DNA of 63,368 nt, filler included, from Actinomycetota bacterium (GTDB lineage Bacteria > Actinomycetota > Acidimicrobiia > IMCC26256 > VFJJ01): NCBI GenBank assembly GCA_009886115.1. It is 6 parts of 6 records of this genome, joined end to end, with 100 filler letters (N's around TTAATTAATTAA, not from the genome) between each part and the next. Parts side by side here need not be neighbours in the genome. Positions count along the whole stretch, not along the records: positions 1 to 11,300 come from VFJJ01000194.1; 5 more parts are not named here. One strand, written 5' to 3'. Shown here one piece after another: positions 1 through 63,368 of this stretch. The notes below the pieces were generated by a model. The model worked only from the letters and a program-made list of their open reading frames with translations. It was not told the DNA's origin and made no database searches. The position numbers were made by a program, and so were the translations under genes. Positions within the stretch are counted from its first letter, which is position 1; each line of letters opens with the position of its first letter.

Positions 1-70
<70 letters not shown>

Positions 71-99
71 CTGCACTGCCGGCGAATCCGGGTGGGGTC

Positions 100-430
100 T
101 CGGCTGGCGACTTCAAATCTTCGCGACTACGGAGTGTGAGCAACTGGCCATGGGCGGACAGAACCTTTCGGCCGCCGACAGCGGCCGATCGGAGCGTCGC
201 GAAACGGCGCTGGGTCGGGCACGTGCAATGGTGGCTCGACCACGACCGCGGTGTCGACGGGCAGGATCCGATCCCGGAACCCCGGCACGGCTGCTGTCGA
301 TGCACGCTCGAGGCAGCGCCCCCTTGGCCGGGTCGCCTCGTTCTGCGAGCCGTACCCCATGTTCGATCTCGTGCATGGTGATCACGGAGATGAACATCAA
401 ACCGCCGGCAGATCGTTTCCGTGACGCTGG
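100..430 (-). pseudogene. Frameshifted PIN-domain (VapC/FitB-like) toxin remnant
   Basis: FISVITMHEIEHGVRLAERGDPAKG, FRDRILPVDTAV..LHVPDPAPFRDAPIG and AHGQLLTLRS lie in different frames; N-terminus missing. Confidence 0.75.
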
Positions 431-466
431 GGTTGGCCGCATCGGCTCGGCGCAGGTACAGAAGCG

Positions 467-1573
467 CTACGACACCTCGGCGGGGTTGACGCCGAGGCCG
501 CCCTGGGCGCTGCTGGCGTAGGCGGCGAGGGCGAAGCGCAACACGTCGACGGCTTCCTCGGCGCTCCACATGAGCGGTCCGGTGCCCGTGCGCAGCCACC
601 GCAGCCAGTGCCGGCCCGAGTCACGGAAGCTGCTCGCCCAATCGTCGTCGAGCGCGTGGAAGCCGCGCATCTCGCCGTCGACGTAGACCTCGAAGCTGGG
701 CTGTTGCACCCCGCGGCCGGTGCAGCGGTTGACCCGGGCGAAGCCCTTGCGGCCGGTGACCTCCCAGCGCTCGTCGTTGGTGTAGTAGTCGGACCGCAGG
801 TACATCTCGGTCGCCAGCGTGATGTCCCACACGCCACGAATGCCGTTCGTGTGCTCCCAGGAGATGCTCGTGGGAGCGTCCATCGAGATGGTCGGGGCGA
901 CCTCTGTGGCCCCGATCCAGGCCCGCACCTCCCTGATGGGGCCGAACAGCCACAGCGCCGTGGCCAGCTTGTGCCAACCGTCGTCGAAGACGAGGATCCC
1001 GCGACCGTTGCGCATCTGTCGGAACTGCCACTCGTAGCTGCTCATCGGGACGTCCCAGCCGCCCCGGCCGCTGGCGACCATCTTCATGTGGTAGCCGCTC
1101 ACGGCGCCGATCTCGCCCGATTCGACGACGGCCTTGAGCTTCCGGATCGGGTCGTAGAACAGGTAGTTCTCCATCACCCTGAGCACACGGTCGTTGCCCA
1201 GCGCCGCCGCCAGCATCAGCTCGGCGCTGGCGAGGTCGTTGCACATCGGCTTCTGCAGGTTGACGTGCCACCCGTGGCCGAGAAGCTCGATGACTCCTTC
1301 GACGTGCACGGGTGCGGGGAGCAGCGCCTCGACCGTGTCGACGGCGATGCCACTGGCGGCCAGCTCGGCGATCGAGGCGAACGTCGCCGCCGCGGGCCAG
1401 TCGCGCTGGCGCTGGAGACGTCGTTCCTCGCTCGGGTCGACCAGCGCCACGACGTCGACGTCGTGGTTGTCGAGGTACGCCCTCACGTTGAGGTCGTAGA
1501 TGCGACCGAGGCCGACGAACGCGGCGCGAACCGGTCGGTCGTACGGAGTGAAGGCCGAGGAGCTCACGCGCAC
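467..1573 (-). CDS. Gfo/Idh/MocA family oxidoreductase
   Basis: AAFVGLGRI Rossmann motif, HVNLQKP, DDGWH. Confidence 0.9.
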   Translation of the reverse strand: MRVSSSAFTPYDRPVRAAFVGLGRIYDLNVRAYLDNHDVDVVALVDPSEERRLQRQRDWPAAATFASIAELAASGIAVDTVEALLPAPVHVEGVIELLGHGWHVNLQKPMCNDLASAELMLAAALGNDRVLRVMENYLFYDPIRKLKAVVESGEIGAVSGYHMKMVASGRGGWDVPMSSYEWQFRQMRNGRGILVFDDGWHKLATALWLFGPIREVRAWIGATEVAPTISMDAPTSISWEHTNGIRGVWDITLATEMYLRSDYYTNDERWEVTGRKGFARVNRCTGRGVQQPSFEVYVDGEMRGFHALDDDWASSFRDSGRHWLRWLRTGTGPLMWSAEEAVDVLRFALAAYASSAQGGLGVNPAEVS

Positions 1574-1574
1574 C

Positions 1575-1952
1575 TCATGTGGGCCGGGTCTCTTGTTGGA
1601 GCTCGATCGTGTTCCCGGCCGGGTCGACGATCCAGATCTGGACGGTCCCCGCGCCCTGGACGCCGCGCTCGTGCTCGATGCCCCGCTCGTCGAGCTCGCG
1701 CACGGCCGCCTCGATGTCGTCGACGGTCACACAGACGTGATGCGCCCTCGAGTCGATGGGCGTCCCCCGTGGAGGAGCACCGACGAGGTGCAGCTGCAGC
1801 TCGCCGACCGAGTGCCAGTGGCCGGGAACACCGGGGATGTCGGGCCGGGCCAGATCTTCGAGGCCCAGCACGTCGCGGTAGAACGCGACCATCTCGTCGA
1901 GCGAGGCGCCTTCGGTGTTCACCGACACGTGATGCACACGCCGCGCCTTCAT
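1575..1952 (-). CDS. VOC/glyoxalase family protein
   Basis: HHVSV..FYRDVLGL..HHVCVTVDD..DPAGNTIELQ. Confidence 0.9.
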   Translation of the reverse strand: MKARRVHHVSVNTEGASLDEMVAFYRDVLGLEDLARPDIPGVPGHWHSVGELQLHLVGAPPRGTPIDSRAHHVCVTVDDIEAAVRELDERGIEHERGVQGAGTVQIWIVDPAGNTIELQQETRPT

Positions 1953-2359
1953 CGCGGGGCTCCGGCAGACCCGGGAGCGTGCGGCCCCGGTTCGAGCTGC
2001 TCCATGAACTCGAGCCGGATCCCGCCGGGGGCAGCCACGAAGGCGATCCGGCGGCGGCCGAACGTACCCTCGACGACGTCCGGACCCCAGATGACCTCGT
2101 GCCCGACGATCTCGGCGTCGAGATCGTCGGTGAACAGGGCCGGATGGAGGAACCCTTCGGCGGGCAGCGACACGCGGTCTTCGTAGATCGCCTGCGTGAA
2201 CAAGGTGATCATGACCGGGCCGAGGAACGCGTCGGCCCGTTCACCGTCGCGCCAGGTCATCCGGTCGCGTATCTCGCCGCCCGCAGCCACGTAGAAGTCG
2301 CACGCGGCATCGAGGTCGGCGACCTTCACCGCGATGTTCGCCAATCCCGTGACTGCCAT
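1949..2359 (-). CDS. VOC/glyoxalase family protein
   Basis: NIAVKVADLDAACDFY..APGGIRLEFME; ATG at 2359 with GGAG RBS; 4-nt overlap with next gene. Confidence 0.85.
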   Translation of the reverse strand: MAVTGLANIAVKVADLDAACDFYVAAGGEIRDRMTWRDGERADAFLGPVMITLFTQAIYEDRVSLPAEGFLHPALFTDDLDAEIVGHEVIWGPDVVEGTFGRRRIAFVAAPGGIRLEFMEQLEPGPHAPGSAGAPR

Positions 2360-2588
2360 CGTTCTCCCGGTCGGTCGACGTTGAGCGCCGGTGATGGTAT
2401 CGACGGGGTCGGCCCGCGGCCACCGACCCCGAATCGGGTACGTCCAGCGTGCGCTCGATGCGCGACGCAGCCCAGGGGACGTCCGACACGACACCGCTCC
2501 GTTCTTTGCGTCCACGGTCATCCCTGGAGCGGCCTGAGACACAAAGAAGCGGGTGCAGTCGGCCATCGCGGTCCGGCATGATGTGTCG

Positions 2589-4028
2589 ATGGCTGAGGCC
2601 GTGCGGAGCGACGACCAGCGAGATCCCGAGCCGTTCGATGCTGTGGTCATCGGCGGAGGTGTGGTCGGCACGGCCGTCCTCCGGTCCTTGTCGCGCTCGG
2701 GGTTTCGGCGCGTGGCCCTGGTCGAGGCCGCGCCCGACATCGGAGCCGGGACGAGCAAGGCCAACACGGCGATCCTCCACACCGGCTTCGACGCCACGCC
2801 GGGCACGCTCGAGGCGGCGCTGGTCGCTCGGGGCTACCGATTGCTCGGCGACTACGCCGCGGCGACGGGGATCGCCCTCGAACGCACCGGAGCGGTGCTC
2901 GTGGCGTGGGACGACGAGCAGCTCGAGCGGCTGCCCTCCCTGCACGAACGGGCCGAGGCCAACGGCTACCGCGAGTGCCGGCGCCTGAGCCGAGGCGAGG
3001 TCTACGGGCTCGAGCCCCACCTGGGCCCGGGAGTCCTTGGCGGCATGTCGGTGCCCGGCGAGGCCATCATCGACCCGTGGAGCCCGGTGTTCGCCTTCGC
3101 CGCCGAGGCGATGCGCAACGGCGCGCAGGTCATGCGATCCCTGCCGGTACTGGCGATCACGAGTGGCGGCCCCCACGGCAGCCGCTGGGCGATCGAGACG
3201 CCGAGCCGGGTGCTCACGACCGACTGGCTCGTCAACGCGGCCGGGCTGCGCTCCGACGAGATTGACCGGATGATCGACACGGCGACCGGGCGCGGGGTGG
3301 GCGGCGTGCGCAGCGGAGCGTTCACGGTGACACCCCGCCGGGGCGAGCTGATCGTGTACGACAAGCTCGCCCGTCCCCTGGTGAACCACATCGTGCTCCC
3401 CGTGCCGAGCGCGTCGACCAAGGGTGTGCTGGTTTCCCCGACCGTGTTCGGGAACGTGATGGTCGGGCCGACCGCCGAGGACATCACCGACAAGGACGAC
3501 CGATCGACCACGGCGGCCGGTGTGGCTGCGCTCGTCGCGTACGCCCGGCGCATCATCCCGGACTTGGCCGGCGAGGAGATCACGGCCACGTACACCGGGC
3601 TGCGGGCGGCCACCGAGCATGCCGACTACCAGATCGTCGTCGACCGCGAGCGGCGTTACGCGTGCATCGGCGGGATCCGCTCGACCGGTCTCACGGCCAG
3701 CTTGGCCATCGCCGAGCATGTCGTCGCCGAGATGGGCGCAGGCGGTGAGCGATCTCCCGGCGAGCTGGCCCCACCGCCGCGGATGGCCAACCTGGGTGAG
3801 GCGACGACCCGGCGCTACCAGACCTCCGGGTGCGGGCCGATCGTGTGCCACTGCGAACGGGTGACCCGCAGCGAGATCCTCGAAGCGATGGCCGGTGAGC
3901 TCCCTCCCGTCGACCTCGACGGCCTACGCCGGCGTACCCGGACCCTGGCCGGTCGGTGCCAGGGCTTCTTCTGCCTCGCCGACGTGACGTCGCTGTTCAC
4001 CTCGTCCCCCGTCCGGGCGTCGCATTGA
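2589..4028 (+). CDS. FAD-dependent oxidoreductase (GlpA/LhgO-like) with C-terminal BFD-like [2Fe-2S] domain
   Basis: VIGGGVVG, TSKANTAILHTGFD, CHCERVT..GRCQGFFC. Confidence 0.9.
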   Translation: MAEAVRSDDQRDPEPFDAVVIGGGVVGTAVLRSLSRSGFRRVALVEAAPDIGAGTSKANTAILHTGFDATPGTLEAALVARGYRLLGDYAAATGIALERTGAVLVAWDDEQLERLPSLHERAEANGYRECRRLSRGEVYGLEPHLGPGVLGGMSVPGEAIIDPWSPVFAFAAEAMRNGAQVMRSLPVLAITSGGPHGSRWAIETPSRVLTTDWLVNAAGLRSDEIDRMIDTATGRGVGGVRSGAFTVTPRRGELIVYDKLARPLVNHIVLPVPSASTKGVLVSPTVFGNVMVGPTAEDITDKDDRSTTAAGVAALVAYARRIIPDLAGEEITATYTGLRAATEHADYQIVVDRERRYACIGGIRSTGLTASLAIAEHVVAEMGAGGERSPGELAPPPRMANLGEATTRRYQTSGCGPIVCHCERVTRSEILEAMAGELPPVDLDGLRRRTRTLAGRCQGFFCLADVTSLFTSSPVRASH

Positions 4029-5401
4029 GCAGCCCGACCTTCGACGTGGTGGTCGTCGGCGGTGGCCCGTCGGGCCTGGCCGCGGCGACCGCGCTGCGCC
4101 AGCAGGGTGCGGGACGGGTCGCGGTGCTCGAACGCGAGCGCGACGCCGGCGGGACGCCACGCCACAGCGCCCACACCGGGTTCGGGGTGCGCGACCTCCA
4201 TCGAGTGATGAGCGGCCCTCGCTATGCCTCGACGCTGGTGGCGCGGGCCCGGCAGTGGGGCGTCGACCTCCTGTGCGCCACGACGGTCACGGGCTGGGCG
4301 TCCGGCGAGCCCCGGACGGGCGACGCGATCCGTGCGGGGGGCTGGACGTCCGGCGGTACCGCGGCGGGCGACGCGATCAGCGACTCCGACGACGCCGGGC
4401 CCGCGGGTCACGCCCCAACGAGCACGGGCGGGCAACGCCTCACGATCGCCAGTGCCGACGGTCCGGGCGAGATCACGGCGTCGGCGGTCGTGTTGGCCAC
4501 CGGATGTCGCGAGCGCCCGCGGGCGGCCCGCGCGGTTGCCGGCGATCGCCCGGGGCGGGGAGTCCTGACCACGGGAGCCTTGCAGCAGTTGGCGATGAAC
4601 GCGATGACGCAGGCACAAGTAGGCCGCCGTGCCGTGGTGGTAGGCGCCGAGCACGTGTCGTTCTCAGCGGTCATGACCCTGGCGCATGCCGGATGTCGGA
4701 CGGTGGCGCTGGTCACCGAGCACCGTCGCCACCAGACCTTCGCGACGGCGCGCGTCGGCGCGGCCCTCCGGTGGCGGGCGCCCGTCCACACGAGCTCGCG
4801 GGTGACCGCGATCATCGGCCGGCACGGCACCGTCGAAGCGGTCGAGATCACCGAAATCGGCACCGCCCGCGTTCGGCGGATCGAGTGCGACACGGTCGTG
4901 TTCAGCGGCGACTGGATTCCCGATCACGAGCTGGCCCGCATCGGCAGGCTGACGATCGACCCCGGGTCACGCGGCCCTGTCACCGACCAGGGCGGGCACA
5001 CGTCTCGCGAGGGTGTCTTCGCCGTGGGGAACCTCGTGCATCCGGCTGAGGCGGCCGACGTGTGCTCCCTGGCCGGACGGGCCGTGGCCCCGGCCGTCGT
5101 GGCGTATCTGAGGGGCGGGTCCTGGCCCGCGGCTCCCGTCGCCATCGTCTGCGATGCGCCGCTGCTGTGGGTGGCTCCTGGCGCGATCACGCTCGGGCTC
5201 GGACCGCCGGGGCGTCACCGGCTCATCGCTCGAGTCGACCAGCTCGTGCGGTCGGCGCAGCTCGTGGTGGAACAGGACGGGCGGCTCCTCGACCGCCAGC
5301 GCCTCGGACGGTTGGTGCCGACCCGTCCGGTCGAGATCGACGCCGGCTGGATGGCCGGCGTCGACGCCGCTGCCGGTCCCGTCACCATGCGCCTGCGCTA
5401 A
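4025..5401 (+). CDS. FAD/NAD(P)-dependent pyridine nucleotide-disulfide oxidoreductase family protein
   Basis: TTG start overlapping upstream stop; VVGGGPSG, ATGCRER, TSREGVFAVGN; carries a low-complexity insertion of about 40 aa. Confidence 0.85.
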   Translation: MSSPTFDVVVVGGGPSGLAAATALRQQGAGRVAVLERERDAGGTPRHSAHTGFGVRDLHRVMSGPRYASTLVARARQWGVDLLCATTVTGWASGEPRTGDAIRAGGWTSGGTAAGDAISDSDDAGPAGHAPTSTGGQRLTIASADGPGEITASAVVLATGCRERPRAARAVAGDRPGRGVLTTGALQQLAMNAMTQAQVGRRAVVVGAEHVSFSAVMTLAHAGCRTVALVTEHRRHQTFATARVGAALRWRAPVHTSSRVTAIIGRHGTVEAVEITEIGTARVRRIECDTVVFSGDWIPDHELARIGRLTIDPGSRGPVTDQGGHTSREGVFAVGNLVHPAEAADVCSLAGRAVAPAVVAYLRGGSWPAAPVAIVCDAPLLWVAPGAITLGLGPPGRHRLIARVDQLVRSAQLVVEQDGRLLDRQRLGRLVPTRPVEIDAGWMAGVDAAAGPVTMRLR

Positions 5402-5493
5402 CCCGTCCCGCCTCGTCCCGTGACCCTCCGCCTGCCCTCACCCGTCCCGGGCATCACTGCCAGGGGTCGATCGTAGGGGCCCTACCCGGTCGG

Positions 5494-6435
5494 TCACGGG
5501 AAGGCGATGACGAACCGGCCGCGGGCGCCGCCGGCCTCGAGGCGGCGATGGGCCTCGGAAGCAGCCGAGGCGTCGATCACGGCCGCCACTCGCAAGCTCA
5601 GCGCCCCGGCCTCGACCTGAGCACGGAGCCGGTCGAGCAGGTCGGCCCGGCGGTCGTACTCACGCACCCAGGCGGTGTGGAAGGTGATGGTGCGCTCGCC
5701 GGTTCCCGCCCAGCCCCGTACCGAGGCGTACGCGCCGCCGTCTCTGATGGCGCTCACGACGAGCTCGTTCTGCACCGACCCGTCGGCGAGGCCGTCGACG
5801 CCTCCCGGGCAGGCGGCGAGGATGCTCGCCGCGACGTCATCGCCGCGGGGCACCACGATGTCGGCACCCAGCCTGCGCACGAGCGCCTCGTCGACGGCCG
5901 ACGCATCGGCGACGACGCGCAATCCGTCGGCCTTGGCCAGCTCGACGACGTATCCGCCGTAACAGCCCGCCGCGCCCGTCACGGCGAGGGTCTGGCCCGG
6001 CCGCAGCGCCAACTGGTCGAGCGACAGGCGAGCCGTGAGCCCGTTCATGGGCAACGTCGAGGCTTCGGCGTGGCTCGACCCGACGGGAGCCCGAGCCACG
6101 GCGTCGGCCCACAGCACGAGGCTCTCGCGGTAGGCGCCATGACTCGCCTTGGGGATCACCATGGCCATGACGGCGTCGCCCACCGAGAGGTCGGTCTCGG
6201 TGCCGTCGCCGATCTCGTCGATCACGCCCGCCGCGTCCATACCCGGGATGTACGGCGGGGGATCCTTGGCGAGCGCCGCAGCCCGCGATCCGATGCGGTG
6301 ATGGGTGTCGGTGGGGCTCACCGCAGCCGCGTGCACCCTGATGCGCACCTGTCCAGGACCGGCGTTCACCTCGTCGAGCTCGACGAGACGCAGCACCTCC
6401 GGCCCACCGAACTCGACGACCCCGACTCCACGCAT
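5494..6435 (-). CDS. NADP-dependent MDR-family (quinone) oxidoreductase
   Basis: [27 protein letters not shown]. Confidence 0.9.
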
Positions 6436-6548
6436 GGCTTGCCCCCAGGCCGGTCGCGACCCCCGCGGGTCTGCGTTGGAGCCAAGCTTGGCGCACTCGC
6501 CGATGCGATGTGTTGCCGCCCGCTGAGGGCAGGCGTGAGACTCGGGAC

Positions 6549-7595
6549 GTGCCCACCGAAGACATGGCGTTCCTCGACCTGTTCGACGATTCCCCCGAGG
6601 CGCTGTACGAGCTCTTCGAGGCCCGGGGTTGGGGCGACGGCCTGCCGTTGGTGGCCCCGACCGAGGATCGGGTCGCCGCCATGCTGGGGGCCTGCGCCGG
6701 TCGCGACCCTGACGAGGTCGTGGCCGTGCTCGCACCCCGGTTCGGCAAGGCCACCCGGCGCTCGATCGCCGTCAACGCCGTGCTCGCCGGATGCCGGCCC
6801 GAGTGGATGCCCGTGCTGGTGACGGCGATCCGGGCGCTGGGTGTGCCCCGGGTGAACCTCCGGGGCGTGAACGCCACCACCCACCCCGTGTCGGTTTTGA
6901 CGATCGTGCACGGCCGAGCCGTCGACGATCTCGGCTTCAACAGCGGCCTGGGCGTGTTCGGCCCCGGCAACCGGGCCAACGCCACGGTCGGGCGAGCCGT
7001 GCGCTTGGTGTTGCTCCACGTCGCCGGGGCGTCTCCGGGGACCGGCGATGCGTCGACCCAGGGGCAACCGTCGAAGTACACCTACTGCGTCGGCGAGAAC
7101 GTCGCTGCGTCGCCCTGGGGCGGCTACCACCGCAGCGCCGGTGTCGACGCCGAGTCGGCCGTCACCGTCCACTGCGGCGAGAACCCCCACAACTTCCACG
7201 ACATGGAGTCCGACGAACCGGCCGGCATCCTCGAAAAGGCCGCGTCGGCCATGGCGTCATTGGGGATGAACAACGCCTGTATCTCCGAGGGTGAGTTCTT
7301 CGTGGCGCTGTGCCCCGAGCACGCAGCCACCATCGCCGCCGCCGGTTGGTCTCGAGCCGACGTGTCGGCGTACCTGTACGAGCGGGCCCGCCTGCCGGCG
7401 TCGGCCTTCCGCGAGGCCTTCGCGAATCGGCGCTGGCGCCCGTGGATGCACTCCGTGCCCGATGACCATCTCCTGCCCATGACCGACAGCCCCGACAACG
7501 TCAAGGTGTTCGTCGCCGGCGGCGCCGGCAAGCACTCGTGCGTCATCCCGTCGTGGGGCGTGACCACGTCGGTCACGCTGGCCCTCGAACCGTGA
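6549..7595 (+). CDS. Conserved hypothetical protein, probable partner of the UGSC-type selenoprotein
   Basis: Intact ORF with GC3 bias; motifs GWGDGLPLVAPT, NATTHP, GNRANATVGRAVRL, QGQPSKYTYC, GGAGKHS. Confidence 0.85.
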   Translation: MPTEDMAFLDLFDDSPEALYELFEARGWGDGLPLVAPTEDRVAAMLGACAGRDPDEVVAVLAPRFGKATRRSIAVNAVLAGCRPEWMPVLVTAIRALGVPRVNLRGVNATTHPVSVLTIVHGRAVDDLGFNSGLGVFGPGNRANATVGRAVRLVLLHVAGASPGTGDASTQGQPSKYTYCVGENVAASPWGGYHRSAGVDAESAVTVHCGENPHNFHDMESDEPAGILEKAASAMASLGMNNACISEGEFFVALCPEHAATIAAAGWSRADVSAYLYERARLPASAFREAFANRRWRPWMHSVPDDHLLPMTDSPDNVKVFVAGGAGKHSCVIPSWGVTTSVTLALEP

Positions 7596-7633
7596 GCTCC
7601 CCCGGGCCCCCGGGCCCGCCTCGGCCTACGGAA

Positions 7634-7672
7634 CATCGCAATCATCGCAATCATCTCGATCGTCTCGATCAT
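7634..7672. repeat. Degenerate 9-nt tandem repeat (ATCGCAATC / ATCTCGATC) upstream of the UGSC gene RBS
   Basis: atcgcaatc atcgcaatc atctcgatc gtctcgatc. Confidence 0.7.
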
Positions 7673-7695
7673 TCATTGGTCGCAAAGGAGAAGCT

Positions 7696-8220
7696 GTGAT
7701 TCGCATCCTGTCCCCCGAAGGTGACGTCGGAACCCCGCCGGCCGAGTTGGCTCCGGCCCCGACCGTCCTGACCGGTCGCCGGATCGTCGTGCTCGACAAC
7801 GGAAAACCCAACGCCCGCTTGGTCATGGAGCACGTCGCCCGTCGTCTCGCCGAGCGGACGGGCGCCGTGGTCGGCACGACGGTGGCCAAGCGGGGCGGCG
7901 CCGCCACGCCCTCCGACGACGACGAGCTCGCCGCGGTTCGAGCCAGTGCCGATCTCGTGCTCACGGGATCGGCCGATTGAGGATCGTGCACGTCGTGGAG
8001 TGTCCACGACCTCGTCGAGCTGGAGAAGAGCGGTATCCCGACCGTCGTCGTCACCACGACGCACTTCGAGACCCTCACCCGAACGGTGGCATCGAGCTTC
8101 GGTCTGGCCCGAGCCCGAACTGCGGTGATGGAACACCCGTTGGGCGGCACGGCTGAACACCTGCTGCTCGCCCGGGCCGACGCCATCGTCGACCGGGTGC
8201 TCGAGCTCCTGACCACCTAG
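7696..8220 (+). CDS. UGSC-family selenoprotein, 174 aa, Sec at TGA 7978-7980
   Basis: AAGGAG RBS and GTG start; frame continues past TGA as D-U-G-S-C-T-S-W-S-V-H-D..LEKSGIPTV..EHPLGG to TAG 8218-8220, 12 nt before the next gene; hairpin after the TGA. Confidence 0.85.
7992..8010 (+). promoter_or_regulatory. Putative bacterial SECIS hairpin
   Basis: GTCGTGGA-GTG-TCCACGAC perfect 8-bp stem starting 11 nt after the in-frame TGA, with GU in the loop. Confidence 0.7.
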
Positions 8221-8232
8221 CGCTGGCGAGGA

Positions 8233-9180
8233 ATGCCCATGAGAGCCGTGAGGAACACCACCGACGGGATCAAGGTGGTGCAAGTCCCGTCCCCCGAGCC
8301 GGCGCCCGGGAGCGACGGCGTTCGCATCAGGATCCGTAGCGCCAGCATCTGTGGCACCGACCTCAACATGCTCGCCATGGGGCCGGCCGACTACACGATC
8401 GGCCACGAGTTCGGCGGCGAGCTGCCCGACGGCACGCCGGTGGCCATCGAGCCCATCGCCCCCTGCCACGAGTGCGACCAGTGCCGGGCCGGGGTCTCGA
8501 ACCGGTGCCGGAACTTCACGAACTACGGGATCTTCTGGGACGGCGGCCTGGCTGACGAGATCATCGTCGACCCCCACTGCCTCGTTCCCTTGCCCCGGGC
8601 GCTCCCGGTGGCCAACGCCGCCTTGTGCGAGCCGGCATCGGTGGCCTTGCACGGCATCCGGCGGGCGTCGACCCAGGGTGGCGAGCGGGTGGCGATCGTC
8701 GGCGGAGGCTCGATCGGCCTGCTCGCCGCGGCGGCAGCTCGACGTCTCGGCTGCGAGGTCGACGTGGTCGCGCGGCATCCGGCCCAGCTGGCCGCGGCCG
8801 AGAAGATCGGCGTGGGTCGCTCGACCAGCGGCGAGTACGACGTGGTCGTCGATGCTGCCGGATCGGCGTCGGCGGTGGCCGCCGCGTGTGACCTGGCTCG
8901 CCCGGGAGCCCGGCTCGTGCTCCTCGGCGTGTACTTCGACATGGTCCCGCTGCCGGGCACGACCTCGCTCGTCAAGGAGCTCACGATCCTCCAGTCGATG
9001 GCGTACTGCCGTCACGCCGGCGGTCGCGACTTCGACAACGCGGCGATCATGTTGGCCGAGCAGCCCGAGATCGCCGAGGCCATCGTCACGCACCGCTTCG
9101 GTCTCGACGATGCCCCCGAGGCCTTCCGGGTCGCTGCCGACCGGGCTGCCGGCGCGATCAAGGTCGTGCTCGAGCCGTGA
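8233..9180 (+). CDS. Zn-dependent alcohol dehydrogenase (MDR family)
   Basis: ICGTD, GHE, CHECDQC..NRC, VGGGSIG. Confidence 0.92.
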   Translation: MPMRAVRNTTDGIKVVQVPSPEPAPGSDGVRIRIRSASICGTDLNMLAMGPADYTIGHEFGGELPDGTPVAIEPIAPCHECDQCRAGVSNRCRNFTNYGIFWDGGLADEIIVDPHCLVPLPRALPVANAALCEPASVALHGIRRASTQGGERVAIVGGGSIGLLAAAAARRLGCEVDVVARHPAQLAAAEKIGVGRSTSGEYDVVVDAAGSASAVAAACDLARPGARLVLLGVYFDMVPLPGTTSLVKELTILQSMAYCRHAGGRDFDNAAIMLAEQPEIAEAIVTHRFGLDDAPEAFRVAADRAAGAIKVVLEP

Positions 9181-9232
9181 TGTCGGAGCCGAGGGCGTTG
9201 GAGTCGAGGGCGACGAGCTGGGGAGGGAACTG

Positions 9233-10315
9233 ATGGCTGGTACGTGTCACGCCGCGGTGTTCACGGGCGAGGGGGCGTTCGAGGTTCGCGAGTTCCCGAT
9301 CCCCGACCCTCCGCCGGGCGGCGCGGTGTTGCGCACCGAAGCCGTCGGCCTCTGCGGCAGCGACATCGCCCAGTTCCACGGCACGAGGCTCACGCCGAGC
9401 TCGATCTTCCCGACGATTCCCGGTCACGAGATCGTGGGGCGCATCGAGAAGCTCTCACCCGAGGCGGCCGCGTCCTGGCGCGTGCGCGAAGGCGATCGGG
9501 TGGCCGTCGACGAGGTGCTCGTCTGCGGCACCTGCCTCGGCTGCGCCGCTGACGAGATGTGCCATCGCTTGAGGGTCTACGGCTACGAGTTCTCGGCTGA
9601 CGAGGCCCCGTACCTCTTCGGCGGGTACGGCGAGTACATGGTGCTGCTGCCCAACACCCGTCTGTACAAGCTTCCCGACGACATCCCGGCCGACGAGCTC
9701 ACCCTGTTCGAGCCTCTGGCCAACTCCATGAACTGGGTGGGCTGCATCAGGCCCGGCGACACGGTCGTGGTGCAAGGTCCGGGCCATCAGGGGCTCACGT
9801 GCGTCGTTGCCGCCAAGGCCGCCGGTGCCGGGCGCATCATCGTCACCGGAACCTCCGACGACCGGCTGCGCTTCGCTGCGGCGCTCGCCATCGGTGCCAG
9901 CGACACCATCGCCGTCGATGTCGAGAACGCCGTCGAGCGGGTGGGGGAGATCACCGGCGGACGGATGGCCGACGTGGTGATGGATGTCGCCTCGGTCACC
10001 CAGACGGTCAACCTGGCGCTCGAGCTGGTGCGGGCCCGCGGTCACGTCGTGCTCGCCGGGCTGAAGCACTTCACCCCGAACCCGGGCCTCGTGACCGACT
10101 GGATTCCCTTGAAGGGACTGACGATCCACGGTGGCTGCGGCTTCACCCCCGACTCGATGCAGCGCGCCGTCGATCTTCTCGCCAGCCGGTCGGTCGACAC
10201 CTCCACGTTGCTCGGCGAGGTCTACACGCTCGCTGAGATCGACCGGGCCATGCAGGTGCTGGCCCGTACCATTCCCGGCCACGACGCGGTCCGCGTCGGG
10301 CTGAAGCTCAGCTGA
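9233..10315 (+). CDS. Zn-dependent alcohol dehydrogenase (MDR family)
   Basis: LCGSD, PGHE, CGTCLGC..C, QGPGHQG; GGAGG RBS before ATG 9233. Confidence 0.92.
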   Translation: MAGTCHAAVFTGEGAFEVREFPIPDPPPGGAVLRTEAVGLCGSDIAQFHGTRLTPSSIFPTIPGHEIVGRIEKLSPEAAASWRVREGDRVAVDEVLVCGTCLGCAADEMCHRLRVYGYEFSADEAPYLFGGYGEYMVLLPNTRLYKLPDDIPADELTLFEPLANSMNWVGCIRPGDTVVVQGPGHQGLTCVVAAKAAGAGRIIVTGTSDDRLRFAAALAIGASDTIAVDVENAVERVGEITGGRMADVVMDVASVTQTVNLALELVRARGHVVLAGLKHFTPNPGLVTDWIPLKGLTIHGGCGFTPDSMQRAVDLLASRSVDTSTLLGEVYTLAEIDRAMQVLARTIPGHDAVRVGLKLS

Positions 10316-10333
10316 GCTACGGAAGGCGCTCCC

Positions 10334-11131
10334 GTGAGCATCGAGATCGACCTGCAGGGCAAGACCGCGATCGTCACCGGTGCCGGCGCGGGCATCGGCC
10401 GTGAGATCGCCCGTTGGCTCGCCCGTTCGGGAGCCGCCGTCGCGGTCAACGACATCCGTCCCGAGCCCGCCCGGGCGGTCGTCGACGAGATCGTGGCCGA
10501 GGGTGGACGGGCGATGGTCGCGGTCGCCAACGTGCGCGACGAAGCCGAGGTGGCGGCGCTCGTGGGCCGGGTTGTCGGCGAGCTCGGCGCGCTCGACATC
10601 CTCGTCAACAACGTGGGGATGCACGCGGGGCGCGCTGCCGTGCCGCTGGTGGGGATCGACGCCGCGCACATCCGTGATCTCCTCGAGCAGAACGTGCTCA
10701 CCACGATGCTCTGCGCGATCGCCGGGGCCCGGGTGATGATCGAGCAGGGGCGCGGTGGGGTGATCCTCAACGTCTCATCAGGTGAGACGACGCGCCCATC
10801 TCCTGGGCTGGAGCCCTATGCCGCCGCGAAGCACGCCGTGAACCACCTCACCTGGACCATGGCCGTCGAGTGGGGCCCGCACGGCATCCGGGTCAATGCC
10901 ATCGCCCCGGGTACCACGCTCACCGAGACCGTGCGGCCGGTGTTCACCGACGAGCACGTCGCCAACATCGTCGCCAGCACGCCCTTGCGGCGCATGGTCG
11001 AGCACGACGAGCTGGCCCGGCTCTCGGTCTTCCTCTGCTCCGACCTGGCCCGCTGCATCACCGGCCAGCTGATCCTGGCCGACGCCGGCGCCCACCTGTC
11101 GCGCTCGCGCCCCCGGAACCTCACCGAGTGA
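10334..11131 (+). CDS. Short-chain dehydrogenase/reductase (SDR)
   Basis: TGAGAGIG, LVNNVG, YAAAK, IRVNAIAPG. Confidence 0.93.
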   Translation: MSIEIDLQGKTAIVTGAGAGIGREIARWLARSGAAVAVNDIRPEPARAVVDEIVAEGGRAMVAVANVRDEAEVAALVGRVVGELGALDILVNNVGMHAGRAAVPLVGIDAAHIRDLLEQNVLTTMLCAIAGARVMIEQGRGGVILNVSSGETTRPSPGLEPYAAAKHAVNHLTWTMAVEWGPHGIRVNAIAPGTTLTETVRPVFTDEHVANIVASTPLRRMVEHDELARLSVFLCSDLARCITGQLILADAGAHLSRSRPRNLTE

Positions 11132-11174
11132 CCGACCGCCCCCCATCGTCGCACCCGGCCCCGCACCCGGCCCC

Positions 11175-11247
11175 GCATGTGGCGGGGGCCGGCATGTGGC
11201 GGGGGCCGGCATGTGGCGGGGGCCGGCATGTGGCGGGGGCCGGCATG
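11175..11247. repeat. 17-nt tandem repeat GCATGTGGCGGGGGCCG x4 after the operon end; can pair with upstream CCGGCCCCGC
   Basis: Four identical units with no spacers. Confidence 0.9.
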
Positions 11248-11300
11248 CGAAGAACGCGGGAACCTGTGAACCCGTTGGGCGAGTCCCGACAGGGGTGCCC

Positions 11301-11400
11301 NNNNNNNNNNNNNNNNNNNNNNNNNNNNNNNNNNNNNNNNNNNNTTAATTAATTAANNNNNNNNNNNNNNNNNNNNNNNNNNNNNNNNNNNNNNNNNNNN
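11301..11400. other. Artificial contig linker (N run with TTAATTAATTAA)
   Basis: Same 100-nt construct occurs five times. Confidence 0.98.
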
Positions 11401-11690
11401 CCCGGGACGATGGAGAGGCCCATCAGTCGGTTTGTCGGCGAGGTCGAAAGCCTTCACCGTCCAGACCCGCCACAAGGGCCTGTGTGGCGACGAGCAACTT
11501 GGTTCCGTGGTTCCTGAGGGTGTTGAGTAGCTCTGGGTGTCCTTCGGTCCAGGCGTCATTGATGATCGCCCAGGGGAGGGCGAGCAGATCGGGGTTGAAG
11601 AGGTCCGCTGGCCCGACGCACCGGTCGACCGCCTTGTCGTTGTGTTCGCCGTTGTGGAGATGAAGCCCTGGCCGAGTTCGAGTCCAAGAA
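11401..11690 (-). pseudogene. Degraded N-terminal part of an unidentified gene divergent from the Xre-RES pair
   Basis: Protein-like stretch DLFNPDLLALPWAIINDAWTEGHPELLNTLRNHGTKLLVATQ without a clean start; runs toward the contig edge. Confidence 0.35.
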
Positions 11691-11769
11691 AGTTCTCCTT
11701 GACAAGCGTTCGACGTATGGTACGACATACACACGACGTTTTGCTACGCTCTAGCTCGACGAGGGATCC

Positions 11770-12105
11770 ATGACGACACTTGCTTCATTGCTCGAGCATC
11801 TCTACGAGGGCGACGTGGTCGACACCGCCGACATCGCACGGGTCAGCGACACCAACCCGCGCAGTGTCAGTCGCTGGAAGGCGGAGGCCGCTGTTCCACG
11901 ACGCGACGCTGAGGAGCGACTGCTCGAACTCCGGGCCGTCGTCGACCTCGCCCGGAGAGTGATGCGTGACAGTGCAGCCCGTTTCTGGTTGCGCTCTCCC
12001 AACCCTGACCTTGGCTACGAAAAGCCACTCGACCTCATCGCCCAAGGCCGGTACCAACGCGTCATCGACCTGCTGCTGGCGCTGGCGGAGGGTGTGACCG
12101 CCTGA
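11770..12105 (+). CDS. Xre/MbcA/ParS-type antitoxin (HTH plus DUF2384-like domain)
   Basis: DIARVSDTNPRSVSRW HTH; FWLRSPNPDLGYEKPLDLI. Confidence 0.9.
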   Translation: MTTLASLLEHLYEGDVVDTADIARVSDTNPRSVSRWKAEAAVPRRDAEERLLELRAVVDLARRVMRDSAARFWLRSPNPDLGYEKPLDLIAQGRYQRVIDLLLALAEGVTA

Positions 12106-12106
12106 C

Positions 12107-12637
12107 ATGCCGGTGTTCGACGCAAGCAAGCTCGCCACGCTGGCCGGGACAGCGCTCTCGGTGGCCGGCTTCCGGAATCAGGCGAGCGGCTTCGATCCAC
12201 GAAGCGGTGATGGGGCCCGTCGCTTCGGAGGTCGCTTCAACCCGCCACACAGCTTCCCAGTGATCTACCTGTGCACGACTCGGCCGTGCGTTGTCGCCGA
12301 GTTGACACGACAAGCTGATCGGCAGGGCCTGACGGTCGACGACCTGCTACCCCGCGAGATCTGGCGAGTCACCGTCGAGCTCACGAAGGTGCTCGACCTC
12401 ACCCACCGCGAGACCTTGGAGGCACTCGAAGTCGATCCAGCCGATCTCATTCGCGACGACCTCCAGTTCACCCGCGAGATCGGCGAGGCTGCGCACGAGC
12501 ACCGCTTTCAAGCGATCCGGTCGGCGTCGGCGACCGGCGTCGACGAAGTCGTGGGGATCATGCCCGAGAATCTCGCTGGTGCCGTGCTGCATGCAGAACT
12601 CGTCCAGGAGTGGAGGACGGCATCAGAACTCCCTTGA
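12107..12637 (+). CDS. RES-domain toxin
   Basis: GDGARRFGGRFNP..VIYL..VAE..IRSASA; 1 nt after the antitoxin stop. Confidence 0.9.
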   Translation: MPVFDASKLATLAGTALSVAGFRNQASGFDPRSGDGARRFGGRFNPPHSFPVIYLCTTRPCVVAELTRQADRQGLTVDDLLPREIWRVTVELTKVLDLTHRETLEALEVDPADLIRDDLQFTREIGEAAHEHRFQAIRSASATGVDEVVGIMPENLAGAVLHAELVQEWRTASELP

Positions 12638-12865
12638 TGGGCTCATCGGACGCCCGACGAGCTCTACCAAAGGGGATCGTGGACGACGGAGGTTGGCTCT
12701 GGGGCCTGCGATGCGCTCCTGACGACCGCTCGCCCGCCCCCGCCCGCCCCCGCCCGCCGTCTCTGGTACGCACCGGGATCGCTGGAGGCCGAGAAACCGG
12801 GCGGTCCGTCGCCCCCGAGCGCGCCGTCGTCCGATCCGAGTCTGCAGCCGGGCGGGACGTACCCC

Positions 12866-12960
12866 CAGCATGGCTGTGATCTCGCGTAGCTGGTCGAGTG
12901 CAGCGGTTCGGATGTTGCCGAGCTGTTCGGCGTATCTGGTGGCACAGCCTGGGCGACGGT
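12866..12960 (-). pseudogene. 3' relic of a second mazF-like gene
   Basis: QLGNIRTAALDQLREITAML versus RLGNIGPPALEQLREIAALL of the intact toxin; about 52/62 nt identical by eye to 14899-14960. Confidence 0.75.
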
Positions 12961-12977
12961 GGCGCGTCTTGGATACC

Positions 12978-14477
12978 TCAGGGTGCGATGGTGCCGGGGA
13001 GCGTCAGGCGGAGGCCGGCGGCGTCGGCGATGCCGGGGTCGGTGTAGGCGTTGGACGCGCGCATCTGGGTATCGGCGTCTTGGAAGTTGGTCCAGTTGAT
13101 CGCGGTGGTCCAGCGTTGTGCGAAGTCGAGGACGGCGGTGATGGAGTGGCCTGGGTCGGCGCCGTTGGATATGGCGTTGAGGGCGACGAGGTAGTTGGTG
13201 CGGTACACGGTCGGGATGATGAAGCGGACCTGTCCGGCTGCGCTGAGTTCCGCGTTGGCGGCGAGTCGGGCGACGCGGCCGTTGCCGTCGACGAAGGGGT
13301 GGCACTCGGTGATCAGGAGCATCATCGCTACCGCTCGTGCGAAAGGGTCGACGAGCGGGTTGAGCTGGTCGAATCCGCGCCGGAGTGTTCCCTCGACGAG
13401 CTCGGGGCTAACGAAGGGGTACCCGCCGGCGTAGTTGGCGACGGTCTTGAACTTCCCGGGCTGCTTGTCGGGCCTGGCTGCCATCAAGACGGCGTGACGT
13501 TCACAGAGCGCATCGAGCAGCTGGTCGCTGGTCGCGGGGACGCGGCGTCGTTCGACGGGGTCGACAGCGAGACGGTACGTCGCAGCGACGTCGTGCGCGT
13601 CCTCTGGGCGTTCTGTTGATACGAGGCCGTCGACAGCGATTCGTCGGGCCTCGTCGACGCCGAACTCGGTGCCTTCGATGTAGTTCGAGAAGTACGCCTC
13701 GAAGAAGGGGAGCCACTCCCAACGGGTGCTCGGACCGAGCGTGGGTCGTGGCGTTGGTGCTCGTGACTGGAGCACCTCGACGAGCGCGGCGAGCATTGTG
13801 ATTCGGTGGGCGTCGTAGGGCGTGCCGGCGAGGCGTGCGGCGAGACGGTGAGATGTGGGTGTGACGGGACTGGTGACCGACCCCAACACGGCGGTCAGTC
13901 GATTGCGTACTGCTCCGACCGCCTCGGGCGCGAATGACGAAGCGATCACGTCGAGCTGAGCCAAGACGGTGAGGATGCGGCCGGCGCCTCCCGTCCTGGC
14001 CAGGTCGTCGATGCGGTCCTCGACCACATCGGTGCCTGCACGGTGGCGAGGTGGTCGGCCTCGCAGGTGGACGTTCTCCACGAGCGCTCGTGCTGGACCC
14101 GACACGAACAGTCCCGCCGGCATCGGCATGTCACCGGGCAGTCGCTCCGGCCCGATGACCGGGACGATCACGACACCGGGGAGCCGCAATGGTGATCTGC
14201 GTGGGGGATCGGGGGAGGCGACGAAGAGCTCTCCGGAGGAGGGCCGACCGCCGGCGAGGGCGGTGCGGCCGCAGAGCACACCGCCGGGAACGACGCTAGC
14301 GACGATCTCGTAGAGATGCTGGTTGGCGACCTGTTCTGGGGGAAGGGTCGCGCCGACGGCGTACAGCCCCGGGGCGAGACGGATCGCCTTGCCGCGGCCA
14401 GCGAGACGACTCAAGTGAGCCCGGTTCGTCGCGGAGGCCCTCTCGAGGATCCCGTGGGGTGGCGTGGCGACATTCAT
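12978..14477 (-). CDS. Fic family protein with AbiEi-like N-terminal region
   Basis: Canonical HPFVDGNGRVAR; FFEAYFSNYIEG; N-terminal LSRLAGRGKAIRLAPGLY; start uncertain. Confidence 0.88.
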   Translation of the reverse strand: MNVATPPHGILERASATNRAHLSRLAGRGKAIRLAPGLYAVGATLPPEQVANQHLYEIVASVVPGGVLCGRTALAGGRPSSGELFVASPDPPRRSPLRLPGVVIVPVIGPERLPGDMPMPAGLFVSGPARALVENVHLRGRPPRHRAGTDVVEDRIDDLARTGGAGRILTVLAQLDVIASSFAPEAVGAVRNRLTAVLGSVTSPVTPTSHRLAARLAGTPYDAHRITMLAALVEVLQSRAPTPRPTLGPSTRWEWLPFFEAYFSNYIEGTEFGVDEARRIAVDGLVSTERPEDAHDVAATYRLAVDPVERRRVPATSDQLLDALCERHAVLMAARPDKQPGKFKTVANYAGGYPFVSPELVEGTLRRGFDQLNPLVDPFARAVAMMLLITECHPFVDGNGRVARLAANAELSAAGQVRFIIPTVYRTNYLVALNAISNGADPGHSITAVLDFAQRWTTAINWTNFQDADTQMRASNAYTDPGIADAAGLRLTLPGTIAP

Positions 14478-14701
14478 CGGGGAAATGGCTCCGAGCACAG
14501 TGGTGCGAGCAACGTTTGATGAGAATACCACGCGGTGAGGCGACATTCCGTAGCAATAAGGCCTCCATTTCGGTTGTCGCTCGCGCGGGATACGGCATGC
14601 CGGCTTCGGCCAGTTCCCACGGTGCTGATGGGCGGTTACTCGCGGAGCGCGGCCATCGGCTCGATGGCGACGACACGGGTCGCTTCGATGAGATTCGATA
14701 G

Positions 14702-14745
14702 CTGATGAGGATGAGGTCGCACGTTCGATTCTTGCTCGCCCCACA
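14702..14745 (+). pseudogene. 3' half of tRNA-Ile(GAT), probable att-site relic
   Basis: CTGATGA anticodon loop, GAGGTC variable region, GCACG-TTCGATT-CTTGC T arm (1 mismatch), acceptor-like 3' strand; no 5' half or D arm. Confidence 0.65.
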
Positions 14746-14883
14746 ACACGGACAACCCGCAGGTCAGAAGCATCGACATTCCGGCCTTGCTCCTGTGTGA
14801 GGGTGAGCACAGTGCTTCGGAACCGATCTCTTGCTTGTTTCGCATCGGCTCGGAACGTCGCCCTTGTTGGCGAAGGCGCCGGT

Positions 14884-15231
14884 TCAGCGGATGTCGATCA
14901 GCAACGCTGCGATCTCGCGGAGCTGTTCGAGTGCTGGGGGTCCGATGTTGCCGAGCCGTTGGACGCATCGGGTCCGGACGATGGAGCGGAGTTGTTCGCC
15001 CTGCGCCCAGGTTGTCGTCGTGAGGCCGTTGAGCGTGTCGGGTGTGATCTCGACGTGTGAAGCAATGGTGCGCGCTGTTGTGGTGCAGGGCACGACGAAG
15101 ATCGTGGCCAGGTTTCGACGCAACAGACCGGGCGCTGACACGACGACCGCCGGGCGGACGAACCCGGCTTCGGATCCCTGTGGCACGCCCAGGTCGACGA
15201 GTACGACGTCGCCGGCGAGGAGATCGTTCAC
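14884..15231 (-). CDS. mazF: PemK/MazF family toxin
   Basis: GDVVLVDLGVPQGSEAGFVRPAVVVS..VVPCTT..AQGEQLRSI; GTGA overlap with antitoxin. Confidence 0.9.
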   Translation of the reverse strand: MNDLLAGDVVLVDLGVPQGSEAGFVRPAVVVSAPGLLRRNLATIFVVPCTTTARTIASHVEITPDTLNGLTTTTWAQGEQLRSIVRTRCVQRLGNIGPPALEQLREIAALLIDIR

Positions 15232-15485
15232 GATGTCTCGTGAGGCTCCGGGCTGTCGAGCTCGCGTGTCCACAGGTCGGCCTCGGCCCGGTACGCAGAC
15301 CATGCGGCCGGGTCGGCGCGCAGCGCAGATTCGGTTCGGGCCAACGCGTCGTAGAACTCCTCACGTCGGAGCGCTTCGAGGGCGTCGCGGAGCGTGTCGG
15401 TCAAGGTCGTGTGGCGATCCTGGGAGACTCGCCGGAGACGTTCTCGGAGCTGGATTGGGACACGGATCGTGGTGGAACCGGGCAT
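15228..15485 (-). CDS. Ribbon-helix-helix antitoxin (MazE-like)
   Basis: STTIRVPIQLRERL RHH pattern, acidic C-terminus, upstream of toxin. Confidence 0.85.
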   Translation of the reverse strand: MPGSTTIRVPIQLRERLRRVSQDRHTTLTDTLRDALEALRREEFYDALARTESALRADPAAWSAYRAEADLWTRELDSPEPHETS

Positions 15486-15491
15486 GGAGCC

Positions 15492-15522
15492 ACCCTACCA
15501 GTTGTAGACAATCAGCTCTACA
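15492..15522 (-). promoter_or_regulatory. Leaderless promoter with operator of the mazEF pair
   Basis: TGG-TAGGGT extended -10 6 nt before ATG; inverted repeat TGTAGA-N8-TCTACA at 15503-15522. Confidence 0.6.
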
Positions 15523-15697
15523 GCGTTCGAGGGGTCCCCGACGGGGCCAGCCGGTTTCAACCCTGGTCGGTGCGAAGAACGATCGACACGGGTTACGGTC
15601 GAACCCGTGGCTGACGATGCGGACGGGTCGCAACCGACGACCGAGACCGTCGCGCCGGATCATCGTGGAACTCCTCGATCGACCGGACGATCGCCCA

Positions 15698-15913
15698 TCA
15701 TCGTCCTGATCTGGTCAGCTCACCGCTACGGCTGTTGGCCTGGCTGAGAGCGAAGTCGGCGTCGGGTGCGTGCGATACGTGCGGCGCGTGCGACGGGGCT
15801 TCGTGGAGCCCGAATCGTTGGTGGACGCGGCGCAGCGGCGCGGGCGCCCACCAGTTTCGTTCACCGAGGAGCTTCATGGTGGCGGGAACGAGGAGGGTGC
15901 GGACGACGGCCAT
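15698..15913 (-). pseudogene. C-terminal remnant of an MMPL transporter
   Basis: VVRTLLVPATMKLLGERNWWAPAPLRR is a typical MMPL tail; the rest of the gene is absent. Confidence 0.85.
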
Positions 15914-15984
15914 CGATCGGCGCTCACGGCCGGTATCAGCCGATCGGAGTGCAGCGCGTTGGTGCCGGGTGGGATGCTCATCCG

Positions 15985-16332
15985 ATGGCGCAGCCGTTGA
16001 TCACCACGGCGGACGCGTCACGGATCCTGGAATCGACGCCGTTCGCGTGCTGGTGGCAGTTGGAGTTGGTCGAGCTCGGTGCCGGGTGGGCGTCGGTACG
16101 GCTCCCGGGCCGGCCCGGGCTCCTCCGTCCGGGCGACGTGCTTCACGGCTCGTGCTACGAGGTCGTGGCCGATGTCGCCATGTGGTTGGCGATCATGACC
16201 CTGACCGACCCGCGATCGGGGCACCGTGGGGTGCCGGCTGCCTTGCCCCGACATGCGATCTCGGATCGATCGCGACGGGAGCTGGTCGGCGTCACGATGA
16301 GTTCACGTGGTGGTCAGCCAATCGCTGGCTGA
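15985..16332 (+). pseudogene. Truncated PaaI/hotdog thioesterase
   Basis: LLRPGDVLHGSCYEVVADVAMWLAI; resemblance lost after about 16210. Confidence 0.7.
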
Positions 16333-16440
16333 GCAACGCAATCGGTACACATGGACCTCGTACCTTCGGCCGAGGTGGTCGGGCTCGATGCGCGCGCACG
16401 GCGACCAATCACGACACCCACGAGCGACAGAGAGATCCTG

Positions 16441-19400
16441 GTGAACGTACGCACCGGCTTCGGCCGAAACCGTCATGTCCAGCCGCGCCCGAGATCAGGT
16501 CGGAGAGGAGTCATCGCCATTGCTGCCGCGGTCACGATCGCCAGCGGTGCCGTGCTCGTTCCGATGGCCCAAGCTGATCCGCCGGGTACACCCCGGGCCG
16601 CCGGTCCTTGGTTCACCCCGCTGTCGACGTTCAACACGGCGGACCTCGGCAGTGCCGGCGCCGAGATCGTCGCCGCAACTCCCGACGGCAAGACCCTCCT
16701 CGTCACCAGCGCCCCCGGCGCCTCGATCGGGTTCGTGAACATCACCGACCCGGCCAACCCGGTGGCTGACGGCTTCGTCTCGCTCGGCGTCGCCGGCCAG
16801 GTCGAGCCCACGTCGGTCGCGGTGAGCCCGGGAGGCAAGTGGGCGTTGGCGACGGTGATCGACTCCGACGCCGCTCAGACCCCTGCGACGGGCGATTCGA
16901 GCCACGTCGCCGTGATCAGGATGAGCGACCGGTCGATCGTGCGCACCATCCCCATCGGCGGTGAGCCCGACTCGATCGCCATGTCGGCGACCGGTCGATG
17001 GGCTGCCATCGCCATCGAGAACGAGGTCTCCCCGGCCGTCCCGGGCTTCGTTGCGATCATCGACATCCTGCCGGCGAACAACCCGGCGGCATGGGCCGTT
17101 CGCACCGTGAACGTGAGCGGCCTGGCGGCGATCAACCCGGCCGACCCGGAACCGGAGTCGGTCAAGATCGCGTCGAACAACGTCGCGGCCGTCACGCTGC
17201 AGGAGAACAACCACATCGTCAAGATCAACCTGGCCAACGGGGCGGTGATCCAGCACTTCAGCGCGGGAACCGTCACCCACAAGGCCGACCTCCTCAACGA
17301 CCGGGAGATCCTGCTCGACCAGCAGATCACGAACTCTCCCCGGATCCCTGACGGGATCGCCTGGATCGACGGTTCGGGGCTCGTCACCGCCAACGAGGGC
17401 GAATCCGCGCTCTCCGGTGGGCGCGGGTTCACCGTCTTCGGCGCCGGTGGCGGGGTCGCGTTCGACCCGGGTGTCGCCTTCGAGCTCGAGGCGGTCCGTC
17501 ACGGGCACTACCCGGATGCCCGGTCGGCCGCCAAGGGCACCGAGCCCGAGGGCATCGACTCAGGCAAGTGGGGTACCCGCAACTTCCTGTTCGTCGCATC
17601 CGAGCGGGGGAACTTCCTCCAGGTCTGGCGGATGGGTGCCAACCGGCAGGCCGAGTTCCGCCAGCTCCTGCCGACGGGTGCCGCGCCCGAAGGCGTGCTC
17701 GCCATCCCCGGACGCAACCTCGTCGTCACGGCCAACGAAGGTGACGGCACGCTGTCGATCTTCGGTGGTCAGAACGCGTGGGGCACGTACCCCACGATCG
17801 TGTCGGTCGACGCCGATCCCCCCGTGAGCCAGGCCCTGCCGTGGAGTGCCCTGTCGGGATTCTCGGCCGGGACGGGCGACACGGTCTACAGCGTGAGCGA
17901 CAGCGCCCTCGGCGCAGTCATCGGAAGCCCCATCTACACCATGGACTCGAGCGTCGAGCCGGCCGTCATCACCCAGGTCCAGCGTCTCACCCAGGGTGGA
18001 GCGAAGCTGAGCCTCGACCTCGAGGGCATTGCTGTCCGACTCGACGGCTCGGGCCAGCCCGACGCGGCCGGTCAGGGATTCTGGGTGGTCAGCGAAGGCA
18101 GCGCCACCACGTCGAACTTCCTGGTGCGCACCAACGGTGACGCACAGGCGCAGCTCACGGTGCAACTTCCCGCAGCCGTGGCCGCCCAGAAGATCCAGTG
18201 GGGCTTCGAAGGCGTGACCGTCACCGGGAGCGAGGCAACGGGCAACGAGCAGGTGTACGTGGCCTTCCAGCGGGAGTGGCTCGACCAGCAGGGCACCGGC
18301 ATGGTGCGCATCGGTCGCTACACCCCCGCCACGGGAGCGTGGGCGTTCTACGCCTACCCGCTCGACGTCGCCAACCCCGTCTCGACGGCGCTCGCGTACG
18401 GCCTGTCGGAGATCACGGCGATCGACGACACGACGTTCATGGTCATCGAGCGTGACTCGGTGGCTGGCGCCGCGGCGGCCATCAAGAAGGTGTACAGCTT
18501 CTCCATCGACGGTGTGACTCCCACGACCTGCCCGGCCGACCCGGCTCCGTGCCCCGTCAACGCGTCCTCGCAGGTGCTCGCCAAGACCCTGCTCGTCGAC
18601 CTGATCGCCGAGCACGGATACCGCTACGAGAAGGTCGAGAGCATCGGCCTCATGGCCGACGGTCAGGTGCTCATCGTCAACGACAACGACGGCTTCGGCA
18701 AGACGCAGCTCCTGCGTCTCGATGGTGCCGCTCTGCTGGCCAAGCTGCCGGTGAAGGTGCAGCTGCTCGGCCTCAACGACTTCCACGGCGCGCTGAAGCC
18801 GACCAACCTCTCGGGTGTTCCTCACGGCGGCGTCGAGTACCTCTCGACGTGGGTGAAGAGCCTCGAGGCGACCAACCCCGACAACACCGTCGTCGTCTCC
18901 GCCGGTGACCTCATCGGGGCCAGCCCGTTGCTGTCGGCGCTGTTCCACGACGAGCCGTCGATCGAGGCCATGAACGCCTTGGGCCTCGACTACAACGCGG
19001 TCGGCAACCATGAGTTCGACGAGGGCGCCGCCGAGCTGTTGCGCATGCAGAGCGGCGGCTGTCACCCGACCGACGGGTGTCTCGACGGCGATCCGTTCGC
19101 CGGAGCCGACTTCGAGTTCCTGGCGGCGAACGTGAGCGTGGACGCCACGGGCGATCCGCTGTTCCCGGCCTTCAAGCTGCGTGACGTCGGTAGCGAGAAG
19201 GTGGCCTTCATCGGGATGACCCTCGAGGCGACACCGTCGATCGTCACACCGTCCGGTGTCGCCGGCCTCACCTTCAACGACGAGGCCGACACCGTCAATG
19301 CGCTCGTGCCGGTGCTGCAGGGGATGGGCGTCGAGTCCATCGTCGTGCTGGTGCACGAGGGTGGCGTCCCGACGGGCGGCACGATCAACGACTGCACCGG

Positions 19401-20328
19401 TGTGTCGGGGCCCATCGTCGGGATCGTCAACAACCTCGACGACGCCGTCGACGTCGTGGTCACCGGCCACACGCACCGGGCGTACAACTGCATCATCGAT
19501 GGGAAGGTGGTCACCAGCGCCGGTCAGAACGGACAGATACTGACCGACATCGACATGCAGATCGACCCGGCAACGGGTGACATGGTGAGCGCCGTGGCCC
19601 TCAACCGGTTGGTGACCAACACCGTCGCCAAGGACCCGGTCGAGACCGCCATCGTGACCAAGTACGAGACGCTCGTCACCCCGTTGGCGAACCGGCCCAT
19701 CGGGAACATCACGGCCACGATCACTCGGACGAACAACTCGGCCGGCGAGTCGGCCCTCGGTGACGTGATCGCGGACGCGCAGCTGGCGTCGTCGGCCGTG
19801 TCGGGCGGGGCTCAGATCGCCTTCATGAACCCGGGCGGAATCCGGGCCGACCTCACGTTCCCGCAGTCGCCTGCTGGTGAAGGCGACGGCGTGGTGACCT
19901 ACGGCGAGGCGTTCACGGTGCAGCCCTTCGGCAACAGCCTGGTGACCCTCACGCTGACGGGTGCGCAGATCGAGTTGCTCCTCGAGCAGCAGTGGTCGGC
20001 GATCCAGCCGTTCGCGCGGATCATGCAGGTCTCGGACGGCTTCACCTACGAGCACTCCTACGACGTGGGAGACCCGCTCGGCGGTGACTACATCGATCCG
20101 ACGTCGATCAAGCTGGGCGGCGTCACGATCGACCCGGGCACCAACTACCGGGTGAACGTCAACAACTTCATGGCCGCCGGGGGCGACAACTACACGGTGC
20201 TCCCGACGTTCGGAACCAACGTCATCGGTGGCGCCCAGGACATCGACGCCCTCGAGGACTACCTCTCCGCCAGCCCCGGCGGCGTGGCTCCGGGTCCGCA
20301 GAACCGGATCGTCGCCCTCCCCACCTGA
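16441..20328 (+). CDS. Secreted multidomain phosphatase: beta-propeller (choice-of-anchor I/alkaline-phosphatase-like) + phytase-like esterase + 5'-nucleotidase
   Basis: Signal peptide ending AQA; DPEPE, TANEG, KGTEPEG; DLEGI, GFEGV, GLSEI, NDNDG; NDFHG, AGDL, GNHEFD, GHTH, NPGGIRA. Confidence 0.88.
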   Translation: MNVRTGFGRNRHVQPRPRSGRRGVIAIAAAVTIASGAVLVPMAQADPPGTPRAAGPWFTPLSTFNTADLGSAGAEIVAATPDGKTLLVTSAPGASIGFVNITDPANPVADGFVSLGVAGQVEPTSVAVSPGGKWALATVIDSDAAQTPATGDSSHVAVIRMSDRSIVRTIPIGGEPDSIAMSATGRWAAIAIENEVSPAVPGFVAIIDILPANNPAAWAVRTVNVSGLAAINPADPEPESVKIASNNVAAVTLQENNHIVKINLANGAVIQHFSAGTVTHKADLLNDREILLDQQITNSPRIPDGIAWIDGSGLVTANEGESALSGGRGFTVFGAGGGVAFDPGVAFELEAVRHGHYPDARSAAKGTEPEGIDSGKWGTRNFLFVASERGNFLQVWRMGANRQAEFRQLLPTGAAPEGVLAIPGRNLVVTANEGDGTLSIFGGQNAWGTYPTIVSVDADPPVSQALPWSALSGFSAGTGDTVYSVSDSALGAVIGSPIYTMDSSVEPAVITQVQRLTQGGAKLSLDLEGIAVRLDGSGQPDAAGQGFWVVSEGSATTSNFLVRTNGDAQAQLTVQLPAAVAAQKIQWGFEGVTVTGSEATGNEQVYVAFQREWLDQQGTGMVRIGRYTPATGAWAFYAYPLDVANPVSTALAYGLSEITAIDDTTFMVIERDSVAGAAAAIKKVYSFSIDGVTPTTCPADPAPCPVNASSQVLAKTLLVDLIAEHGYRYEKVESIGLMADGQVLIVNDNDGFGKTQLLRLDGAALLAKLPVKVQLLGLNDFHGALKPTNLSGVPHGGVEYLSTWVKSLEATNPDNTVVVSAGDLIGASPLLSALFHDEPSIEAMNALGLDYNAVGNHEFDEGAAELLRMQSGGCHPTDGCLDGDPFAGADFEFLAANVSVDATGDPLFPAFKLRDVGSEKVAFIGMTLEATPSIVTPSGVAGLTFNDEADTVNALVPVLQGMGVESIVVLVHEGGVPTGGTINDCTGVSGPIVGIVNNLDDAVDVVVTGHTHRAYNCIIDGKVVTSAGQNGQILTDIDMQIDPATGDMVSAVALNRLVTNTVAKDPVETAIVTKYETLVTPLANRPIGNITATITRTNNSAGESALGDVIADAQLASSAVSGGAQIAFMNPGGIRADLTFPQSPAGEGDGVVTYGEAFTVQPFGNSLVTLTLTGAQIELLLEQQWSAIQPFARIMQVSDGFTYEHSYDVGDPLGGDYIDPTSIKLGGVTIDPGTNYRVNVNNFMAAGGDNYTVLPTFGTNVIGGAQDIDALEDYLSASPGGVAPGPQNRIVALPT

Positions 20329-20391
20329 TCCGGCCCCAAACCCTGCGCCCTCGGGTGCAGTCGTCGTAGGTACCCCAGCACCAGCGGGGAG

Positions 20392-20426
20392 CACGGAGGC
20401 CGGCGCAGAGTGCGCCGGCCTCCGTG
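20392..20426. terminator. Perfect 16-bp hairpin, probable terminator (no U tract)
   Basis: CACGGAGGCCGGCGCA-GAG-TGCGCCGGCCTCCGTG. Confidence 0.7.
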
Positions 20427-20461
20427 TCGCGCCGATGGGTCGGAGCAAGAGGCTCCGTCGA

Positions 20462-20492
20462 ACTTGAGTCAAGTACTATTGAGTGATATGAA
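20462..20492 (+). promoter_or_regulatory. ArsR operator/promoter
   Basis: Palindrome ACTTGA-G-TCAAGT overlapping TCAA-N6-TTGA; TTGAGT-N17-TATGAA 6 nt before ATG. Confidence 0.55.
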
Positions 20493-20498
20493 GCAGCG

Positions 20499-21167
20499 AT
20501 GCGAGCGCTGCCCACCATGTTCGAGCGAGCGGAGCGCCACGGCGCGTTGGGCGATCCGGTTCGGCTCGCCATCGTCGACGAGCTCACCCGTTCCGACCGG
20601 GCGTCGGTCGAGCTGCTGGCAGTTGCGGGTGTGGCGTCGAACCTGCTGGCGCATCATTTGGACGTGCTGGAGCGTGTCGGGCTGATCACCCGGTCCCGAT
20701 CAAGTGGTGACGGCCGCCGGCGCTATGTCCATCTCCGGCGGGATGCTCTGGTGGGGCTGGTTCCTGGTCGTCCGTTGCGTTCGAGCGCGGCCCTGTTCAT
20801 CTGCACCCGGAACTCGGCCCGTTCGCAGCTCGCCGCTGCTCTGTGGCGACACGTCACGAAGGAAGCGGCCACGTCCGCGGGGACCGATCCGGCCGACCGG
20901 GTGCATCCCGCTGCCGTGGCGGCAGCCCGTCGCGCGCACCTCGACCTGCCCGGTGCGGAGCCCCGGACGATTGCCGATGTCCTACAGCGGCCTCCGCTCG
21001 TGGTCACCGTGTGCGACCAGGCCCACGAGGACCTGGATGCTCCGCCGGAGTGGCTGCACTGGTCGATTCCCGACCCGGTGCCGGCGGGCACGAAGGCGGC
21101 GTTCGATGCTGTGGTCGTCGAGCTTCGCGAGCGGATCACCGCCCTGGTCGCCGGAGTCGAGCGGTGA
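20499..21167 (+). CDS. ArsR HTH fused to an LMW-PTP/ArsC-type arsenate reductase domain
   Basis: ALGDPVRLAIV..LLAHHLDVL; FICTRNSARSQ (CX5R); VTVCD; HWSIPDP. Confidence 0.9.
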   Translation: MRALPTMFERAERHGALGDPVRLAIVDELTRSDRASVELLAVAGVASNLLAHHLDVLERVGLITRSRSSGDGRRRYVHLRRDALVGLVPGRPLRSSAALFICTRNSARSQLAAALWRHVTKEAATSAGTDPADRVHPAAVAAARRAHLDLPGAEPRTIADVLQRPPLVVTVCDQAHEDLDAPPEWLHWSIPDPVPAGTKAAFDAVVVELRERITALVAGVER

Positions 21168-21885
21168 CCGATCTCGCGCACGAGCCCGAGACCGGGACCG
21201 GTCGACTCGACATCGAGCTGCACCGTCGACTGGTCGCCGAGGCGCTGGGAACGTGCTTGTTGATCGTGGCCGTCGTGGGCTCGGGGATCATGGCCAGCCG
21301 GTTGTCGCCCGACGACGTTGGCATCCAACTGCTGGAGAACGCCGCCGCCACGGCCGGTGCCCTGGTGGGACTGATCCTGATGTTCGGCGCAGTGTCGGGC
21401 GCTCATTTCAACCCGGCCGTCACGCTCCTCGATCGGCTCTTCGGCACGATGACCACCCGCGAGGCCGTGGCCTACATGGTGGCGCAGACGGTCGGGGGCT
21501 GCGCCGGTGCGGTGATCGCCAACGTGATGTTCGAGCTCCCGGCCATCGAGCTCTCGTCGAGATCGCGATCGTCCGGGGCGCTGTGGCTCTCGGAGGTTGT
21601 CGCCACCGTCGGGTTGCTGCTCGTGATCCACGGGTGTGTGCGGAGCGGACGGGCCAACGCGGTGGCCTTCGCCGTGGGCGCATGGATCGCCGGCGCCTAC
21701 TGGTTCACGTCATCGACGAGCTTCGCCAACCCGGCGGTCACCATCGCCCGAACCCTGTCCGACTCGTTCGCCGGGATCGAACCGGCGTCGGTGCCCATGT
21801 TCATCGTCATGCAGCTCGCCGGGACCCTGATCGCCTACGGCCTCATCCGGTTCCTGTACCCGCAACCCGGGTCCTCAACGGTCGA
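21164..21885 (+). CDS. MIP/aquaporin (AqpS-like arsenic channel), stop lost at contig edge
   Basis: SGAHFNPAVT and TSSTSFANPAVT. Confidence 0.9.
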
Positions 21886-21985
21886 NNNNNNNNNNNNNNN
21901 NNNNNNNNNNNNNNNNNNNNNNNNNNNNNTTAATTAATTAANNNNNNNNNNNNNNNNNNNNNNNNNNNNNNNNNNNNNNNNNNNN
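21886..21985. other. Artificial contig linker
   Basis: N run with TTAATTAATTAA. Confidence 0.98.
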
Positions 21986-22115
21986 CTCACGCTCGTGCCG
22001 GCGCGCGGGGCCGCAGTGTACCGACGGCTCAGTCTCCAAGCGCGGCAAGTGCCCGGCTGCATTCCGACTCGTGCCTCGGGCATCGGCGAGATAGTGCAAC
22101 GTGCCGGTCATCGGG

Positions 22116-22502
22116 TCATGACCGGAGGTCCCGCCAGCGCCACGACGACCCGTCGACGAGGAGCTCCGGGTCGCCGTTCCAGAGGGTGGCGTCGACGGCG
22201 ACGGTGAGCGCCGCAGCGAAGGCGTCGGCGTAGGCCATCGGGTGACCGGCCTTGATCCGGGCGGCGTCGATGACGAGCCGCTCGTCGGGGAGTCGAGCGT
22301 CGATCACGTCGCGCAGATCCCGAACCGTCTCGGTGGCGGCGTCCTCGCCGTGGAGTCGTCGCAGGACAGAGTGGACCTCACCGAGATTGATCCACGACAT
22401 CAGCGGCTTCTCCCGGCCGAGCAGGTCGCTGACAGCCTCGGCGGCAGGGCCGGCGTCCTCCAGGTAGCGAAGGACCGCCCACGAATCGAGGACCACGGTC
22501 AC
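22116..22502 (-). CDS. vapC: VapC PIN-domain toxin
   Basis: VLDSWAVL, INLGEV, AYADAFAAA, GDPEL. Confidence 0.9.
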   Translation of the reverse strand: MTVVLDSWAVLRYLEDAGPAAEAVSDLLGREKPLMSWINLGEVHSVLRRLHGEDAATETVRDLRDVIDARLPDERLVIDAARIKAGHPMAYADAFAAALTVAVDATLWNGDPELLVDGSSWRWRDLRS

Positions 22503-22729
22503 GGGGCAGCCTCGCGGACGCGGTCAGCGGCCCGTTCACGCTCGAGCTCGTGGGTCATCTCCGAAACCGGGAACCGCCCGCGGAGCGGGCGGCGATGGTC
22601 GGTCGGGCGGATGGCGACGTGGTCATCGTGGAGCCAGAAGTTGACCTCGTCACCTGGTTCGATGCCGAGCTGGTCTCGCAGCTCCTTGGGGATGACGACC
22701 TGCCCTTTGGCACCGACGCGGTGAGTCAT
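22499..22729 (-). CDS. AbrB/MazE/SpoVT-type antitoxin
   Basis: VGAKGQVVIPKELRDQLGIEPGDEV; TATACT -10 7 nt upstream (leaderless). Confidence 0.92.
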   Translation of the reverse strand: MTHRVGAKGQVVIPKELRDQLGIEPGDEVNFWLHDDHVAIRPTDHRRPLRGRFPVSEMTHELERERAADRVREAAP

Positions 22730-22767
22730 ACTGTGAAGTATAACCCACGAAAGCAGCCATCACACCG

Positions 22768-23670
22768 TCACACGGCCCGGCGGTGGCCGATCACGGGCTC
22801 GGTGGCGTCGAGGAACGAGCCGAGGACACGGGCGAAACGATCGGGGTGGCTCACGTGCAGGTAGTGGCCGGCGCCTTCGATGAGCTCGAGCCGTCCGCCC
22901 TGGAGGGCCTCATGGGCAGCGTGCGCATGGGCCACAGGGATGACCCGATCGTCGGTTCCCCATACGACCAGGCTCGGCCTCTCGCCCGCCAGGGCGAGTC
23001 GTTCGCCAGCGGACACCCGTTGCCCGCGGTGATCGATGACGGCGCGCACGGTGTGGATGAACGTCGCGCGGCGCCGGGGCTCGGACAGCGTCGCGAACGC
23101 CCGACACGTCTGCAGCAGGCTCCTGCTCGGCCTGATGCCGAGGGCCCGCATCCATGCTCCGATCGCGACACCGGCGGCGATCACGTGCCGATGGGCGAGC
23201 AGGGGGATCACAAGCTCGGAGCCGGGGAGCGCAGCAGCTCGGAGCGCGAGGCTGACCTCGGTTCCCAGCCCTCCGCTCGAGACCAGGACGAGCCGCTCGC
23301 ATCGCTGCGGGAACTGGTAGGCGAACTGCAAGGCGACTCCACCGCCGAACGAGTGCCCGACCAGGGTCGCCGAGTCGTGGCCGAGCCCATCGAGCAGGTC
23401 GCGGAGAACGCTGGCGTAGGCGCCGAGCGAGTAGTCGCCCGCCGGGCCTTGCGAGGATCCGTGCCCGGGCAGGTCGACCGTCACCACGGTGTAGCGCTTG
23501 GCGAGCTCGGGCACGATGGCGTCCCACGTGTACATCGTGCCGGCGAGACCGTGCACCAGCACGACCACCGGCCCGGAACCGATGTGGCGGTAAACGACCC
23601 GGCAACCGTGCAGCTCGATCGATTGGACGGCCATCACGGTTTGCTCGCCGAAGCGCATGCTCGTACCCAT
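22768..23670 (-). CDS. Alpha/beta fold hydrolase
   Basis: HGLAG, DLPGHG, GHSFGG, WGTDD, GAGHY. Confidence 0.92.
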   Translation of the reverse strand: MGTSMRFGEQTVMAVQSIELHGCRVVYRHIGSGPVVVLVHGLAGTMYTWDAIVPELAKRYTVVTVDLPGHGSSQGPAGDYSLGAYASVLRDLLDGLGHDSATLVGHSFGGGVALQFAYQFPQRCERLVLVSSGGLGTEVSLALRAAALPGSELVIPLLAHRHVIAAGVAIGAWMRALGIRPSRSLLQTCRAFATLSEPRRRATFIHTVRAVIDHRGQRVSAGERLALAGERPSLVVWGTDDRVIPVAHAHAAHEALQGGRLELIEGAGHYLHVSHPDRFARVLGSFLDATEPVIGHRRAV

Positions 23671-23676
23671 GCCCGG

Positions 23677-23730
23677 AGCCTAACGCTGACAGTAGTTACT
23701 GTCAAGATATCGCGCCAGTAACGACTGTCA
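23677..23730 (-). promoter_or_regulatory. Promoter TTGACA-N17-TAGGCT with palindromic operator and a second partial copy
   Basis: TGACAGTA-GT-TACTGTCA at 23687-23704; CAGTAACGACTGTCA at 23716-23730; -10 is 6 nt from ATG 23670. Confidence 0.75.
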
Positions 23731-23751
23731 TGGTTCTGCGATCGTGGTTGA

Positions 23752-24525
23752 ATGGCAGGCGTGAACAGCGAGCAGCACCACCCCAACCCCGTGGTCGAGT
23801 ACGGCTTGGTCGAGTTGGCCGAGGTGAGCGGTGTCAGCCAGCGGACCATTCGGTACTACCAGACCGAGCACGTGCTGGCGCCGCCCGCCAAGAAGGGCCG
23901 CGAGGCCGTGTACGGGCAAGAGCATCGAGACCGCCTGGGTCTCATCGCAGAGCTGCGCGACCGCGGCCTCACCTTGCAGACGATCCGGGAGCTGGTCACG
24001 ACCACCCACCCCACCCACACCGTGGCGGAGTGGCTCGGTGTCGACGCCACCTTGCGGGCACCTTGGTCGGACGATCGACCCGCCGCCCTGACCCACGACG
24101 AGCTCGTCGCCCTGGTGGCCGACACGGCCGACGTTCGACCCGGCCTCATCGCAGAGCTGCACGACGCCGGCTACGTGGAGTCGCGCCCCGACGGCACGTG
24201 GTTCATCCCCAGCCCGACACTGCTCGACCACGCGCTCCGTCTGCGCACCGGGGGTATCGACATCGAGGTGTCGGCGATGATCCGCGATCTGCTTCGCCGA
24301 CGGTTGTCGAAGGCCGTCGCCGACACCGTCAAGCTGCTCGTCGAGCGCTCGGGGAGCGGATTCGCCGGGGGCGCCACACCCGACGAGCTCGCGACCGCCG
24401 TGGGAGCCCTGAGGCCCATCGCCCGGGAGACCACAAGTGTGATCCTGGCCCAGGAGGTGGAACGCGCACTCGCCGAGCTGGTTCGCTCCGGCCCACGATC
24501 GCTGCAACGCGCTCGCCGACACTGA
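23752..24525 (+). CDS. MerR family transcriptional regulator
   Basis: ELAEVSGVSQRTIRYYQ..LRDRGLTLQTI. Confidence 0.9.
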   Translation: MAGVNSEQHHPNPVVEYGLVELAEVSGVSQRTIRYYQTEHVLAPPAKKGREAVYGQEHRDRLGLIAELRDRGLTLQTIRELVTTTHPTHTVAEWLGVDATLRAPWSDDRPAALTHDELVALVADTADVRPGLIAELHDAGYVESRPDGTWFIPSPTLLDHALRLRTGGIDIEVSAMIRDLLRRRLSKAVADTVKLLVERSGSGFAGGATPDELATAVGALRPIARETTSVILAQEVERALAELVRSGPRSLQRARRH

Positions 24526-24678
24526 TCGATGGATCCCGCGCTGGGCCGCCCCGCTGCGAGCTGACATCGACACTGGTCGTGGAATGGCCCGCATGTGGAC
24601 CAACGCACGACCAGCGCCGAGCCGACGACGCCAGCGAGCAGTTCACGCGGTCGCCCGGGCGGGCGCGGCGGGCCGGCA

Positions 24679-24730
<52 letters not shown>

Positions 24731-24743
24731 CTAGGTTCGGGCG

Positions 24744-25469
24744 ATGATCGAGCATCACGTCGACATCGCGACGAGTGACGGGGCGATGAACACGTTCATC
24801 ACCCACCCCGAGGAGGGCGGGCCGCATCCCGTGATCGTGTTCCTCATGGACGCGCCGGGCAAGCGCGAGGAGCTCCACGACATGGCCCGGCGGCTCGGCA
24901 CCGCGGGCTACTACGTCGTTCTCCCGAACCTGTACTACCGCTGGGAGCGGGAGTTCGACTTCGTGACCGGCACCCGGGGCGAGACCCGTGAGCGGATGTT
25001 CGAGCTCATGAGCACCCTCAGCGACGACATGGTCGCCAGCGACACCGAGGTCATGCTGGCCCACGCCGACAGCGACCCGAACGCGGACACGGCCAACGTG
25101 GGCTGCGTCGGCTACTGCATGAGCGGGCCGTTCGCCTTCGCCCTGGCCGGCATGCTCCCGGAGCGGATCAAGGCCGCAGCGTCCATCTACGGCGTGCGTC
25201 TCTTCGGCGAGGGCTCACCGGCGCATCTCGCCGGGAAGGTCAAGGGGGAGCTGTACTTCGCCTGTGCCGAGTTCGACGACTACGCGCCCAAGGAGATGGT
25301 CGACGGACTCGAGGCACACCTGCTGACCGTGTCCGCCCCGGCCCGGGTCGAGTGGTACCCCGGCACCCACCACGGCTTCGCGTTCACGCTGCGACCCGCG
25401 TACGACAAGGCCGCGGCCGAACGTCACTGGGAACGGATCCTGAGCCTGTTCGCCCGCACCCTCCGATGA
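24744..25469 (+). CDS. Dienelactone hydrolase family protein
   Basis: MDAPGKRE, VGYCMSG, YPGTHHGF. Confidence 0.92.
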   Translation: MIEHHVDIATSDGAMNTFITHPEEGGPHPVIVFLMDAPGKREELHDMARRLGTAGYYVVLPNLYYRWEREFDFVTGTRGETRERMFELMSTLSDDMVASDTEVMLAHADSDPNADTANVGCVGYCMSGPFAFALAGMLPERIKAAASIYGVRLFGEGSPAHLAGKVKGELYFACAEFDDYAPKEMVDGLEAHLLTVSAPARVEWYPGTHHGFAFTLRPAYDKAAAERHWERILSLFARTLR

Positions 25470-25497
25470 TCGCCGCCCGACGAAAGAGCCACCCGAG

Positions 25498-25924
25498 ATG
25501 ACCCGGAACCCTGCGGTGAGCGACCGCAACCTGATCGACCGGCTCGACGACCTCAACCTGGGACATCGAGGTCGTGGGCGATCCCACGGCCACGCTCTCT
25601 CCCACCGCCACCAGGCTGCTGATCGACAACCTCGAGATGATCGTCCGGTTCGCGGGGAAGTCGACGGGGACCCTGCAGACCGTCGAGGTGCACACGACCG
25701 ACCCCGAGCGCCACCTCGCCCTCACCATCGGGGTCGACGGGTGTTCGCTGGCCCCGAGCCCGTCGACCAGCGTCCCCGCGTCCCCCGGGACGCCCGATCT
25801 CGTCCTGCCGGCCGAGGCGTTCGTCCGCCTGGTCTACGGTCGCCTCGACGCCGACCACGCACCGCCCGTCACCGCCGAGGCCGCACTCCTCGATCGGCTG
25901 CGATGCACGTTCCCCGGGATCTGA
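25498..25924 (+). pseudogene. Internally deleted mycothiol-dependent maleylpyruvate isomerase (MDMPI)-family gene
   Basis: TWDIEVVGDPTATL..LPAEAFVRLVYGRLD..FPGI C-terminal half; N-terminal part missing or out of frame. Confidence 0.65.
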
Positions 25925-25988
25925 CGGCGCCGATCTGGCACACTGGGATTGCTCGTAGGTACCCGCTTCGACCGCACGGAAGGTGACG

Positions 25989-26462
25989 ATGCTCGCACTC
26001 GGTTCCCAGGCTCCGACGTTCTCGCTCCTCGACCAGGATCAGGCCACGGTCACGCTCGCCGACCAGGCCGGGACCTGGGTCGTCATGTGGTGGTACCCGA
26101 AAGCCTCGACACCCGGCTGAACCAAGCAGGGACAGGGGTTCCGTGATCGAACCCCAGAATTCAGTGCCGCCAGCGCCGTCATCATCGGCATGTCGTTCGA
26201 CACCCCAGCCGAGCAGAAGCACTTCGTCGACGAGCAGGGCTTCCCGTACCGTCTCCTGTGCGACACCGACCGCTCGGTCGGCGCCGCCTACGACGCGGTC
26301 AGGGGTCCGGACGAGAAGTACCCCGACTTCCCCCGTCGCATCACGTACCTGATCGACCCCAGCGGGACGATCGTCGCGACCTACGACCTCGAGGCCAGTG
26401 GCGCAGATCTGGCGAGCCACGCCTCTGATGTCCTGGCCGATCTGCGACGGCTCCAGGGGTGA
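25989..26462 (+). CDS. bcp: BCP/PrxQ-type peroxiredoxin, probable selenoprotein (Sec44 at TGA 26118-26120), 157 aa
   Basis: ATG 25989 MLALGSQAPTFSLLDQD..WWYPKASTPG-TGA-TKQGQGFRD..GMSFD..RRITYLIDPSG; TGA occupies the peroxidatic Cys of PxxxTxxC. Confidence 0.88.
26135..26155 (+). promoter_or_regulatory. Putative bacterial SECIS hairpin
   Basis: GGGGTTC-CGTGATC-GAACCCC 7-bp stem starting 14 nt after the in-frame TGA. Confidence 0.65.
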
Positions 26463-27391
26463 GATCAGGGCCCGCTCCGACCCGGACGACCCGCCCGCAC
26501 CGGGTGGGTCGCCCGGGGCCGGCTGGAGGCCGATGGGCCGGCGACACCCTGACGGCGCTCGAGCCGGTCCCCGATCTCGATCGCGACCCAACGGCCAGTT
26601 GGTCATCGACGAGTTGGTCAACGGGATGGTCCGCGAGCTCGGCAACCGTGTCGACAGAACCGACGGCGACGCCGACGCGGGCGACTGCGTCCACATCCAA
26701 CCATCGGCTCGTGTCGAGCGGCGGACTTCACCGATCGGTGCTCGATGGTCGCCACGGTGGCGGGGCCGGGGCGCTCGTCGAGCTCGGGTTCCCTTGCGTG
26801 GCCGACGACGCCACTGCGTTCGCCGAGCCCCGTTCCCGCGAGCGCCTCGACCGCTGGCGAGCACGCATCGACGCCATGGTCGATCGTGTCGTCGCCCGGC
26901 TCGATGCCACGTCGTTGGCCGGCGCGTCGTCGAGCGGGCTCGGCGGTCCCTGGTCTCCCACCCAAGGGTGGCCTCGGCGCGGATCGACCGTCGAGCGGAT
27001 CGTGCGCATCCCGCTGACGCACGTCATCGGCTGCGTGAGCGGGGGAGGTTCCTTCAGCGCGTTGCGCCTCGGGCCGATCTCGTCGACTCCTGTCGGCATC
27101 GACGGGCGGCTCGTGTCGAGCGGCCGGCTCCGAGTCCCCCGCACGATCGGCACGGTCGCCGTCGAGCTGCGACTCAGCCCGTACAGCTCGACCGCCAGCT
27201 TCGTCGAGCTGGTACTCGTGGGCCGCGGCCGATACCCCCGCCGTTACTGGACGTTCGGGCATGACGCCTTGAGCGCGTTCAAGCACGCGGCCGGCGCACA
27301 CCTGCCGCCTGAACTGAACGCCCGGAGCAGAAGCCCCGGCTACGCGAGCGGTCCGAGCACGTCGGTGTGGTCGACGATCTCGTACGCGTAG
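26459..27391 (+). CDS. Hypothetical protein (start uncertain)
   Basis: Open frame with GC3 bias from about 26700; no recognisable motif; overlaps the helicase 3' end. Confidence 0.4.
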   Translation: MRSGPAPTRTTRPHRVGRPGPAGGRWAGDTLTALEPVPDLDRDPTASWSSTSWSTGWSASSATVSTEPTATPTRATASTSNHRLVSSGGLHRSVLDGRHGGGAGALVELGFPCVADDATAFAEPRSRERLDRWRARIDAMVDRVVARLDATSLAGASSSGLGGPWSPTQGWPRRGSTVERIVRIPLTHVIGCVSGGGSFSALRLGPISSTPVGIDGRLVSSGRLRVPRTIGTVAVELRLSPYSSTASFVELVLVGRGRYPRRYWTFGHDALSAFKHAAGAHLPPELNARSRSPGYASGPSTSVWSTISYA

Positions 27392-29007
27392 CCCTGCTCG
27401 GCCAGGAAGCGCTGCCGATTCGCGGCGAACTCCTGGTCGTTCGTGTCGCGCGACACCACGGCGTAGAAGTAGGCCGGTCGGCCGTCGTGCTTGGGACGCA
27501 GCACCCGTCCCAGGCGCTGCGCCTCCTCCTGACGGCTCCCGAACGCGCCTGACACCTGGATGGCCACGGTGGCCTCGGGCAAGTCGATCGAGAAGTTCGC
27601 CACCTTCGAGACGACGAGCGTGTCGACGGCGCCGGTGCGGAAGGCGTCGTAGAGGCGCTCGCGCTCGTGCACGGGGGTATCGCCGGTGATGAGGGGAGCG
27701 CCGAGCCGCTCGGCGAGGGTCCGGAGTTGGTCGAGGTACTGGCCGATCACCAGGGTCGGCTCGTCGGGATGACGGGCCCGCAGCGCCGCGACCACCTCCA
27801 GCTTCGACCGTGCGCAGGCCCCGACCCGGTAACGCTCATCGGGCTCGGCGAGGGCATAGGACATGCGCTCGTCGTCGGTGAGCGTCACCCGCACCTCGGT
27901 GCAGATCGCCGGGGCGATCCAGCCTTGGGCTTCGATGTCGCGCCACGGGGCGTCGTAGCGCTTGGGGCCGATGAGTGAGAACACGTCGTCGGCGCGGCCG
28001 TCCTCGCGCACCAAGGTGGCGGTGAGGCCCAGCCGGCGGCGGCTCTGGATCTCAGCGGTCATGCGGAACACCTGTGCGGGCAGGAGATGCACCTCGTCGT
28101 AGACCACGAGGCCCCAGTCCTGGGCGTCGAACAGCTCGAGATGGCGGAACTGGCCCTTGGCCTTGGTGATCATCACCTGGTAGGTGGCGATGGTGACCGG
28201 GCAGATCTGCTTGCGGGCGCCGGAGTACTCGCCGATGTCGTCTTCGGTGAGCGTGGTACGGGCCAGCAGCTCGGCGCGCCACTGGCGAGCAGCGACCGTG
28301 TTCGTGACCAGGATCAGCGTCTTGGTGGACGCCCGAGCCATGGCCGCCAAGCCCACCAAGGTCTTCCCGGCCCCGCACGGCAACACGACCACGCCGCTGC
28401 CACTGGCGAAGAACCCGTCGACCGCCTGGCGCTGGTAGTCGCGCAGCACCCAGCCGTCGGCATTGCGCAACCCGATCGCGAAGGCCTCGCCGACGACGTA
28501 GGCCGCCTGGTCGTCGGCCGGCCAACCCAGCTTGATCAACGCCTGCTTCACACGCCCGCGCTCGGGCTTGTGCACGACCACGGTGTCGGCGTCGATGCGG
28601 GCCCCCAGCAGCGGCGCCACCTTCGGGGAGCGCAGCACCTCTTCGAGGACGGCCGGATCGCGCGAGCGCAACACGAGCCCGTGCACGGGATGGTCGTCGA
28701 GCACCAGGCGGCCGTAGCGGTCCATCACGTCGGCCACGTCGACCAGCAGGGCGTGCGGGACGGGGTAGCGCGACCACCGGAGCAACGAGTCGACGACCTG
28801 CTCGGCGTCGTGGCCCGCTGCCCGGGCGTTCCACAGCCCGAGCGGCGTGAGGCGATACGTGTGCACGTGCTCGGGCGAGCGCTCGAGCTCGGCGAAGGGG
28901 GCGATGCCAGCCCGGCACGCCTCGGCGTCGGGATGGCCGATCTCGAGGAGCAATGTGCGGTCGGACTGCACGACGAGCGGACCCGTCCCGGGCGTCGCGG
29001 CGCTCAT
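27340..29007 (-). CDS. DNA repair helicase XPB (Rad25/ERCC3-like)
   Basis: LVVQSDRTLLLE, LPCGAGKT, DEVH, LTATLVRED, QRLGRVLR. Confidence 0.95.
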   Translation of the reverse strand: MSAATPGTGPLVVQSDRTLLLEIGHPDAEACRAGIAPFAELERSPEHVHTYRLTPLGLWNARAAGHDAEQVVDSLLRWSRYPVPHALLVDVADVMDRYGRLVLDDHPVHGLVLRSRDPAVLEEVLRSPKVAPLLGARIDADTVVVHKPERGRVKQALIKLGWPADDQAAYVVGEAFAIGLRNADGWVLRDYQRQAVDGFFASGSGVVVLPCGAGKTLVGLAAMARASTKTLILVTNTVAARQWRAELLARTTLTEDDIGEYSGARKQICPVTIATYQVMITKAKGQFRHLELFDAQDWGLVVYDEVHLLPAQVFRMTAEIQSRRRLGLTATLVREDGRADDVFSLIGPKRYDAPWRDIEAQGWIAPAICTEVRVTLTDDERMSYALAEPDERYRVGACARSKLEVVAALRARHPDEPTLVIGQYLDQLRTLAERLGAPLITGDTPVHERERLYDAFRTGAVDTLVVSKVANFSIDLPEATVAIQVSGAFGSRQEEAQRLGRVLRPKHDGRPAYFYAVVSRDTNDQEFAANRQRFLAEQGYAYEIVDHTDVLGPLA

Positions 29008-31354
29008 CGCTTGCCCCTCGAACGGTTCGGCCGGCGCGTGGGACGGCCCTGGAGCTCGACCCCCTCGATCTCGTCGAACTCGAGGACATGGTCGCCCCCG
29101 CAGTCGCTGCAGGCGATCGTGACGTCGGAGCCATCGAGCCCGACGGGCACCCCGCACATCACGTCGTCGCCGGCATCGTCGAAGACGATGAGCACCTCGA
29201 GCCCGCGCTCGGAGGCGTGCCGCAGCATCGCCACGGTGCCCCTCTCCTGGCGGTGGCTGGAGGCCGGCTGCGCCCCGAGGATCTCGTCGAGCCGATCGAG
29301 CAACGACGGTGGGATGCGTGAGCCGGGCGTACGGAACCTCGCCGTCACCGAGTTCGGTGCAGCCGATGCAGCCGATGCAGCCGATGCGGCCGGTGCAGGC
29401 GTTCGGAGGTCGTTGATCGCTCGGGTGATCCGCTCGGCTGCGATCGAGGCTGGGGTCGAGGCTGCCTGCGACGCTGGTCCCGGGGAGCCTTCAGGCCGAC
29501 CTGGTGACGGTGGCCGGCCGGGGCTCGCGACCTTCGGCCGGCTCACGGCCACTCCCGGCGACGCGGCATCGTCGACTGGGAGGTAACCGGCAGCACGCAG
29601 GGATCCGAGCAGGATGGCCAAGGGCTGGGCGCACACCGCGACCGTCGGCGCGATCTCGCGCAGCGCCAACTTGGCCAGCTTCTTCGACCTGACCATCTCG
29701 GCGAGCAGCGCCGGGTCGTCGACCGTGACGTACGACACGGCCGTTCCCACCCGGGCGTGGCCGTAGCGCCGACCCACGTCGTCGACCAGGTAGCGCAACG
29801 GTTGGGGGACGCCCGTGGTGCTGTGCTCGCTCAGGAAGGTGAGCACCTCGGCGGCCGTCCGGCCGGCGTTGAGCGCCCGCCCGACACTGGCGGCCGAGAA
29901 CCGGTAGGTGCTGGCCGAACCGCGCGACTCCACGTCGGCCATGAGCCCGAGCTCCAGAGCCACCGGAGCATCGAGGGGCCCGAGCGCCAGGGCCGTGAGA
30001 TCGGCCTGCACGACGAAGCGGCTCTCGGCGGCCGGCATGCCGGCGATGGCGGCGATCCGGGCGCCGGCGCCATCGCCGGCCAGCTCGCAGCGGACCGCTG
30101 CACTGAGCGAGCCCAAGGCCATCGCTCCGACCAGCGCGGCCTCCTCGGCGAACCACTCGATGGCCCGGGCCGTGTCGGTTGCCGGCACCTCAGCCCAGAG
30201 TCGGGGTGCCAGCCACCACGCTCGTTGGACGAGGGCCCAATCGTCGACGGCATGGCCGGCCGGGCCCTCGGCCAGGACCTGCAGGAGGGTCAGGCGCATC
30301 CGGGGGGCGTCGCGCCCCACGGTGGCCGCCGAGAGCGGGGCGATGAACTTGTCGTTGGCGTCGCGCGCTCCCGCCGCCCGCAGGTGGGCCGGCGCCGACA
30401 ACCAGCGTCGCAGCACGTGCAGCCAGCGATCGGCCTGGTCGAGCTGAACCCATTCGTCGAACAGCGGCGTGGCCCGCAACGGGTCGGACCGTTGCACGAG
30501 GCCGACGGCAACGGCCAGCTCCACGAGCGCTGCGGCATCGCGTTCGTCGGTCTCGGTGACGGCGGCCAGCCGCTTGACGACCCGCACGCCCACGCCACCC
30601 GTCTTGAGCACCGGCGCCGGCGTCGATCCGAGATCGTCGACCAGACGGGCCAGCCGGTCGACGAGACGAGCCGCGACATGCCCGGCCTCGACATCGGCGT
30701 CGACGCCCGCTCCGTGGGGTATCGAGAGCAGCGGCGGGGGCTCGGCCCGAAGGTCGGGGAACGCGAAGCCGCCCCGGTGAGCCAGGCCGACCTCGCGGAC
30801 GAGCTCGGCGACGCCCCACTGGGCGTGCACGAGCATGCCCCGCTCACCCAGCCAGTCGACGGCGGCGCTGCCCGAATGAGGACGGCCGCTGTAGCCGCCC
30901 ATCGCCATCGACCCCGAGATCGCCACGGTGGCGGAGCGGTTCTTGGCCATTCGCTCGAGGAGCACGGCAACCTCGGGAGGGGCTCCGGCGAGGAGCTGCT
31001 GGACCCGGCCCGCGTCGGCGAAGACATCGGTGACCATGCGCAGGAGGTCGGCCTTCTTGGCCGTCCCCACCACGAGCTCGAGCGCACCGGCGACGTGCCT
31101 GAGCTCCTCGACCGTCCGCTGGCCCAGCAGCGCAGCTGCCGGACACCCGAGACCCGCGGCGTCCCTGAGGGCTCTGGGGAGCTCACCGACGAGCTTCACG
31201 ACCCCTCTCTCGCAGCTCACCAGCGCCAGCTCGGCGAGATGCGCCAACCCCGCCTCGACCTGGGCCAGCGTGGCGCCCGGGCCGGCCAGCTCGGCAACGG
31301 CATCGGGGGTCACCGGTGTGGGAACCAGAGCGACGAGCTCGAGCAGCTGGTGGC
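29004..31354 (-). CDS. XPB-associated helicase-C3-domain protein (Rv0862c-like), 5' truncated
   Basis: VVQADLTA..ADVESRGSASTYRFSAASV..VPQPLRYLVDDVGRRYG; ATGA overlap with XPB. Confidence 0.88.
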
Positions 31355-31454
31355 NNNNNNNNNNNNNNNNNNNNNNNNNNNNNNNNNNNNNNNNNNNNTT
31401 AATTAATTAANNNNNNNNNNNNNNNNNNNNNNNNNNNNNNNNNNNNNNNNNNNN
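31355..31454. other. Artificial contig linker
   Basis: N run with TTAATTAATTAA. Confidence 0.98.
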
Positions 31455-33347
31455 GCCCAGCCACGTGACACCGAGGATGAGCACGAACAACACCAAGGGG
31501 GCCACCGACACGAACCGGACCTCCTGCGGGCCGGGCACTCCGAGCTCTCCGGCAGGCAACGCCACGAGCATCAGGAGCCCGAGCACCGGGGCCTGGGCCA
31601 GGAGCAGCGCCAGGTTGCGCCGATCCGAGCCCAGCACGGCAGCCGACCGGGCGACGAGCGTCCGGAGCTGAACGAACCAGGATCGGCGACGGCTTCGCAG
31701 CTCGACCAGACCCGACGCCGCTCCGTCAGACGGCGCATCCGATCCGGCACCCGGAGACACCGACCCGTCCGACGGTGGAACACCCGGAGAGGCCGGCAGC
31801 GTGGTGGGGCGGTCGAGGCGGATACGGCTGGTCGGTGTGGCCGCGGTGATCGGGGCGACGAGCGGCTGGGGTTCCGCGTGCTCGTCGGCCGGGGGACGGG
31901 GCGGTCGCCAGTTGCGCGTGGGATCGGCGGTCAGGGCGCTGAAGACGTCGGTGAGGTCCTCGGCGCCAAAGCGCTGCGTTGCGAACCCCGGCGGTCCGAG
32001 GTACGCCGGCACCCCGCCCGGTGCGAGCACGAGCACGTCGTCGCACAGACGGATGCTCGACAAATCGTGGGTGACGACGACGATGGTCCGGCCTCCGTCG
32101 GCCAAGGCACGCAGAGTGCGCATGAGCGACCGCTCGAGCCCGGGATCGAGCCCCGCGGCGGGCTCATCGAGGAACACCAGTGACGGCTTGGTCAGCAGCT
32201 CGAGCGCGACGCTCGCCCGCTTGCGCTCGCCGCCCGACAGTTGCTGCATCGGGGAGTCGGCCACATGGGCGATCCCGAGCTCCTCCAGCACGTCGTCGAT
32301 GCGTGCGACACGCTCGTCGTTGGTGACGTCGGTCGGGAAGCGCAGACGCCCGGCGAACTCGAGGGCTCGGCGCGCGCTCAGCTCCCGCTGCAGCACGTCC
32401 TCCTGGGGGACGAACCCGATGCGATTTCGCAGCTCGGCGTAGTCGTGGTAGAGGTCGCGCCCGTTGTAGAGGACGGTCCCGCTGGCCGCGGGGCGCCGGC
32501 CCGACAGGGCGTAGAGCAGCGTCGACTTCCCCGAGCCCGACGGCCCGATCACGCCGAACAGCGCCCGTTCCCCGAGCGAGAACGAGACATCGTCAATCAG
32601 CGCCCGGCCGGTGCCGGCGGTGACGGTCAGGCCGGCCGCCGAGAACGACACGGCTCCGTCGTCGCGGTACTCCTCGAAGCTGCCGTCCCGCAGGCGGAAC
32701 AGGCTGAGGCCCACGGCGACGATGTCCCGCTCGCCGATCGGGCTGCGGGCGACCGCCGTGCCGTTGACGTAGGTGCCGTTGCGGCTGCCGAGGTCGACGA
32801 CTTCCCAGGTGCCGCCGTCGGGGATCCATCGCACCTCGGTGTGGTAGCGCGAGACGAGCAGATCGGAGACGACGATGTCGTTGTCGTGCCCCCGCCCGAT
32901 CCGTAGCACCGGTCCGGGCAGATCGACGGCCGGCGCGGCAATGGCATGGACGACACTCGGTCGCTGCGGAGAGATCGACACAGTCGACGCGGTCGGCGAC
33001 GGGGTCTGCAGGATCAGCGACGGGGTCTGCAAGGTCGGCGGCGGAGTCGTTGCGGCCAGGATCCGCACGATCATCGAGGTCGATCCGATGTGGATCGTGT
33101 CGCCAGACTCGAGTCGGGCCGTACCCACCAGCCTCTGCCCGTTGACCGCGACGCCCTGCTCGCTGCCGGCATCTTCGACGTGTACGGCGTCGGCGGTCAC
33201 GCTCAGGCGCAGGTGGACGGGCGCCAGCTCGGGATCGGCGATCACCACACCAGCGCAGTCGGAGCCGACCTCCACCGTCCCGCTGATCGGTACGAGGCGG
33301 GCCACCTGGCCGGATTCGCGGATCTCGAGCCTGACCGCGTCGATCAC
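31455..33347 (-). CDS. FHA-FHA-ABC transporter ATPase/permease fusion (Rv1747-like), 3' truncated
   Basis: IGRGHDND..VSRYH..DLGSRNGTYVNG; GPSGSGKST; LSGGE; FLDEP; start of TM domain. Confidence 0.92.
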
Positions 33348-33486
33348 CGCCGGAGTCTACGGACCACCGTCCTTCTTTGTGGCCAGGGCCATGCCCGGAG
33401 CGGGCTCAGCCACAAAGAACGCCGAGGTGGGCGTGCGCCGCCCGGGCGCGACCAGATCGGGCGAGTCGGCGCCTACCGTGGACGGC

Positions 33487-34572
33487 GTGCGAAGGTTGAA
33501 CGCGACCACCGGTCAGAGGCTCGGGAGAACGGCGAGGAGCGTGGGCGCGGCGGGTCTGGTGGCCGTGGTCGTGGTGCTGGGGCTCGTCGGCTGCAGCTCA
33601 AACAACGAAGGCGGCGGCTCCGATCCCGACGCGATCGACGATCTGTCGAGCGTCCCCCCGCTGCTGACCACGACGACGTCGGTGAACATGGCCGAGGGTG
33701 CCAGTGCCGCTCCGCCCACCGCTCTGGCACCGGCGACGGTCCCGTCATTGCCCGCGGCCCAGCCGTCCACCGCAGCGTCATCGGCTACTGGGCCGCCCGT
33801 CACCGTCGCACCGGGCGCGTCGACGACCCCCGCCACGGCTGCGGCCACCGGGGTGCTCACGACGCTGCCCACCCGTCCCCCGTGGCTGGGCACCCGGGTG
33901 CTGGCGCTGCGGCCCGACGGCTACGGAGAGATGCCCCCCACGCCCCCCGAGCTCGCCGACCGCCGGTTCGCGACCAGCGACTTCCTCGCCCCTCCGATCA
34001 ATGACGCCTTCGTGTCGAACATCGCTGAGATACCCGCCGACGTGGTCGCCCGTTCGAGCTGGCGCGACGACTGCCCGGTCAGCCTGGCCGAGCTGCGCTA
34101 CGTGACCGTCTCGTTCCGCGGGTTCGACGGCCTCGACCACACCGGCGAGCTGCTCGTCAACGCCGACGCAGCCGAGGGGTTCGTCGAGGTGTTCCGGCGG
34201 CTCCACGAGTCTCGCTTCCCCATCGAGGAGATGCGGGTGGTGACCGCCGACGAGATCGACGCTCCCCCCACCGGCGACGGCAACAACACGAGCGTCTTCG
34301 CCTGCCGGCCCGCGACCGGCTCGACAACGACGTGGTCGCAGCACGCCTACGGCCGGGCGATCGACATCAACCCGTTCATCAACCCGTACCTGAAGGGCGA
34401 CATCGTGTTGCCCGAGCTGGCGTCGGTGTACCTCGACCGAGCCGATGTGCGTCCCGGCATGATCGTCGCTGGCGATGTCGTCACCAAGGCCTTCGCCGAC
34501 ATCGGCTGGGGCTGGGGCGGCAACTGGAACTCGCTGAAGGACTGGCAGCACTTCTCGGCCAACGGCCGCTGA
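33487..34572 (+). CDS. M15-family D,D-carboxypeptidase lipoprotein
   Basis: Lipobox LVGC, Thr/Ala/Pro linker, SQHAYGRAIDINP, WGWGGNW..DWQHF. Confidence 0.88.
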   Translation: MRRLNATTGQRLGRTARSVGAAGLVAVVVVLGLVGCSSNNEGGGSDPDAIDDLSSVPPLLTTTTSVNMAEGASAAPPTALAPATVPSLPAAQPSTAASSATGPPVTVAPGASTTPATAAATGVLTTLPTRPPWLGTRVLALRPDGYGEMPPTPPELADRRFATSDFLAPPINDAFVSNIAEIPADVVARSSWRDDCPVSLAELRYVTVSFRGFDGLDHTGELLVNADAAEGFVEVFRRLHESRFPIEEMRVVTADEIDAPPTGDGNNTSVFACRPATGSTTTWSQHAYGRAIDINPFINPYLKGDIVLPELASVYLDRADVRPGMIVAGDVVTKAFADIGWGWGGNWNSLKDWQHFSANGR

Positions 34573-34656
34573 GGCTGAGCCGCCAGCCTCTCGAGCAGTG
34601 GGCACGACGACGTCACATGCCACGTCATTGCCCACGGATCGAGCGTCGTGCTCAGC

Positions 34657-36384
34657 TCAATGCTCGCGGTGGTCGTCGGGGGCCGGCGCGCTCTCGCCGG
34701 TGAGGACGGTCTTTTGCACCTTGCCGGCGGCATTGCGGGGCAGGGGCTCGCGACGGATCTCCCAGTGGGCGGGAACCTTGAACGGCGCGAGCGACTCGCC
34801 GACCCAGCGGGCGAGCTCGGCGACGTCGACGTAGCATCCGGGCGCGGGGACGACGATGGCCTTGACCTCCTGGCCCAGCACGTCGTGCTCGACCCCGACG
34901 ATCGCGCACTCGGTGACCGAAGGATGGGCGTCGATGCGCTGCTCGACCTCGATCGGGTAGATGTTCTCGCCGCCTCGCAGGATCATGTCGCGGGCTCGGG
35001 AGTTGATGGTGAGGAACCCGTCGTCGAGGCGGCCGATGTCGCCCGTCGCCAGCCAGCGTCCCCGCTTGATCACCGCGGTGGTCGCCTCGGGGTTCTTCCA
35101 GTACCCGAGCATCGTGTAGGGGCTGCGGACGTGGATCTCGCCTTCGACCCCGTCGGGGACGGGCTGGTCGTGCTCGTCCCAGATCTCGATCTCGCAGCTG
35201 GGGTTGGCCCACCCGGCCGACTCGGGACGGGCGTCGTACTCGGCCCCGACGTTCGACGAGACCGACGCAACGGTCTCACTGGAGCCATAGCCGTTGGCCA
35301 GCTGCCCGCCGAGCGACGGGAACGCCGCCTTGACGCGCTCGAGCGTGGCGGGTGAGGTGGGGCTCCCGCCGAAGCCCACGTTACGCAGGCTGGAGGTGTC
35401 GTACTTCCCGAACGACGGATGGTCGATGGTCCGCAGGCTCAGTCCCCCCAAGGGCGACCAGGCCGTGACCCGCTCCTTCTCGATCAGGCGCAGCACGTCC
35501 TCGGCGTCGAAGCGGCCTTCCCGCAACACCAGGCGCCCGGCGGTCGACAGCCCCATGATGATCCCGGCGAAGAGGCCCGAGACGTGGAACATCGGCGAAG
35601 TGAGCAGCGTCACGTTCTGACCGGTCGGCAGCCCGATCGCCTGACCCGCGCCAGCCGGCTCTTCTCCCCGTTCCCGGGCCTGCGCAGCGGCGATCGCCCC
35701 GGCCCGCATCCGCACCGCACCGTTGCAGAACTGCACCTGCACGAAACCGATGAGGCCGCGGTGCGAGATCGTGGCGCCCTTCGAGCGCCCGGTCGTGCCG
35801 CTCGTGAACAGGATCAGCGCTGGGTCGTCCTCAGCCAGCTCGACGTCGGGGAGCGCCGCATCGGGGGCGTACGCCTCCAGGCGACCGAAGTCCGACTCGA
35901 TCTCGATCATGGGCACGCCCAGGTCGCGATCGGCGATGCGGGCGAGGCGGGCCCGGTCGCCGATGAGCAGCTTGGGCTCGGTGAGCTCGACCGAGTACGC
36001 GATCTCGTCGGCCGTCCACCAACCGTTGCCGGCACAGACGATCGCTCCCAGGCTCACCGTGGCCCAGAAGGCGATCGGCCACTCGGGACGGTTGGCCGAG
36101 ACGATCGCCACCCGATCGCCGGGGCCGATGCCGTACTCGTGGCGCAAGGCCGCGGCCACCGAAGCGACGAGCCGCAGGTGCTCGGCGTAGGTGATCGTGC
36201 GATCGCCCATCGTCACGTACCCCAGGTCGCCGTGAGCCGCCGAGGCCGCCAGCACCGAACGGAGATGGGGATGACGACGCCCGAACGCGCCGATGCGTTC
36301 GCCCACCACGTCGGACTCGACGACCTCGAAGGGTCCGCCGGGGCCCGTCATCTCGGACAGGGCCTGTTCTCGGTGGTTCACCAT
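34657..36384 (-). CDS. Long-chain acyl-CoA synthetase (class I adenylate-forming enzyme)
   Basis: FTSGTTGRSKG, GYGSSE, TGDIG, RGGENIYP, PRNAAGK. Confidence 0.93.
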   Translation of the reverse strand: MVNHREQALSEMTGPGGPFEVVESDVVGERIGAFGRRHPHLRSVLAASAAHGDLGYVTMGDRTITYAEHLRLVASVAAALRHEYGIGPGDRVAIVSANRPEWPIAFWATVSLGAIVCAGNGWWTADEIAYSVELTEPKLLIGDRARLARIADRDLGVPMIEIESDFGRLEAYAPDAALPDVELAEDDPALILFTSGTTGRSKGATISHRGLIGFVQVQFCNGAVRMRAGAIAAAQARERGEEPAGAGQAIGLPTGQNVTLLTSPMFHVSGLFAGIIMGLSTAGRLVLREGRFDAEDVLRLIEKERVTAWSPLGGLSLRTIDHPSFGKYDTSSLRNVGFGGSPTSPATLERVKAAFPSLGGQLANGYGSSETVASVSSNVGAEYDARPESAGWANPSCEIEIWDEHDQPVPDGVEGEIHVRSPYTMLGYWKNPEATTAVIKRGRWLATGDIGRLDDGFLTINSRARDMILRGGENIYPIEVEQRIDAHPSVTECAIVGVEHDVLGQEVKAIVVPAPGCYVDVAELARWVGESLAPFKVPAHWEIRREPLPRNAAGKVQKTVLTGESAPAPDDHREH

Positions 36385-36454
36385 GTCTCGGAGACTAATT
36401 CGATGCGACCGCTCGCACCCCACGTCCACGATCGCTTGACAGATTGACAGAGCG

Positions 36455-36478
36455 ACGGGAACGGGAACGGGAACGGGA
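36455..36478. repeat. (ACGGGA)4 hexamer repeat
   Basis: Read directly. Confidence 0.8.
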
Positions 36479-36484
36479 CAGCGG

Positions 36485-36590
36485 CTACTCGCCGACCGTC
36501 CCGTCGATCCGTTGGCGCAACAGGTCGGCGTGACCGTTGTGGCGGGCGTACTCCTCGACCATGTGCACCAAGACCCAGCACAGCGACACC
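36485..36590 (-). pseudogene. C-terminal remnant of a DinB/DUF664 protein
   Basis: [34 protein letters not shown]. Confidence 0.85.
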
Positions 36591-36639
36591 GCGACGAGCA
36601 AGGGCCGCGGCGTCGAGACCGACGCACTTGAGCTCCAAC

Positions 36640-36790
36640 GTCCCCGACCCCGCCACCCCGTGGCAGGACCAGCCCAGCCGCCAGCGCCTGCTCGACGCAG
36701 CACGGCTCGTCGAGACTGAACCCACCCTCACCAGCTCGCCATCGCCCACCGTCGCCGTCGACAGAACACCGTTGCGGCCCGGGCCCGGGG
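36640..36790 (+). pseudogene. Possible C-terminal remnant of a class I SAM methyltransferase
   Basis: [23 protein letters not shown] resembles methyltransferase tails (from recollection). Confidence 0.45.
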
Positions 36791-36796
36791 GACGGG

Positions 36797-38596
36797 TCAG
36801 GGCACGAGGGTGGGGACGAGCTCCATGGTGGTGGTGTCGATGATGCCCATATCGGTGAAGCCGGCTTCGGGGATGTTGGGGAGGCACAGGAAGTTCAAGG
36901 CGTACATGGGTCGATAGGTGATGGAGCAATGGAGCTCGTCGATGACGACGCGTTCCACCGCCGCCAGTGCGGCTCCGACCTCGGCCAGGGGGCGTTCGGA
37001 CATGAGCCCGGCGATGGGGAGCTCGACGATGGCCCTGACCTCGGTGCCCACGACGGCCACATATCCGCCGCCGGCGTCGGCGATGGCGTTGGCGGCGATG
37101 GCCATCGACTCGTGCGAATCGCCGACGACGAAGATGTTGTGCGAGTCGTGGTTCACCGAGCAGGCGACGGCCCCGCCCCGAATCCCCAGCCCCCCCACGA
37201 AGCCCCGGCCGATCCGGCCTGACGCGCGATGACGCTCGAGCACTGCTATCGAGAGGACGTCCTGGCCGACATCGGGCACGACCACCCCGTCGCGCACGGC
37301 CAACTCGGCCGTCCGTCGGGTCTTGGGGCCGCCGAACTCGACGACCGACACGGTCACGCTCGTCGGCACCGCCGCTGAGGCCGGCGCTCGTAGCGCCAGG
37401 TCGGCTGCGATCACCGGAGCCGCCAGGTGCATGGTCTGTGTCGCCCAGGTCGGATAGGGGAAGGCCCGGGGCTCATTCACCAACGCTCCGTTGCGCGCCA
37501 CGACGACTCCGTGATGCACGACCGACGAGACGGCGAACGTGGCGAGATCGTCGAGCACCACGAGGTCGGCGAGCCGCCCCGGTGCGACGACACCGAGATC
37601 GCGGTCGAGGCGCATGAGCGACGCCGGGTTGATCGTGGCCATCTGGATCGCTTCGACGGGCGTGAAGCCCGACCTGACCGCCAGTCGAACCCGCTCGTCG
37701 AGATGGCCCTCGGCCAGGAGCACGTTCGGGTGGATGTCGTCGGTGCACAGACAGAGGTAGCGGATGTCGAGCGCCAAGCGGCGGACGGCCTGCGCGATCA
37801 GAGGCCATTCCTCGGCCGGCAGCCGGTCGATCCGAGGCGTGAGGAGCACCCGCACGCCCCGCCGGAGCTGCTCGGCGATCTCGTCGACCGACTCGGCCAC
37901 GTGGGTGTCCTCGATCCCGGCGGCGATGGTGGCGTTGAGAACACGCCCGACGAAGCCCGGGAGTTGGCCGCCGACGGTCTTGCCCAACGCGATGCAGGCA
38001 TCGATCTTCGCCAGCTGATCGTCGTCGCTCTGGAGCAGCAGGGCCGGGTTGATGTCGCCGCCGAGGCAGACCGCGTCGGGGCGGGCGAGAAGCTCGCGGG
38101 TCGTCTCGACGGACATCTCGTGACCCGACGTCTCGAGGTGCGCGGGCATGGCCGGAACCCGTCCGGGCACCCGTAGGTACACGTTGAGGGGCAGCGCTGA
38201 CGCCTCGTCGACGAGGAGGTCGACTCCCGGTCGCCCCAACACGTTGGCGATCTCGTGGGGGTCCTCGCAGATCGACAGCACGCCCCGGGGGACGATCGCC
38301 CGAGCCAGCTCCGTGACCGTGAGGTTGTTGCTCTCGAGGTGGGTATGCGGGTCGATGAGGCCGGGGGCGATGAAGCGTCCGGTGGCATCGATCACGACAG
38401 TGTCGCCGGTGATCAACGCGTCGGCCGCGTCGCCGACGGCCGCGATGCGCGAGCCCGCGACGATCACGTCGGCCCGCACGAGCTCGCCGGTGGCCGTGCT
38501 CACCACGGTGCCGCCCCGGAGCACGAGATCGGCTGGGGCTTCTCCCAGCGCCACGGCGATGAGGTTTCGGCGATCGGTCATCGTGTTGCTCTCCAT
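36797..38596 (-). CDS. Adenine-deaminase-like amidohydrolase with altered active site
   Basis: PGLIDPHTHLES, DPHEIANVLG, CTDD, NHDSHN, LPIAGLMS. Confidence 0.88.
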   Translation of the reverse strand: MESNTMTDRRNLIAVALGEAPADLVLRGGTVVSTATGELVRADVIVAGSRIAAVGDAADALITGDTVVIDATGRFIAPGLIDPHTHLESNNLTVTELARAIVPRGVLSICEDPHEIANVLGRPGVDLLVDEASALPLNVYLRVPGRVPAMPAHLETSGHEMSVETTRELLARPDAVCLGGDINPALLLQSDDDQLAKIDACIALGKTVGGQLPGFVGRVLNATIAAGIEDTHVAESVDEIAEQLRRGVRVLLTPRIDRLPAEEWPLIAQAVRRLALDIRYLCLCTDDIHPNVLLAEGHLDERVRLAVRSGFTPVEAIQMATINPASLMRLDRDLGVVAPGRLADLVVLDDLATFAVSSVVHHGVVVARNGALVNEPRAFPYPTWATQTMHLAAPVIAADLALRAPASAAVPTSVTVSVVEFGGPKTRRTAELAVRDGVVVPDVGQDVLSIAVLERHRASGRIGRGFVGGLGIRGGAVACSVNHDSHNIFVVGDSHESMAIAANAIADAGGGYVAVVGTEVRAIVELPIAGLMSERPLAEVGAALAAVERVVIDELHCSITYRPMYALNFLCLPNIPEAGFTDMGIIDTTTMELVPTLVP

Positions 38597-38615
38597 GACT
38601 CTCGGTAGCCGTCAA

Positions 38616-38658
38616 CACCTGTCGCTCAGCGGCGACCATCGCCGCTCAGCGACAGGTG
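38616..38658. terminator. 20-bp hairpin (one C-C mismatch) between esterase and deaminase genes
   Basis: CACCTGTCGCTCAGCGGCGA-CCA-TCGCCGCTCAGCGACAGGTG. Confidence 0.6.
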
Positions 38659-38690
38659 CTCGACGGGGGGAACGGTTGCTTCTCCTGCCG

Positions 38691-40229
38691 CTACCGCCCG
38701 GTCCAGGCCTGACGGCGGGTGCCGTGCCAGTCGGCGACCGCTCCGGGGTCGGGCCCGAACACGTAGCAGTCCCGGCTCCCGTCGTCTGCGTCGCCGCCGT
38801 ATCGGGGCCAATCGGCACCGGGAACTCCGGTGTGGGCGAACGCGGCCCACCGGCGGCGAAGGTCGGTGCCCACGACATCGGCCGCGCTTCCCGGGCCCTC
38901 CCAGCCGACCCACTCGCCCCATCCGTCGACGTCGAACGTCCCGAACGTGAACGGGAGGTCGGCGGCGTGACACGAGCCGTAGGCACCGTCGCGGGCTGCG
39001 GCCTCCCAGGCGAACACGTAGCGGTACGTCGCGGGTTGGTGTCCGGCGTGAGCGCGGGCCGTGCGTTCGGCCCAGGTCGTCATCTCGCCGTCGGTCTGGA
39101 TGTCGGACCAGATGCTCGCCAGCGATGCCGTCGGGCCCGCCGTGCTCTCGTACACCGACAGCAGATCGTCGCCCGAGAGGGCTGGGCCCGCCGGAACCGC
39201 CCCTCGTGCGGGCCGGCCGTCGAGGTAGCGCGCGAGGCGCTTCACGAGACGTGCGCGGTCGAGGTCGGGCTCGCCCAGATCGGCGTACAGCCGCATCTCG
39301 TGCGCCGTGGTGCCGATCAGCAGCTCGACATCGGCGGCGTGACCCGTCTGACGAGCGGCGAGCGGCCAGTCCTTCACGACGCCACCGTCGAGGCAGGGAT
39401 GGAACGGCATCATGCCGACCGTCTCGAAGAGCTCCCACGTCGTGCGCACCTGGGCGTCGACGATCGCCTCTGCGGGCAGCGCCCGAAGCCCGGCCACGTC
39501 GGCCACACCGGCGACAGCCAGGAGGCGAGCGCCCACCTCGGCGGCGCGCTCGGGCGCAAGCGTGAGACCGGTGGCGCCGCTCTGGACGATCGCCCGGCGG
39601 AACAGGCCCCGGGCCAGTCGGGCCGCGAGCAGATGACAGATCGAACCGCCGCCCGCCGACTCGCCGAACACGGTGACGTTGTCGCGATCGCCTCCGAACA
39701 CGGAGATGTTGTCCTGCACCCAGGCCAACGCCACCGCCTGGTCGACCAGGCCCACGTTGGGCTGGACACCGTCGAGCATCAGGAACCCCAATGCCCCCAA
39801 GCGATACGTGATCGACACGACCACGACGTTGCCCTCGGACGCGAGCCGGGCGCCGTCATAGGTGGCCAGTGCGCCCGACCCCATGGCGAAGGCGCCACCC
39901 GGGATCCACACCATCACCGGACGCGGGTCGGATGGCGACGCTCCCGGTGGCGCCCACACGTCGAGATACAGGCAGTCTTCCGAGACGGGTCCGGGCTCCA
40001 TCCCCGGCACGATGGCCGGTCCGGCTGCCGTCCCGACTGCCTGCATGGGCGCCGCAGCACGCTCGAACGCGGACCGCACGCCCGTCCAACGGCGAACGGG
40101 CGCCGGGAGCTGGAATCGGCGCTTGCCCACCGGGGCAGCGGCGTACGGGACTCCGCGCCACACCCGTACGGCGCCGGGCAGCGTGCGTCCTTCGATGCGC
40201 CCTGCTCGTGTCTCGATCTCGGTCGGCAC
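38691..40229 (-). CDS. Type-B carboxylesterase
   Basis: SEDCLYLDVW, FGESAGG, GTTAHE, CHAADL. Confidence 0.93.
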   Translation of the reverse strand: MPTEIETRAGRIEGRTLPGAVRVWRGVPYAAAPVGKRRFQLPAPVRRWTGVRSAFERAAAPMQAVGTAAGPAIVPGMEPGPVSEDCLYLDVWAPPGASPSDPRPVMVWIPGGAFAMGSGALATYDGARLASEGNVVVVSITYRLGALGFLMLDGVQPNVGLVDQAVALAWVQDNISVFGGDRDNVTVFGESAGGGSICHLLAARLARGLFRRAIVQSGATGLTLAPERAAEVGARLLAVAGVADVAGLRALPAEAIVDAQVRTTWELFETVGMMPFHPCLDGGVVKDWPLAARQTGHAADVELLIGTTAHEMRLYADLGEPDLDRARLVKRLARYLDGRPARGAVPAGPALSGDDLLSVYESTAGPTASLASIWSDIQTDGEMTTWAERTARAHAGHQPATYRYVFAWEAAARDGAYGSCHAADLPFTFGTFDVDGWGEWVGWEGPGSAADVVGTDLRRRWAAFAHTGVPGADWPRYGGDADDGSRDCYVFGPDPGAVADWHGTRRQAWTGR

Positions 40230-40241
40230 GCCAGCGACCCG

Positions 40242-40649
40242 CTACGCGGCGTCGAGCTGCACGAGCTCGACGCTGTTGCCGTCGGGGTCGGCCATGACCA
40301 CGATCGTGATCCCGGGGCCGAACTCGAGCGGGCCGCGCAGCACCGGCGCCCCGGCAGCCCGGCACTCGTCGACCACCGCATGGAGGTTGTTCACCGTGAA
40401 GGTGAGATAACGCAGCCCGGTGGCATCGGAGAGCATTCCCGCCGGCGAGCTCACGGGGGGGACGGGCGCGAGGCACATCAGCTTCACCGACGCCGTTCCG
40501 CACTCCAGCATCACCAGCTCGCCCTCGGGCAGCGGCACCACGCGACGCCGGGACAGGCCCAACGTCTGTTCGTAGAACCGGAGCATCGCGGAGGTGTCAC
40601 GCACCACGATCCCGAGGTCGAAGCTGTCCGTGGCCAGTTCCATCACCAT
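40242..40649 (-). CDS. VOC/glyoxalase family protein
   Basis: GIVVRD..FYEQTLGL..ADPDGNSVELV. Confidence 0.88.
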   Translation of the reverse strand: MVMELATDSFDLGIVVRDTSAMLRFYEQTLGLSRRRVVPLPEGELVMLECGTASVKLMCLAPVPPVSSPAGMLSDATGLRYLTFTVNNLHAVVDECRAAGAPVLRGPLEFGPGITIVVMADPDGNSVELVQLDAA

Positions 40650-40758
40650 GGTGGCCGACGCTACCCGCGCGGGTGCGGGCGCACACCCCCGTCGATCGGC
40701 TAGAACGTGTTCTCGTCCGCCAGGCTCCCGACGACGCCGGGCCACCGAAAGGGCCATC

Positions 40759-41859
40759 GTGAAATTCGCGTTGTTCTACGAGATCCCCGTCGCCAAGCCG
40801 TGGACGGAACGCAGCGAGTACTGGGCGTACCAGAACACCATCGAGCAGGCCGTGCTGGCCGACAAGCTCGGCTGGTACGCCTTCTGGACGGTCGAGCACC
40901 ACTTCCTCGAGGAGTACTCGCACTGCTCCAACCCCGAGGTGCTCTACGGGGCGATCGCCGCGCTCACCAAGAACATGCGCATCGGCTACGGGGTTCGGCT
41001 GATGCCCAAGCCCTACAACCATCCCGTGCGCACGGCGGAGTCGGTCGGGGTTCTCGACCTCATCTCCAACGGACGGGTCGACTTCGGGACGGGCCGCTCG
41101 TCGACCCGCACCGAGCTCGAAGGCTTCGGCATCCATCCGAACGAGACCCGCGAGATGTGGACCGAGGCCCTCGAGCACGTCGTCGGCATCTGGACCCACG
41201 ACGAGTACGAGTTCGAGGGCAAGCACTGGTCGATGCCCAAGCGCCGGGTGCTGCCGAAGCCCTTGCAGAAGCCCCATCCGCCGTTGTGGGGCGCCACGGG
41301 TTCGCCCGAGACGCACCGTCTCGTGGGTGAGATGGGCCTGGGCCTTTGCTCGTTCGCCGTCGGATCGCCGCCGGCCGACATCAAGAAGCGCATCGACATC
41401 TACCGCTCAGGTATCGAGGCGTGCACGAAGCCCGTCGGCGCGTACATCAACAACCAGGCGGCCGCGTTCGCCATGGTCAACGTGGCGCCGACAAACGAGG
41501 AGGCTCGGGACGTCGCTCGCGAGTCGTTCGAGTGGTACCCCAAGCACGGTGGGCGCATCATCGCCTCGGTCGTCGAATGGCTCGACGAGATGGAGCAGGA
41601 GGCCGGCTCGTACGCGTACCTCGAAAAGACCAAGCAGAACGTGCAGCAGGGTCTCATCGACTACCTGACCCTCGACTACCTGATCGACACCGACGCCTGC
41701 GTCGTGGGCGATCCCGACACGGCGATCAAGACCCTCAAGGAGTACGAGGCCGCCGGCGTCGATCTGCTGCTGTGTCTCGTGAACCCCTTGAAGATCCCGC
41801 ACGAGAAGGTGATGCAGACCATCGAGCTGATGGCCAAGCACGTCATCCCCGAGTTCTGA
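40759..41859 (+). CDS. LLM-class flavin-dependent oxidoreductase
   Basis: WTVEHHFLEEYSH, HPVRTAE..LDLISNGRVDFGTGR, PKPLQKPHPP. Confidence 0.93.
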   Translation: MKFALFYEIPVAKPWTERSEYWAYQNTIEQAVLADKLGWYAFWTVEHHFLEEYSHCSNPEVLYGAIAALTKNMRIGYGVRLMPKPYNHPVRTAESVGVLDLISNGRVDFGTGRSSTRTELEGFGIHPNETREMWTEALEHVVGIWTHDEYEFEGKHWSMPKRRVLPKPLQKPHPPLWGATGSPETHRLVGEMGLGLCSFAVGSPPADIKKRIDIYRSGIEACTKPVGAYINNQAAAFAMVNVAPTNEEARDVARESFEWYPKHGGRIIASVVEWLDEMEQEAGSYAYLEKTKQNVQQGLIDYLTLDYLIDTDACVVGDPDTAIKTLKEYEAAGVDLLLCLVNPLKIPHEKVMQTIELMAKHVIPEF

Positions 41860-42108
41860 CCTCATGCCGGCTCCAAGCTGAGCCAGCGACTTCGTCGCCG
41901 TCGTTCCGGGCGATCTCGTAACGGCCCTGCTCGCCGGGCGCCGGCTGGCGCAGCTCGACGCGGCGGCCGAGCCAGGCCGACAACACGGCGTCGTCTCTGG
42001 TGACCGAGCCATCGGGCAGCTTGATGCGCAACGCCTCGTCGCTGCCCTCTCCAGCGTGTGGCCGGCCATCGACTTGACGGGGTACCTCCACGACTGGGTC
42101 ACTCGCAT
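41860..42108 (-). pseudogene. Deleted/frameshifted MOSC-domain gene
   Basis: WRYPVKSMAG start, then LRIKLPDG..LSAWLGRRVELR in another frame; C-terminal domain absent. Confidence 0.8.
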
Positions 42109-42126
42109 CACAATCTCCTCCGCCCG

Positions 42127-42960
42127 TCAATGCTGCACGCAGGAACCGCCGTCGACGTTCCAGTTCTGGCCGGTGATCCAGGAGCCTTGGTCGCTGCAGA
42201 GGAACAGGGCCATGGCGGCGATGTCGTCGCCGGTGCCTGCCCGCTGCAACGGGATGAACGTCCGCAGCAGGTTCTCCCAGTGCTCTCCCCGACCGATGTC
42301 GTCGATGCGGTAGGTGTCGATGACACCCGGGCAGATGCTGTTGACCCGGACCTGGTACTGGCCAACCTCCCTCGCCATGCTCGCCGTCAGGGCGTGGAGA
42401 CCCGCCTTGGTCGCGGCATAGGCCGAGGTGTTGGGCGCGAGCATCTTCCCGCCGATCGAGGAGATGTTGACGATCGACCCGCCGTGCCCCTGGTCGATGA
42501 GCAGCCGCCCGAAGACGTGGCACATCGAGAACACGCCGATGAGGCCGATGTCGACGACGTTGCGCCACACGGCCGGGTCGCAGTCGACGACCGGCACCCT
42601 GTCCTCTCCCCGCGCCGCGGCCGCGTTGTTGACGACGATGTCGACCCGCCCCAGCTCCGACATGACGCGCTCGCCGAGCGCGACCACGGCGTCATGATCG
42701 CCGACGTTCGACACGAGCGGTAGCGCCCGGCGCCCCGCGGCGCGGATCTCGTCGGCCACCGACTCGATGTCGCGCCACCCGGCGGCCTGCTCGTCGGCCG
42801 GATACCGGTCGGGCGAGCGACCCGTCCCCGTGACGACGACGTCGCAGCCAGCCTCGGCCAGAGCCACGGCGATCGGCCGGCCGATCGAGCGCATGCGGCC
42901 TGCGCCGGTCACCACGGCGACCTTGCCCTCGAGACCGGTCAGCGTGGTCAGATCCGTCAT
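42127..42960 (-). CDS. SDR family oxidoreductase
   Basis: VTGAGRMRSIG, VNNA, YAATK, ITGQNWNVDGG. Confidence 0.92.
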   Translation of the reverse strand: MTDLTTLTGLEGKVAVVTGAGRMRSIGRPIAVALAEAGCDVVVTGTGRSPDRYPADEQAAGWRDIESVADEIRAAGRRALPLVSNVGDHDAVVALGERVMSELGRVDIVVNNAAAARGEDRVPVVDCDPAVWRNVVDIGLIGVFSMCHVFGRLLIDQGHGGSIVNISSIGGKMLAPNTSAYAATKAGLHALTASMAREVGQYQVRVNSICPGVIDTYRIDDIGRGEHWENLLRTFIPLQRAGTGDDIAAMALFLCSDQGSWITGQNWNVDGGSCVQH

Positions 42961-43074
42961 GCGAGGCTGCTCCTTGTGCGGTGGGCGGTGGGCGGTGGGC
43001 GGCGAGTCGTGGCCTGGGGACGACGGGCCGGGGACGACGGCGACGGGTGAGGTGACCGACGCCGCGATACTCGA

Positions 43075-43190
43075 ATCCGTTCCAACGGGCGTAGCGCTCG
43101 GCGGGCTGGCGGGGAGGGCGGCGGAAGTCGGTCCCAAGGGTGTAGGCGACCGGGAAGAGGCCGGCCTGCATCCAGTGCTCGTAATGGCGC
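43075..43190 (-). pseudogene. C-terminal remnant of a nitroreductase-family gene
   Basis: WMQAGLFPVAYTLGTDFRRPPRQPAE..WNGF resembles actinobacterial nitroreductase tails. Confidence 0.65.
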
Positions 43191-43229
43191 CGATCCTGCC
43201 ACACGGGGTCCACACCGCCCCACCCCGTG

Positions 43230-43276
43230 AAATGTGCGCGGAAATGCTCACAGGGTGAGCATTTCCGCGCACATTT
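43230..43276. repeat. Perfect 22-bp inverted repeat
   Basis: AAATGTGCGCGGAAATGCTCAC-AGG-GTGAGCATTTCCGCGCACATTT. Confidence 0.95.
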
Positions 43277-43319
43277 GGGAAGGGGGGCCCGGCGCCGCGG
43301 ATGCTGCCAGAATGCCGGC

Positions 43320-45740
43320 GTGCATGGACTCAAGGATCTTCGCGTCGTCGACATCTCCTCCGGGATCGCCGGCGCCTACTGCTCCAAGCTGTTCGCCGAC
43401 GCCGGGGCCGACGTCGTGAAGGTCGAGCCGCCAACCGGTGACCCGCTGCGGCGCTGGTCGGCCACCGGCGCCGACCTGGGTGAGCGAGACGGCGCGTTCT
43501 TCCGCTTCCTGCACTGCTCCAAGCGTTCTGTGATCGGCGAGCCCGGCGACGACGCCGTCCGGGCGATGATCCGGGCCGCCGACCTCGTCATCGACTCCTT
43601 CGCTCCCGGCGGGCACGACCACGACCGGCACGATGGCGCACTTGCTGAGGCCCGCAGGGCCAATCCGGCCCTGGTTCGCCTGTCGATCACCCCGTACGGT
43701 CGGACCGGCCCGTACGCCGAGCGTCCGGTGACCGAGTTCATCGTCCAGACCGAGTGCGGCTCGACGCTGCGCCGGGGGCTCCCCGACCAGGAGCCGTTCC
43801 ACGCCGCGGGCCGGATCACCGAGTACATCGCGGCCGTGTTCGCTGCGGTGGGCGCGGCAGCCGCCGTTCGCCGAGCCGGCCAGACCGGCATCGGCGAGCA
43901 CGTCGACCTGTCGTGGCTGGAAGCCATGGCCATCGCGGCCAACACGTACTCCGATCTCATGTACGCCCTCTCGGGCCGTCCGCCCATCGAGCTGCCGCCC
44001 CGGAGTGTCGAGCTCCCGTCGATCGAGCCGACGCTCGACGGCTGGGTCGGCGTGAACACCAACTCCCGTCAGCAGTTCAACGACTTCCTGGTGTTGATCG
44101 ACCGTCCCGATCTCCTCGCCGACGAGGAGCTCCCGATGGTGATGGGGCGCAAGCGTCGCCGCGACGAGTGGAACGCCATCGTGCGCGAGTACACCACCAA
44201 GCACACCACGGCCGAGATCGTCGAGAAGGCGGCGATGCTGCGCATCCCCGTCGCCCCCGTGCTCTCGGGTCGCACCGTGCTCGACCACGCGCACCTGCGC
44301 GCCCGAGGTGTCTTCGTCACGAACCCCGACGGCGATTTCGAGCAGCCCCGGCCTTCGTACATGCTCGACGGCGAGACGCTCGGGCCTCGTTCGCCGGCGC
44401 CCCGTCTGGGCCAGCACACCGGAGCCGTCGGTTGGGGTACGCGCGAGCGTCCGGTCGAGGCCGCGGCCGCGACCGCCACCGTGCGCACGCGCCTGCCGCT
44501 GGAAGGCCTCCGGGTGCTCGACACGACGGCGTGGTGGGCCGGTCCTGCATCGACGGGCATCCTGGCTGCGCTCGGCGCCGACGTCATCCACGTCGAGTCG
44601 ATCCAAAAGCCCGACGGGATGCGCATGACCGGGTTCATGTCGGCCCCAAGGGGATCGGCGTGGTGGGAGTACAGCGCGGTGTTCCTCGCCGCCAACTCCA
44701 ACAAGCGGTCGCTCACCCTCGACATGTCACATCCCGAGGGGATGGAAGCCATGCGCCGCTTGATCCAGCGCTCCGACGCCGTCGTCGAGAACTTCTCGCC
44801 ACGGGTGTTCGAGAACTTCGGTCTGGGGTGGAAGGAGTTCCACGAGCTGTCGCCGACGACCATCCTCGTGCGGATGCCGGCGTTCGGGCTCGACGGGCCT
44901 TGGCGCGACAACGTCGGCTTCGCGCAGACGATGGAGCAGATCAGCGGACTGGCCTGGATCACGTCGCATCCCGACGACCAGCCCCGCATCCAGCAGGGCC
45001 CCTGCGATCCGTTGGCCGGTATGCACTCGGCGTTCGCGTTCATCGTGGCACTGGCCGAACGCGACCGCACCGGGCTCGGAAGCCTGCTCGAGGTCACGAT
45101 GGTCGAGGGGGCGCTGAACGCCGCGGCCGAGCAGATCGTCGAGTGGAGCGCGTACGGTCACGAGATGCAGCGCGAAGGCAACCGTTCCCCCTATGCCGCG
45201 CCGCAAGGCCTGTACCGGTGCAAGGACGCGGCCCACGGCTCGGTCGCCATCGAGCAATGGCTGGCGATCTCGTGCGAGAGCGACGCCCACTGGCACGCGC
45301 TCAAGCGAGCGCTGGGCGAGCCGGCTTGGGCCACCGATTCCCGCTTCGACTCCCACGCTGGCCGTCGAGCGCACCACGACGAGCTCGATGCTCTGTTGCG
45401 GGCCCACGCGTCGACGATCGACGACCCGAGCGTCGAGGCCGATCGCCTTGTAGCACTTGGCGTTCCTGCCGCGCCCGGACGCGACCCACGCCTCAACGGC
45501 AGTCAACCGCAACTGGTGGCTCGCCAAGCCAGCGAGCTGGTCGAGCATCCGATCGTGGGAACGGTTCCCCTACCCCGTCCCCCGTTCCGGTTCGAATCGG
45601 TCGAGCACTGGGTCCGGCTGCGCCCGCCCACGATGGGCGAGCACAACCGGGAGATCCTGCACGAGCTGGGCTACGACGATGCCACCGTCGCCCGTTTCGA
45701 GGCCGAGAACGTCATCGGCACCCGTCCCGCCGGCGTCTGA
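43320..45740 (+). CDS. Tandem two-domain class III (CaiB/BaiF) CoA-transferase
   Basis: ADAGADVVKVEPPTGD and WAGP..LGADVIHVE; NKRS; GPCDPLAG. Confidence 0.92.
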   Translation: MHGLKDLRVVDISSGIAGAYCSKLFADAGADVVKVEPPTGDPLRRWSATGADLGERDGAFFRFLHCSKRSVIGEPGDDAVRAMIRAADLVIDSFAPGGHDHDRHDGALAEARRANPALVRLSITPYGRTGPYAERPVTEFIVQTECGSTLRRGLPDQEPFHAAGRITEYIAAVFAAVGAAAAVRRAGQTGIGEHVDLSWLEAMAIAANTYSDLMYALSGRPPIELPPRSVELPSIEPTLDGWVGVNTNSRQQFNDFLVLIDRPDLLADEELPMVMGRKRRRDEWNAIVREYTTKHTTAEIVEKAAMLRIPVAPVLSGRTVLDHAHLRARGVFVTNPDGDFEQPRPSYMLDGETLGPRSPAPRLGQHTGAVGWGTRERPVEAAAATATVRTRLPLEGLRVLDTTAWWAGPASTGILAALGADVIHVESIQKPDGMRMTGFMSAPRGSAWWEYSAVFLAANSNKRSLTLDMSHPEGMEAMRRLIQRSDAVVENFSPRVFENFGLGWKEFHELSPTTILVRMPAFGLDGPWRDNVGFAQTMEQISGLAWITSHPDDQPRIQQGPCDPLAGMHSAFAFIVALAERDRTGLGSLLEVTMVEGALNAAAEQIVEWSAYGHEMQREGNRSPYAAPQGLYRCKDAAHGSVAIEQWLAISCESDAHWHALKRALGEPAWATDSRFDSHAGRRAHHDELDALLRAHASTIDDPSVEADRLVALGVPAAPGRDPRLNGSQPQLVARQASELVEHPIVGTVPLPRPPFRFESVEHWVRLRPPTMGEHNREILHELGYDDATVARFEAENVIGTRPAGV

Positions 45741-45742
45741 GA

Positions 45743-47059
45743 TCAGCGAGCGCGCTGGGCCGACGGTGAACGGTGTTGGCGATGCCCGCGCGACTCGGCG
45801 TCGTGATGCGCGTGTGCCTGGGGTGACGGTCGGGTCGCGCTGGTGCGCTGGGCGGCCGCCACGAGCTCACGACTCGGTCGAGCCGTGGGAACCGGCCTCG
45901 GCGGCCGCGCGGCTCCCGAAGAGCGGATGTCGATCACCCCGAGCGTCTCGATGTCGGGACGGACGAGGCCGACGGGCAGGTCGAGCTCTTCTTGGAGACG
46001 GCGGGTTGCCCGCGCCTTGTCACGTCCCACGAACGACAGCACCACTCCGGTGAGCCCGGCTCGGGCGGTGCGGCCCGAACGGTGCACGTATGCCTTGGTG
46101 TCGTCCGGCGGGTCGTAGTGCACGACACATGCCACGCTGTCGACGTGCACGCCCCGAGCCGCGACATCGGTCGCGATCAGGGCATCGACCCGTCCCCGTC
46201 GGAACGAATCGAGCGCCTGCTCACGCTGACGCTGGCTGCGCCCACCGTGGATGGCCGCGGCGCTCACGCCGGCCTGCTCGAGCTGCTCGGCGAGACGGTC
46301 GACACCGTGCTTGGTGCGACAGAAGACGATGGTCGAGCCGACACCGCTGATGACCTCGGTGGTGAGCGCGACACGCTCGTGGCGCTCGGCCCGCCAGAAC
46401 ACGTGCCGGGCCGGCGTGGCCTCCTCCTCGGGAGGGGTCACGTCGTGGTGGACGGGCTGGCGCTGGTAGCGCTTCACCAGCACGTCGATGTCGCCATCGA
46501 GCGTGGCACTGAACAACACGGTCTGGCGGGTCGTCGGCATCATGTCGAGCAGCTTGCGTACGTCGGGCAGGAAGCCCATGTCGGCCATGCGGTCGGCCTC
46601 GTCGATCACGACGATCTCGATCTGGTCGAGGCTCAGCGCTCGCTGGTTGATGAGATCGGTGAGGCGTCCGGGACAGGCGACGACGATGTCGACGCCCCGC
46701 TTGAGCGCCCGCCGCTGCGGGTCGTAGCTCATGCCGCCGTAGACGGCCAGCACCTTGCGCTTGCGGACGTGGCCGAGCGGTTCGAGCGTCGTGCGGATCT
46801 GCAGCGCGAGCTCGCGAGTGGGTGAGAGCACCAACGCCCGGGGCTGGCCGGGCCGGCCCTGGCCGACGCGAGCGACCAGCGGGATCCCGAACGCCAGCGT
46901 CTTGCCCGAGCCGGTGGGGGCCTTGCCGCACACATCGCGGCCGGCCATCAGGTCGGGGATCGTGGCGATCTGGATCGGGAAGGGAGTCGTGACGCCGCTC
47001 CGGGTGAGCGCGGTGAGCAGATCGGCAGGCGCGCCGAGATCGGTGAAGCTGGGTGACAA
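45743..47059 (-). CDS. DEAD-box RNA helicase (RhlE/DeaD-like)
   Basis: APTGSGKT, PTRELA, DEAD, SAT, HRSGRTAR; AGGAG RBS before TTG 47059. Confidence 0.95.
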   Translation of the reverse strand: MSPSFTDLGAPADLLTALTRSGVTTPFPIQIATIPDLMAGRDVCGKAPTGSGKTLAFGIPLVARVGQGRPGQPRALVLSPTRELALQIRTTLEPLGHVRKRKVLAVYGGMSYDPQRRALKRGVDIVVACPGRLTDLINQRALSLDQIEIVVIDEADRMADMGFLPDVRKLLDMMPTTRQTVLFSATLDGDIDVLVKRYQRQPVHHDVTPPEEEATPARHVFWRAERHERVALTTEVISGVGSTIVFCRTKHGVDRLAEQLEQAGVSAAAIHGGRSQRQREQALDSFRRGRVDALIATDVAARGVHVDSVACVVHYDPPDDTKAYVHRSGRTARAGLTGVVLSFVGRDKARATRRLQEELDLPVGLVRPDIETLGVIDIRSSGAARPPRPVPTARPSRELVAAAQRTSATRPSPQAHAHHDAESRGHRQHRSPSAQRAR

Positions 47060-47280
47060 CGTGTTCTCCTGGGTGGGGCCCGTCCGCGGGGTGACACGGA
47101 GCAGGTCGTCGTGGGGGTGCGCAACCTCGAATCGGCGCTTTCCGTCCCACGATCCCGGCCAGATCGACCGGTCACGAAACCACTTGGGGAACACGAGCAC
47201 GAAGGCAACGAAGAAGAGGTACGCCGACTCAGCGCGCGTTCACCCACAGAGGTGCGCTCGGAGTCGACGCGACCGTACCA
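47060..47280 (-). promoter_or_regulatory. Extended -10 promoter and about 205-nt structured 5' leader of the helicase gene
   Basis: TGG-TACGGT at 47280-47272; stems 47261-47268/47223-47230 and 47146-47152/47109-47115. Confidence 0.5.
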
Positions 47281-47340
47281 CCCCGGGGTGACGAGTCCCG
47301 GAACGCGCTTGCGCAGCGAACCCCAGGCCCCGACCCGGGC

Positions 47341-47423
47341 TGAGCGGCCTCCGGCCCGCTTGAGCGGCCTCCGGCCCGCTTTCTTCGCGATTTCGCGCAA
47401 CCCCGGTGAGAAAGCGCGAAGAA
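47341..47423. repeat. 20-nt tandem duplication followed by an imperfect inverted repeat
   Basis: TGAGCGGCCTCCGGCCCGCT x2; TTCTTCGCG..CGCGAAGAA. Confidence 0.8.
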
Positions 47424-47628
47424 TGAGCTCATCGACGCGGCGGATCATCCAGCGCACCGAGCGTTCCGTCGGTGACCCGAGATATCCGTGCTCGGTCACG
47501 CGCGATCGATGAGGGGTTTGCGGAGGCCAGCCGAGGCCAGCCGAGGCCTGCCTCGCCGGAATCAGGCAGAGAGTTCACCCGATCCCGGCGCGTGCGGCGC
47601 GCTCAGAGTGCTGAGGCTCCCGAGTTGG

Positions 47629-48231
47629 TCAGGCGGTGACGATGTCGGCCTGCAGCGGGGCCAGTGCGGCCACGAGCTCATTCTGTTCAGCCGCGGGAAC
47701 CTCGAACACGGTCAACGAGGCGGCCAGGTCCTCGACCAGGGCGTTGAAGTGGGCGACGGTGATGCCCAGGCCGGCGTGCGTTGTCTTCATGTCGCGGCCC
47801 GTGTACACCTCGGGGCCACCGGTGGCCTGGCCCACCTGCTCGATGAGGAGCACCTTGAGCCGGTCGAGGTCGGTGTTGGCGAAGAACGAGTTGATGCGCT
47901 CGTCGGGAACGACCTGATTGTCGACGAAGTCGCCGATCACGGCGGTGATGGCCGGGTTCCCACCGAGACGATCGTACAGCGCGAGCTCGGTGCCGGCGCC
48001 GGCCGTGGTGTCGGTGGCGGCGGGTGCAGCCGTCGTGCCCGCCGTCGAGTCGTCGTCGTCGTCACCGCACGCCGCCAGGACCACGCTGAACGCCCCGAAC
48101 AACAGCACGCTGGCCTTGCCGCTGGCCCCGAGGAATCGTCGGCGAGAGAGCGCGCCCTTGGTCAACGGGTGCAGTTCGTCCCAGGTGATCGAGCCGTCGA
48201 GTTCGCGGCGGTCGAGGTCGAGGTCGCTCAT
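47629..48231 (-). CDS. Group I truncated haemoglobin with Tat signal and lipobox
   Basis: SRRRFL, LAAC, acidic/Thr-Ala linker, LYDRLGG, ATGGPEVYTGRDMKTTHAGLGIT..HF. Confidence 0.9.
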   Translation of the reverse strand: MSDLDLDRRELDGSITWDELHPLTKGALSRRRFLGASGKASVLLFGAFSVVLAACGDDDDDSTAGTTAAPAATDTTAGAGTELALYDRLGGNPAITAVIGDFVDNQVVPDERINSFFANTDLDRLKVLLIEQVGQATGGPEVYTGRDMKTTHAGLGITVAHFNALVEDLAASLTVFEVPAAEQNELVAALAPLQADIVTA

Positions 48232-48340
48232 GTGGGTAATCCCCCTGTTTTGTGGTCTCGTGCCCGGTGTTCGGAGCAGCCATGCGAGTTGGATCACGCT
48301 CGAGCGAGAAAACAGGTCATCTCGGCTCGCTGATCCCGGA

Positions 48341-50797
48341 TCAGGCCTCGCGTGGGCCCTCCAACACGCCCGCCGAGAACAGGGCATCGATCTCGTCGTT
48401 CGACAGGCCCAGCAGCTCCGAGCAGATCACCCGGGTGTGCTCGCCGACCCGGGGGGCCTGGGCGATGAACGGCTCGGCCATGAGCGTCGCCTGGAAGGCC
48501 GGGCCGTCGAAGGTGATCGGCCCGAGGTCCTGCTGCATCACCGGCCGGGCGTAGCCCCGCGCGTTGAAGTGCGCATCGTCGAGTTGATTCGTCGCAGTGA
48601 GCATGGGCCCCGACGGCACGCCCTGGGCCTGGAGCGCAGCCGTCACGTCGTCCTTGGTCAGCCCGGAGGTCCAGGCCCGCAGGTGCTCGTCGATCTCGTC
48701 GTGCGCAGCGCGGCGCCCGTCGACGGTCGCCAGCCGGGCATCAGCGCTGGCCCAGGCCGGCTCGCCCATCGCCGCTTGCAGACCCTCCCAGTCGTGGTCA
48801 CCGCGTACGCACATGGCCACCCACTGGTCGTCACCCGCGCAGGGGTACATGCCCCAGGGCGCGCCCCGGTCATTGCGGTTCCCCATGGGCTTGACCGTTC
48901 CCGGCTCCAACGACTCCTTGGCCAGGAGGTCGCCGAGCATGTTCACGACCGTCTCCACCTGGGCCACCTCGACCCGGGCGCCCTCGCCCGTCACGCGCTC
49001 ACGGCCGAGCAGCGCCGCCAGGGCACCCACCGCGCACAGGCGGCCGGCGAGATGGTCGGGGTAGATCGCCTGCGACCCGGCGGGCTCGTCGGTGTCGGGA
49101 TAGTTCCACAGGTGCACGAGGCTGCCGACGGGCTGCGTGGAGGGCCCGTAGCCGATCCAGTCGGCCCACGCGCCGTGGGTGCCCATGAGCTGGCTGTCGA
49201 CCATCACGCAGCGCGGGTTGATGGTATGGACGGTCTTCCAGCCGATGCCGAGATCGTCCATCGTGCCGGTGGAGCTGTTCTCGATGATCACGTCGGTCTG
49301 CTCGATGAGCCGGTGCAGCAACCGTTGGCCGTCAGGCGTCTTGGCGTTGATCCCCAAGCCCCGCTTCGATCGCGACGACGACGCGAACGACGGCGACATC
49401 TCGGAACCGCTGACGATGCGGATGAAGTCGGGGTAGGTGCGCGACTCGACCTTGATCACGTCCGCGCCGTACTCGGCGAGGAGCCGGCTGCCTTCGACGC
49501 CGACGCCGCCGATACCGAAGTCGAGCACCCGGAGCCCGGCGAGCGGCAGCGCCGGCTCGGGCGGGTTCCCGGGGGCGGCCGGCGATGACGGGGCCGGACG
49601 GGCGACGGCCGTTCCGGCGGCCAGCTCGGCTTCGACCTCGGCGGTGTGTTGACCGAGCGTCGGCGCCGGCGTGCGGGGCCCCTGGCGCACGTCGTCGATC
49701 TCGAAGAAGCCCGAGGCGACACGGGCCGTCCGGGCTGATCGGCCGTCGGCGGTGGGCACGAGCGGGAAGTCGATGAACGTGTCGCGCGAGACGAGGTGCT
49801 CGTTGCGGAGCGTCTCGGCCGGGCGCAGCACCGGGGTGCACACGATGCCGCGACGGTGGGCCTCGACCGAGACCTCCTCCATCGACATCTTCGAGAAGTG
49901 CTCGACGTACAGCGGCGTGAGCACGTCGGTGTTGGCCAGACGGGTCGGGAACAGGTCCCACGAGTCGTCCTGGAGCCATTCAGGCTCACCCAGCCAGGCC
50001 CGCATGGCCCGCCACTGCCGCGGGCTCAGGATGATCATGCGGACGAAGCCGCCCATGGTCTTGTAGATCGTGTACACCATGCCGTTTCCGGCACGCTTCT
50101 CGTTGTAGGTGAGGCCTGCCGCCCGCATCACCGATGCGTTGGGGTACGACCAGTCGGTGATCTGCGCGGTGGCCTCGAGCACCGAGAGGTCGATGTGCTG
50201 GCCCCACCCCGCGTGCGCGGCGGAGCCCGCGCCCGACCCCTGCCAGAGCGCGCACAACGTCGCGAAGGCCGCGTGCACGCCGGCAACGTCGTAGGCCATG
50301 GCGCCGGGCGGGACGAGCGGCTCCCGGTCGGGCCGTCCGGCCTTGAAGACCGTCCCCCCCATGGCGTTCATGACCGCGTCGACAGCCACCATGTCGCGGT
50401 ACGGGCCGGTATGGCCGAAGTCGGAGATCGACGTCATCACCAGATGGGGATGACGAGCGGTGATCGACGCGGGCTTGAGATCGAGCGCGCCGAGCTCCCA
50501 CGGCGCATGCGACTCGATGAGCACGTCGGCCGTCGCCAGCAGGCGATGCAGGCCAGCGCGGCCGTCGTCGGTCGTGAGATCGAGCACCACGCCGCGCTTG
50601 TTGGCGTTGCGGTAGCCGAAGTACAGGCTCTGCCCCGCCACCATCGGGGGCAGCGTGCGCGAGACCGCACCGGCCGGTGGCTCGACCCGGATGACGTCGG
50701 CGCCCATGTCAGCCAGGAGTCGGCCGCACAGCTCGCCCTTCTCGTCGGCCAGGTCGACGACACGCAGCCCCGCCAGCGGTGCCGGACGTTCGATCAT
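48341..50797 (-). CDS. Tandem two-domain class III CoA-transferase
   Basis: LADMGADVIRVEPP..NANKRG and LAEYGADVIKVES..YPDHLAG. Confidence 0.92.
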   Translation of the reverse strand: MIERPAPLAGLRVVDLADEKGELCGRLLADMGADVIRVEPPAGAVSRTLPPMVAGQSLYFGYRNANKRGVVLDLTTDDGRAGLHRLLATADVLIESHAPWELGALDLKPASITARHPHLVMTSISDFGHTGPYRDMVAVDAVMNAMGGTVFKAGRPDREPLVPPGAMAYDVAGVHAAFATLCALWQGSGAGSAAHAGWGQHIDLSVLEATAQITDWSYPNASVMRAAGLTYNEKRAGNGMVYTIYKTMGGFVRMIILSPRQWRAMRAWLGEPEWLQDDSWDLFPTRLANTDVLTPLYVEHFSKMSMEEVSVEAHRRGIVCTPVLRPAETLRNEHLVSRDTFIDFPLVPTADGRSARTARVASGFFEIDDVRQGPRTPAPTLGQHTAEVEAELAAGTAVARPAPSSPAAPGNPPEPALPLAGLRVLDFGIGGVGVEGSRLLAEYGADVIKVESRTYPDFIRIVSGSEMSPSFASSSRSKRGLGINAKTPDGQRLLHRLIEQTDVIIENSSTGTMDDLGIGWKTVHTINPRCVMVDSQLMGTHGAWADWIGYGPSTQPVGSLVHLWNYPDTDEPAGSQAIYPDHLAGRLCAVGALAALLGRERVTGEGARVEVAQVETVVNMLGDLLAKESLEPGTVKPMGNRNDRGAPWGMYPCAGDDQWVAMCVRGDHDWEGLQAAMGEPAWASADARLATVDGRRAAHDEIDEHLRAWTSGLTKDDVTAALQAQGVPSGPMLTATNQLDDAHFNARGYARPVMQQDLGPITFDGPAFQATLMAEPFIAQAPRVGEHTRVICSELLGLSNDEIDALFSAGVLEGPREA

Positions 50798-50850
50798 GCG
50801 AGAGCTCCTTGTGATCCGTTGGTGGTGCTGGACACCGTGACCGTGCGACC

Positions 50851-51912
50851 TCAGAGCCCGAGCCGGGCCAGCGATTCGTCAGACAGGGCCAGCAGGGTGT
50901 CGACCCTCTCGGCGATGGTTTCCGGACCACCCGTGGAGGTCGCCCCCGTGCGGGCTCCGGCGAGGCGCCGGGCGTAGGCCCCTTCGACGATGCAGCTCTG
51001 CTTCCAGTACGAGAACGCCACGTACCAGTCGCGTTGCGACAGGTCGAATCCCGACCGGGCTGCGTACAGCGCCGCGTAGTCGTCGCGGCGCATGAACTGG
51101 GGACCGACGGTCGGCGGATCGGACAGAAATGAGAACGTGTCGCCCGGGTCGGCCCAGTACATGAGGCTCCAGCAGAAGTCGGCGACGGGATCGCCGCGTG
51201 TACACAGCTCCCAGTCGAGCACCGCGGCGATCCGGTGATCGGGCCCGAGGACGGTGTTGTCGAAGCGGTAGTCGCCGTGCGCCAACCCGCCCGGACGTTG
51301 CTCGGCCGGGACCGACGCGCTCATGCGCCGGTGCAGGTCCTCGAGGAGCGGGAGCTCACGCACCTTGCCGGCCTCGTACTGCCTGCGCCACCGGGCGAGC
51401 TGGCGGTCGACGTAACCGGTCGGACGGCCGAGATCGCCGAGCCCGCACGAATCGGGATCGAGCAGGTGAAAAGCAACCTGCACGTCGACGAGCGACTCGG
51501 TGGCGGTCCGGGCTCCGGCGGCGGAGAGCCCGACGGTACTCGCCGGGTCACGGAGAATGAGCCCGTCGACGAAACCCATGACGTAGAAGGGCGCCCCGGT
51601 CACGCCGGCATCCGCGCAGAACGCCACGGCTTCGGGGACGGGCACACCCGTACCTCGACCGAGGCCCTCGATGATCTTCCACTCCCGGCCCATGTCGTGC
51701 GCCGAGGCGAGGACGTGCGCGGTCGGCGGTCGGCGCAGCGCCCACTGGTGCCCGCCCGAGTCGGTGACCCGGTAGGTGAGGTTCGACCCGCCCGCGGCGA
51801 TCAGGCTGAACGCCAGCGGCGCGACCAGACCGTCGATCCGCTCGGCCATCCAGGCCGCGACCGCAACGGGGTCGATGCCCGGGAGGTCGTCGGCCGGCTG
51901 CGGCTCGGTCAT
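50851..51912 (-). CDS. APH/ACAD10-type phosphotransferase
   Basis: GGSNLTY, LRRPP, AHDMGRE, HGDYRFDN, VLDWEL. Confidence 0.92.
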   Translation of the reverse strand: MTEPQPADDLPGIDPVAVAAWMAERIDGLVAPLAFSLIAAGGSNLTYRVTDSGGHQWALRRPPTAHVLASAHDMGREWKIIEGLGRGTGVPVPEAVAFCADAGVTGAPFYVMGFVDGLILRDPASTVGLSAAGARTATESLVDVQVAFHLLDPDSCGLGDLGRPTGYVDRQLARWRRQYEAGKVRELPLLEDLHRRMSASVPAEQRPGGLAHGDYRFDNTVLGPDHRIAAVLDWELCTRGDPVADFCWSLMYWADPGDTFSFLSDPPTVGPQFMRRDDYAALYAARSGFDLSQRDWYVAFSYWKQSCIVEGAYARRLAGARTGATSTGGPETIAERVDTLLALSDESLARLGL

Positions 51913-52823
51913 GGCTGGAGCAGCTCGGGGTGGCGGGCGGCGACCATGCGCCGCATGCCGTCACGCCAGCCCACGGTCGTCGTGCCGACGAGCGCGTGCA
52001 TGCGGGTGAGGTCCATCGCCACCGACTCGAGCGTCTCGTCGGTGGCCACCGTCGAACCTTCGACGCCGGTGATCTCGCACAGGTAGGCGCACCACTCCTC
52101 GATCGAGACGGTGTCGTTGCCGGCCCAGTTGACGACGGTCACCGGCACCGACGCGATCTCCAACAGCTTGGGGATGGTGGCGATGATGTCGTCCTCGTGG
52201 ATCGGGTTGTAAACCGACGGCCCGTTGGTGTGCACCGGGACGGCCATCTTCCCCAGCATCATGTCGAGGTGGATGGCCGGCCATCCACCGTTGTCGCCGT
52301 AGGGGACGTTGAGTCGGGCGATGGTCGTCGGGAGCTGGAAGCGCCGGGCGGCGTAGCGGGCCATGGCCTCGGCGGCGATCTTGGAGATCGAGTACGTCGC
52401 CATGAACGAGTAGATGCGGTGGTTGTCGCCCAGCGGGTCGGTCTCTGCGAAGGGGTGGTGACCGTTGGCCTGGTAGACGGCCGTCGACGAGCAGTGCAGG
52501 AACGCCCGTGACTCGCGGCAGTGCTCCATGAGGAACCCGAGGCCTCCGGCGTTGCCGTCGAGGTCGGCGTCCCAGCTGTTGGCCTTCATCACGGCGAAGT
52601 CGAGGACGTAGTCGAAGTCGTTGGGCAACGCTCCGAAGTCGCCCTCCACGAAGTCGACGACCGCGCACTTCACGCCGACGGCTTCGAGCCCGTCACGGGC
52701 CGTGGCGTTGGTGAAGCGGGCGGCGCCCCACACCTCGTTGCCCGCCTCGGCAAACGCTCGGGCAACGGGGAAGGCGACCTGCCCGGTGGGCCCGGTCACC
52801 AGGATCTTGTGTCCAGTCATCAT
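51909..52823 (-). CDS. NAD-dependent epimerase/dehydratase (extended SDR)
   Basis: ILVTGPTGQV, CSSTAVY, YSISK; the ORF-track 5' extension belongs to a pseudogene. Confidence 0.9.
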   Translation of the reverse strand: MMTGHKILVTGPTGQVAFPVARAFAEAGNEVWGAARFTNATARDGLEAVGVKCAVVDFVEGDFGALPNDFDYVLDFAVMKANSWDADLDGNAGGLGFLMEHCRESRAFLHCSSTAVYQANGHHPFAETDPLGDNHRIYSFMATYSISKIAAEAMARYAARRFQLPTTIARLNVPYGDNGGWPAIHLDMMLGKMAVPVHTNGPSVYNPIHEDDIIATIPKLLEIASVPVTVVNWAGNDTVSIEEWCAYLCEITGVEGSTVATDETLESVAMDLTRMHALVGTTTVGWRDGMRRMVAARHPELLQP

Positions 52824-52939
52824 GTCGGTAGCCTTCCCGCTCGGTCGCCGCCGCGCCAAGTCGCTCTGTCGTGGGCCGTTGATGGCCCGAGTCGACCTCG
52901 ACCGGGCCGAGCTCGACCAGGGAGCATCCATGATCCTCG

Positions 52940-53200
52940 ACCGCTTGCGAGTGCTCGTTCGAGGCCGGCGAACAGGCTGAGAACGTCGGTGGCTTCGAAG
53001 ACGCGGTAGCGCTACCCGACCGATGTTGCGTTGCCGGAGCACGCCCGCTTCGCTGAGGCGGTTCACGGCTTCGCCGGTGCGGACGTCGGAGCGGCCGATC
53101 AGGCGAGCGGCGGTGGCGACGGTGACCACGGGTGTGCCGGGGAGCCGATCCAGGAGGAGGTCGACGCCCGACCCCGATCGCACTCGACGAGCTCGGGTGG
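52940..53200 (-). pseudogene. C-terminal HTH remnant of a Fic-family gene
   Basis: LPGTPVVTVATAARLIGRS..AVNRLSEAGVLRQ, then frameshifted RYRVFEATDVLSLFAGLERALAS. Confidence 0.7.
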
Positions 53201-53292
53201 CGAGGGCACGAAGCTGGCCGAGCACGGGTTGTAGCCGCATGCTCGTGGTTCCGTGGTTTCTCAGGAGCCAACAGAACGACGTTCGGGCATGA

Positions 53293-53994
53293 TCAGGTGA
53301 GTGTGCGCCGTTTCGATCCAGGCGAGTTGAGGGGGTACGCCCGGGCGAACAGGTCCATGAGCTTGGGGAACAAGGGAGTGAAGCGGCCCTGGCCCCAGTC
53401 GACGTCGGGTTCGTTGGCCATGGCCTGGCTGAGCACGCCGATGATCAACGTCGACAGCAGGTACACGGCCTCATCGGAATCGGCCTCGGGTCCGAGCTCG
53501 CCGGCCGCGACGGCGTCGGCCAGAGCAGCACGTTCCAGAGCCACCATCTCGGCGCTCACAGCGAAGGCCTCGGGGGTGGGCTCGAAGCTGGGGACGGGAC
53601 GCCAGAACATCAGCTGCGCCAAGGCCCGGTGCCCGAGCGCCCAGCGGCCGCTGGCCTCGAGGCCCGCGGTCAGGGCGCCGAGGCCGGGCTCCGCGCTCGC
53701 CATGGCTTCACGCATCACGGCCAGGTGCTCGACCTGACCGCGGAGGAAGAGCGCGTCGAAGATCGCCATCAACGAGTCGAAGTACTTGTAGATCGAAGGC
53801 GGTTGCACGCCGAGGCGGCGGGCCACCTCGGCCAGGCTGAGGCCGTTGACCCCCTCCTCGGCCATCACCTCCTCGGCGATGTCGAGGATCTCCTCGATCG
53901 TCTCCTGCCGCCGTCGAGCGCGCCGGTCGGACGGTCGCGGCACCTCGGTCGACGCGGGGGCTGGGATCGTCGAGCTCGCTGCATCTCGCGCCAT
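53293..53994 (-). CDS. TetR/AcrR family regulator
   Basis: ILDIAEEVMAEEGVNGLSLAEVARRLGVQPPSIYKYF. Confidence 0.92.
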   Translation of the reverse strand: MARDAASSTIPAPASTEVPRPSDRRARRRQETIEEILDIAEEVMAEEGVNGLSLAEVARRLGVQPPSIYKYFDSLMAIFDALFLRGQVEHLAVMREAMASAEPGLGALTAGLEASGRWALGHRALAQLMFWRPVPSFEPTPEAFAVSAEMVALERAALADAVAAGELGPEADSDEAVYLLSTLIIGVLSQAMANEPDVDWGQGRFTPLFPKLMDLFARAYPLNSPGSKRRTLT

Positions 53995-54001
53995 GCGCGC
54001 A

Positions 54002-54048
54002 TCATAGCACTATTTCTGCTTGACAGGTTTAGCTATGAGTATTAGCTT
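54002..54048 (+). promoter_or_regulatory. Sigma-A-type promoter with TetR-operator-like inverted repeats
   Basis: TTGACA(54020)-N17-TAGCTT(54043); AGCTA-N7-TAGCT and TCATAGC..GCTATGA. Confidence 0.7.
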
Positions 54049-54103
54049 ATTCTTCGTACCAGTAGTGCGGCGGAAGCCGCCGCCACGAACGAAGGGGCAC
54101 ACG

Positions 54104-54613
54104 ATGCCGAGCAAGGGAAGGTTCTGGCTGACCCAGGACAGCTACTCGACGGTGATCGCCGCCACGCCGGCACAGGTCTACGAGATGATCGCGGACCTCC
54201 CGCGCATGGGCGAGTGGAGCCCCGAGTGCGTGCGGGTCGAATGGACCAATGGCGCCACCGGACCGGCCGAGGGCGCCACGTTCGTCGGCCACAACCTGGG
54301 CGGCCCCTTCAAGCGCTTCAGGTGGTCACGGCTCGGTCGTGTCCTCAGCGCCGAGCCTGGTCGCGAGTTCAGCTTCGTCACCGAAGAAGGCGGACGCGAG
54401 GGGGTCGTGTGGAGCTACCGCTTCGAGGCCGTCGACGGCGGCACCCGGGTCACGGAGTCGTACGACGTACAGAAGATACCGGTCTGGGCCCGGATCATCG
54501 ACGTGCCCGCCAACCGTCACCGCGAGCTGCGCGAGGGGATGCAGCACACGCTCGAGCATCTGAAGGTGGTCGCGGAAGGCGTGGCATCGGCCCGACCAGC
54601 ATCGCAGCCCTGA
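54104..54613 (+). CDS. SRPBCC (polyketide cyclase/START-like) protein
   Basis: IADLPRMGEWSPEC..WSYRFEAVDGGTRVTES. Confidence 0.9.
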   Translation: MPSKGRFWLTQDSYSTVIAATPAQVYEMIADLPRMGEWSPECVRVEWTNGATGPAEGATFVGHNLGGPFKRFRWSRLGRVLSAEPGREFSFVTEEGGREGVVWSYRFEAVDGGTRVTESYDVQKIPVWARIIDVPANRHRELREGMQHTLEHLKVVAEGVASARPASQP

Positions 54614-54682
54614 CCGTCACCTCCGCCAAGAGCGCCAACGCAGACCCGATGTACCTGAACGACCCGTGAACGGAGACGACCC

Positions 54683-55486
54683 ATGCACGCCACCTATCAG
54701 GCCGCAGCCGACATCGACGTGATCACCTCGACCGCCTCGATCCCCGGGCTCGGGATGGTGCCGATCAACGCCTTCGTGCTCCACGGGCCCCAGCCCGTCC
54801 TCGTCGACACCGGAGCCGTGATCGACCGCGACGAGTTCATGACCGCGCTGCGATCGGTGATCGACCCGGCCGCGCTGTGCTGGATCTGGCTCAGCCACAC
54901 CGACTTCGACCACATCGGCGCCCTGCACGAGCTGCTGGCCGTCAACACCGAGCTCCGGGTCATCACCACCTTCCTCAGCGTCGGCATCATGGGGCTGTCG
55001 GACCCGTTGCCGATGGAACGGGTCCACCTCCTCAACCCCGGCCAGGTGATCAAACTCGGCAACCGGACGCTCGTCGCCCTCAAGCCGCCCGTGTTCGACA
55101 ACGCGGCCACCATGGGTTTCGTCGACGACACCACGGGCGTGCTGTTCAGCTCCGACTGCTTCGGGGCGCTCCTGTCGGCCGTCCCCGAGAGTGCGTCCGA
55201 GATCCCCGACGACGAGCTTCGCCAGGGCCAGGTGCGCTGGGCGACGATCGACTCGCCGTGGGTGCACAAGGTCGACGAGGCCAGCTTCGCCAAAGACCTC
55301 CGGGCCATCAGCGACCTGGAGCCGACCATGATCCTGAGCAGCCACCTGCCCGCCGCCCCGGGCGACATGACCTCACGGATGCTCGCCGCACTCGAAGCGA
55401 CCTCGACCGCCGAACCGTTTGTCGGGCCCGATCAGGCTGCGCTCGAGCAGATGCTCGCCCAGATGACATCGGCCACTCCCCGGTAG
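54683..55486 (+). CDS. Metallo-beta-lactamase-fold protein (stand-alone FprA/ODP-like domain)
   Basis: LVDTG, SHTDFDHIG, LFSSDCFG, SSH. Confidence 0.88.
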   Translation: MHATYQAAADIDVITSTASIPGLGMVPINAFVLHGPQPVLVDTGAVIDRDEFMTALRSVIDPAALCWIWLSHTDFDHIGALHELLAVNTELRVITTFLSVGIMGLSDPLPMERVHLLNPGQVIKLGNRTLVALKPPVFDNAATMGFVDDTTGVLFSSDCFGALLSAVPESASEIPDDELRQGQVRWATIDSPWVHKVDEASFAKDLRAISDLEPTMILSSHLPAAPGDMTSRMLAALEATSTAEPFVGPDQAALEQMLAQMTSATPR

Positions 55487-55547
55487 CTCGGACCCCCCGC
55501 TCTCGGACCCCCGCTCTCGGACCGCCGCTCGACCTCGGGCCCGCTAC

Positions 55548-55647
55548 NNNNNNNNNNNNNNNNNNNNNNNNNNNNNNNNNNNNNNNNNNNNTTAATTAAT
55601 TAANNNNNNNNNNNNNNNNNNNNNNNNNNNNNNNNNNNNNNNNNNNN
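55548..55647. other. Artificial contig linker
   Basis: N run with TTAATTAATTAA. Confidence 0.98.
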
Positions 55648-56655
55648 CGGCCGATCGTGGGGATGGCGGCGACGCCGAGCGGGGCGGGGTATTGGTTGGT
55701 GGCGTCCGATGGCGGGATCTTCGCCTTCGGGGATGCGGTGTTCCAGGGTTCGACGGGCGCCATGACGTTGGTGGCGCCGATCTTGGGGATGGCGGCGACG
55801 CCGAGCGGGGCGGGGTATTGGTTGGTGGCGGCCGACGGCGGGGTCTTCGCGTTCGGGGATGCGGTCTTTGCCGGCTCGGCCGTGGGCACTGCGGCTCGGG
55901 CTCGCTCGATCACGGTCAACCCCGACGGCGGCGGCTACGTGATCACCGCCTCCGACGGGAGCACGTCGTGGTTCTCCGTCGGCGCCCGCACCTGCGCTCG
56001 ATGGGCGACACGCTGCGGGGGCCTCACCGGCCCGGTGATCCCGTCGGCTCCGCCCGCCGCCGTCCCGTCGAGTGGCCCGCCCGCCGCTGTCCCGGCGAGT
56101 GGCACAACCCCCGTCCCGGCCCCGGCCCCCGTCCCGCCAAGTGGCCCGGCGAGTGGCCGAGCCCCGATCCCTGCTCCGCTGATCACGAGCGCGGCGTCGG
56201 CGATCTCGGCCGACATTGCATCTCGCCACGGCATCGAACGCTCGGCTCGCGGCGTGGGGCAGTTCGCCGTCGACCCCGGCCTCAGCGACACGGCACGCGC
56301 CTGGAGTCAGGTCATGGCCGAGACCGGCTTCGCGCACAGCGGGTTCGCGACCATCGCCGGCTCTCCGGCGGAGAGCTTCGCAGGCTTGGCCGAGAACATC
56401 TTCTGGGCGTCAGGGAGCCGGGCGTCCTCGGGCGCAGCGCACGTCGCCTGGATGGGTTCGGCGACGCATCGTCAGAACGTCCTCAACCCGGGGTGGGACA
56501 CCATCGGGGTGGGCACCCATTGCCGAGCCGACGGCACGATGTTCGTGACGGTGCTGTTCGGCCGGAGCGCGAGCTCCACGGCGCCGGCCCTGTCGGAAAC
56601 GGTACCCGTCGAGGCCCCGTTGGCCGCTCCCGACACTGGCGGACCCACCTGCTGA
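55648..56655 (+). CDS. Surface protein with GYWLVxxDGGxFxFGDA repeats and C-terminal CAP/SCP domain, 5' truncated
   Basis: Two to three 41-aa repeats; AHS..AENI..WMGSATHRQNVL..IGVG. Confidence 0.85.
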   Translation, partial: RPIVGMAATPSGAGYWLVASDGGIFAFGDAVFQGSTGAMTLVAPILGMAATPSGAGYWLVAADGGVFAFGDAVFAGSAVGTAARARSITVNPDGGGYVITASDGSTSWFSVGARTCARWATRCGGLTGPVIPSAPPAAVPSSGPPAAVPASGTTPVPAPAPVPPSGPASGRAPIPAPLITSAASAISADIASRHGIERSARGVGQFAVDPGLSDTARAWSQVMAETGFAHSGFATIAGSPAESFAGLAENIFWASGSRASSGAAHVAWMGSATHRQNVLNPGWDTIGVGTHCRADGTMFVTVLFGRSASSTAPALSETVPVEAPLAAPDTGGPTC

Positions 56656-56734
56656 GCGGTTCAGGGCATTGTGCGCCTGAGGCTGCTCGGGCGACAACGA
56701 GCCGATTCCAGACTCGAGCCGTTGGGTCGGTCGT

Positions 56735-57101
56735 TCACGATTCCAGGATCCGGCGCTTCTGCACCGTGAACTCCTCGTCGGTGAGGATGCCCTGCTCGCG
56801 CCGCCGTCCCAGTCGTTCCAGGAGCTCGATTCGTCCGTCGATGGGCTCACCGGTTGGCACCGGGCCCGATGGTGCACCCCAGCCTGCACGGGTCGATGTC
56901 GACCGGGAGCGCCTGACCGGGATACGGCCATTTCTTGGAGCGAACCAGCGAGTGGAGCTCGACCGCTGTCGGCGGCACGCCCTCTGCTTGAACCACGAGG
57001 GACATCCGGCAGTTCTGCCAGGTGCCCTCGCCGGAGTAGGACGACCAGCCGACCACCTGCGCCGTACCTCGGACTCGGTTCGTCTTCTTGAAGAGGCCCA
57101 T
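56735..57101 (-). pseudogene. Frameshifted SHOCT-domain protein
   Basis: N-terminal OB-like part in one frame, LERLGRRREQGILTDEEFTVQKRRIL in another. Confidence 0.7.
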
Positions 57102-57158
57102 GGGAATCAATGGCAACCACGACTCGCCGGGCGGAGTTCCCGACCAGACGCCCGAGCT

Positions 57159-57542
57159 TCAGGGACGGGTGACCGGGGCGCAGTCGGAGCCCGATGCCGG
57201 CGCCGCGGCCGGCCGGTGCAGGACGGCCCGGGTCGGGGTCACCGTCACGAAGCCGCCGGCGCTCTCGTCGCGTCCGGCCGCCTCGACCTCGGCTGAGGCG
57301 TCGACGATGAGGCTGTGGCCACCGGGCTCGACCGGCGCCCACAGGAGGCACACGAGCCGACGCTCGCTGGAGTTGACGGCGCTGCGCCGGCCCACCGAGG
57401 CCCGCAGGCGCCCGTCGACCCACTCGACGGTCACCGCAACGGCGTGGGGCCGTCCGTCGTCGCTGGTGGTGATCAGGTAGGGCTGCGGCCCGAACTCAGT
57501 GACCCGTTCCGCCAGGGCCTCGATGTCGACAGCGATGCTCAT
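57159..57542 (-). CDS. Pyridoxamine 5'-phosphate oxidase-like split-barrel protein
   Basis: YLITTSDDGRPHAVAV..SLIVDASA..PTRAVLHRP. Confidence 0.8.
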   Translation of the reverse strand: MSIAVDIEALAERVTEFGPQPYLITTSDDGRPHAVAVTVEWVDGRLRASVGRRSAVNSSERRLVCLLWAPVEPGGHSLIVDASAEVEAAGRDESAGGFVTVTPTRAVLHRPAAAPASGSDCAPVTRP

Positions 57543-57630
57543 GGATTGACTCCCGGCGCTTCGGCGCTCGCCCGTCGCGAGCACCCATCCGCAATCGTAG
57601 ATGAGCCGGCCGAACCCGTAATCTGAGCGC

Positions 57631-58125
57631 ATGGCTGAGAACTTCGAGATCACCGACGAGATGCGGGCCGTGATCGGGGTCATGAGCGAACCCAGCCCGG
57701 TCGAGCTCACCACCACGAGCATCCGGGCCTTCGCTCGCGGCGTCGGCTACACCGACCCGGTCTACTTCGATGTCGGGGCTGCCCGGGCCGCGGGGTACGC
57801 GAACCTTCCGGCGCCGCCCACCTACCTGGGGACCGCCCCGTGGGTCCCGGGCAAGAACGACCCGATGTTCGGCATGCGCCTCGACTCCAAGGAGCCCACG
57901 CTCCAGCACGGCCTGGCCGGCCTGCTCGACGGGGGCGCCGAGACGTTCTACGACCGGGTTCCCGTCGCCGGCGAGACCCTCACCGTCAGCGGTGGCGTCG
58001 TGGGCCTCGAGACCAAGCGGACGGGCTCGCTCGGCGTGATGCTCGTGGTCACGAGCGAAGCGGTGTATCGAGACGAGGCCGGCGAGATCGTGGCCCGTAC
58101 CCGTTCCAACGTCCTGTTCTACTGA
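57631..58125 (+). CDS. MaoC-N (HadA/HadC-like) dehydratase subunit
   Basis: IRAFARGVGYTDPVYFD..APPTY. Confidence 0.85.
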   Translation: MAENFEITDEMRAVIGVMSEPSPVELTTTSIRAFARGVGYTDPVYFDVGAARAAGYANLPAPPTYLGTAPWVPGKNDPMFGMRLDSKEPTLQHGLAGLLDGGAETFYDRVPVAGETLTVSGGVVGLETKRTGSLGVMLVVTSEAVYRDEAGEIVARTRSNVLFY

Positions 58126-58136
58126 GGGGTCGAGCC

Positions 58137-58553
58137 ATGCCGAAATTTGCCGATGTCCAACCTGGCGATGCCCTCCCCGAGCTCACGAAGAGCCCGGGGC
58201 GCCTCCAGCTCGTGCAGTATGCCGCCGGCTCCGGCGACTTCAACCCCTTGCACTTCGACCCCGACTTCCCGCAGGCCCAGGCGCTGGGCGGCAACATCGT
58301 CCACGGACGCATGAAGTACGCGTCGCTCGGTGAGCTGGTGTCGAACTGGGTCGCGCACACCGGGAGCATCGTTGCGCTGTCGTGCTCGTACCGTGGCATG
58401 GACATGATGGGCGCCACGTTCACCTGCAAGGGCCTCGTGAGCGCCAAGCGCGAGGAGAGCGGGCGCAAGCTCGTCGACCTCGAGATCTGGACCGAGAACG
58501 CCGCCGGGCAGAAGACCACCCCGGGTACCGCCGTCGTCGAGCTCCGGGCCTGA
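58137..58553 (+). CDS. MaoC (HadB-like) dehydratase
   Basis: YAAGSGDFNPLHFD..IVHG. Confidence 0.9.
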   Translation: MPKFADVQPGDALPELTKSPGRLQLVQYAAGSGDFNPLHFDPDFPQAQALGGNIVHGRMKYASLGELVSNWVAHTGSIVALSCSYRGMDMMGATFTCKGLVSAKREESGRKLVDLEIWTENAAGQKTTPGTAVVELRA

Positions 58554-58611
58554 GCTTCCCCGCGGTTGGGCGACTGGCCCGCCCCTCGGAGTCTCGGAGT
58601 CTCGGAGTCTC

Positions 58612-58711
58612 NNNNNNNNNNNNNNNNNNNNNNNNNNNNNNNNNNNNNNNNNNNNTTAATTAATTAANNNNNNNNNNNNNNNNNNNNNNNNNNNNNNNNN
58701 NNNNNNNNNNN
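58612..58711. other. Artificial contig linker
   Basis: N run with TTAATTAATTAA. Confidence 0.98.
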
Positions 58712-60469
58712 GCCGCACCCGGCGCCGCACCCGATCCCGAGCCTCCGACCGACCTCGACCGACTCGTCGCGGCGGCTGTTCGCGCCAGCGCCCGGGCCGG
58801 CATGCGCACGTCGCCGGCGCCTTGGCCCGACCCGCTCCCAGCCGAGATCAACCTGGGCGACCTGGCGGCCGAACCGTGGGCTCACGACGGGGTCGACACC
58901 GGCGACGACGGGCCGGTCACGCTCGGCATCGTCGACGATCCCGATGCGCAATGCCTGCGCCCGCTGCGCTGGGCGCCCGAGACCGGGCATCTCCTCGTCG
59001 TGGGAGCCCCCGGCTCGGGCACGTCCACCACGCTGCGAAGCGTGGCCGAGGCCCTGGCCGTCACGAGATGCCCGGCCCGGCTCCACATGTACGCCATCGA
59101 CTTCGGCGGGGGTGCACTGGCTGCGACGGGCGCCTACCCGATCACCGGCGCCGTCATCGCGGCCGGCGAGAGGGAACGGCTCGAACGGCTCGTCCACCGG
59201 TTCCGGTCCCAGCTCGAGGAACGGCGCGCGGGCGTGACGACAGGCCCGCGTCTCGTGCTGCTGGTCGACAACCTCCCCGGCCTGCTGGCCGCGCTCGTCG
59301 ACGATCGCCGACTCGATCTGCACGACTCGCTGCTGCGGATCGTCACCGACGGATCGGCGCTCGGCGTCACGATCGTGGCCACGGCCGAGACCCCGCACGC
59401 CCTGTCCCTGTCGGTGTCGGCCGCATTCGCCCACACCTGGTGCCTGCGGCTCGCCGACCGGACCGACGCCCTGGCGATAGGGCTCGACCCGGCTGGCATG
59501 GGAGCCCTGCCAGCGGGCAGAGGGTTCGCTGTCGCCACCGGCTTGGAGATCCAGATCGCCCGTCCGTCGGCCGCCCCGCCACCCAGGGCGCTTCGGCAAC
59601 CAGGGCGAGGACGGGCCGGTTCCACGACGGCCACGACCACCACCACCACCACCGATGGGCCGGCGGCGATCGGGCTGCTCCCCGAGGTGATCGACACGAC
59701 GACCATCATCGGTCACGACGTGCGGGCGGGACCCGCTCCCGGCCCCGCGCCCGAGGGATGGCTGCCGGTCGGCGTGTCGTCGGCCACGCTGGCAACGGTC
59801 GGCGTGACGATCCGCGATGGCGACCACCTGCTCGTGGCCGGACCTCCGCGTTCGGGTCGCAGCGGGGTGCTCGCCCACCTCGCCCGGGCAGCGCTGGAGA
59901 CCTGGCCCGGCGCCGAGCTGACCGTGGTGTGCCCGCGAAGCTCACCGTTGCGTGGCCTGTTCCCCGGCCACGAGCGTCGATCCGATGCCCTCGGGGCCCT
60001 CGCTGCCGAGCTCTCCGAGGCTGCAGACGTCGACGAAACCGACACGGGCCCGCCACCGCACCCACGTGTGATCGTGGTCGACGACGCCGACGCCGTCGAC
60101 GATCCGACAGGTGCGCTGAGCCGGCTCGTCCGTTCCCGGACCCGGGCGGTGATCGTGATCGCCGCCGGCGCGACCGAGCTGTTGCTCTCCGACTACGGCC
60201 ACTGGACCAAGGAGGTGCGGCGCAGCCGCCTCGGCATCGTGCTCAGGCCCACCCTCGAGCGCGATGGCGAGCTGTGGCAGGTGGGGCTTCCTCGCCGGGC
60301 GCCAGGTCCGTTTCCGCCGGGTCGGGGCTACCTCGTCGGCCCCGGCGGCGTCGACCTCGTCCAGTGCGCCGCCCCGCTCGCGGCGATCGCCCGCCTCGCA
60401 GCGAGCACGACGACCACCCCGTCGGGCCCCCGTCCGCCCGACACGGCGATGGGGATGGCGCACCCGTGA
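58712..60469 (+). CDS. FtsK/SpoIIIE multi-domain ATPase (EssC/EccC-like), 5' truncated
   Basis: PWPDPLP, LGIVDDPDAQ, GAPGSGTST, LLVDN, GPPRSGRSG, VVDD, PPGRG. Confidence 0.85.
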   Translation, partial: AAPGAAPDPEPPTDLDRLVAAAVRASARAGMRTSPAPWPDPLPAEINLGDLAAEPWAHDGVDTGDDGPVTLGIVDDPDAQCLRPLRWAPETGHLLVVGAPGSGTSTTLRSVAEALAVTRCPARLHMYAIDFGGGALAATGAYPITGAVIAAGERERLERLVHRFRSQLEERRAGVTTGPRLVLLVDNLPGLLAALVDDRRLDLHDSLLRIVTDGSALGVTIVATAETPHALSLSVSAAFAHTWCLRLADRTDALAIGLDPAGMGALPAGRGFAVATGLEIQIARPSAAPPPRALRQPGRGRAGSTTATTTTTTTDGPAAIGLLPEVIDTTTIIGHDVRAGPAPGPAPEGWLPVGVSSATLATVGVTIRDGDHLLVAGPPRSGRSGVLAHLARAALETWPGAELTVVCPRSSPLRGLFPGHERRSDALGALAAELSEAADVDETDTGPPPHPRVIVVDDADAVDDPTGALSRLVRSRTRAVIVIAAGATELLLSDYGHWTKEVRRSRLGIVLRPTLERDGELWQVGLPRRAPGPFPPGRGYLVGPGGVDLVQCAAPLAAIARLAASTTTTPSGPRPPDTAMGMAHP

Positions 60470-62208
60470 GCGCCGCGCCGATCACCGGTTACGAGCTCAT
60501 CACGCCGATCGGCCGGGGCGGCACCGCCGAGGTCTGGCTCGCCCGACGTCAGCGCGACGGTCTCGAGGTGGCGTTGAAGCGGCTCCCCGTCGCGGCCTTC
60601 GGCGCCGCAGCTCCCGAGGCCCGGGACAGCCTCGAGCGCGAGGCCGCCGTGCTCGGTGCGCTCCACGCGCTCGCCCATCCCGGGATCGTCACTCTCCACG
60701 AGATCGTCGACGATCCGGCGACCGGCGGGGTGGCGCTGGCCCTCGAGCACGTCCCCGGCGGCTCCCTCGCCGATCGTCTCGCTCGCGACCGGCGGCTCCC
60801 GTGGAGCGAGGTCGTGAGCATCGCAGCGACCGTCGCCGATGCGTTGGAGGCCGCACACCGGCTGCGGATCGTGCACGGCGACGTGAAGCCAGCGAACGTC
60901 CTGCTCGATCGCGAGGGGCGGCCTCACCTCGCCGACTTCGGAGCGGCCCGTTGGGAACGGGCGATCGGCCCGAGCCGCGGCGACGGGGCGAGAAGGGAGC
61001 TGGTCACGGGAACGGTCGCGTACCTCGACCCCGCGGTGCTCGACGGGCGCCCACTCGACGAGCGCTCCGACGTGTACGCCTTGGGAGTGCTGTGCTTCGA
61101 GGCCCTCACCGGCCGGGTGCCGTTCGAGGAGGCAACCCCGATGGATGTGCTCAGCACGGCAGCGAAGGCCGACCGGGTCTCGCTGGTCGATCGCCTCACG
61201 ATCGACGCACCCGAGGCGCCGGAGATCGTGACCCGCACCGTCGTCCGGGCCCTGGCCGCCGATCCCGCCCGGCGCTTCGCCACCGCGGGCGAGCTCGGTC
61301 GGGCCCTCGAGGCCGCCGCCGCGCTCTCGGCACTGTCGGCAGCGCCGGGGGCACCGTCGGCCGCCTGCGCGCCGACGGCGCGGGCGGCACGGACCCCGGG
61401 GGCACAGGCAGCGCCGCCCCGGTCGCCCGCCCCGACCTCGGCGGCCACGACCATGACCATGCGCGTGAGGGCAGCTCGTGTCGTCGACGACGAACCGGGT
61501 CCGCCGCGACGACGTGACCAGCGGTCATGGCGGCGCCGGAGCCGGATGGGCGCCGCGGCAGCTCTGGTGGCTGTGGCCACCATCGCCATCGCCATCGCCA
61601 TCGCCGCCGCGCCGGCCCTGCGTGGGAGCGGGGGAGACGACGCTGCGCCGTCCGCCGCCGAGGAACGCGCCCCGGTAGGCCCGGTCGACTCGACGATCTC
61701 GGGCATCCCGATCGCCGGGGCGCCTGCGGCCTCTCAGGCGTCGGCCTCGACCGTCGCGGCGGCACTCCCGACCGGCTCGACGGGCCCCGTCGAGCACCCG
61801 GCAACCGCTTCCGGTCCCCGGTCTCCGACGACCACAGCCGCTCCGGCGGCTGCGGCGGCTCCGACCGCTCCGGCCACTCCGGGCCAGCGGCCGGTTCCGC
61901 AAGCTCCGACCACCCGGGCAACGACGGTCGGGGCCGACGGTACCGTCGAGGTGCTCGACACCACCGGTGGCGTCCGCCGGGTGCGGCTGGGTCGGCCCGG
62001 CGACCAGGTGCTCATGGCCGACTGGAACTGCGATGGCACCGCGACCGTCGGTCTCTATCGGCCCACGACGGGCGTGTTCTTCGAGTTCCCGGGTTTGAGC
62101 GCCGACGGCAGCCCGGTGACGAGCCGACCCCGGATCGCGCTGAACCCGGCGGGCACGCTCCGGGCCGACGATCCCGACGCCGACGGCTGCCTCTCACCGA
62201 TCGCCTGA
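60466..62208 (+). CDS. Membrane Ser/Thr protein kinase with extracellular DWNCDG-type repeat
   Basis: IGRGGTAEV, VALK, HGDVKPANV, DFG, SDVYALG; TM helix; GTGA overlap with FtsK gene. Confidence 0.92.
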   Translation: MSAAPITGYELITPIGRGGTAEVWLARRQRDGLEVALKRLPVAAFGAAAPEARDSLEREAAVLGALHALAHPGIVTLHEIVDDPATGGVALALEHVPGGSLADRLARDRRLPWSEVVSIAATVADALEAAHRLRIVHGDVKPANVLLDREGRPHLADFGAARWERAIGPSRGDGARRELVTGTVAYLDPAVLDGRPLDERSDVYALGVLCFEALTGRVPFEEATPMDVLSTAAKADRVSLVDRLTIDAPEAPEIVTRTVVRALAADPARRFATAGELGRALEAAAALSALSAAPGAPSAACAPTARAARTPGAQAAPPRSPAPTSAATTMTMRVRAARVVDDEPGPPRRRDQRSWRRRSRMGAAAALVAVATIAIAIAIAAAPALRGSGGDDAAPSAAEERAPVGPVDSTISGIPIAGAPAASQASASTVAAALPTGSTGPVEHPATASGPRSPTTTAAPAAAAAPTAPATPGQRPVPQAPTTRATTVGADGTVEVLDTTGGVRRVRLGRPGDQVLMADWNCDGTATVGLYRPTTGVFFEFPGLSADGSPVTSRPRIALNPAGTLRADDPDADGCLSPIA

Positions 62209-62409
62209 CCGATCGCCTGACCGAGGGCCGGGCCCAGGGCCGGGCCCAGGGCCGGGCCCCGCCGGCACGCTCGGATCGGCTGGGCGCGTCGACGGTGCGC
62301 TGTTCCGACGCCGATCACGACAACTACCCGACCAGTTCGAGAAGCCCGGCTCGGTCGAGGTGCCGTGCGCCTTGGCTCGACGCCCTCGGCCACCGGGCGG
62401 CGCCACGGC

Positions 62410-63368
62410 TCAGCGGCGGATGAACAGGTCGATCTCGGTGCCTTTGGGCAGCTCGGTGCCGGGGGTCGGATCGGACTGCAGAACCACGCCGCCGGGCGAG
62501 TAGTTGAAGGCCGACCCGACGTCGAGGCCCAGCGCCCGGAGTCGACTCGTGGCTTCCTCGACCGTGAGCCCGGCGAGCTCGGGAACGGGCACCAGCTCGG
62601 GGCCGAGGCTCACCATCACGTTGACGACGTGGCCGCGATCGGTGAGCGAGCCCGGGGTGAGATCCTGCCGGACGACCCGACCGATCTCGACGGTGTCGCT
62701 GTACTCCTGGCCCGGGGGCTCCGAGAGCACCAGATCGGCAGCCGCGATGGCGGCCCGGGCCTCGTCGACGGTCAGGTTCGCCAAGGGGGGGACGGTTCGG
62801 GGCGTCGGCCCCAGGCTGAGCACCAGGTCGACGACCGAGCCCACCTCGAGCGAGGCCCCAGCCGCGGGGGTCTGGGAGATGAGCTGCCCGACACCGAGAA
62901 ACTCGTTGTGCTCGCTGACGATCGCGCCCACCGCGAGCCGCGCCCTGGTCAGCAGGGAACGGGCCGTCGCCTCGTCGACCGCACCCAGCTCGGGCACGGC
63001 CGTCATCTCGGGACCGGCCGAGACGAGGAGGGTCACCAAGGTGTCACCCGAAACCGGAAGCCCGGCGTCGGGTTGCTGGCCGACGACCGTCCCCTCCTTC
63101 TCGTGGCTGAACTGCGACTCGATCGCCGAGCTCGCCGGGTCGAGGCCGGCGTCGGCGAGCGCCAGCCGGGCTGCGTCGACCGAACCCCCGACCGTGTTCG
63201 GGAGCCAGCGCGCCTCGTCGGGGTCGGAACGCGAGGTGGCGACGAGCACGATGAGCGCGGCGACGACGACGAGCAGGCTCACGAGCATCGGCGCCAACGC
63301 CCGCTCGAGCAGCCCCCGTCGCCCACCCTCGCGCCGACCATCCCCAGCACGACCACGACCACGACCAC
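62410..63368 (-). CDS. PASTA-domain membrane protein (four PASTA repeats; probable C-terminus of a PknB-like kinase), 5' truncated
   Basis: TM helix then four VPxLxG..A..L..Q.P..G..V.L.VSxGP units. Confidence 0.85.
   Translation of the reverse strand, partial: GRGRGRAGDGRREGGRRGLLERALAPMLVSLLVVVAALIVLVATSRSDPDEARWLPNTVGGSVDAARLALADAGLDPASSAIESQFSHEKEGTVVGQQPDAGLPVSGDTLVTLLVSAGPEMTAVPELGAVDEATARSLLTRARLAVGAIVSEHNEFLGVGQLISQTPAAGASLEVGSVVDLVLSLGPTPRTVPPLANLTVDEARAAIAAADLVLSEPPGQEYSDTVEIGRVVRQDLTPGSLTDRGHVVNVMVSLGPELVPVPELAGLTVEEATSRLRALGLDVGSAFNYSPGGVVLQSDPTPGTELPKGTEIDLFIRR

Follow-up and report, generated by a model that had tools for sequence, protein, structure and literature searches.

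A UGSC selenoprotein and its linked partner as a candidate two-protein enzyme with a selenoprotein-B-related Sec site

Among the closest described counterparts of the proteins analyzed here are the selenoprotein B subunits GrdB, of glycine, sarcosine and betaine reductase, and PrdB, of D-proline reductase. In both, selenocysteine (Sec) acts on the substrate, and each is paired with a pyruvoyl proprotein, GrdE or PrdA. Their setting is Stickland fermentation, whereas the genes described below lie in a genomic setting of oxidative catabolism. A second point of comparison is provided by the thioredoxin-dependent reductases that cycle via a disulfide or a selenenyl-sulfide.

The UGSC proteins themselves are listed among families of uncharacterized function in the accessible part of a 2026 review (PMC13188914). 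A fusion of UGSC to a domain called 'Unknown_1' was already shown by Zhang and Gladyshev (PLoS Genet 2008, PMC2398784); in the part of that article available to us the fusion occurs in ocean reads only, the fold is described as 'likely Trx-like' and no function is given. The partner protein studied here carries an AVNAVMAGC.PE...NATTHP stretch that is present in the printed Unknown_1 alignment (supplementary Figure S1A, PMC2398784). We found no function in print for the UGSC/partner pair. Thus, the original prediction of an uncharacterized system holds as far as function is concerned, but the pair itself had been published as the 2008 fusion. At the present locus, unlike in that fusion, two distinct genes encode the proteins, the partner gene coming first, and the genome has eight such pairs.

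The window is a stretch of 63,368 nucleotides, filler included, in which six parts, from six records of an Actinomycetota bacterium genome (GCA_009886115.1), are joined end to end. Between 6549 and 11131 it contains five genes on the + strand, all in one direction and separated by 100, 12, 52 and 18 nt. The coordinates confirm this arrangement, which had been predicted together with a divergent quinone-oxidoreductase-like gene. The features are as follows:

5494..6426, - strand: divergent PIG3/quinone-oxidoreductase-like MDR gene (ADH_N, ADH_zinc_N_2, TIGR02824)
6564 (ATG) or 6549 (GTG) to 7595, + strand: partner protein gene, the 'Unknown_1' domain, without a named family
7634..7672, no strand: 9-nt tandem repeats in the 100-nt partner-UGSC spacer (Tandem Repeats Finder)
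7686..7691, + strand: Shine-Dalgarno-like AAGGAG, 4 nt ahead of the UGSC GTG start (read from the sequence)
7696..8220, + strand: selenoprotein gene of the UGSC family, coding for 174 aa; Sec95 lies within ADUGSC, residues 93-98 (PF24696)
7978..7980, + strand: in-frame TGA, very probably the Sec codon (orthologue codons, genome Sec machinery)
7992..8010, + strand: candidate SECIS hairpin overlapping the SWSVHD codons (stem conservation)
8233..9180, + strand: Zn-dependent MDR dehydrogenase 1 (ADH_N + ADH_zinc_N)
9233..10315, + strand: Zn-dependent MDR dehydrogenase 2 (ADH_N + ADH_zinc_N)
10334..11131, + strand: SDR oxidoreductase (adh_short; adh_short_C2 188.3 bits)

For the partner, we prefer the ATG start at 6564 because its database twin (P0003) is 343 aa long. 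Scanning 5400-11300 revealed no terminator-like and no sigma-70-like site, and a search of 5000-11300 against Rfam gave nothing above chance (best E 0.46). The contig ends at 11300 and does not show the 3' end of the operon. None of the dehydrogenase genes reached a specific equivalog cut-off in NCBIfam. The divergent gene scored 93.3 bits against TIGR02824, under the family cut-off, and an 88% orthologue occupies the equivalent place in a single related locus (L009); it is local context only. DAO/BFD and Pyr_redox_2 genes located upstream were weighed as a candidate reductase for the pair, but being syntenic in L009 alone (1/74 loci) they too were set aside as local context.

The UGSC gene had been predicted to contain a TGA codon, and this codon very probably encodes selenocysteine. 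The protein scores 152.8 bits against PF24696 (cut-off 25) and, with C substituted for U, 122.1 bits against NF041046, just below the cut-off of 125. At the Sec position, 58 of the 65 orthologues have TGA and the remaining 7 have TGC. Since the reading frame downstream of the TGA is conserved in the 65 orthologues, read-through is more than chance. The candidate hairpin, GUCGUGGA-GUG-UCCACGAC, begins 11 nt past the UGA (+15 to +33) and has an 8-bp stem. The full eight pairs are kept in 53/59 TGA forms vs 0/7 Cys forms, with two-sided GC-to-AU changes at two pairs. The fold energy of this region in the window was no better than that of shuffled sequences (z -0.27; 70/200 shuffles folded at least as well). 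The genome also carries selA (458.7 bits), selB (293.7), selD (398.4) and a tRNA-Sec. Run X2, a DNA run of another study, has a contig over 6927-11200 that shows no listed difference at the TGA, and a contig of this run lacks one 9-nt unit of the spacer repeats. An RNA-library contig corresponds to 7964-8167 with no differences.

Of 74 related loci, 66 have UGSC next to the partner: in 63 it follows the partner on the same strand, and in 3 the two genes are convergent. The own genome has eight UGSC genes with one TGA each, and every one adjoins one of eight partner genes. Among 301 sampled genomes of the phylum, UGSC was present in 19, with the partner next to it in all 19. In five loci with enough room, no UGSC was found beside the partner, HMM search included, and UGSC is absent from genome G281, where four partner matches fall within two long frames. 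Fusion of the two proteins is also common: 51/69 partner homologues of at least 400 aa are UGSC fusions, in both orders. In 20 of these a whole UGSC is N-terminal, 27 begin just past the TGA, and 4 are partner-first and end at the TGA; an own-genome pair, on contig C193, is a Sec-containing fusion. Across the eight paralogous pairs, co-variation is weak (r 0.32, reached by 266/5000 permutations). The genes around the other seven own-genome pairs differ, and include luciferase-like monooxygenases, acyl-CoA synthetase, P450, amidohydrolases and CoA-transferases. Thus, the conserved unit is the UGSC/partner pair and not the set of five genes. The neighborhood and fusion survey that had been proposed as a check supports the idea that the small selenoprotein and the protein encoded upstream of it act as one unit, as does the modeled contact described below.

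The original prediction had also pointed out that the Sec region of UGSC is laid out like that of GrdB and PrdB, and profile-profile comparison bears this out. Using hhalign, UGSC matched GrdB with a probability of 92.8% (E 3.9e-7) and PrdB-like U-x-x-C proteins with 88.5% (E 2.7e-6), Sec aligned to Sec in both cases, vs 0.8% and 0.3% for two controls. In both groups, Sec appears to follow a beta strand where a helix begins, with an E-x-x-G-I-P-T-V segment and a P-x-G turn coming after it, and the PrdB-like relatives also share U-x-x-C with UGSC. By sequence comparison, then, the Sec site of UGSC is homologous to that of selenoprotein B. The likeness is confined to UGSC residues 86-173, and UGSC does not have the roughly 330 N-terminal residues of GrdB. 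At family level, UGSC reached 17.9 bits against TIGR01917, whose cut-off is 602.2, and PF07355 matched 0/32 UGSC sequences at E up to 1. A search of the PDB with the GrdB profile returned no solved chain.

Gene order shows a further resemblance to GrdB, as the selenoprotein gene lies directly downstream of the gene for a larger partner (grdE-grdB in 3/3 controls). However, the partner has no likeness to GrdE/PrdA in a Pfam search of 66 partner sequences, and its hhalign probability with GrdB is 0.3%. In the own genome (95.6% complete), PF09338 (the GrdE/PrdA pyruvoyl proprotein) and PF04723 (GrdA) were not found; as a positive control, a PF09338 gene was located directly upstream of grdB in 3/3 genomes. 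Because the partner has no named family, and because GrdE/PrdA and GrdA were not found in the genome, the pair is, as judged from these searches, not a Grd/Prd system.

The AF2 model of UGSC (pLDDT 91.0) has five alternating strand-helix units, with strand 87-93 followed by Sec95 at the start of helix 96-111. The best Foldseek matches are flavodoxin-like proteins (TMq 0.45-0.53), among them FMN reductases, azoreductases and CheY-like receivers. VIA-align gave Z up to 10.8 (rmsd 3.0 over 125 residues), with Z of at least 8 for 216 chains, which marks a common, generic arrangement. We therefore predict a flavodoxin-like fold, in contrast to the 'likely Trx-like' fold in the accessible part of PMC2398784. 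UGSC has no sequence likeness to the flavodoxin-like proteins and no sign of a flavin site. Thioredoxin-fold entries are absent among the structure matches listed, an absence that does not exclude that fold. A profile search of the PDB with UGSC found no relative.

The partner, a protein of about 345 residues, gave 5188 homologues and 4980 clusters at 50% identity in our searches. It had no match in Pfam or NCBIfam; no Pfam family at E up to 1 was common to more than two of 66 partner sequences; its 30 nearest Atlas clusters had no Pfam family in common; and sequence and profile searches of the PDB returned nothing. Its AF2 model (pLDDT 93.9) has no close solved fold. Candidates from Foldseek (class I fumarate hydratase and cyclic amide hydrolases, best TM no higher than 0.26) and from VIA-align against 48,161 chains (top Z 6.6 over 79 residues, none of 8 or more) were rejected, and the fold is not assigned. 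The conserved residues are D30, G31, C82, T111, R149, C180, E183, W190 and H258.

How the two proteins may meet was modeled on a natural fusion, P0134, whose partner domain is 46% identical to that of the window. Its two domains were folded together as separate chains, without alignments. The co-fold gave an ipSAE of 0.68, a mark attained by 51/78 solved complexes and 2/108 mismatched pairs, vs 0.00 for the best control. The pLDDT of the partner chain was 88 and contact agreement between runs was at least 94%. In window numbering, the predicted interface consists of UGSC C95, G96, S97, S99, S100, W101 and H104 and partner N108-H112, so that the C/U-G-S-C motif packs against the NATTH loop of the partner, the kind of contact that the co-folding check in the original prediction was to look for. 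All the invariant UGSC residues are at this predicted interface. We infer that UGSC and its partner make physical contact in the source organism too.

The longest partner homologues offer a hint about electron supply. Among those of 610-2000 aa, 17/27 carry the Pyr_redox_2 set, 5 of them named thioredoxin reductase by a source; P0130 has a CAVC motif, and P0227 is a partner fused to a ferredoxin-thioredoxin reductase beta chain. These recurrent fusions suggest that thioredoxin-type reductases supply the electrons. The pair shares with thioredoxin-dependent reductases the U-x-x-C motif and the fusions to thioredoxin-reductase-type modules, and differs from them in the predicted fold of UGSC, which is flavodoxin-like, and in having no named catalytic domain.

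Our model, which we consider probable, is that the pair is a two-protein Sec enzyme. The functional unit would comprise both proteins, which many other organisms carry fused into one chain, with the partner making up most of the substrate site. UGSC would provide Sec at the helix start of a flavodoxin-like domain remotely related to the C-terminal half of selenoprotein B (GrdB/PrdB), the half that bears Sec. The Sec95 selenolate would attack or reduce a substrate bound where UGSC meets the conserved NATTH loop of the partner. The adduct would be resolved by Cys98 of U-G-S-C to give a selenenyl-sulfide, which a thioredoxin-type reductase would re-reduce. The three dehydrogenases (both Zn-ADHs and the SDR) and the divergent oxidoreductase would be lineage-specific genes serving the same small-molecule pathway rather than electron donors. 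The reductive chemistry of the pair is what we infer from these features. Points that count against the model are the partner genes with no UGSC beside them, the forms that lack the resolving Cys, the Ala at partner C180 in P0134, the limitation of the GrdB likeness to UGSC residues 86-173 and the weak co-variation of the paralogous pairs. More speculatively, and with low expectation, the pair could represent an undescribed selenoenzyme class: an aerobic, thioredoxin-fed counterpart of the Stickland selenoprotein B reductases with an unrelated subunit of 345 residues in place of the pyruvoyl proprotein. Such an enzyme would cleave carbon-heteroatom bonds reductively in many catabolic pathways and be present here as eight substrate-specific isoenzymes.

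In an alternative that we regard as rather unlikely, UGSC would be a dedicated redox carrier, in the role of thioredoxin or GrdA, re-reducing a C82/C180 disulfide of the partner, which would be the whole enzyme, with Sec away from the substrate. U-x-x-C is indeed a classical redox motif, C82 and C180 are nearly invariant in the partner, and the reductase fusions in 17/27 long partners and in P0227 indicate that a reductase module is possible without UGSC in the same chain. However, the homology of the Sec site is with selenoprotein B, whose Sec reacts with the substrate itself in the textbook Grd/Prd systems. Nor are the cysteines kept in every form: P0170, with CGAS, lacks the resolving Cys of UGSC, and P0134 has Ala in place of C180. 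The confinement of the invariant UGSC residues to the predicted interface is also beyond the need of a transient carrier.

The existence of forms without the resolving Cys would also suit a non-redox enzyme (for example, an isomerase, racemase, lyase or hydrolase) with Sec/Cys95 serving as a nucleophile or as an acid-base residue. Non-redox enzymes of the Amidohydro_2/Amidohydro_3 type are frequent neighbors (three clusters, 16 loci each), and two clusters at 69% identity are Amidohydro_2-partner fusions. Such an enzyme seems improbable to us, as the recurrent thioredoxin-reductase and ferredoxin-thioredoxin reductase fusions are hard to explain absent a redox cycle, and Sec, not Cys, is the residue in 58/65 orthologues against 7/65.

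On the five-gene reading of the original prediction, all five genes would serve one dedicated selenium-dependent pathway, with reductant for the Sec enzyme regenerated by the dehydrogenases. The tight spacing with no terminator-like site between genes is consistent with this, and an SDR orthologue (>200 bits) lies beside the pair in 35/74 loci; it is the only recurrent third gene. In contrast, the first ADH has an orthologue (48-91% identity) downstream of UGSC in 10/74 loci. The second ADH is missing in the closest relative (L009, 90% identical), and its relatives (46-54%) are nearby in 18/74 loci, mostly on the opposite strand. The seven other own-genome pairs, moreover, sit among quite different genes. 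One RNA library yielded only three short near-identical contigs, which fall in the partner gene, in UGSC and at the start of the second ADH; the library may contain DNA, the contigs cannot demonstrate a single transcript and the uncovered parts are uninformative, and for this reason we claim neither expression nor co-transcription. Nothing was found in support of the dehydrogenases as suppliers of reducing power, and the reductase fusions point elsewhere. This five-gene reading is thus very improbable: from the original interpretation, the Sec-site likeness and the two-protein unit stand, whereas the five genes do not form a conserved unit and the dehydrogenase electron supply is unsupported.

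That the gene is broken, with the TGA as a genuine stop codon or as an error of sequencing, has next to no probability: gene callers halt there and many database entries begin or end there, but the orthologue codons, the hairpin found in TGA forms only, the matching contigs and the complete Sec machinery contradict it.

Attempts to guess the substrate from neighboring genes (quaternary amines, lactones, acyl-CoA) were abandoned, as the neighbors are too varied across lineages and paralogues. The deep divergence among the eight pairs of this one genome suggests an enzyme family with differing substrates. The obligate partner, the selenoprotein-B-related Sec site and the suggested thioredoxin-type electron input turn an orphan into a testable two-subunit enzyme. 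Cultured Streptomycetaceae (Yinghuangia, Embleya and Streptodolium) have Cys-type UGSC orthologues, with partners 61-64% identical to that of the window, which makes testing possible without selenocysteine expression or an uncultured organism.

One contig supplies bases 1-11,300 of the window, which as a whole joins several contigs through N runs. The five co-directional genes and divergent oxidoreductase of the original prediction were borne out by the coordinates of this contig, with gaps of 100, 12, 52 and 18 nt between the five plus-strand genes:

5494-6426, divergent to the five-gene set: PIG3-like oxidoreductase gene
6564 or 6549 to 7595, plus strand: partner gene, open frame of 343 or 348 aa, with no family match in Pfam and NCBIfam searches
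7696-8220, plus strand: UGSC gene, 174 codons, frame with a TGA at 7978-7980, AAGGAG upstream
7992-8010: candidate hairpin GUCGUGGA-GUG-UCCACGAC, 8 bp, first base 11 nt past the UGA
8233-9180, plus strand: Zn-dependent medium-chain dehydrogenase 1
9233-10315, plus strand: Zn-dependent medium-chain dehydrogenase 2
10334-11131, plus strand: SDR

The read-through protein scored 152.8 bits against Pfam UGSC (PF24696) and, with C substituted for U, 122.1 bits against NCBIfam NF041046 (cut-off 125). The spacer between partner and UGSC contains 9-nt tandem repeats (CATCGCAAT, ATCATCTCG units) at 7634-7672, while the rest of the contig is very G+C-rich; one unit is missing at 7634 in a contig from another DNA run.

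The conserved unit is the partner and UGSC pair, not the five genes. Among 74 genomic loci carrying a close relative of the window's partner, UGSC lay directly beside it in 66 (63 downstream on the same strand, 3 convergent). A contig end interrupts three loci, and in the remaining five, which had enough room, UGSC was not found beside the partner, profile search included. The genome itself carries eight UGSC genes (one TGA apiece) and eight partner genes, which form eight adjacent pairs in both orders. UGSC copies within the genome are 25-41% identical and partner copies 27-47%, and the eight paralogous pairs are, judged by sequence, old. The seven further pairs (contigs C179, C154, C44, C193, C149 and C101; loci L114-L120) all have the TGA followed by a hairpin of their own, and the C193 pair (L117:7649-9358) is one Sec-containing fusion frame. 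The partner family itself is large, with 5188 matches at E <= 0.001 among 8000 scored candidates and homologues forming 4980 clusters at 50% identity. The best 120 matches span several phyla at 67-100% identity, and every match with a source name is called hypothetical.

A sample of 301 genomes from the phylum gave the same picture, with UGSC in 19, the partner in 22, and the two adjoining in 19 of 19 UGSC genomes. The other UGSC genomes hold one to three copies, eight being the highest number seen. Three genomes appeared to have the partner only: G087, its congener G101, and G281. We rechecked G087 and G281. A divergent fusion came to light in G087, its UGSC part scoring 30.5 bits; in G281 the search found no UGSC, and its four partner matches fall within two frames as long as 663 and 755 aa.

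Fusion of the two proteins, which the original prediction had named as a check, was seen in 51 of 69 long partner forms. These 69 are the representatives of at least 400 aa among the 150 best partner clusters, and UGSC was called at E <= 0.001, three cases falling below Pfam's 25-bit cut-off. In 20 fusions the entire UGSC domain is N-terminal and uninterrupted; three of these were inspected, two having C-G-x-C and one C-G-A-S. Another 27 start with the part of UGSC downstream of the TGA, and these are Sec-type fusions shortened by gene callers. In the last four the partner is N-terminal and the protein ends exactly at the TGA. A ‘UGSC/Unknown_1’ fusion was reported by Zhang and Gladyshev (PLoS Genet 2008, PMC2398784), whose supplementary Figure S1 aligns Unknown_1 as AVNAVMAGC.PE...NATTHP. 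By that alignment Unknown_1 is the window's partner; thus the linkage was already published, in the supplement and without follow-up. Full-text searches naming UGSC retrieved no text, in the portions returned, that assigns a function to UGSC or the pair. In such portions, one publication gives the function of UGSC as unknown, and another includes it in a list of uncharacterised families (PMC13188914).

The TGA at 7978-7980 is very probably a selenocysteine codon, as the original prediction had it, and orthologue codons, Sec machinery and hairpin all agree with this. The genome (95.6% complete) encodes selB (293.7 bits), selA (458.7 bits), selD (398.4 bits) and a tRNA-Sec with anticodon TCA. 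Of 65 orthologues from other genomes, 58 have TGA at this codon and 7 have TGC, with the frame conserved across it; all seven Cys forms come from Streptomycetaceae, cultured or sequenced. The full eight-pair stem is present in 53 of 59 TGA forms, the window counted; in the remaining six, U faces U at the outermost position. At two pairs of the stem both sides have changed from GC to AU, in two sequences and one sequence respectively, and the stem is impossible in all seven Cys forms. Folded alone, the window's 56-nt hairpin stretch did no better than shuffles (z -0.27), so it is sequence comparison, rather than folding energy, that supports the hairpin. In a DNA run of another study, a 4,257-nt contig covers 6927-11200 and has no listed difference at the TGA, and an RNA-library contig is identical to the window over 7964-8167.

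The original prediction also proposed a likeness between the UGSC site and GrdB/PrdB, the Sec subunits of glycine/betaine and proline reductases. A single-sequence comparison of UGSC with TIGR01917 was weak (17.9 bits, E 0.0011), and Pfam GRDB matched none of 32 UGSC sequences. Profiles were built from nine Sec-containing GrdB and six PrdB-like U-x-x-C genes of published genomes from the same phylum; two unpublished genomes, G148 and G268, count in the GrdB tally (19 of 301 genomes) but not in the profiles. UGSC matched GrdB with 92.8% probability (E 3.9e-7; UGSC 86-173 on GrdB 336-418, Sec on Sec) and the PrdB-like profile with 88.5% (E 2.7e-6; the two Sec residues aligned, and Cys98 with the second Cys). 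The two controls gave 0.8% (E 0.07) for UGSC with the partner and 0.3% (E 0.18) for the partner with GrdB. Thus, the likeness is real, its extent being the C-terminal half only. A Grd/Prd system at the locus was rejected: searches of the genome found neither the pyruvoyl proproteins GrdE/PrdA (PF09338) nor GrdA (PF04723), while the same search placed PF09338 directly upstream of grdB in three of three control genomes.

Among GrdB loci of other Actinomycetota, the L105 frame continues for about 839 residues past the Sec codon without a second stop, into thiolase-like sequence, perhaps as a fusion of GrdB with GrdC. A stretch of 839 residues is likewise read in L111, but only through more in-frame TGA codons. 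Loci L121-L126 encode small PrdB-like selenoproteins of Actinomycetota with U-P-x-C motifs, whose six-frame ORFs end at the TGA.

A solved GrdB structure was looked for and none was found. In the UGSC model (pLDDT 91.0) strands and helices alternate in five units, and Sec95 directly follows strand 87-93, where helix 96-111 begins. Its best structural matches are flavodoxin-like (Foldseek TMq 0.45-0.53; VIA Z up to 10.8), an arrangement common enough that 216 chains reach Z >=8. The matches listed include no thioredoxin-fold entry, and the predicted fold probably differs from the thioredoxin-like one suggested in 2008 (PMC2398784). The partner's AF2 model (pLDDT 93.9, pTM 0.93) found no close solved relative in fold searches (Foldseek TM <=0.26; VIA best Z 6.6 over 79 residues); near-invariant residues include D30, G31, C82, T111, R149, C180, E183, W190 and H258. 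We co-folded the two domains of a natural fusion, P0134, whose partner domain shares 46% identity with that of the window. The ipSAE was 0.68, against 0.00 for the best control; of 78 solved complexes 51 reached this mark, compared with 2 of 108 mismatched pairs. Contact agreement between runs was at least 94%, with a partner-chain pLDDT of 88. In window numbering, the predicted interface comprises C95, G96, S97, S99, S100, W101 and H104 of UGSC and N108-H112 (NATTH), P63-K67 and G159-G166 of the partner. This model supports binding of UGSC to the partner within the family, from the P0134 homologue and not the window's own copy.

As to the electron source, a pyridine-nucleotide-disulfide oxidoreductase set is present in 17 of 27 partner homologues of 610-2000 aa, five of the 17 being named thioredoxin reductase by a source. 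P0130 has a CAVC motif, and P0227 joins the partner in one fused protein with the catalytic beta chain of ferredoxin-thioredoxin reductase. We consider it most likely, with moderate confidence, that the two proteins together make up a thioredoxin-fed selenoenzyme whose active site is composite. Overall, the observations behind the original prediction were confirmed and its interpretation was supported in part. Two 654-aa partner clusters (P0273, P0274), 69% identical to the window's protein, are fused to Amidohydro_2, a family also encoded next to the pair in many loci of Myxococcota and, in this genome, on contig C44.

The five genes together do not form a conserved unit. Of the 74 loci, 35 have an SDR orthologue (>200 bits) adjoining the pair, and in 10 the first dehydrogenase follows UGSC; a relative of the second is nearby in 18, mostly on the opposite strand. 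Even L009, the locus of the closest relative (90% identical), has the divergent oxidoreductase, pair, first dehydrogenase and SDR without the second dehydrogenase. Other loci have amidohydrolases, a GcvT-like protein, GMC oxidoreductase, 2-hydroxyacid dehydrogenase, thiolase, acyl-CoA dehydrogenase, PhyH, TauD or luciferase-like enzymes as neighbours, and the genome's seven other pairs are surrounded by luciferase-like monooxygenases, acyl-CoA synthetases, P450s, CoA-transferases and amidohydrolases. Given this patchy occurrence and varied company, the dehydrogenases are best placed in the pathway context of this subfamily, outside the enzyme.

Upstream, 2553-4025 encodes a FAD oxidoreductase of DAO type that includes a BFD-like [2Fe-2S] domain, and its gene shares 70 nt with that of a Pyr_redox_2 protein (3956-5398). 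Synteny of this gene pair extends to L009 only, and we take the arrangement to resemble opine or D-hydroxyproline dehydrogenase subunits. Elsewhere in the window, 11770-12637 holds ORFs of 111 and 176 aa one base apart, the second with a GGRFNPP motif and presumably a RES-domain toxin with an Xre-like antitoxin. The 610-aa ORF at 12978-14810 (minus strand) contains HPFVDGNGRVARL, which we assume to be a Fic-domain motif. Before the contig end, a GRHVAGAGMWRGPACGG stretch occurs twice in translations of 11130-11300, pointing to a direct repeat in the DNA where the assembly breaks.

Follow-up and report, generated by a model that had tools for sequence, protein, structure and literature searches.

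A UGA-containing UGSC-family gene of an Acidimicrobiia genome, its predicted selenoprotein product and a linked 'Unknown_1' partner

Gene organization and reading frame at the UGSC locus

We have analysed a gene call that ends at an in-frame TGA codon in the genome of an Actinomycetota bacterium of the class Acidimicrobiia (assembly GCA_009886115.1). The window, meaning the whole stretch of DNA that was analysed, is 63,368 nt long and consists of several contigs joined by N spacers (11301-11400, 21886-21985, 31355-31454, 55548-55647 and 58612-58711), so that gene order across these spacers is meaningless. The locus itself is located on genome contig C1 of 11.3 kb, where a partner gene, the gene under study and a dehydrogenase-family gene follow one another on the same strand (Table 1). 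The longest ORF of the partner gene begins at 6510 and would encode 361 aa. The 100 nt that separate the partner gene from the UGSC gene contain CATCGCAAT and ATCATCTCG repeat units, one 9-nt unit of which is missing at 7634 in a near-identical strain sequenced in another study (run X5 contig); the copy number of the repeat differs between strains. Scanning 6300-8500 for promoters and terminators detected none. A homologue of the downstream dehydrogenase-family gene adjoins the UGSC-partner pair in only 3 of 37 loci (L024, L025 and L030), and this gene is local context whose linkage to the pair is not conserved.

Table 1. Features of the UGSC locus, in window coordinates
Feature	Position	Strand	Basis or remark
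Partner gene, 'Unknown_1' domain (P0002), 343 aa as called	6564..7595	+	no Pfam/NCBIfam model
9-nt tandem repeats in the spacer between partner gene and UGSC gene	7634..7672	+	period 9; 2.4 and 3.6 copies
Shine-Dalgarno-like AAGGAG	7685..7690	+	5 nt before the GTG start, read from sequence
Predicted UGSC-family selenoprotein gene, 174 aa, Sec at residue 95	7696..8220	+	GTG start 7696, TAG stop 8218-8220
UGA codon, predicted to be read as selenocysteine (U95)	7978..7980	+	homologue column U/C; TGA kept in independent assembly
TGC, Cys98, putative resolving Cys of the U-G-S-C motif	7987..7989	+	C98 and G96 invariant in 35 aligned sequences
Putative SECIS hairpin, 8 bp (7992-7999 with 8003-8010), loop GUG	7992..8010	+	pairing conserved in Sec forms
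Next gene, Zn-dependent alcohol-dehydrogenase-family protein, 315 aa	8233..9180	+	profile matches; local context

An earlier note on this DNA had proposed that the 94-aa ORF is the front part of a 174-aa protein in which UGA specifies selenocysteine (Sec). The frame described there is reproduced on the sequence: the 94-aa ORF ends at the in-frame TGA, translation past this codon remains open for 79 further codons up to the TAG and yields 174 aa, the following ORF begins with ATG after a gap of 12 nt, and the TGA places U within the motif S-A-D-U-G-S-C. Codon usage past the TGA, described as normal, gave codon-position G+C values of 0.66, 0.51 and 0.85 in frame. The third-position value of 0.85 compares with 0.65 and 0.49 in the two shifted frames, indicating that the part downstream of the TGA codes in the same frame. 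The accompanying view that the genetic code is not altered genome-wide also stands, since TGA is the stop codon of 1470 of the 1771 long, high-GC3 ORFs in the genome.

Family membership and predicted decoding of the UGA codon

The 174-aa product matches the Pfam family PF24696 ('UGSC family') with an E value of 1.3e-44 and 152.8 bits, compared with a cut-off of 25, residues 4-173 aligning with positions 2-171 of the 172-position model. NF041046, 'UGSC family (seleno)protein' (UGSC_fam), is the top NCBIfam match, more than 100 bits above the next family, and its score of 122.1 bits (E 1.8e-35), computed with C in place of U, lies 2.9 bits below the curated equivalog cut-off of 125. Both models are matched by all 35 aligned homologues. 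The window copy resembles the catalogued family in its full-length profile match, a predicted UGA-encoded Sec in U-G-S-C, a putative SECIS directly downstream, the existence of Cys homologues and linkage to the 'Unknown_1' domain; apart from the 2.9 bits by which it falls under the NF041046 cut-off, it differs from the family in nothing essential. Judged by these profile matches, the gene is a member of a catalogued, curated family that has been in print since 2007/2008 and is not new, and the link between UGSC and 'Unknown_1' is likewise already published. The earlier proposal of a hidden UGA recoding is supported in its Sec reading, but the recoding is not newly found, as the UGSC family has models in both Pfam and NCBIfam. 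The window adds no new principle and provides a clean example of a known family.

The family was introduced as a 'UGSC-containing protein' of function not known (Zhang and Gladyshev 2007, PMC1976440), in a paper that gives Hyphomonas neptunium as one carrier. In the GOS ocean survey, Table 2 of the 2008 paper (PMC2398784) gives 255 Sec forms and 21 Cys forms, and the same paper places UGSC among the five families richest in selenoprotein sequences and finds its use to be most frequent in samples of non-marine origin. In aquatic metagenomes, UGSC ranks among the commonest selenoproteins. It is included in reviews of 2022 and 2026 in passages that assign it no function (PMC9312934, PMC13188914), the latter counting it among selenoproteins with largely uncharacterised functions, and a search of the full-text literature for UGSC function found no paper that assigns one.

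When 61 genomes belonging to this order were searched in six frames, 77 UGSC matches were obtained in 33 of them, with exactly one in-frame TGA in 60 matches and no stop in the remaining 17. Eight of the stop-free homologues were read at the Sec column and carry Cys in all eight cases. Alignment of homologues at this column, a check named in the earlier note, showed 29 loci with U and eight with C among the 37 compared, as a Sec/Cys position would. The pattern [U/C]-G-x-C holds without exception across these loci, and neither G96 nor C98 varies in the 35 aligned sequences. Genome G054, flagged as unpublished, is the source of three of the 77 UGSC matches and, among the 37 loci, of L027; no conclusion depends on it.

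The perfect 8-bp hairpin that had been noted 11 nt after the TGA, with GU in its loop, is present (loop G-U-G) and lies within the codons for S-W-S-V-H-D. Taken alone, the hairpin is no better than chance in DNA of 69.5% G+C, with a z score of -0.89 for the 61-nt fold and 36 of 200 shuffles folding as well; its weight as a SECIS element is due to conservation and covariation. In an alignment of 28 of the 29 Sec forms, omitting one cut by a contig end (L034), the eight pairs are formed in 205 of 224 cells (91.5%; 197 of 216 without L027), compared with 18-49% when the 3' partner columns are slid by 1-3 positions. All eight pairs are found in 18 of the 28 Sec forms and in none of the eight Cys forms, in which 38 of 64 cells (59%) are paired. 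Columns 27/33 pair as C-G in 12 rows, as G-C in another 12 and as G-U in two, and a TGG to TGC change (Trp to Cys) in the 5' arm goes together with a synonymous GTC to GTG change in the 3' arm. Two-sided changes are observed for three pairs in total, with a covariation score reached by none of 500 shuffles. In these alignments, only the Sec forms conserve the predicted hairpin, and they show compensatory changes in it. Ten of the 28 Sec forms retain 5-7 of the eight pairs at the same register, one of which (L056) seems to use a hairpin located further downstream.

Conservation of this block extends to other metagenomes, in which many short contigs match 7972-8010 only and diverge on both sides, producing a depth spike at 7965-8026 that reaches 213 vs ∼16 in run X5 and 337 vs ∼2-19 in run X6. 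Combined, these observations indicate that many different genes share the UGA-hairpin block as a conserved nucleotide sequence. A search of the hairpin region against Rfam gave no family match, with chance-level hits only, located elsewhere (E 0.44 to 9.6). The model of a bacterial SelB-dependent SECIS is that of E. coli fdhF, which the UGSC element resembles in being a stem-loop inside the coding sequence that starts 11 nt past the UGA and carries G and U in the apical loop. In contrast to the fdhF-type element, the UGSC stem is a simple helix of 8 bp closed by three loop nucleotides (alternatively 7 bp closed by five), in which a bulged U is not evident and which no Rfam model matches.

The machinery required for Sec decoding, whose presence the earlier note had proposed to check, was sought in the 224 contigs of the genome, which is 95.6% complete. 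selA (458.7 bits), selB (293.7 bits, or 320.5 with a C-terminal piece), selD (398.4 bits) and tRNA-Sec (66.2 bits; anticodon TCA by ARAGORN) are all detected over their cut-offs. The other check, for reads carrying TGC or TGT, is answered by a contig of 4257 nt from an independent DNA run of a different study (run X5, record 6), which spans 7500-8400, differs from the window by three letters and the 9-nt deletion at 7634, and has no difference listed at the TGA. A 204-nt contig from an RNA library (run X7, record 24) shows 0 differences to the window and also carries the TGA. Short contigs over the UGA-SECIS block were recovered from RNA runs X7 and X10; since RNA libraries can hold DNA, these are not counted as proof of transcription.

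Two readings would remove the Sec residue altogether. The TGA could be a true stop, leaving a 94-aa protein and a decayed or separate downstream piece, i.e. a pseudogene or split gene, consistent with the ORF obtained under table 11 and with TGA being the commonest stop in the genome. Against this reading, the 79 downstream codons retain the coding G+C pattern and align to the C-terminal half of PF24696, 60 of 77 homologues carry a single TGA at this very column, the stop-free forms read there having Cys, and the modelled fold, with a pLDDT of 92.8, is a single domain needing both halves; we consider a true stop very improbable. Alternatively, the TGA could stand for a TGC or TGT that was misread in sequencing or assembly, the gene then encoding an ordinary Cys form, and such forms do exist in the family at 8 of 37 loci. 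The TGA, however, is retained in both the X5 contig and the RNA-library contig, and the hairpin is intact in the window but complete in none of the eight Cys forms, rendering an error hardly credible. The Sec reading of the TGA is almost certainly right on the strength of these comparisons. The UGA would be decoded by the standard bacterial pathway, the mRNA hairpin recruiting SelB that carries Sec-tRNA(Sec), which would be supplied by SelD and SelA, and we infer that Sec is inserted into the UGSC protein of this organism. With respect to annotation, the 94-aa call is wrong and should be replaced by a 174-aa selenoprotein with a transl_except at 7978-7980; the seven other UGSC copies of the genome require the same correction.

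The 'Unknown_1' partner and a predicted complex

The partner protein matched no family model in Pfam or NCBIfam, and among 40 partner-family sequences there was no match to GrdE or PrdA, nor to any other model consistently. Of the 37 UGSC loci, 36 have a partner homologue as a same-strand neighbour, which lies upstream of the UGSC gene in 24 cases and downstream of it in 12; the single exception (L053) is situated near a contig end. The partner block AVNAVxAGCxPE...ATT...VNGP is identical to that of 'Unknown_1' when compared with the alignment in Fig. S1A of PMC2398784 (Zhang and Gladyshev 2008), the text and figure of which report this domain fused to UGSC. The partner family is large, with more than 3145 clusters at 90% identity, the named ones labelled 'hypothetical protein' and several derived from Acidimicrobiia MAGs, and 4974 clusters at 50% identity (E <= 0.001). 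In the ESM Atlas only unnamed clusters were obtained for the partner; in the nearest named cluster, 16% of the members carry PF24696, probably as a result of fusions. Three partner-family proteins (P0190, P0200 and P0266) are, at 713-741 aa, approximately twice the usual length and show two or three stretches of match without any further Pfam domain, suggesting tandem duplications of the partner domain.

UGSC parts are present in the same polypeptide, in both orders, in 55 of the 150 best partner-family representatives. Twenty of these fusions have a full N-terminal UGSC domain, 31 start with the post-Sec half of UGSC only and four are partner-first, ending at the Sec position; the 31 are gene calls restarted after the TGA. 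The residue U or C at the motif is missing in half of the 20 fused representatives and thus not every family member can be redox-active. A fusion is also encoded in this genome (G000), where a single 570-aa frame on contig C193 (L063:6932-8644) contains a UGSC domain with predicted U103 and the partner domain, a frame seen under table 11 as ORFs of 102 and 460 aa.

The AlphaFold2 model of the UGSC protein (pLDDT 92.8, 35-row alignment) has a three-layer alpha/beta, flavodoxin-like fold, in which residue 95 is positioned at the N-terminal end of helix 96-111, directly after strand 87-93, with Cys98 one helical turn on. This modelled geometry would suit a selenol/thiol redox pair cycling through a selenenylsulfide. 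The structural matches listed comprise flavodoxin, azoreductase, CheY-receiver and B12-binding-like domains, with no thioredoxin among them, and are led by 8s7v_H (128 residues aligned at a Z of 11.5 and an rmsd of 2.7). In this respect the model differs from the Trx-like fold which, together with a general redox role, is suggested for UGSC in PMC2398784 (2008). The listed matches lend that fold no support, though a list without a thioredoxin does not disprove it. The UGSC profile gave only weak matches to PDB sequences, to a HisF half-barrel and flavodoxin (E 1.8e-4 to 3e-3), and the partner profile gave matches with E >= 0.5 only. The partner model is likewise of high confidence (pLDDT 94.9, 77-row alignment); its best Foldseek match has an E of 3.7e-4 and a TM of 0.22 (class I fumarate hydratase, cyclic amide hydrolases), and its best VIA match a Z of 5.8, none reaching 8. 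Judged from the model, the partner appears to be without a clear solved structural relative, an outcome that does not show the fold to be new.

Complex formation was modelled with P0134, a natural fusion of 541 aa from another organism that carries C-G-S-C at 95-98 and is ∼46% identical to the partner in the window; the protein was split into its two domains and modelled with the alignment of the 20 fused representatives. An ipSAE of 0.68 was obtained, in comparison with 0.01 for the best of three controls, a mark reached by 116 of 157 solved complexes and by 2 of 215 mismatched pairs. Agreement between runs extends to at least 88% of contacts, with a partner pLDDT of at least 87, and as no similar complex has been solved, the score is unlikely to reflect a memorised structure. 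The model thus supports binding between UGSC and partner, the two chains being halves of one natural protein and the outcome a prediction, not a measured one. On the UGSC side, residues 95-97 and 99-101, at the C-G-S-C motif, are part of the predicted interface, as are, on the partner side, the invariant P221, T222 and V226 and the nearly invariant P246, T293, T294 and N340. The meeting of the motif with conserved partner residues in this model suggests an active site built across both parts. By extension, the UGSC protein and its partner would be expected to form a comparable complex in this organism.

A third reading accepts the selenoprotein as real and has it act alone as a small thioredoxin-like carrier, the 343-aa gene being merely co-transcribed. 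The Trx-like fold and general redox role suggested in PMC2398784 are in accordance with such a carrier, as is the 100-nt, repeat-holding spacer that separates the two genes. A solitary carrier does not, however, agree with the adjacency of the partner in 36 of 37 loci in either order, with fusions in both orders including one in this genome, with a P0134 model that passes its controls and has the redox motif at the interface, or with a flavodoxin-like model having no thioredoxin among its listed structural matches. We therefore regard independent action as unlikely, to a lesser degree than the two readings that remove Sec. Very probably, 7696-8220 is one gene for a 174-aa UGSC selenoprotein whose UGA is decoded via the SECIS hairpin and which probably constitutes a two-subunit enzyme with the upstream partner.

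A possible selenoenzyme and its paralogues

In the enzyme as we envisage it, UGSC and the upstream 343-aa 'Unknown_1' protein would be two subunits, with the U-x-x-C motif facing the conserved P-P-T, A-T-T and N motifs of the partner. The selenol/thiol pair would cycle via a selenenylsulfide and act on a substrate held by the partner. Selenoproteins of the GrdB/GrdF/GrdH/PrdB type are paired with a distinct second subunit that binds the substrate, and thioredoxin returns them to the reduced form. Weak likeness to these proteins was detected with models for glycine, sarcosine and betaine reductase (GrdB, GrdF, GrdH) and D-proline reductase PrdB (TIGR01917, TIGR01918, NF040794 and TIGR04483). 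Fifteen of the 35 UGSC homologues match TIGR01917, glycine reductase selenoprotein B (best E 4.1e-5), 11 match GrdF, six TIGR01918 and one PrdB, and GrdH is also matched. The likeness is always located around the Sec position, window residues 82-153 aligning with 334-399 of the 431-position model, and PrdB itself is listed with a UxxC motif in Table 2 of PMC2398784. In contrast to members of TIGR01917 and TIGR01918, UGSC scores 17.9 bits vs a cut-off of 602.2 and 12.1 bits vs 65.45, respectively, placing it outside both families. It also differs from the GrdB/PrdB systems in its length of ∼170 aa and in that no pyruvoyl-proenzyme partner (GrdE or PrdA) was matched. On these profile comparisons, the similarity is a lead to mechanism, not a sign of membership.

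The genome contains eight UGSC genes, each with a TGA and each adjacent to or fused with a partner copy, one pair being fused. The seven other copies are found on contigs C154, C179, C193, C149, C101 (two) and C44 (loci L054-L067). A congeneric genome (G001) has nine UGSC genes and the remaining genomes of the order 0-4. The table of a 2016 survey of more than 5200 genomes (PMC5029168) lists 33 UGSC genes in 26 organisms, and the eight copies here, nine in the congener, contrast with the ∼1.3 genes per carrier genome tabulated there. Around the seven other pairs are genes for short-chain and Zn dehydrogenases, luciferase-like monooxygenases, P450s, acyl-CoA enzymes and amidohydrolases, and within this gene context no neighbour is shared except the partner. 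The neighbours of the eight pairs vary between loci and point to no common pathway.

A more far-reaching suggestion, which we advance tentatively and consider doubtful on balance, is that UGSC and 'Unknown_1' represent an uncharacterised class of thioredoxin-linked selenoenzyme resembling glycine and D-proline reductase. Sec would attack a substrate on the large subunit and Cys98 would resolve the adduct to a selenenylsulfide, and in this Acidimicrobiia-like lineage the class would have radiated, giving each genome 8-9 paralogue pairs, every one specific for its substrate and set among different catabolic oxidoreductase genes. The features of use here are a strictly linked partner without a solved relative, a predicted interface carrying the Sec motif and an unusually large paralogue set, and for these reasons the lineage is a reasonable one in which to seek the substrates of the enzyme.

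Reducing power would probably be derived from a thioredoxin-type system. Of 14 long partner-family proteins that were scanned, two carry a fused disulfide-reductase module, namely Pyr_redox_2 in P0130 and ferredoxin-thioredoxin reductase beta in P0226. Upstream of the UGSC-partner pair and on the same strand, two flavoprotein genes occupy 2553-5401, whose link to the pair is unproven because a minus-strand quinone-oxidoreductase-like gene stands between. The first encodes a DAO-family FAD oxidoreductase with a BFD-like [2Fe-2S] domain and the second a Pyr_redox_2 protein, of the family that is also fused to the partner domain in P0130.
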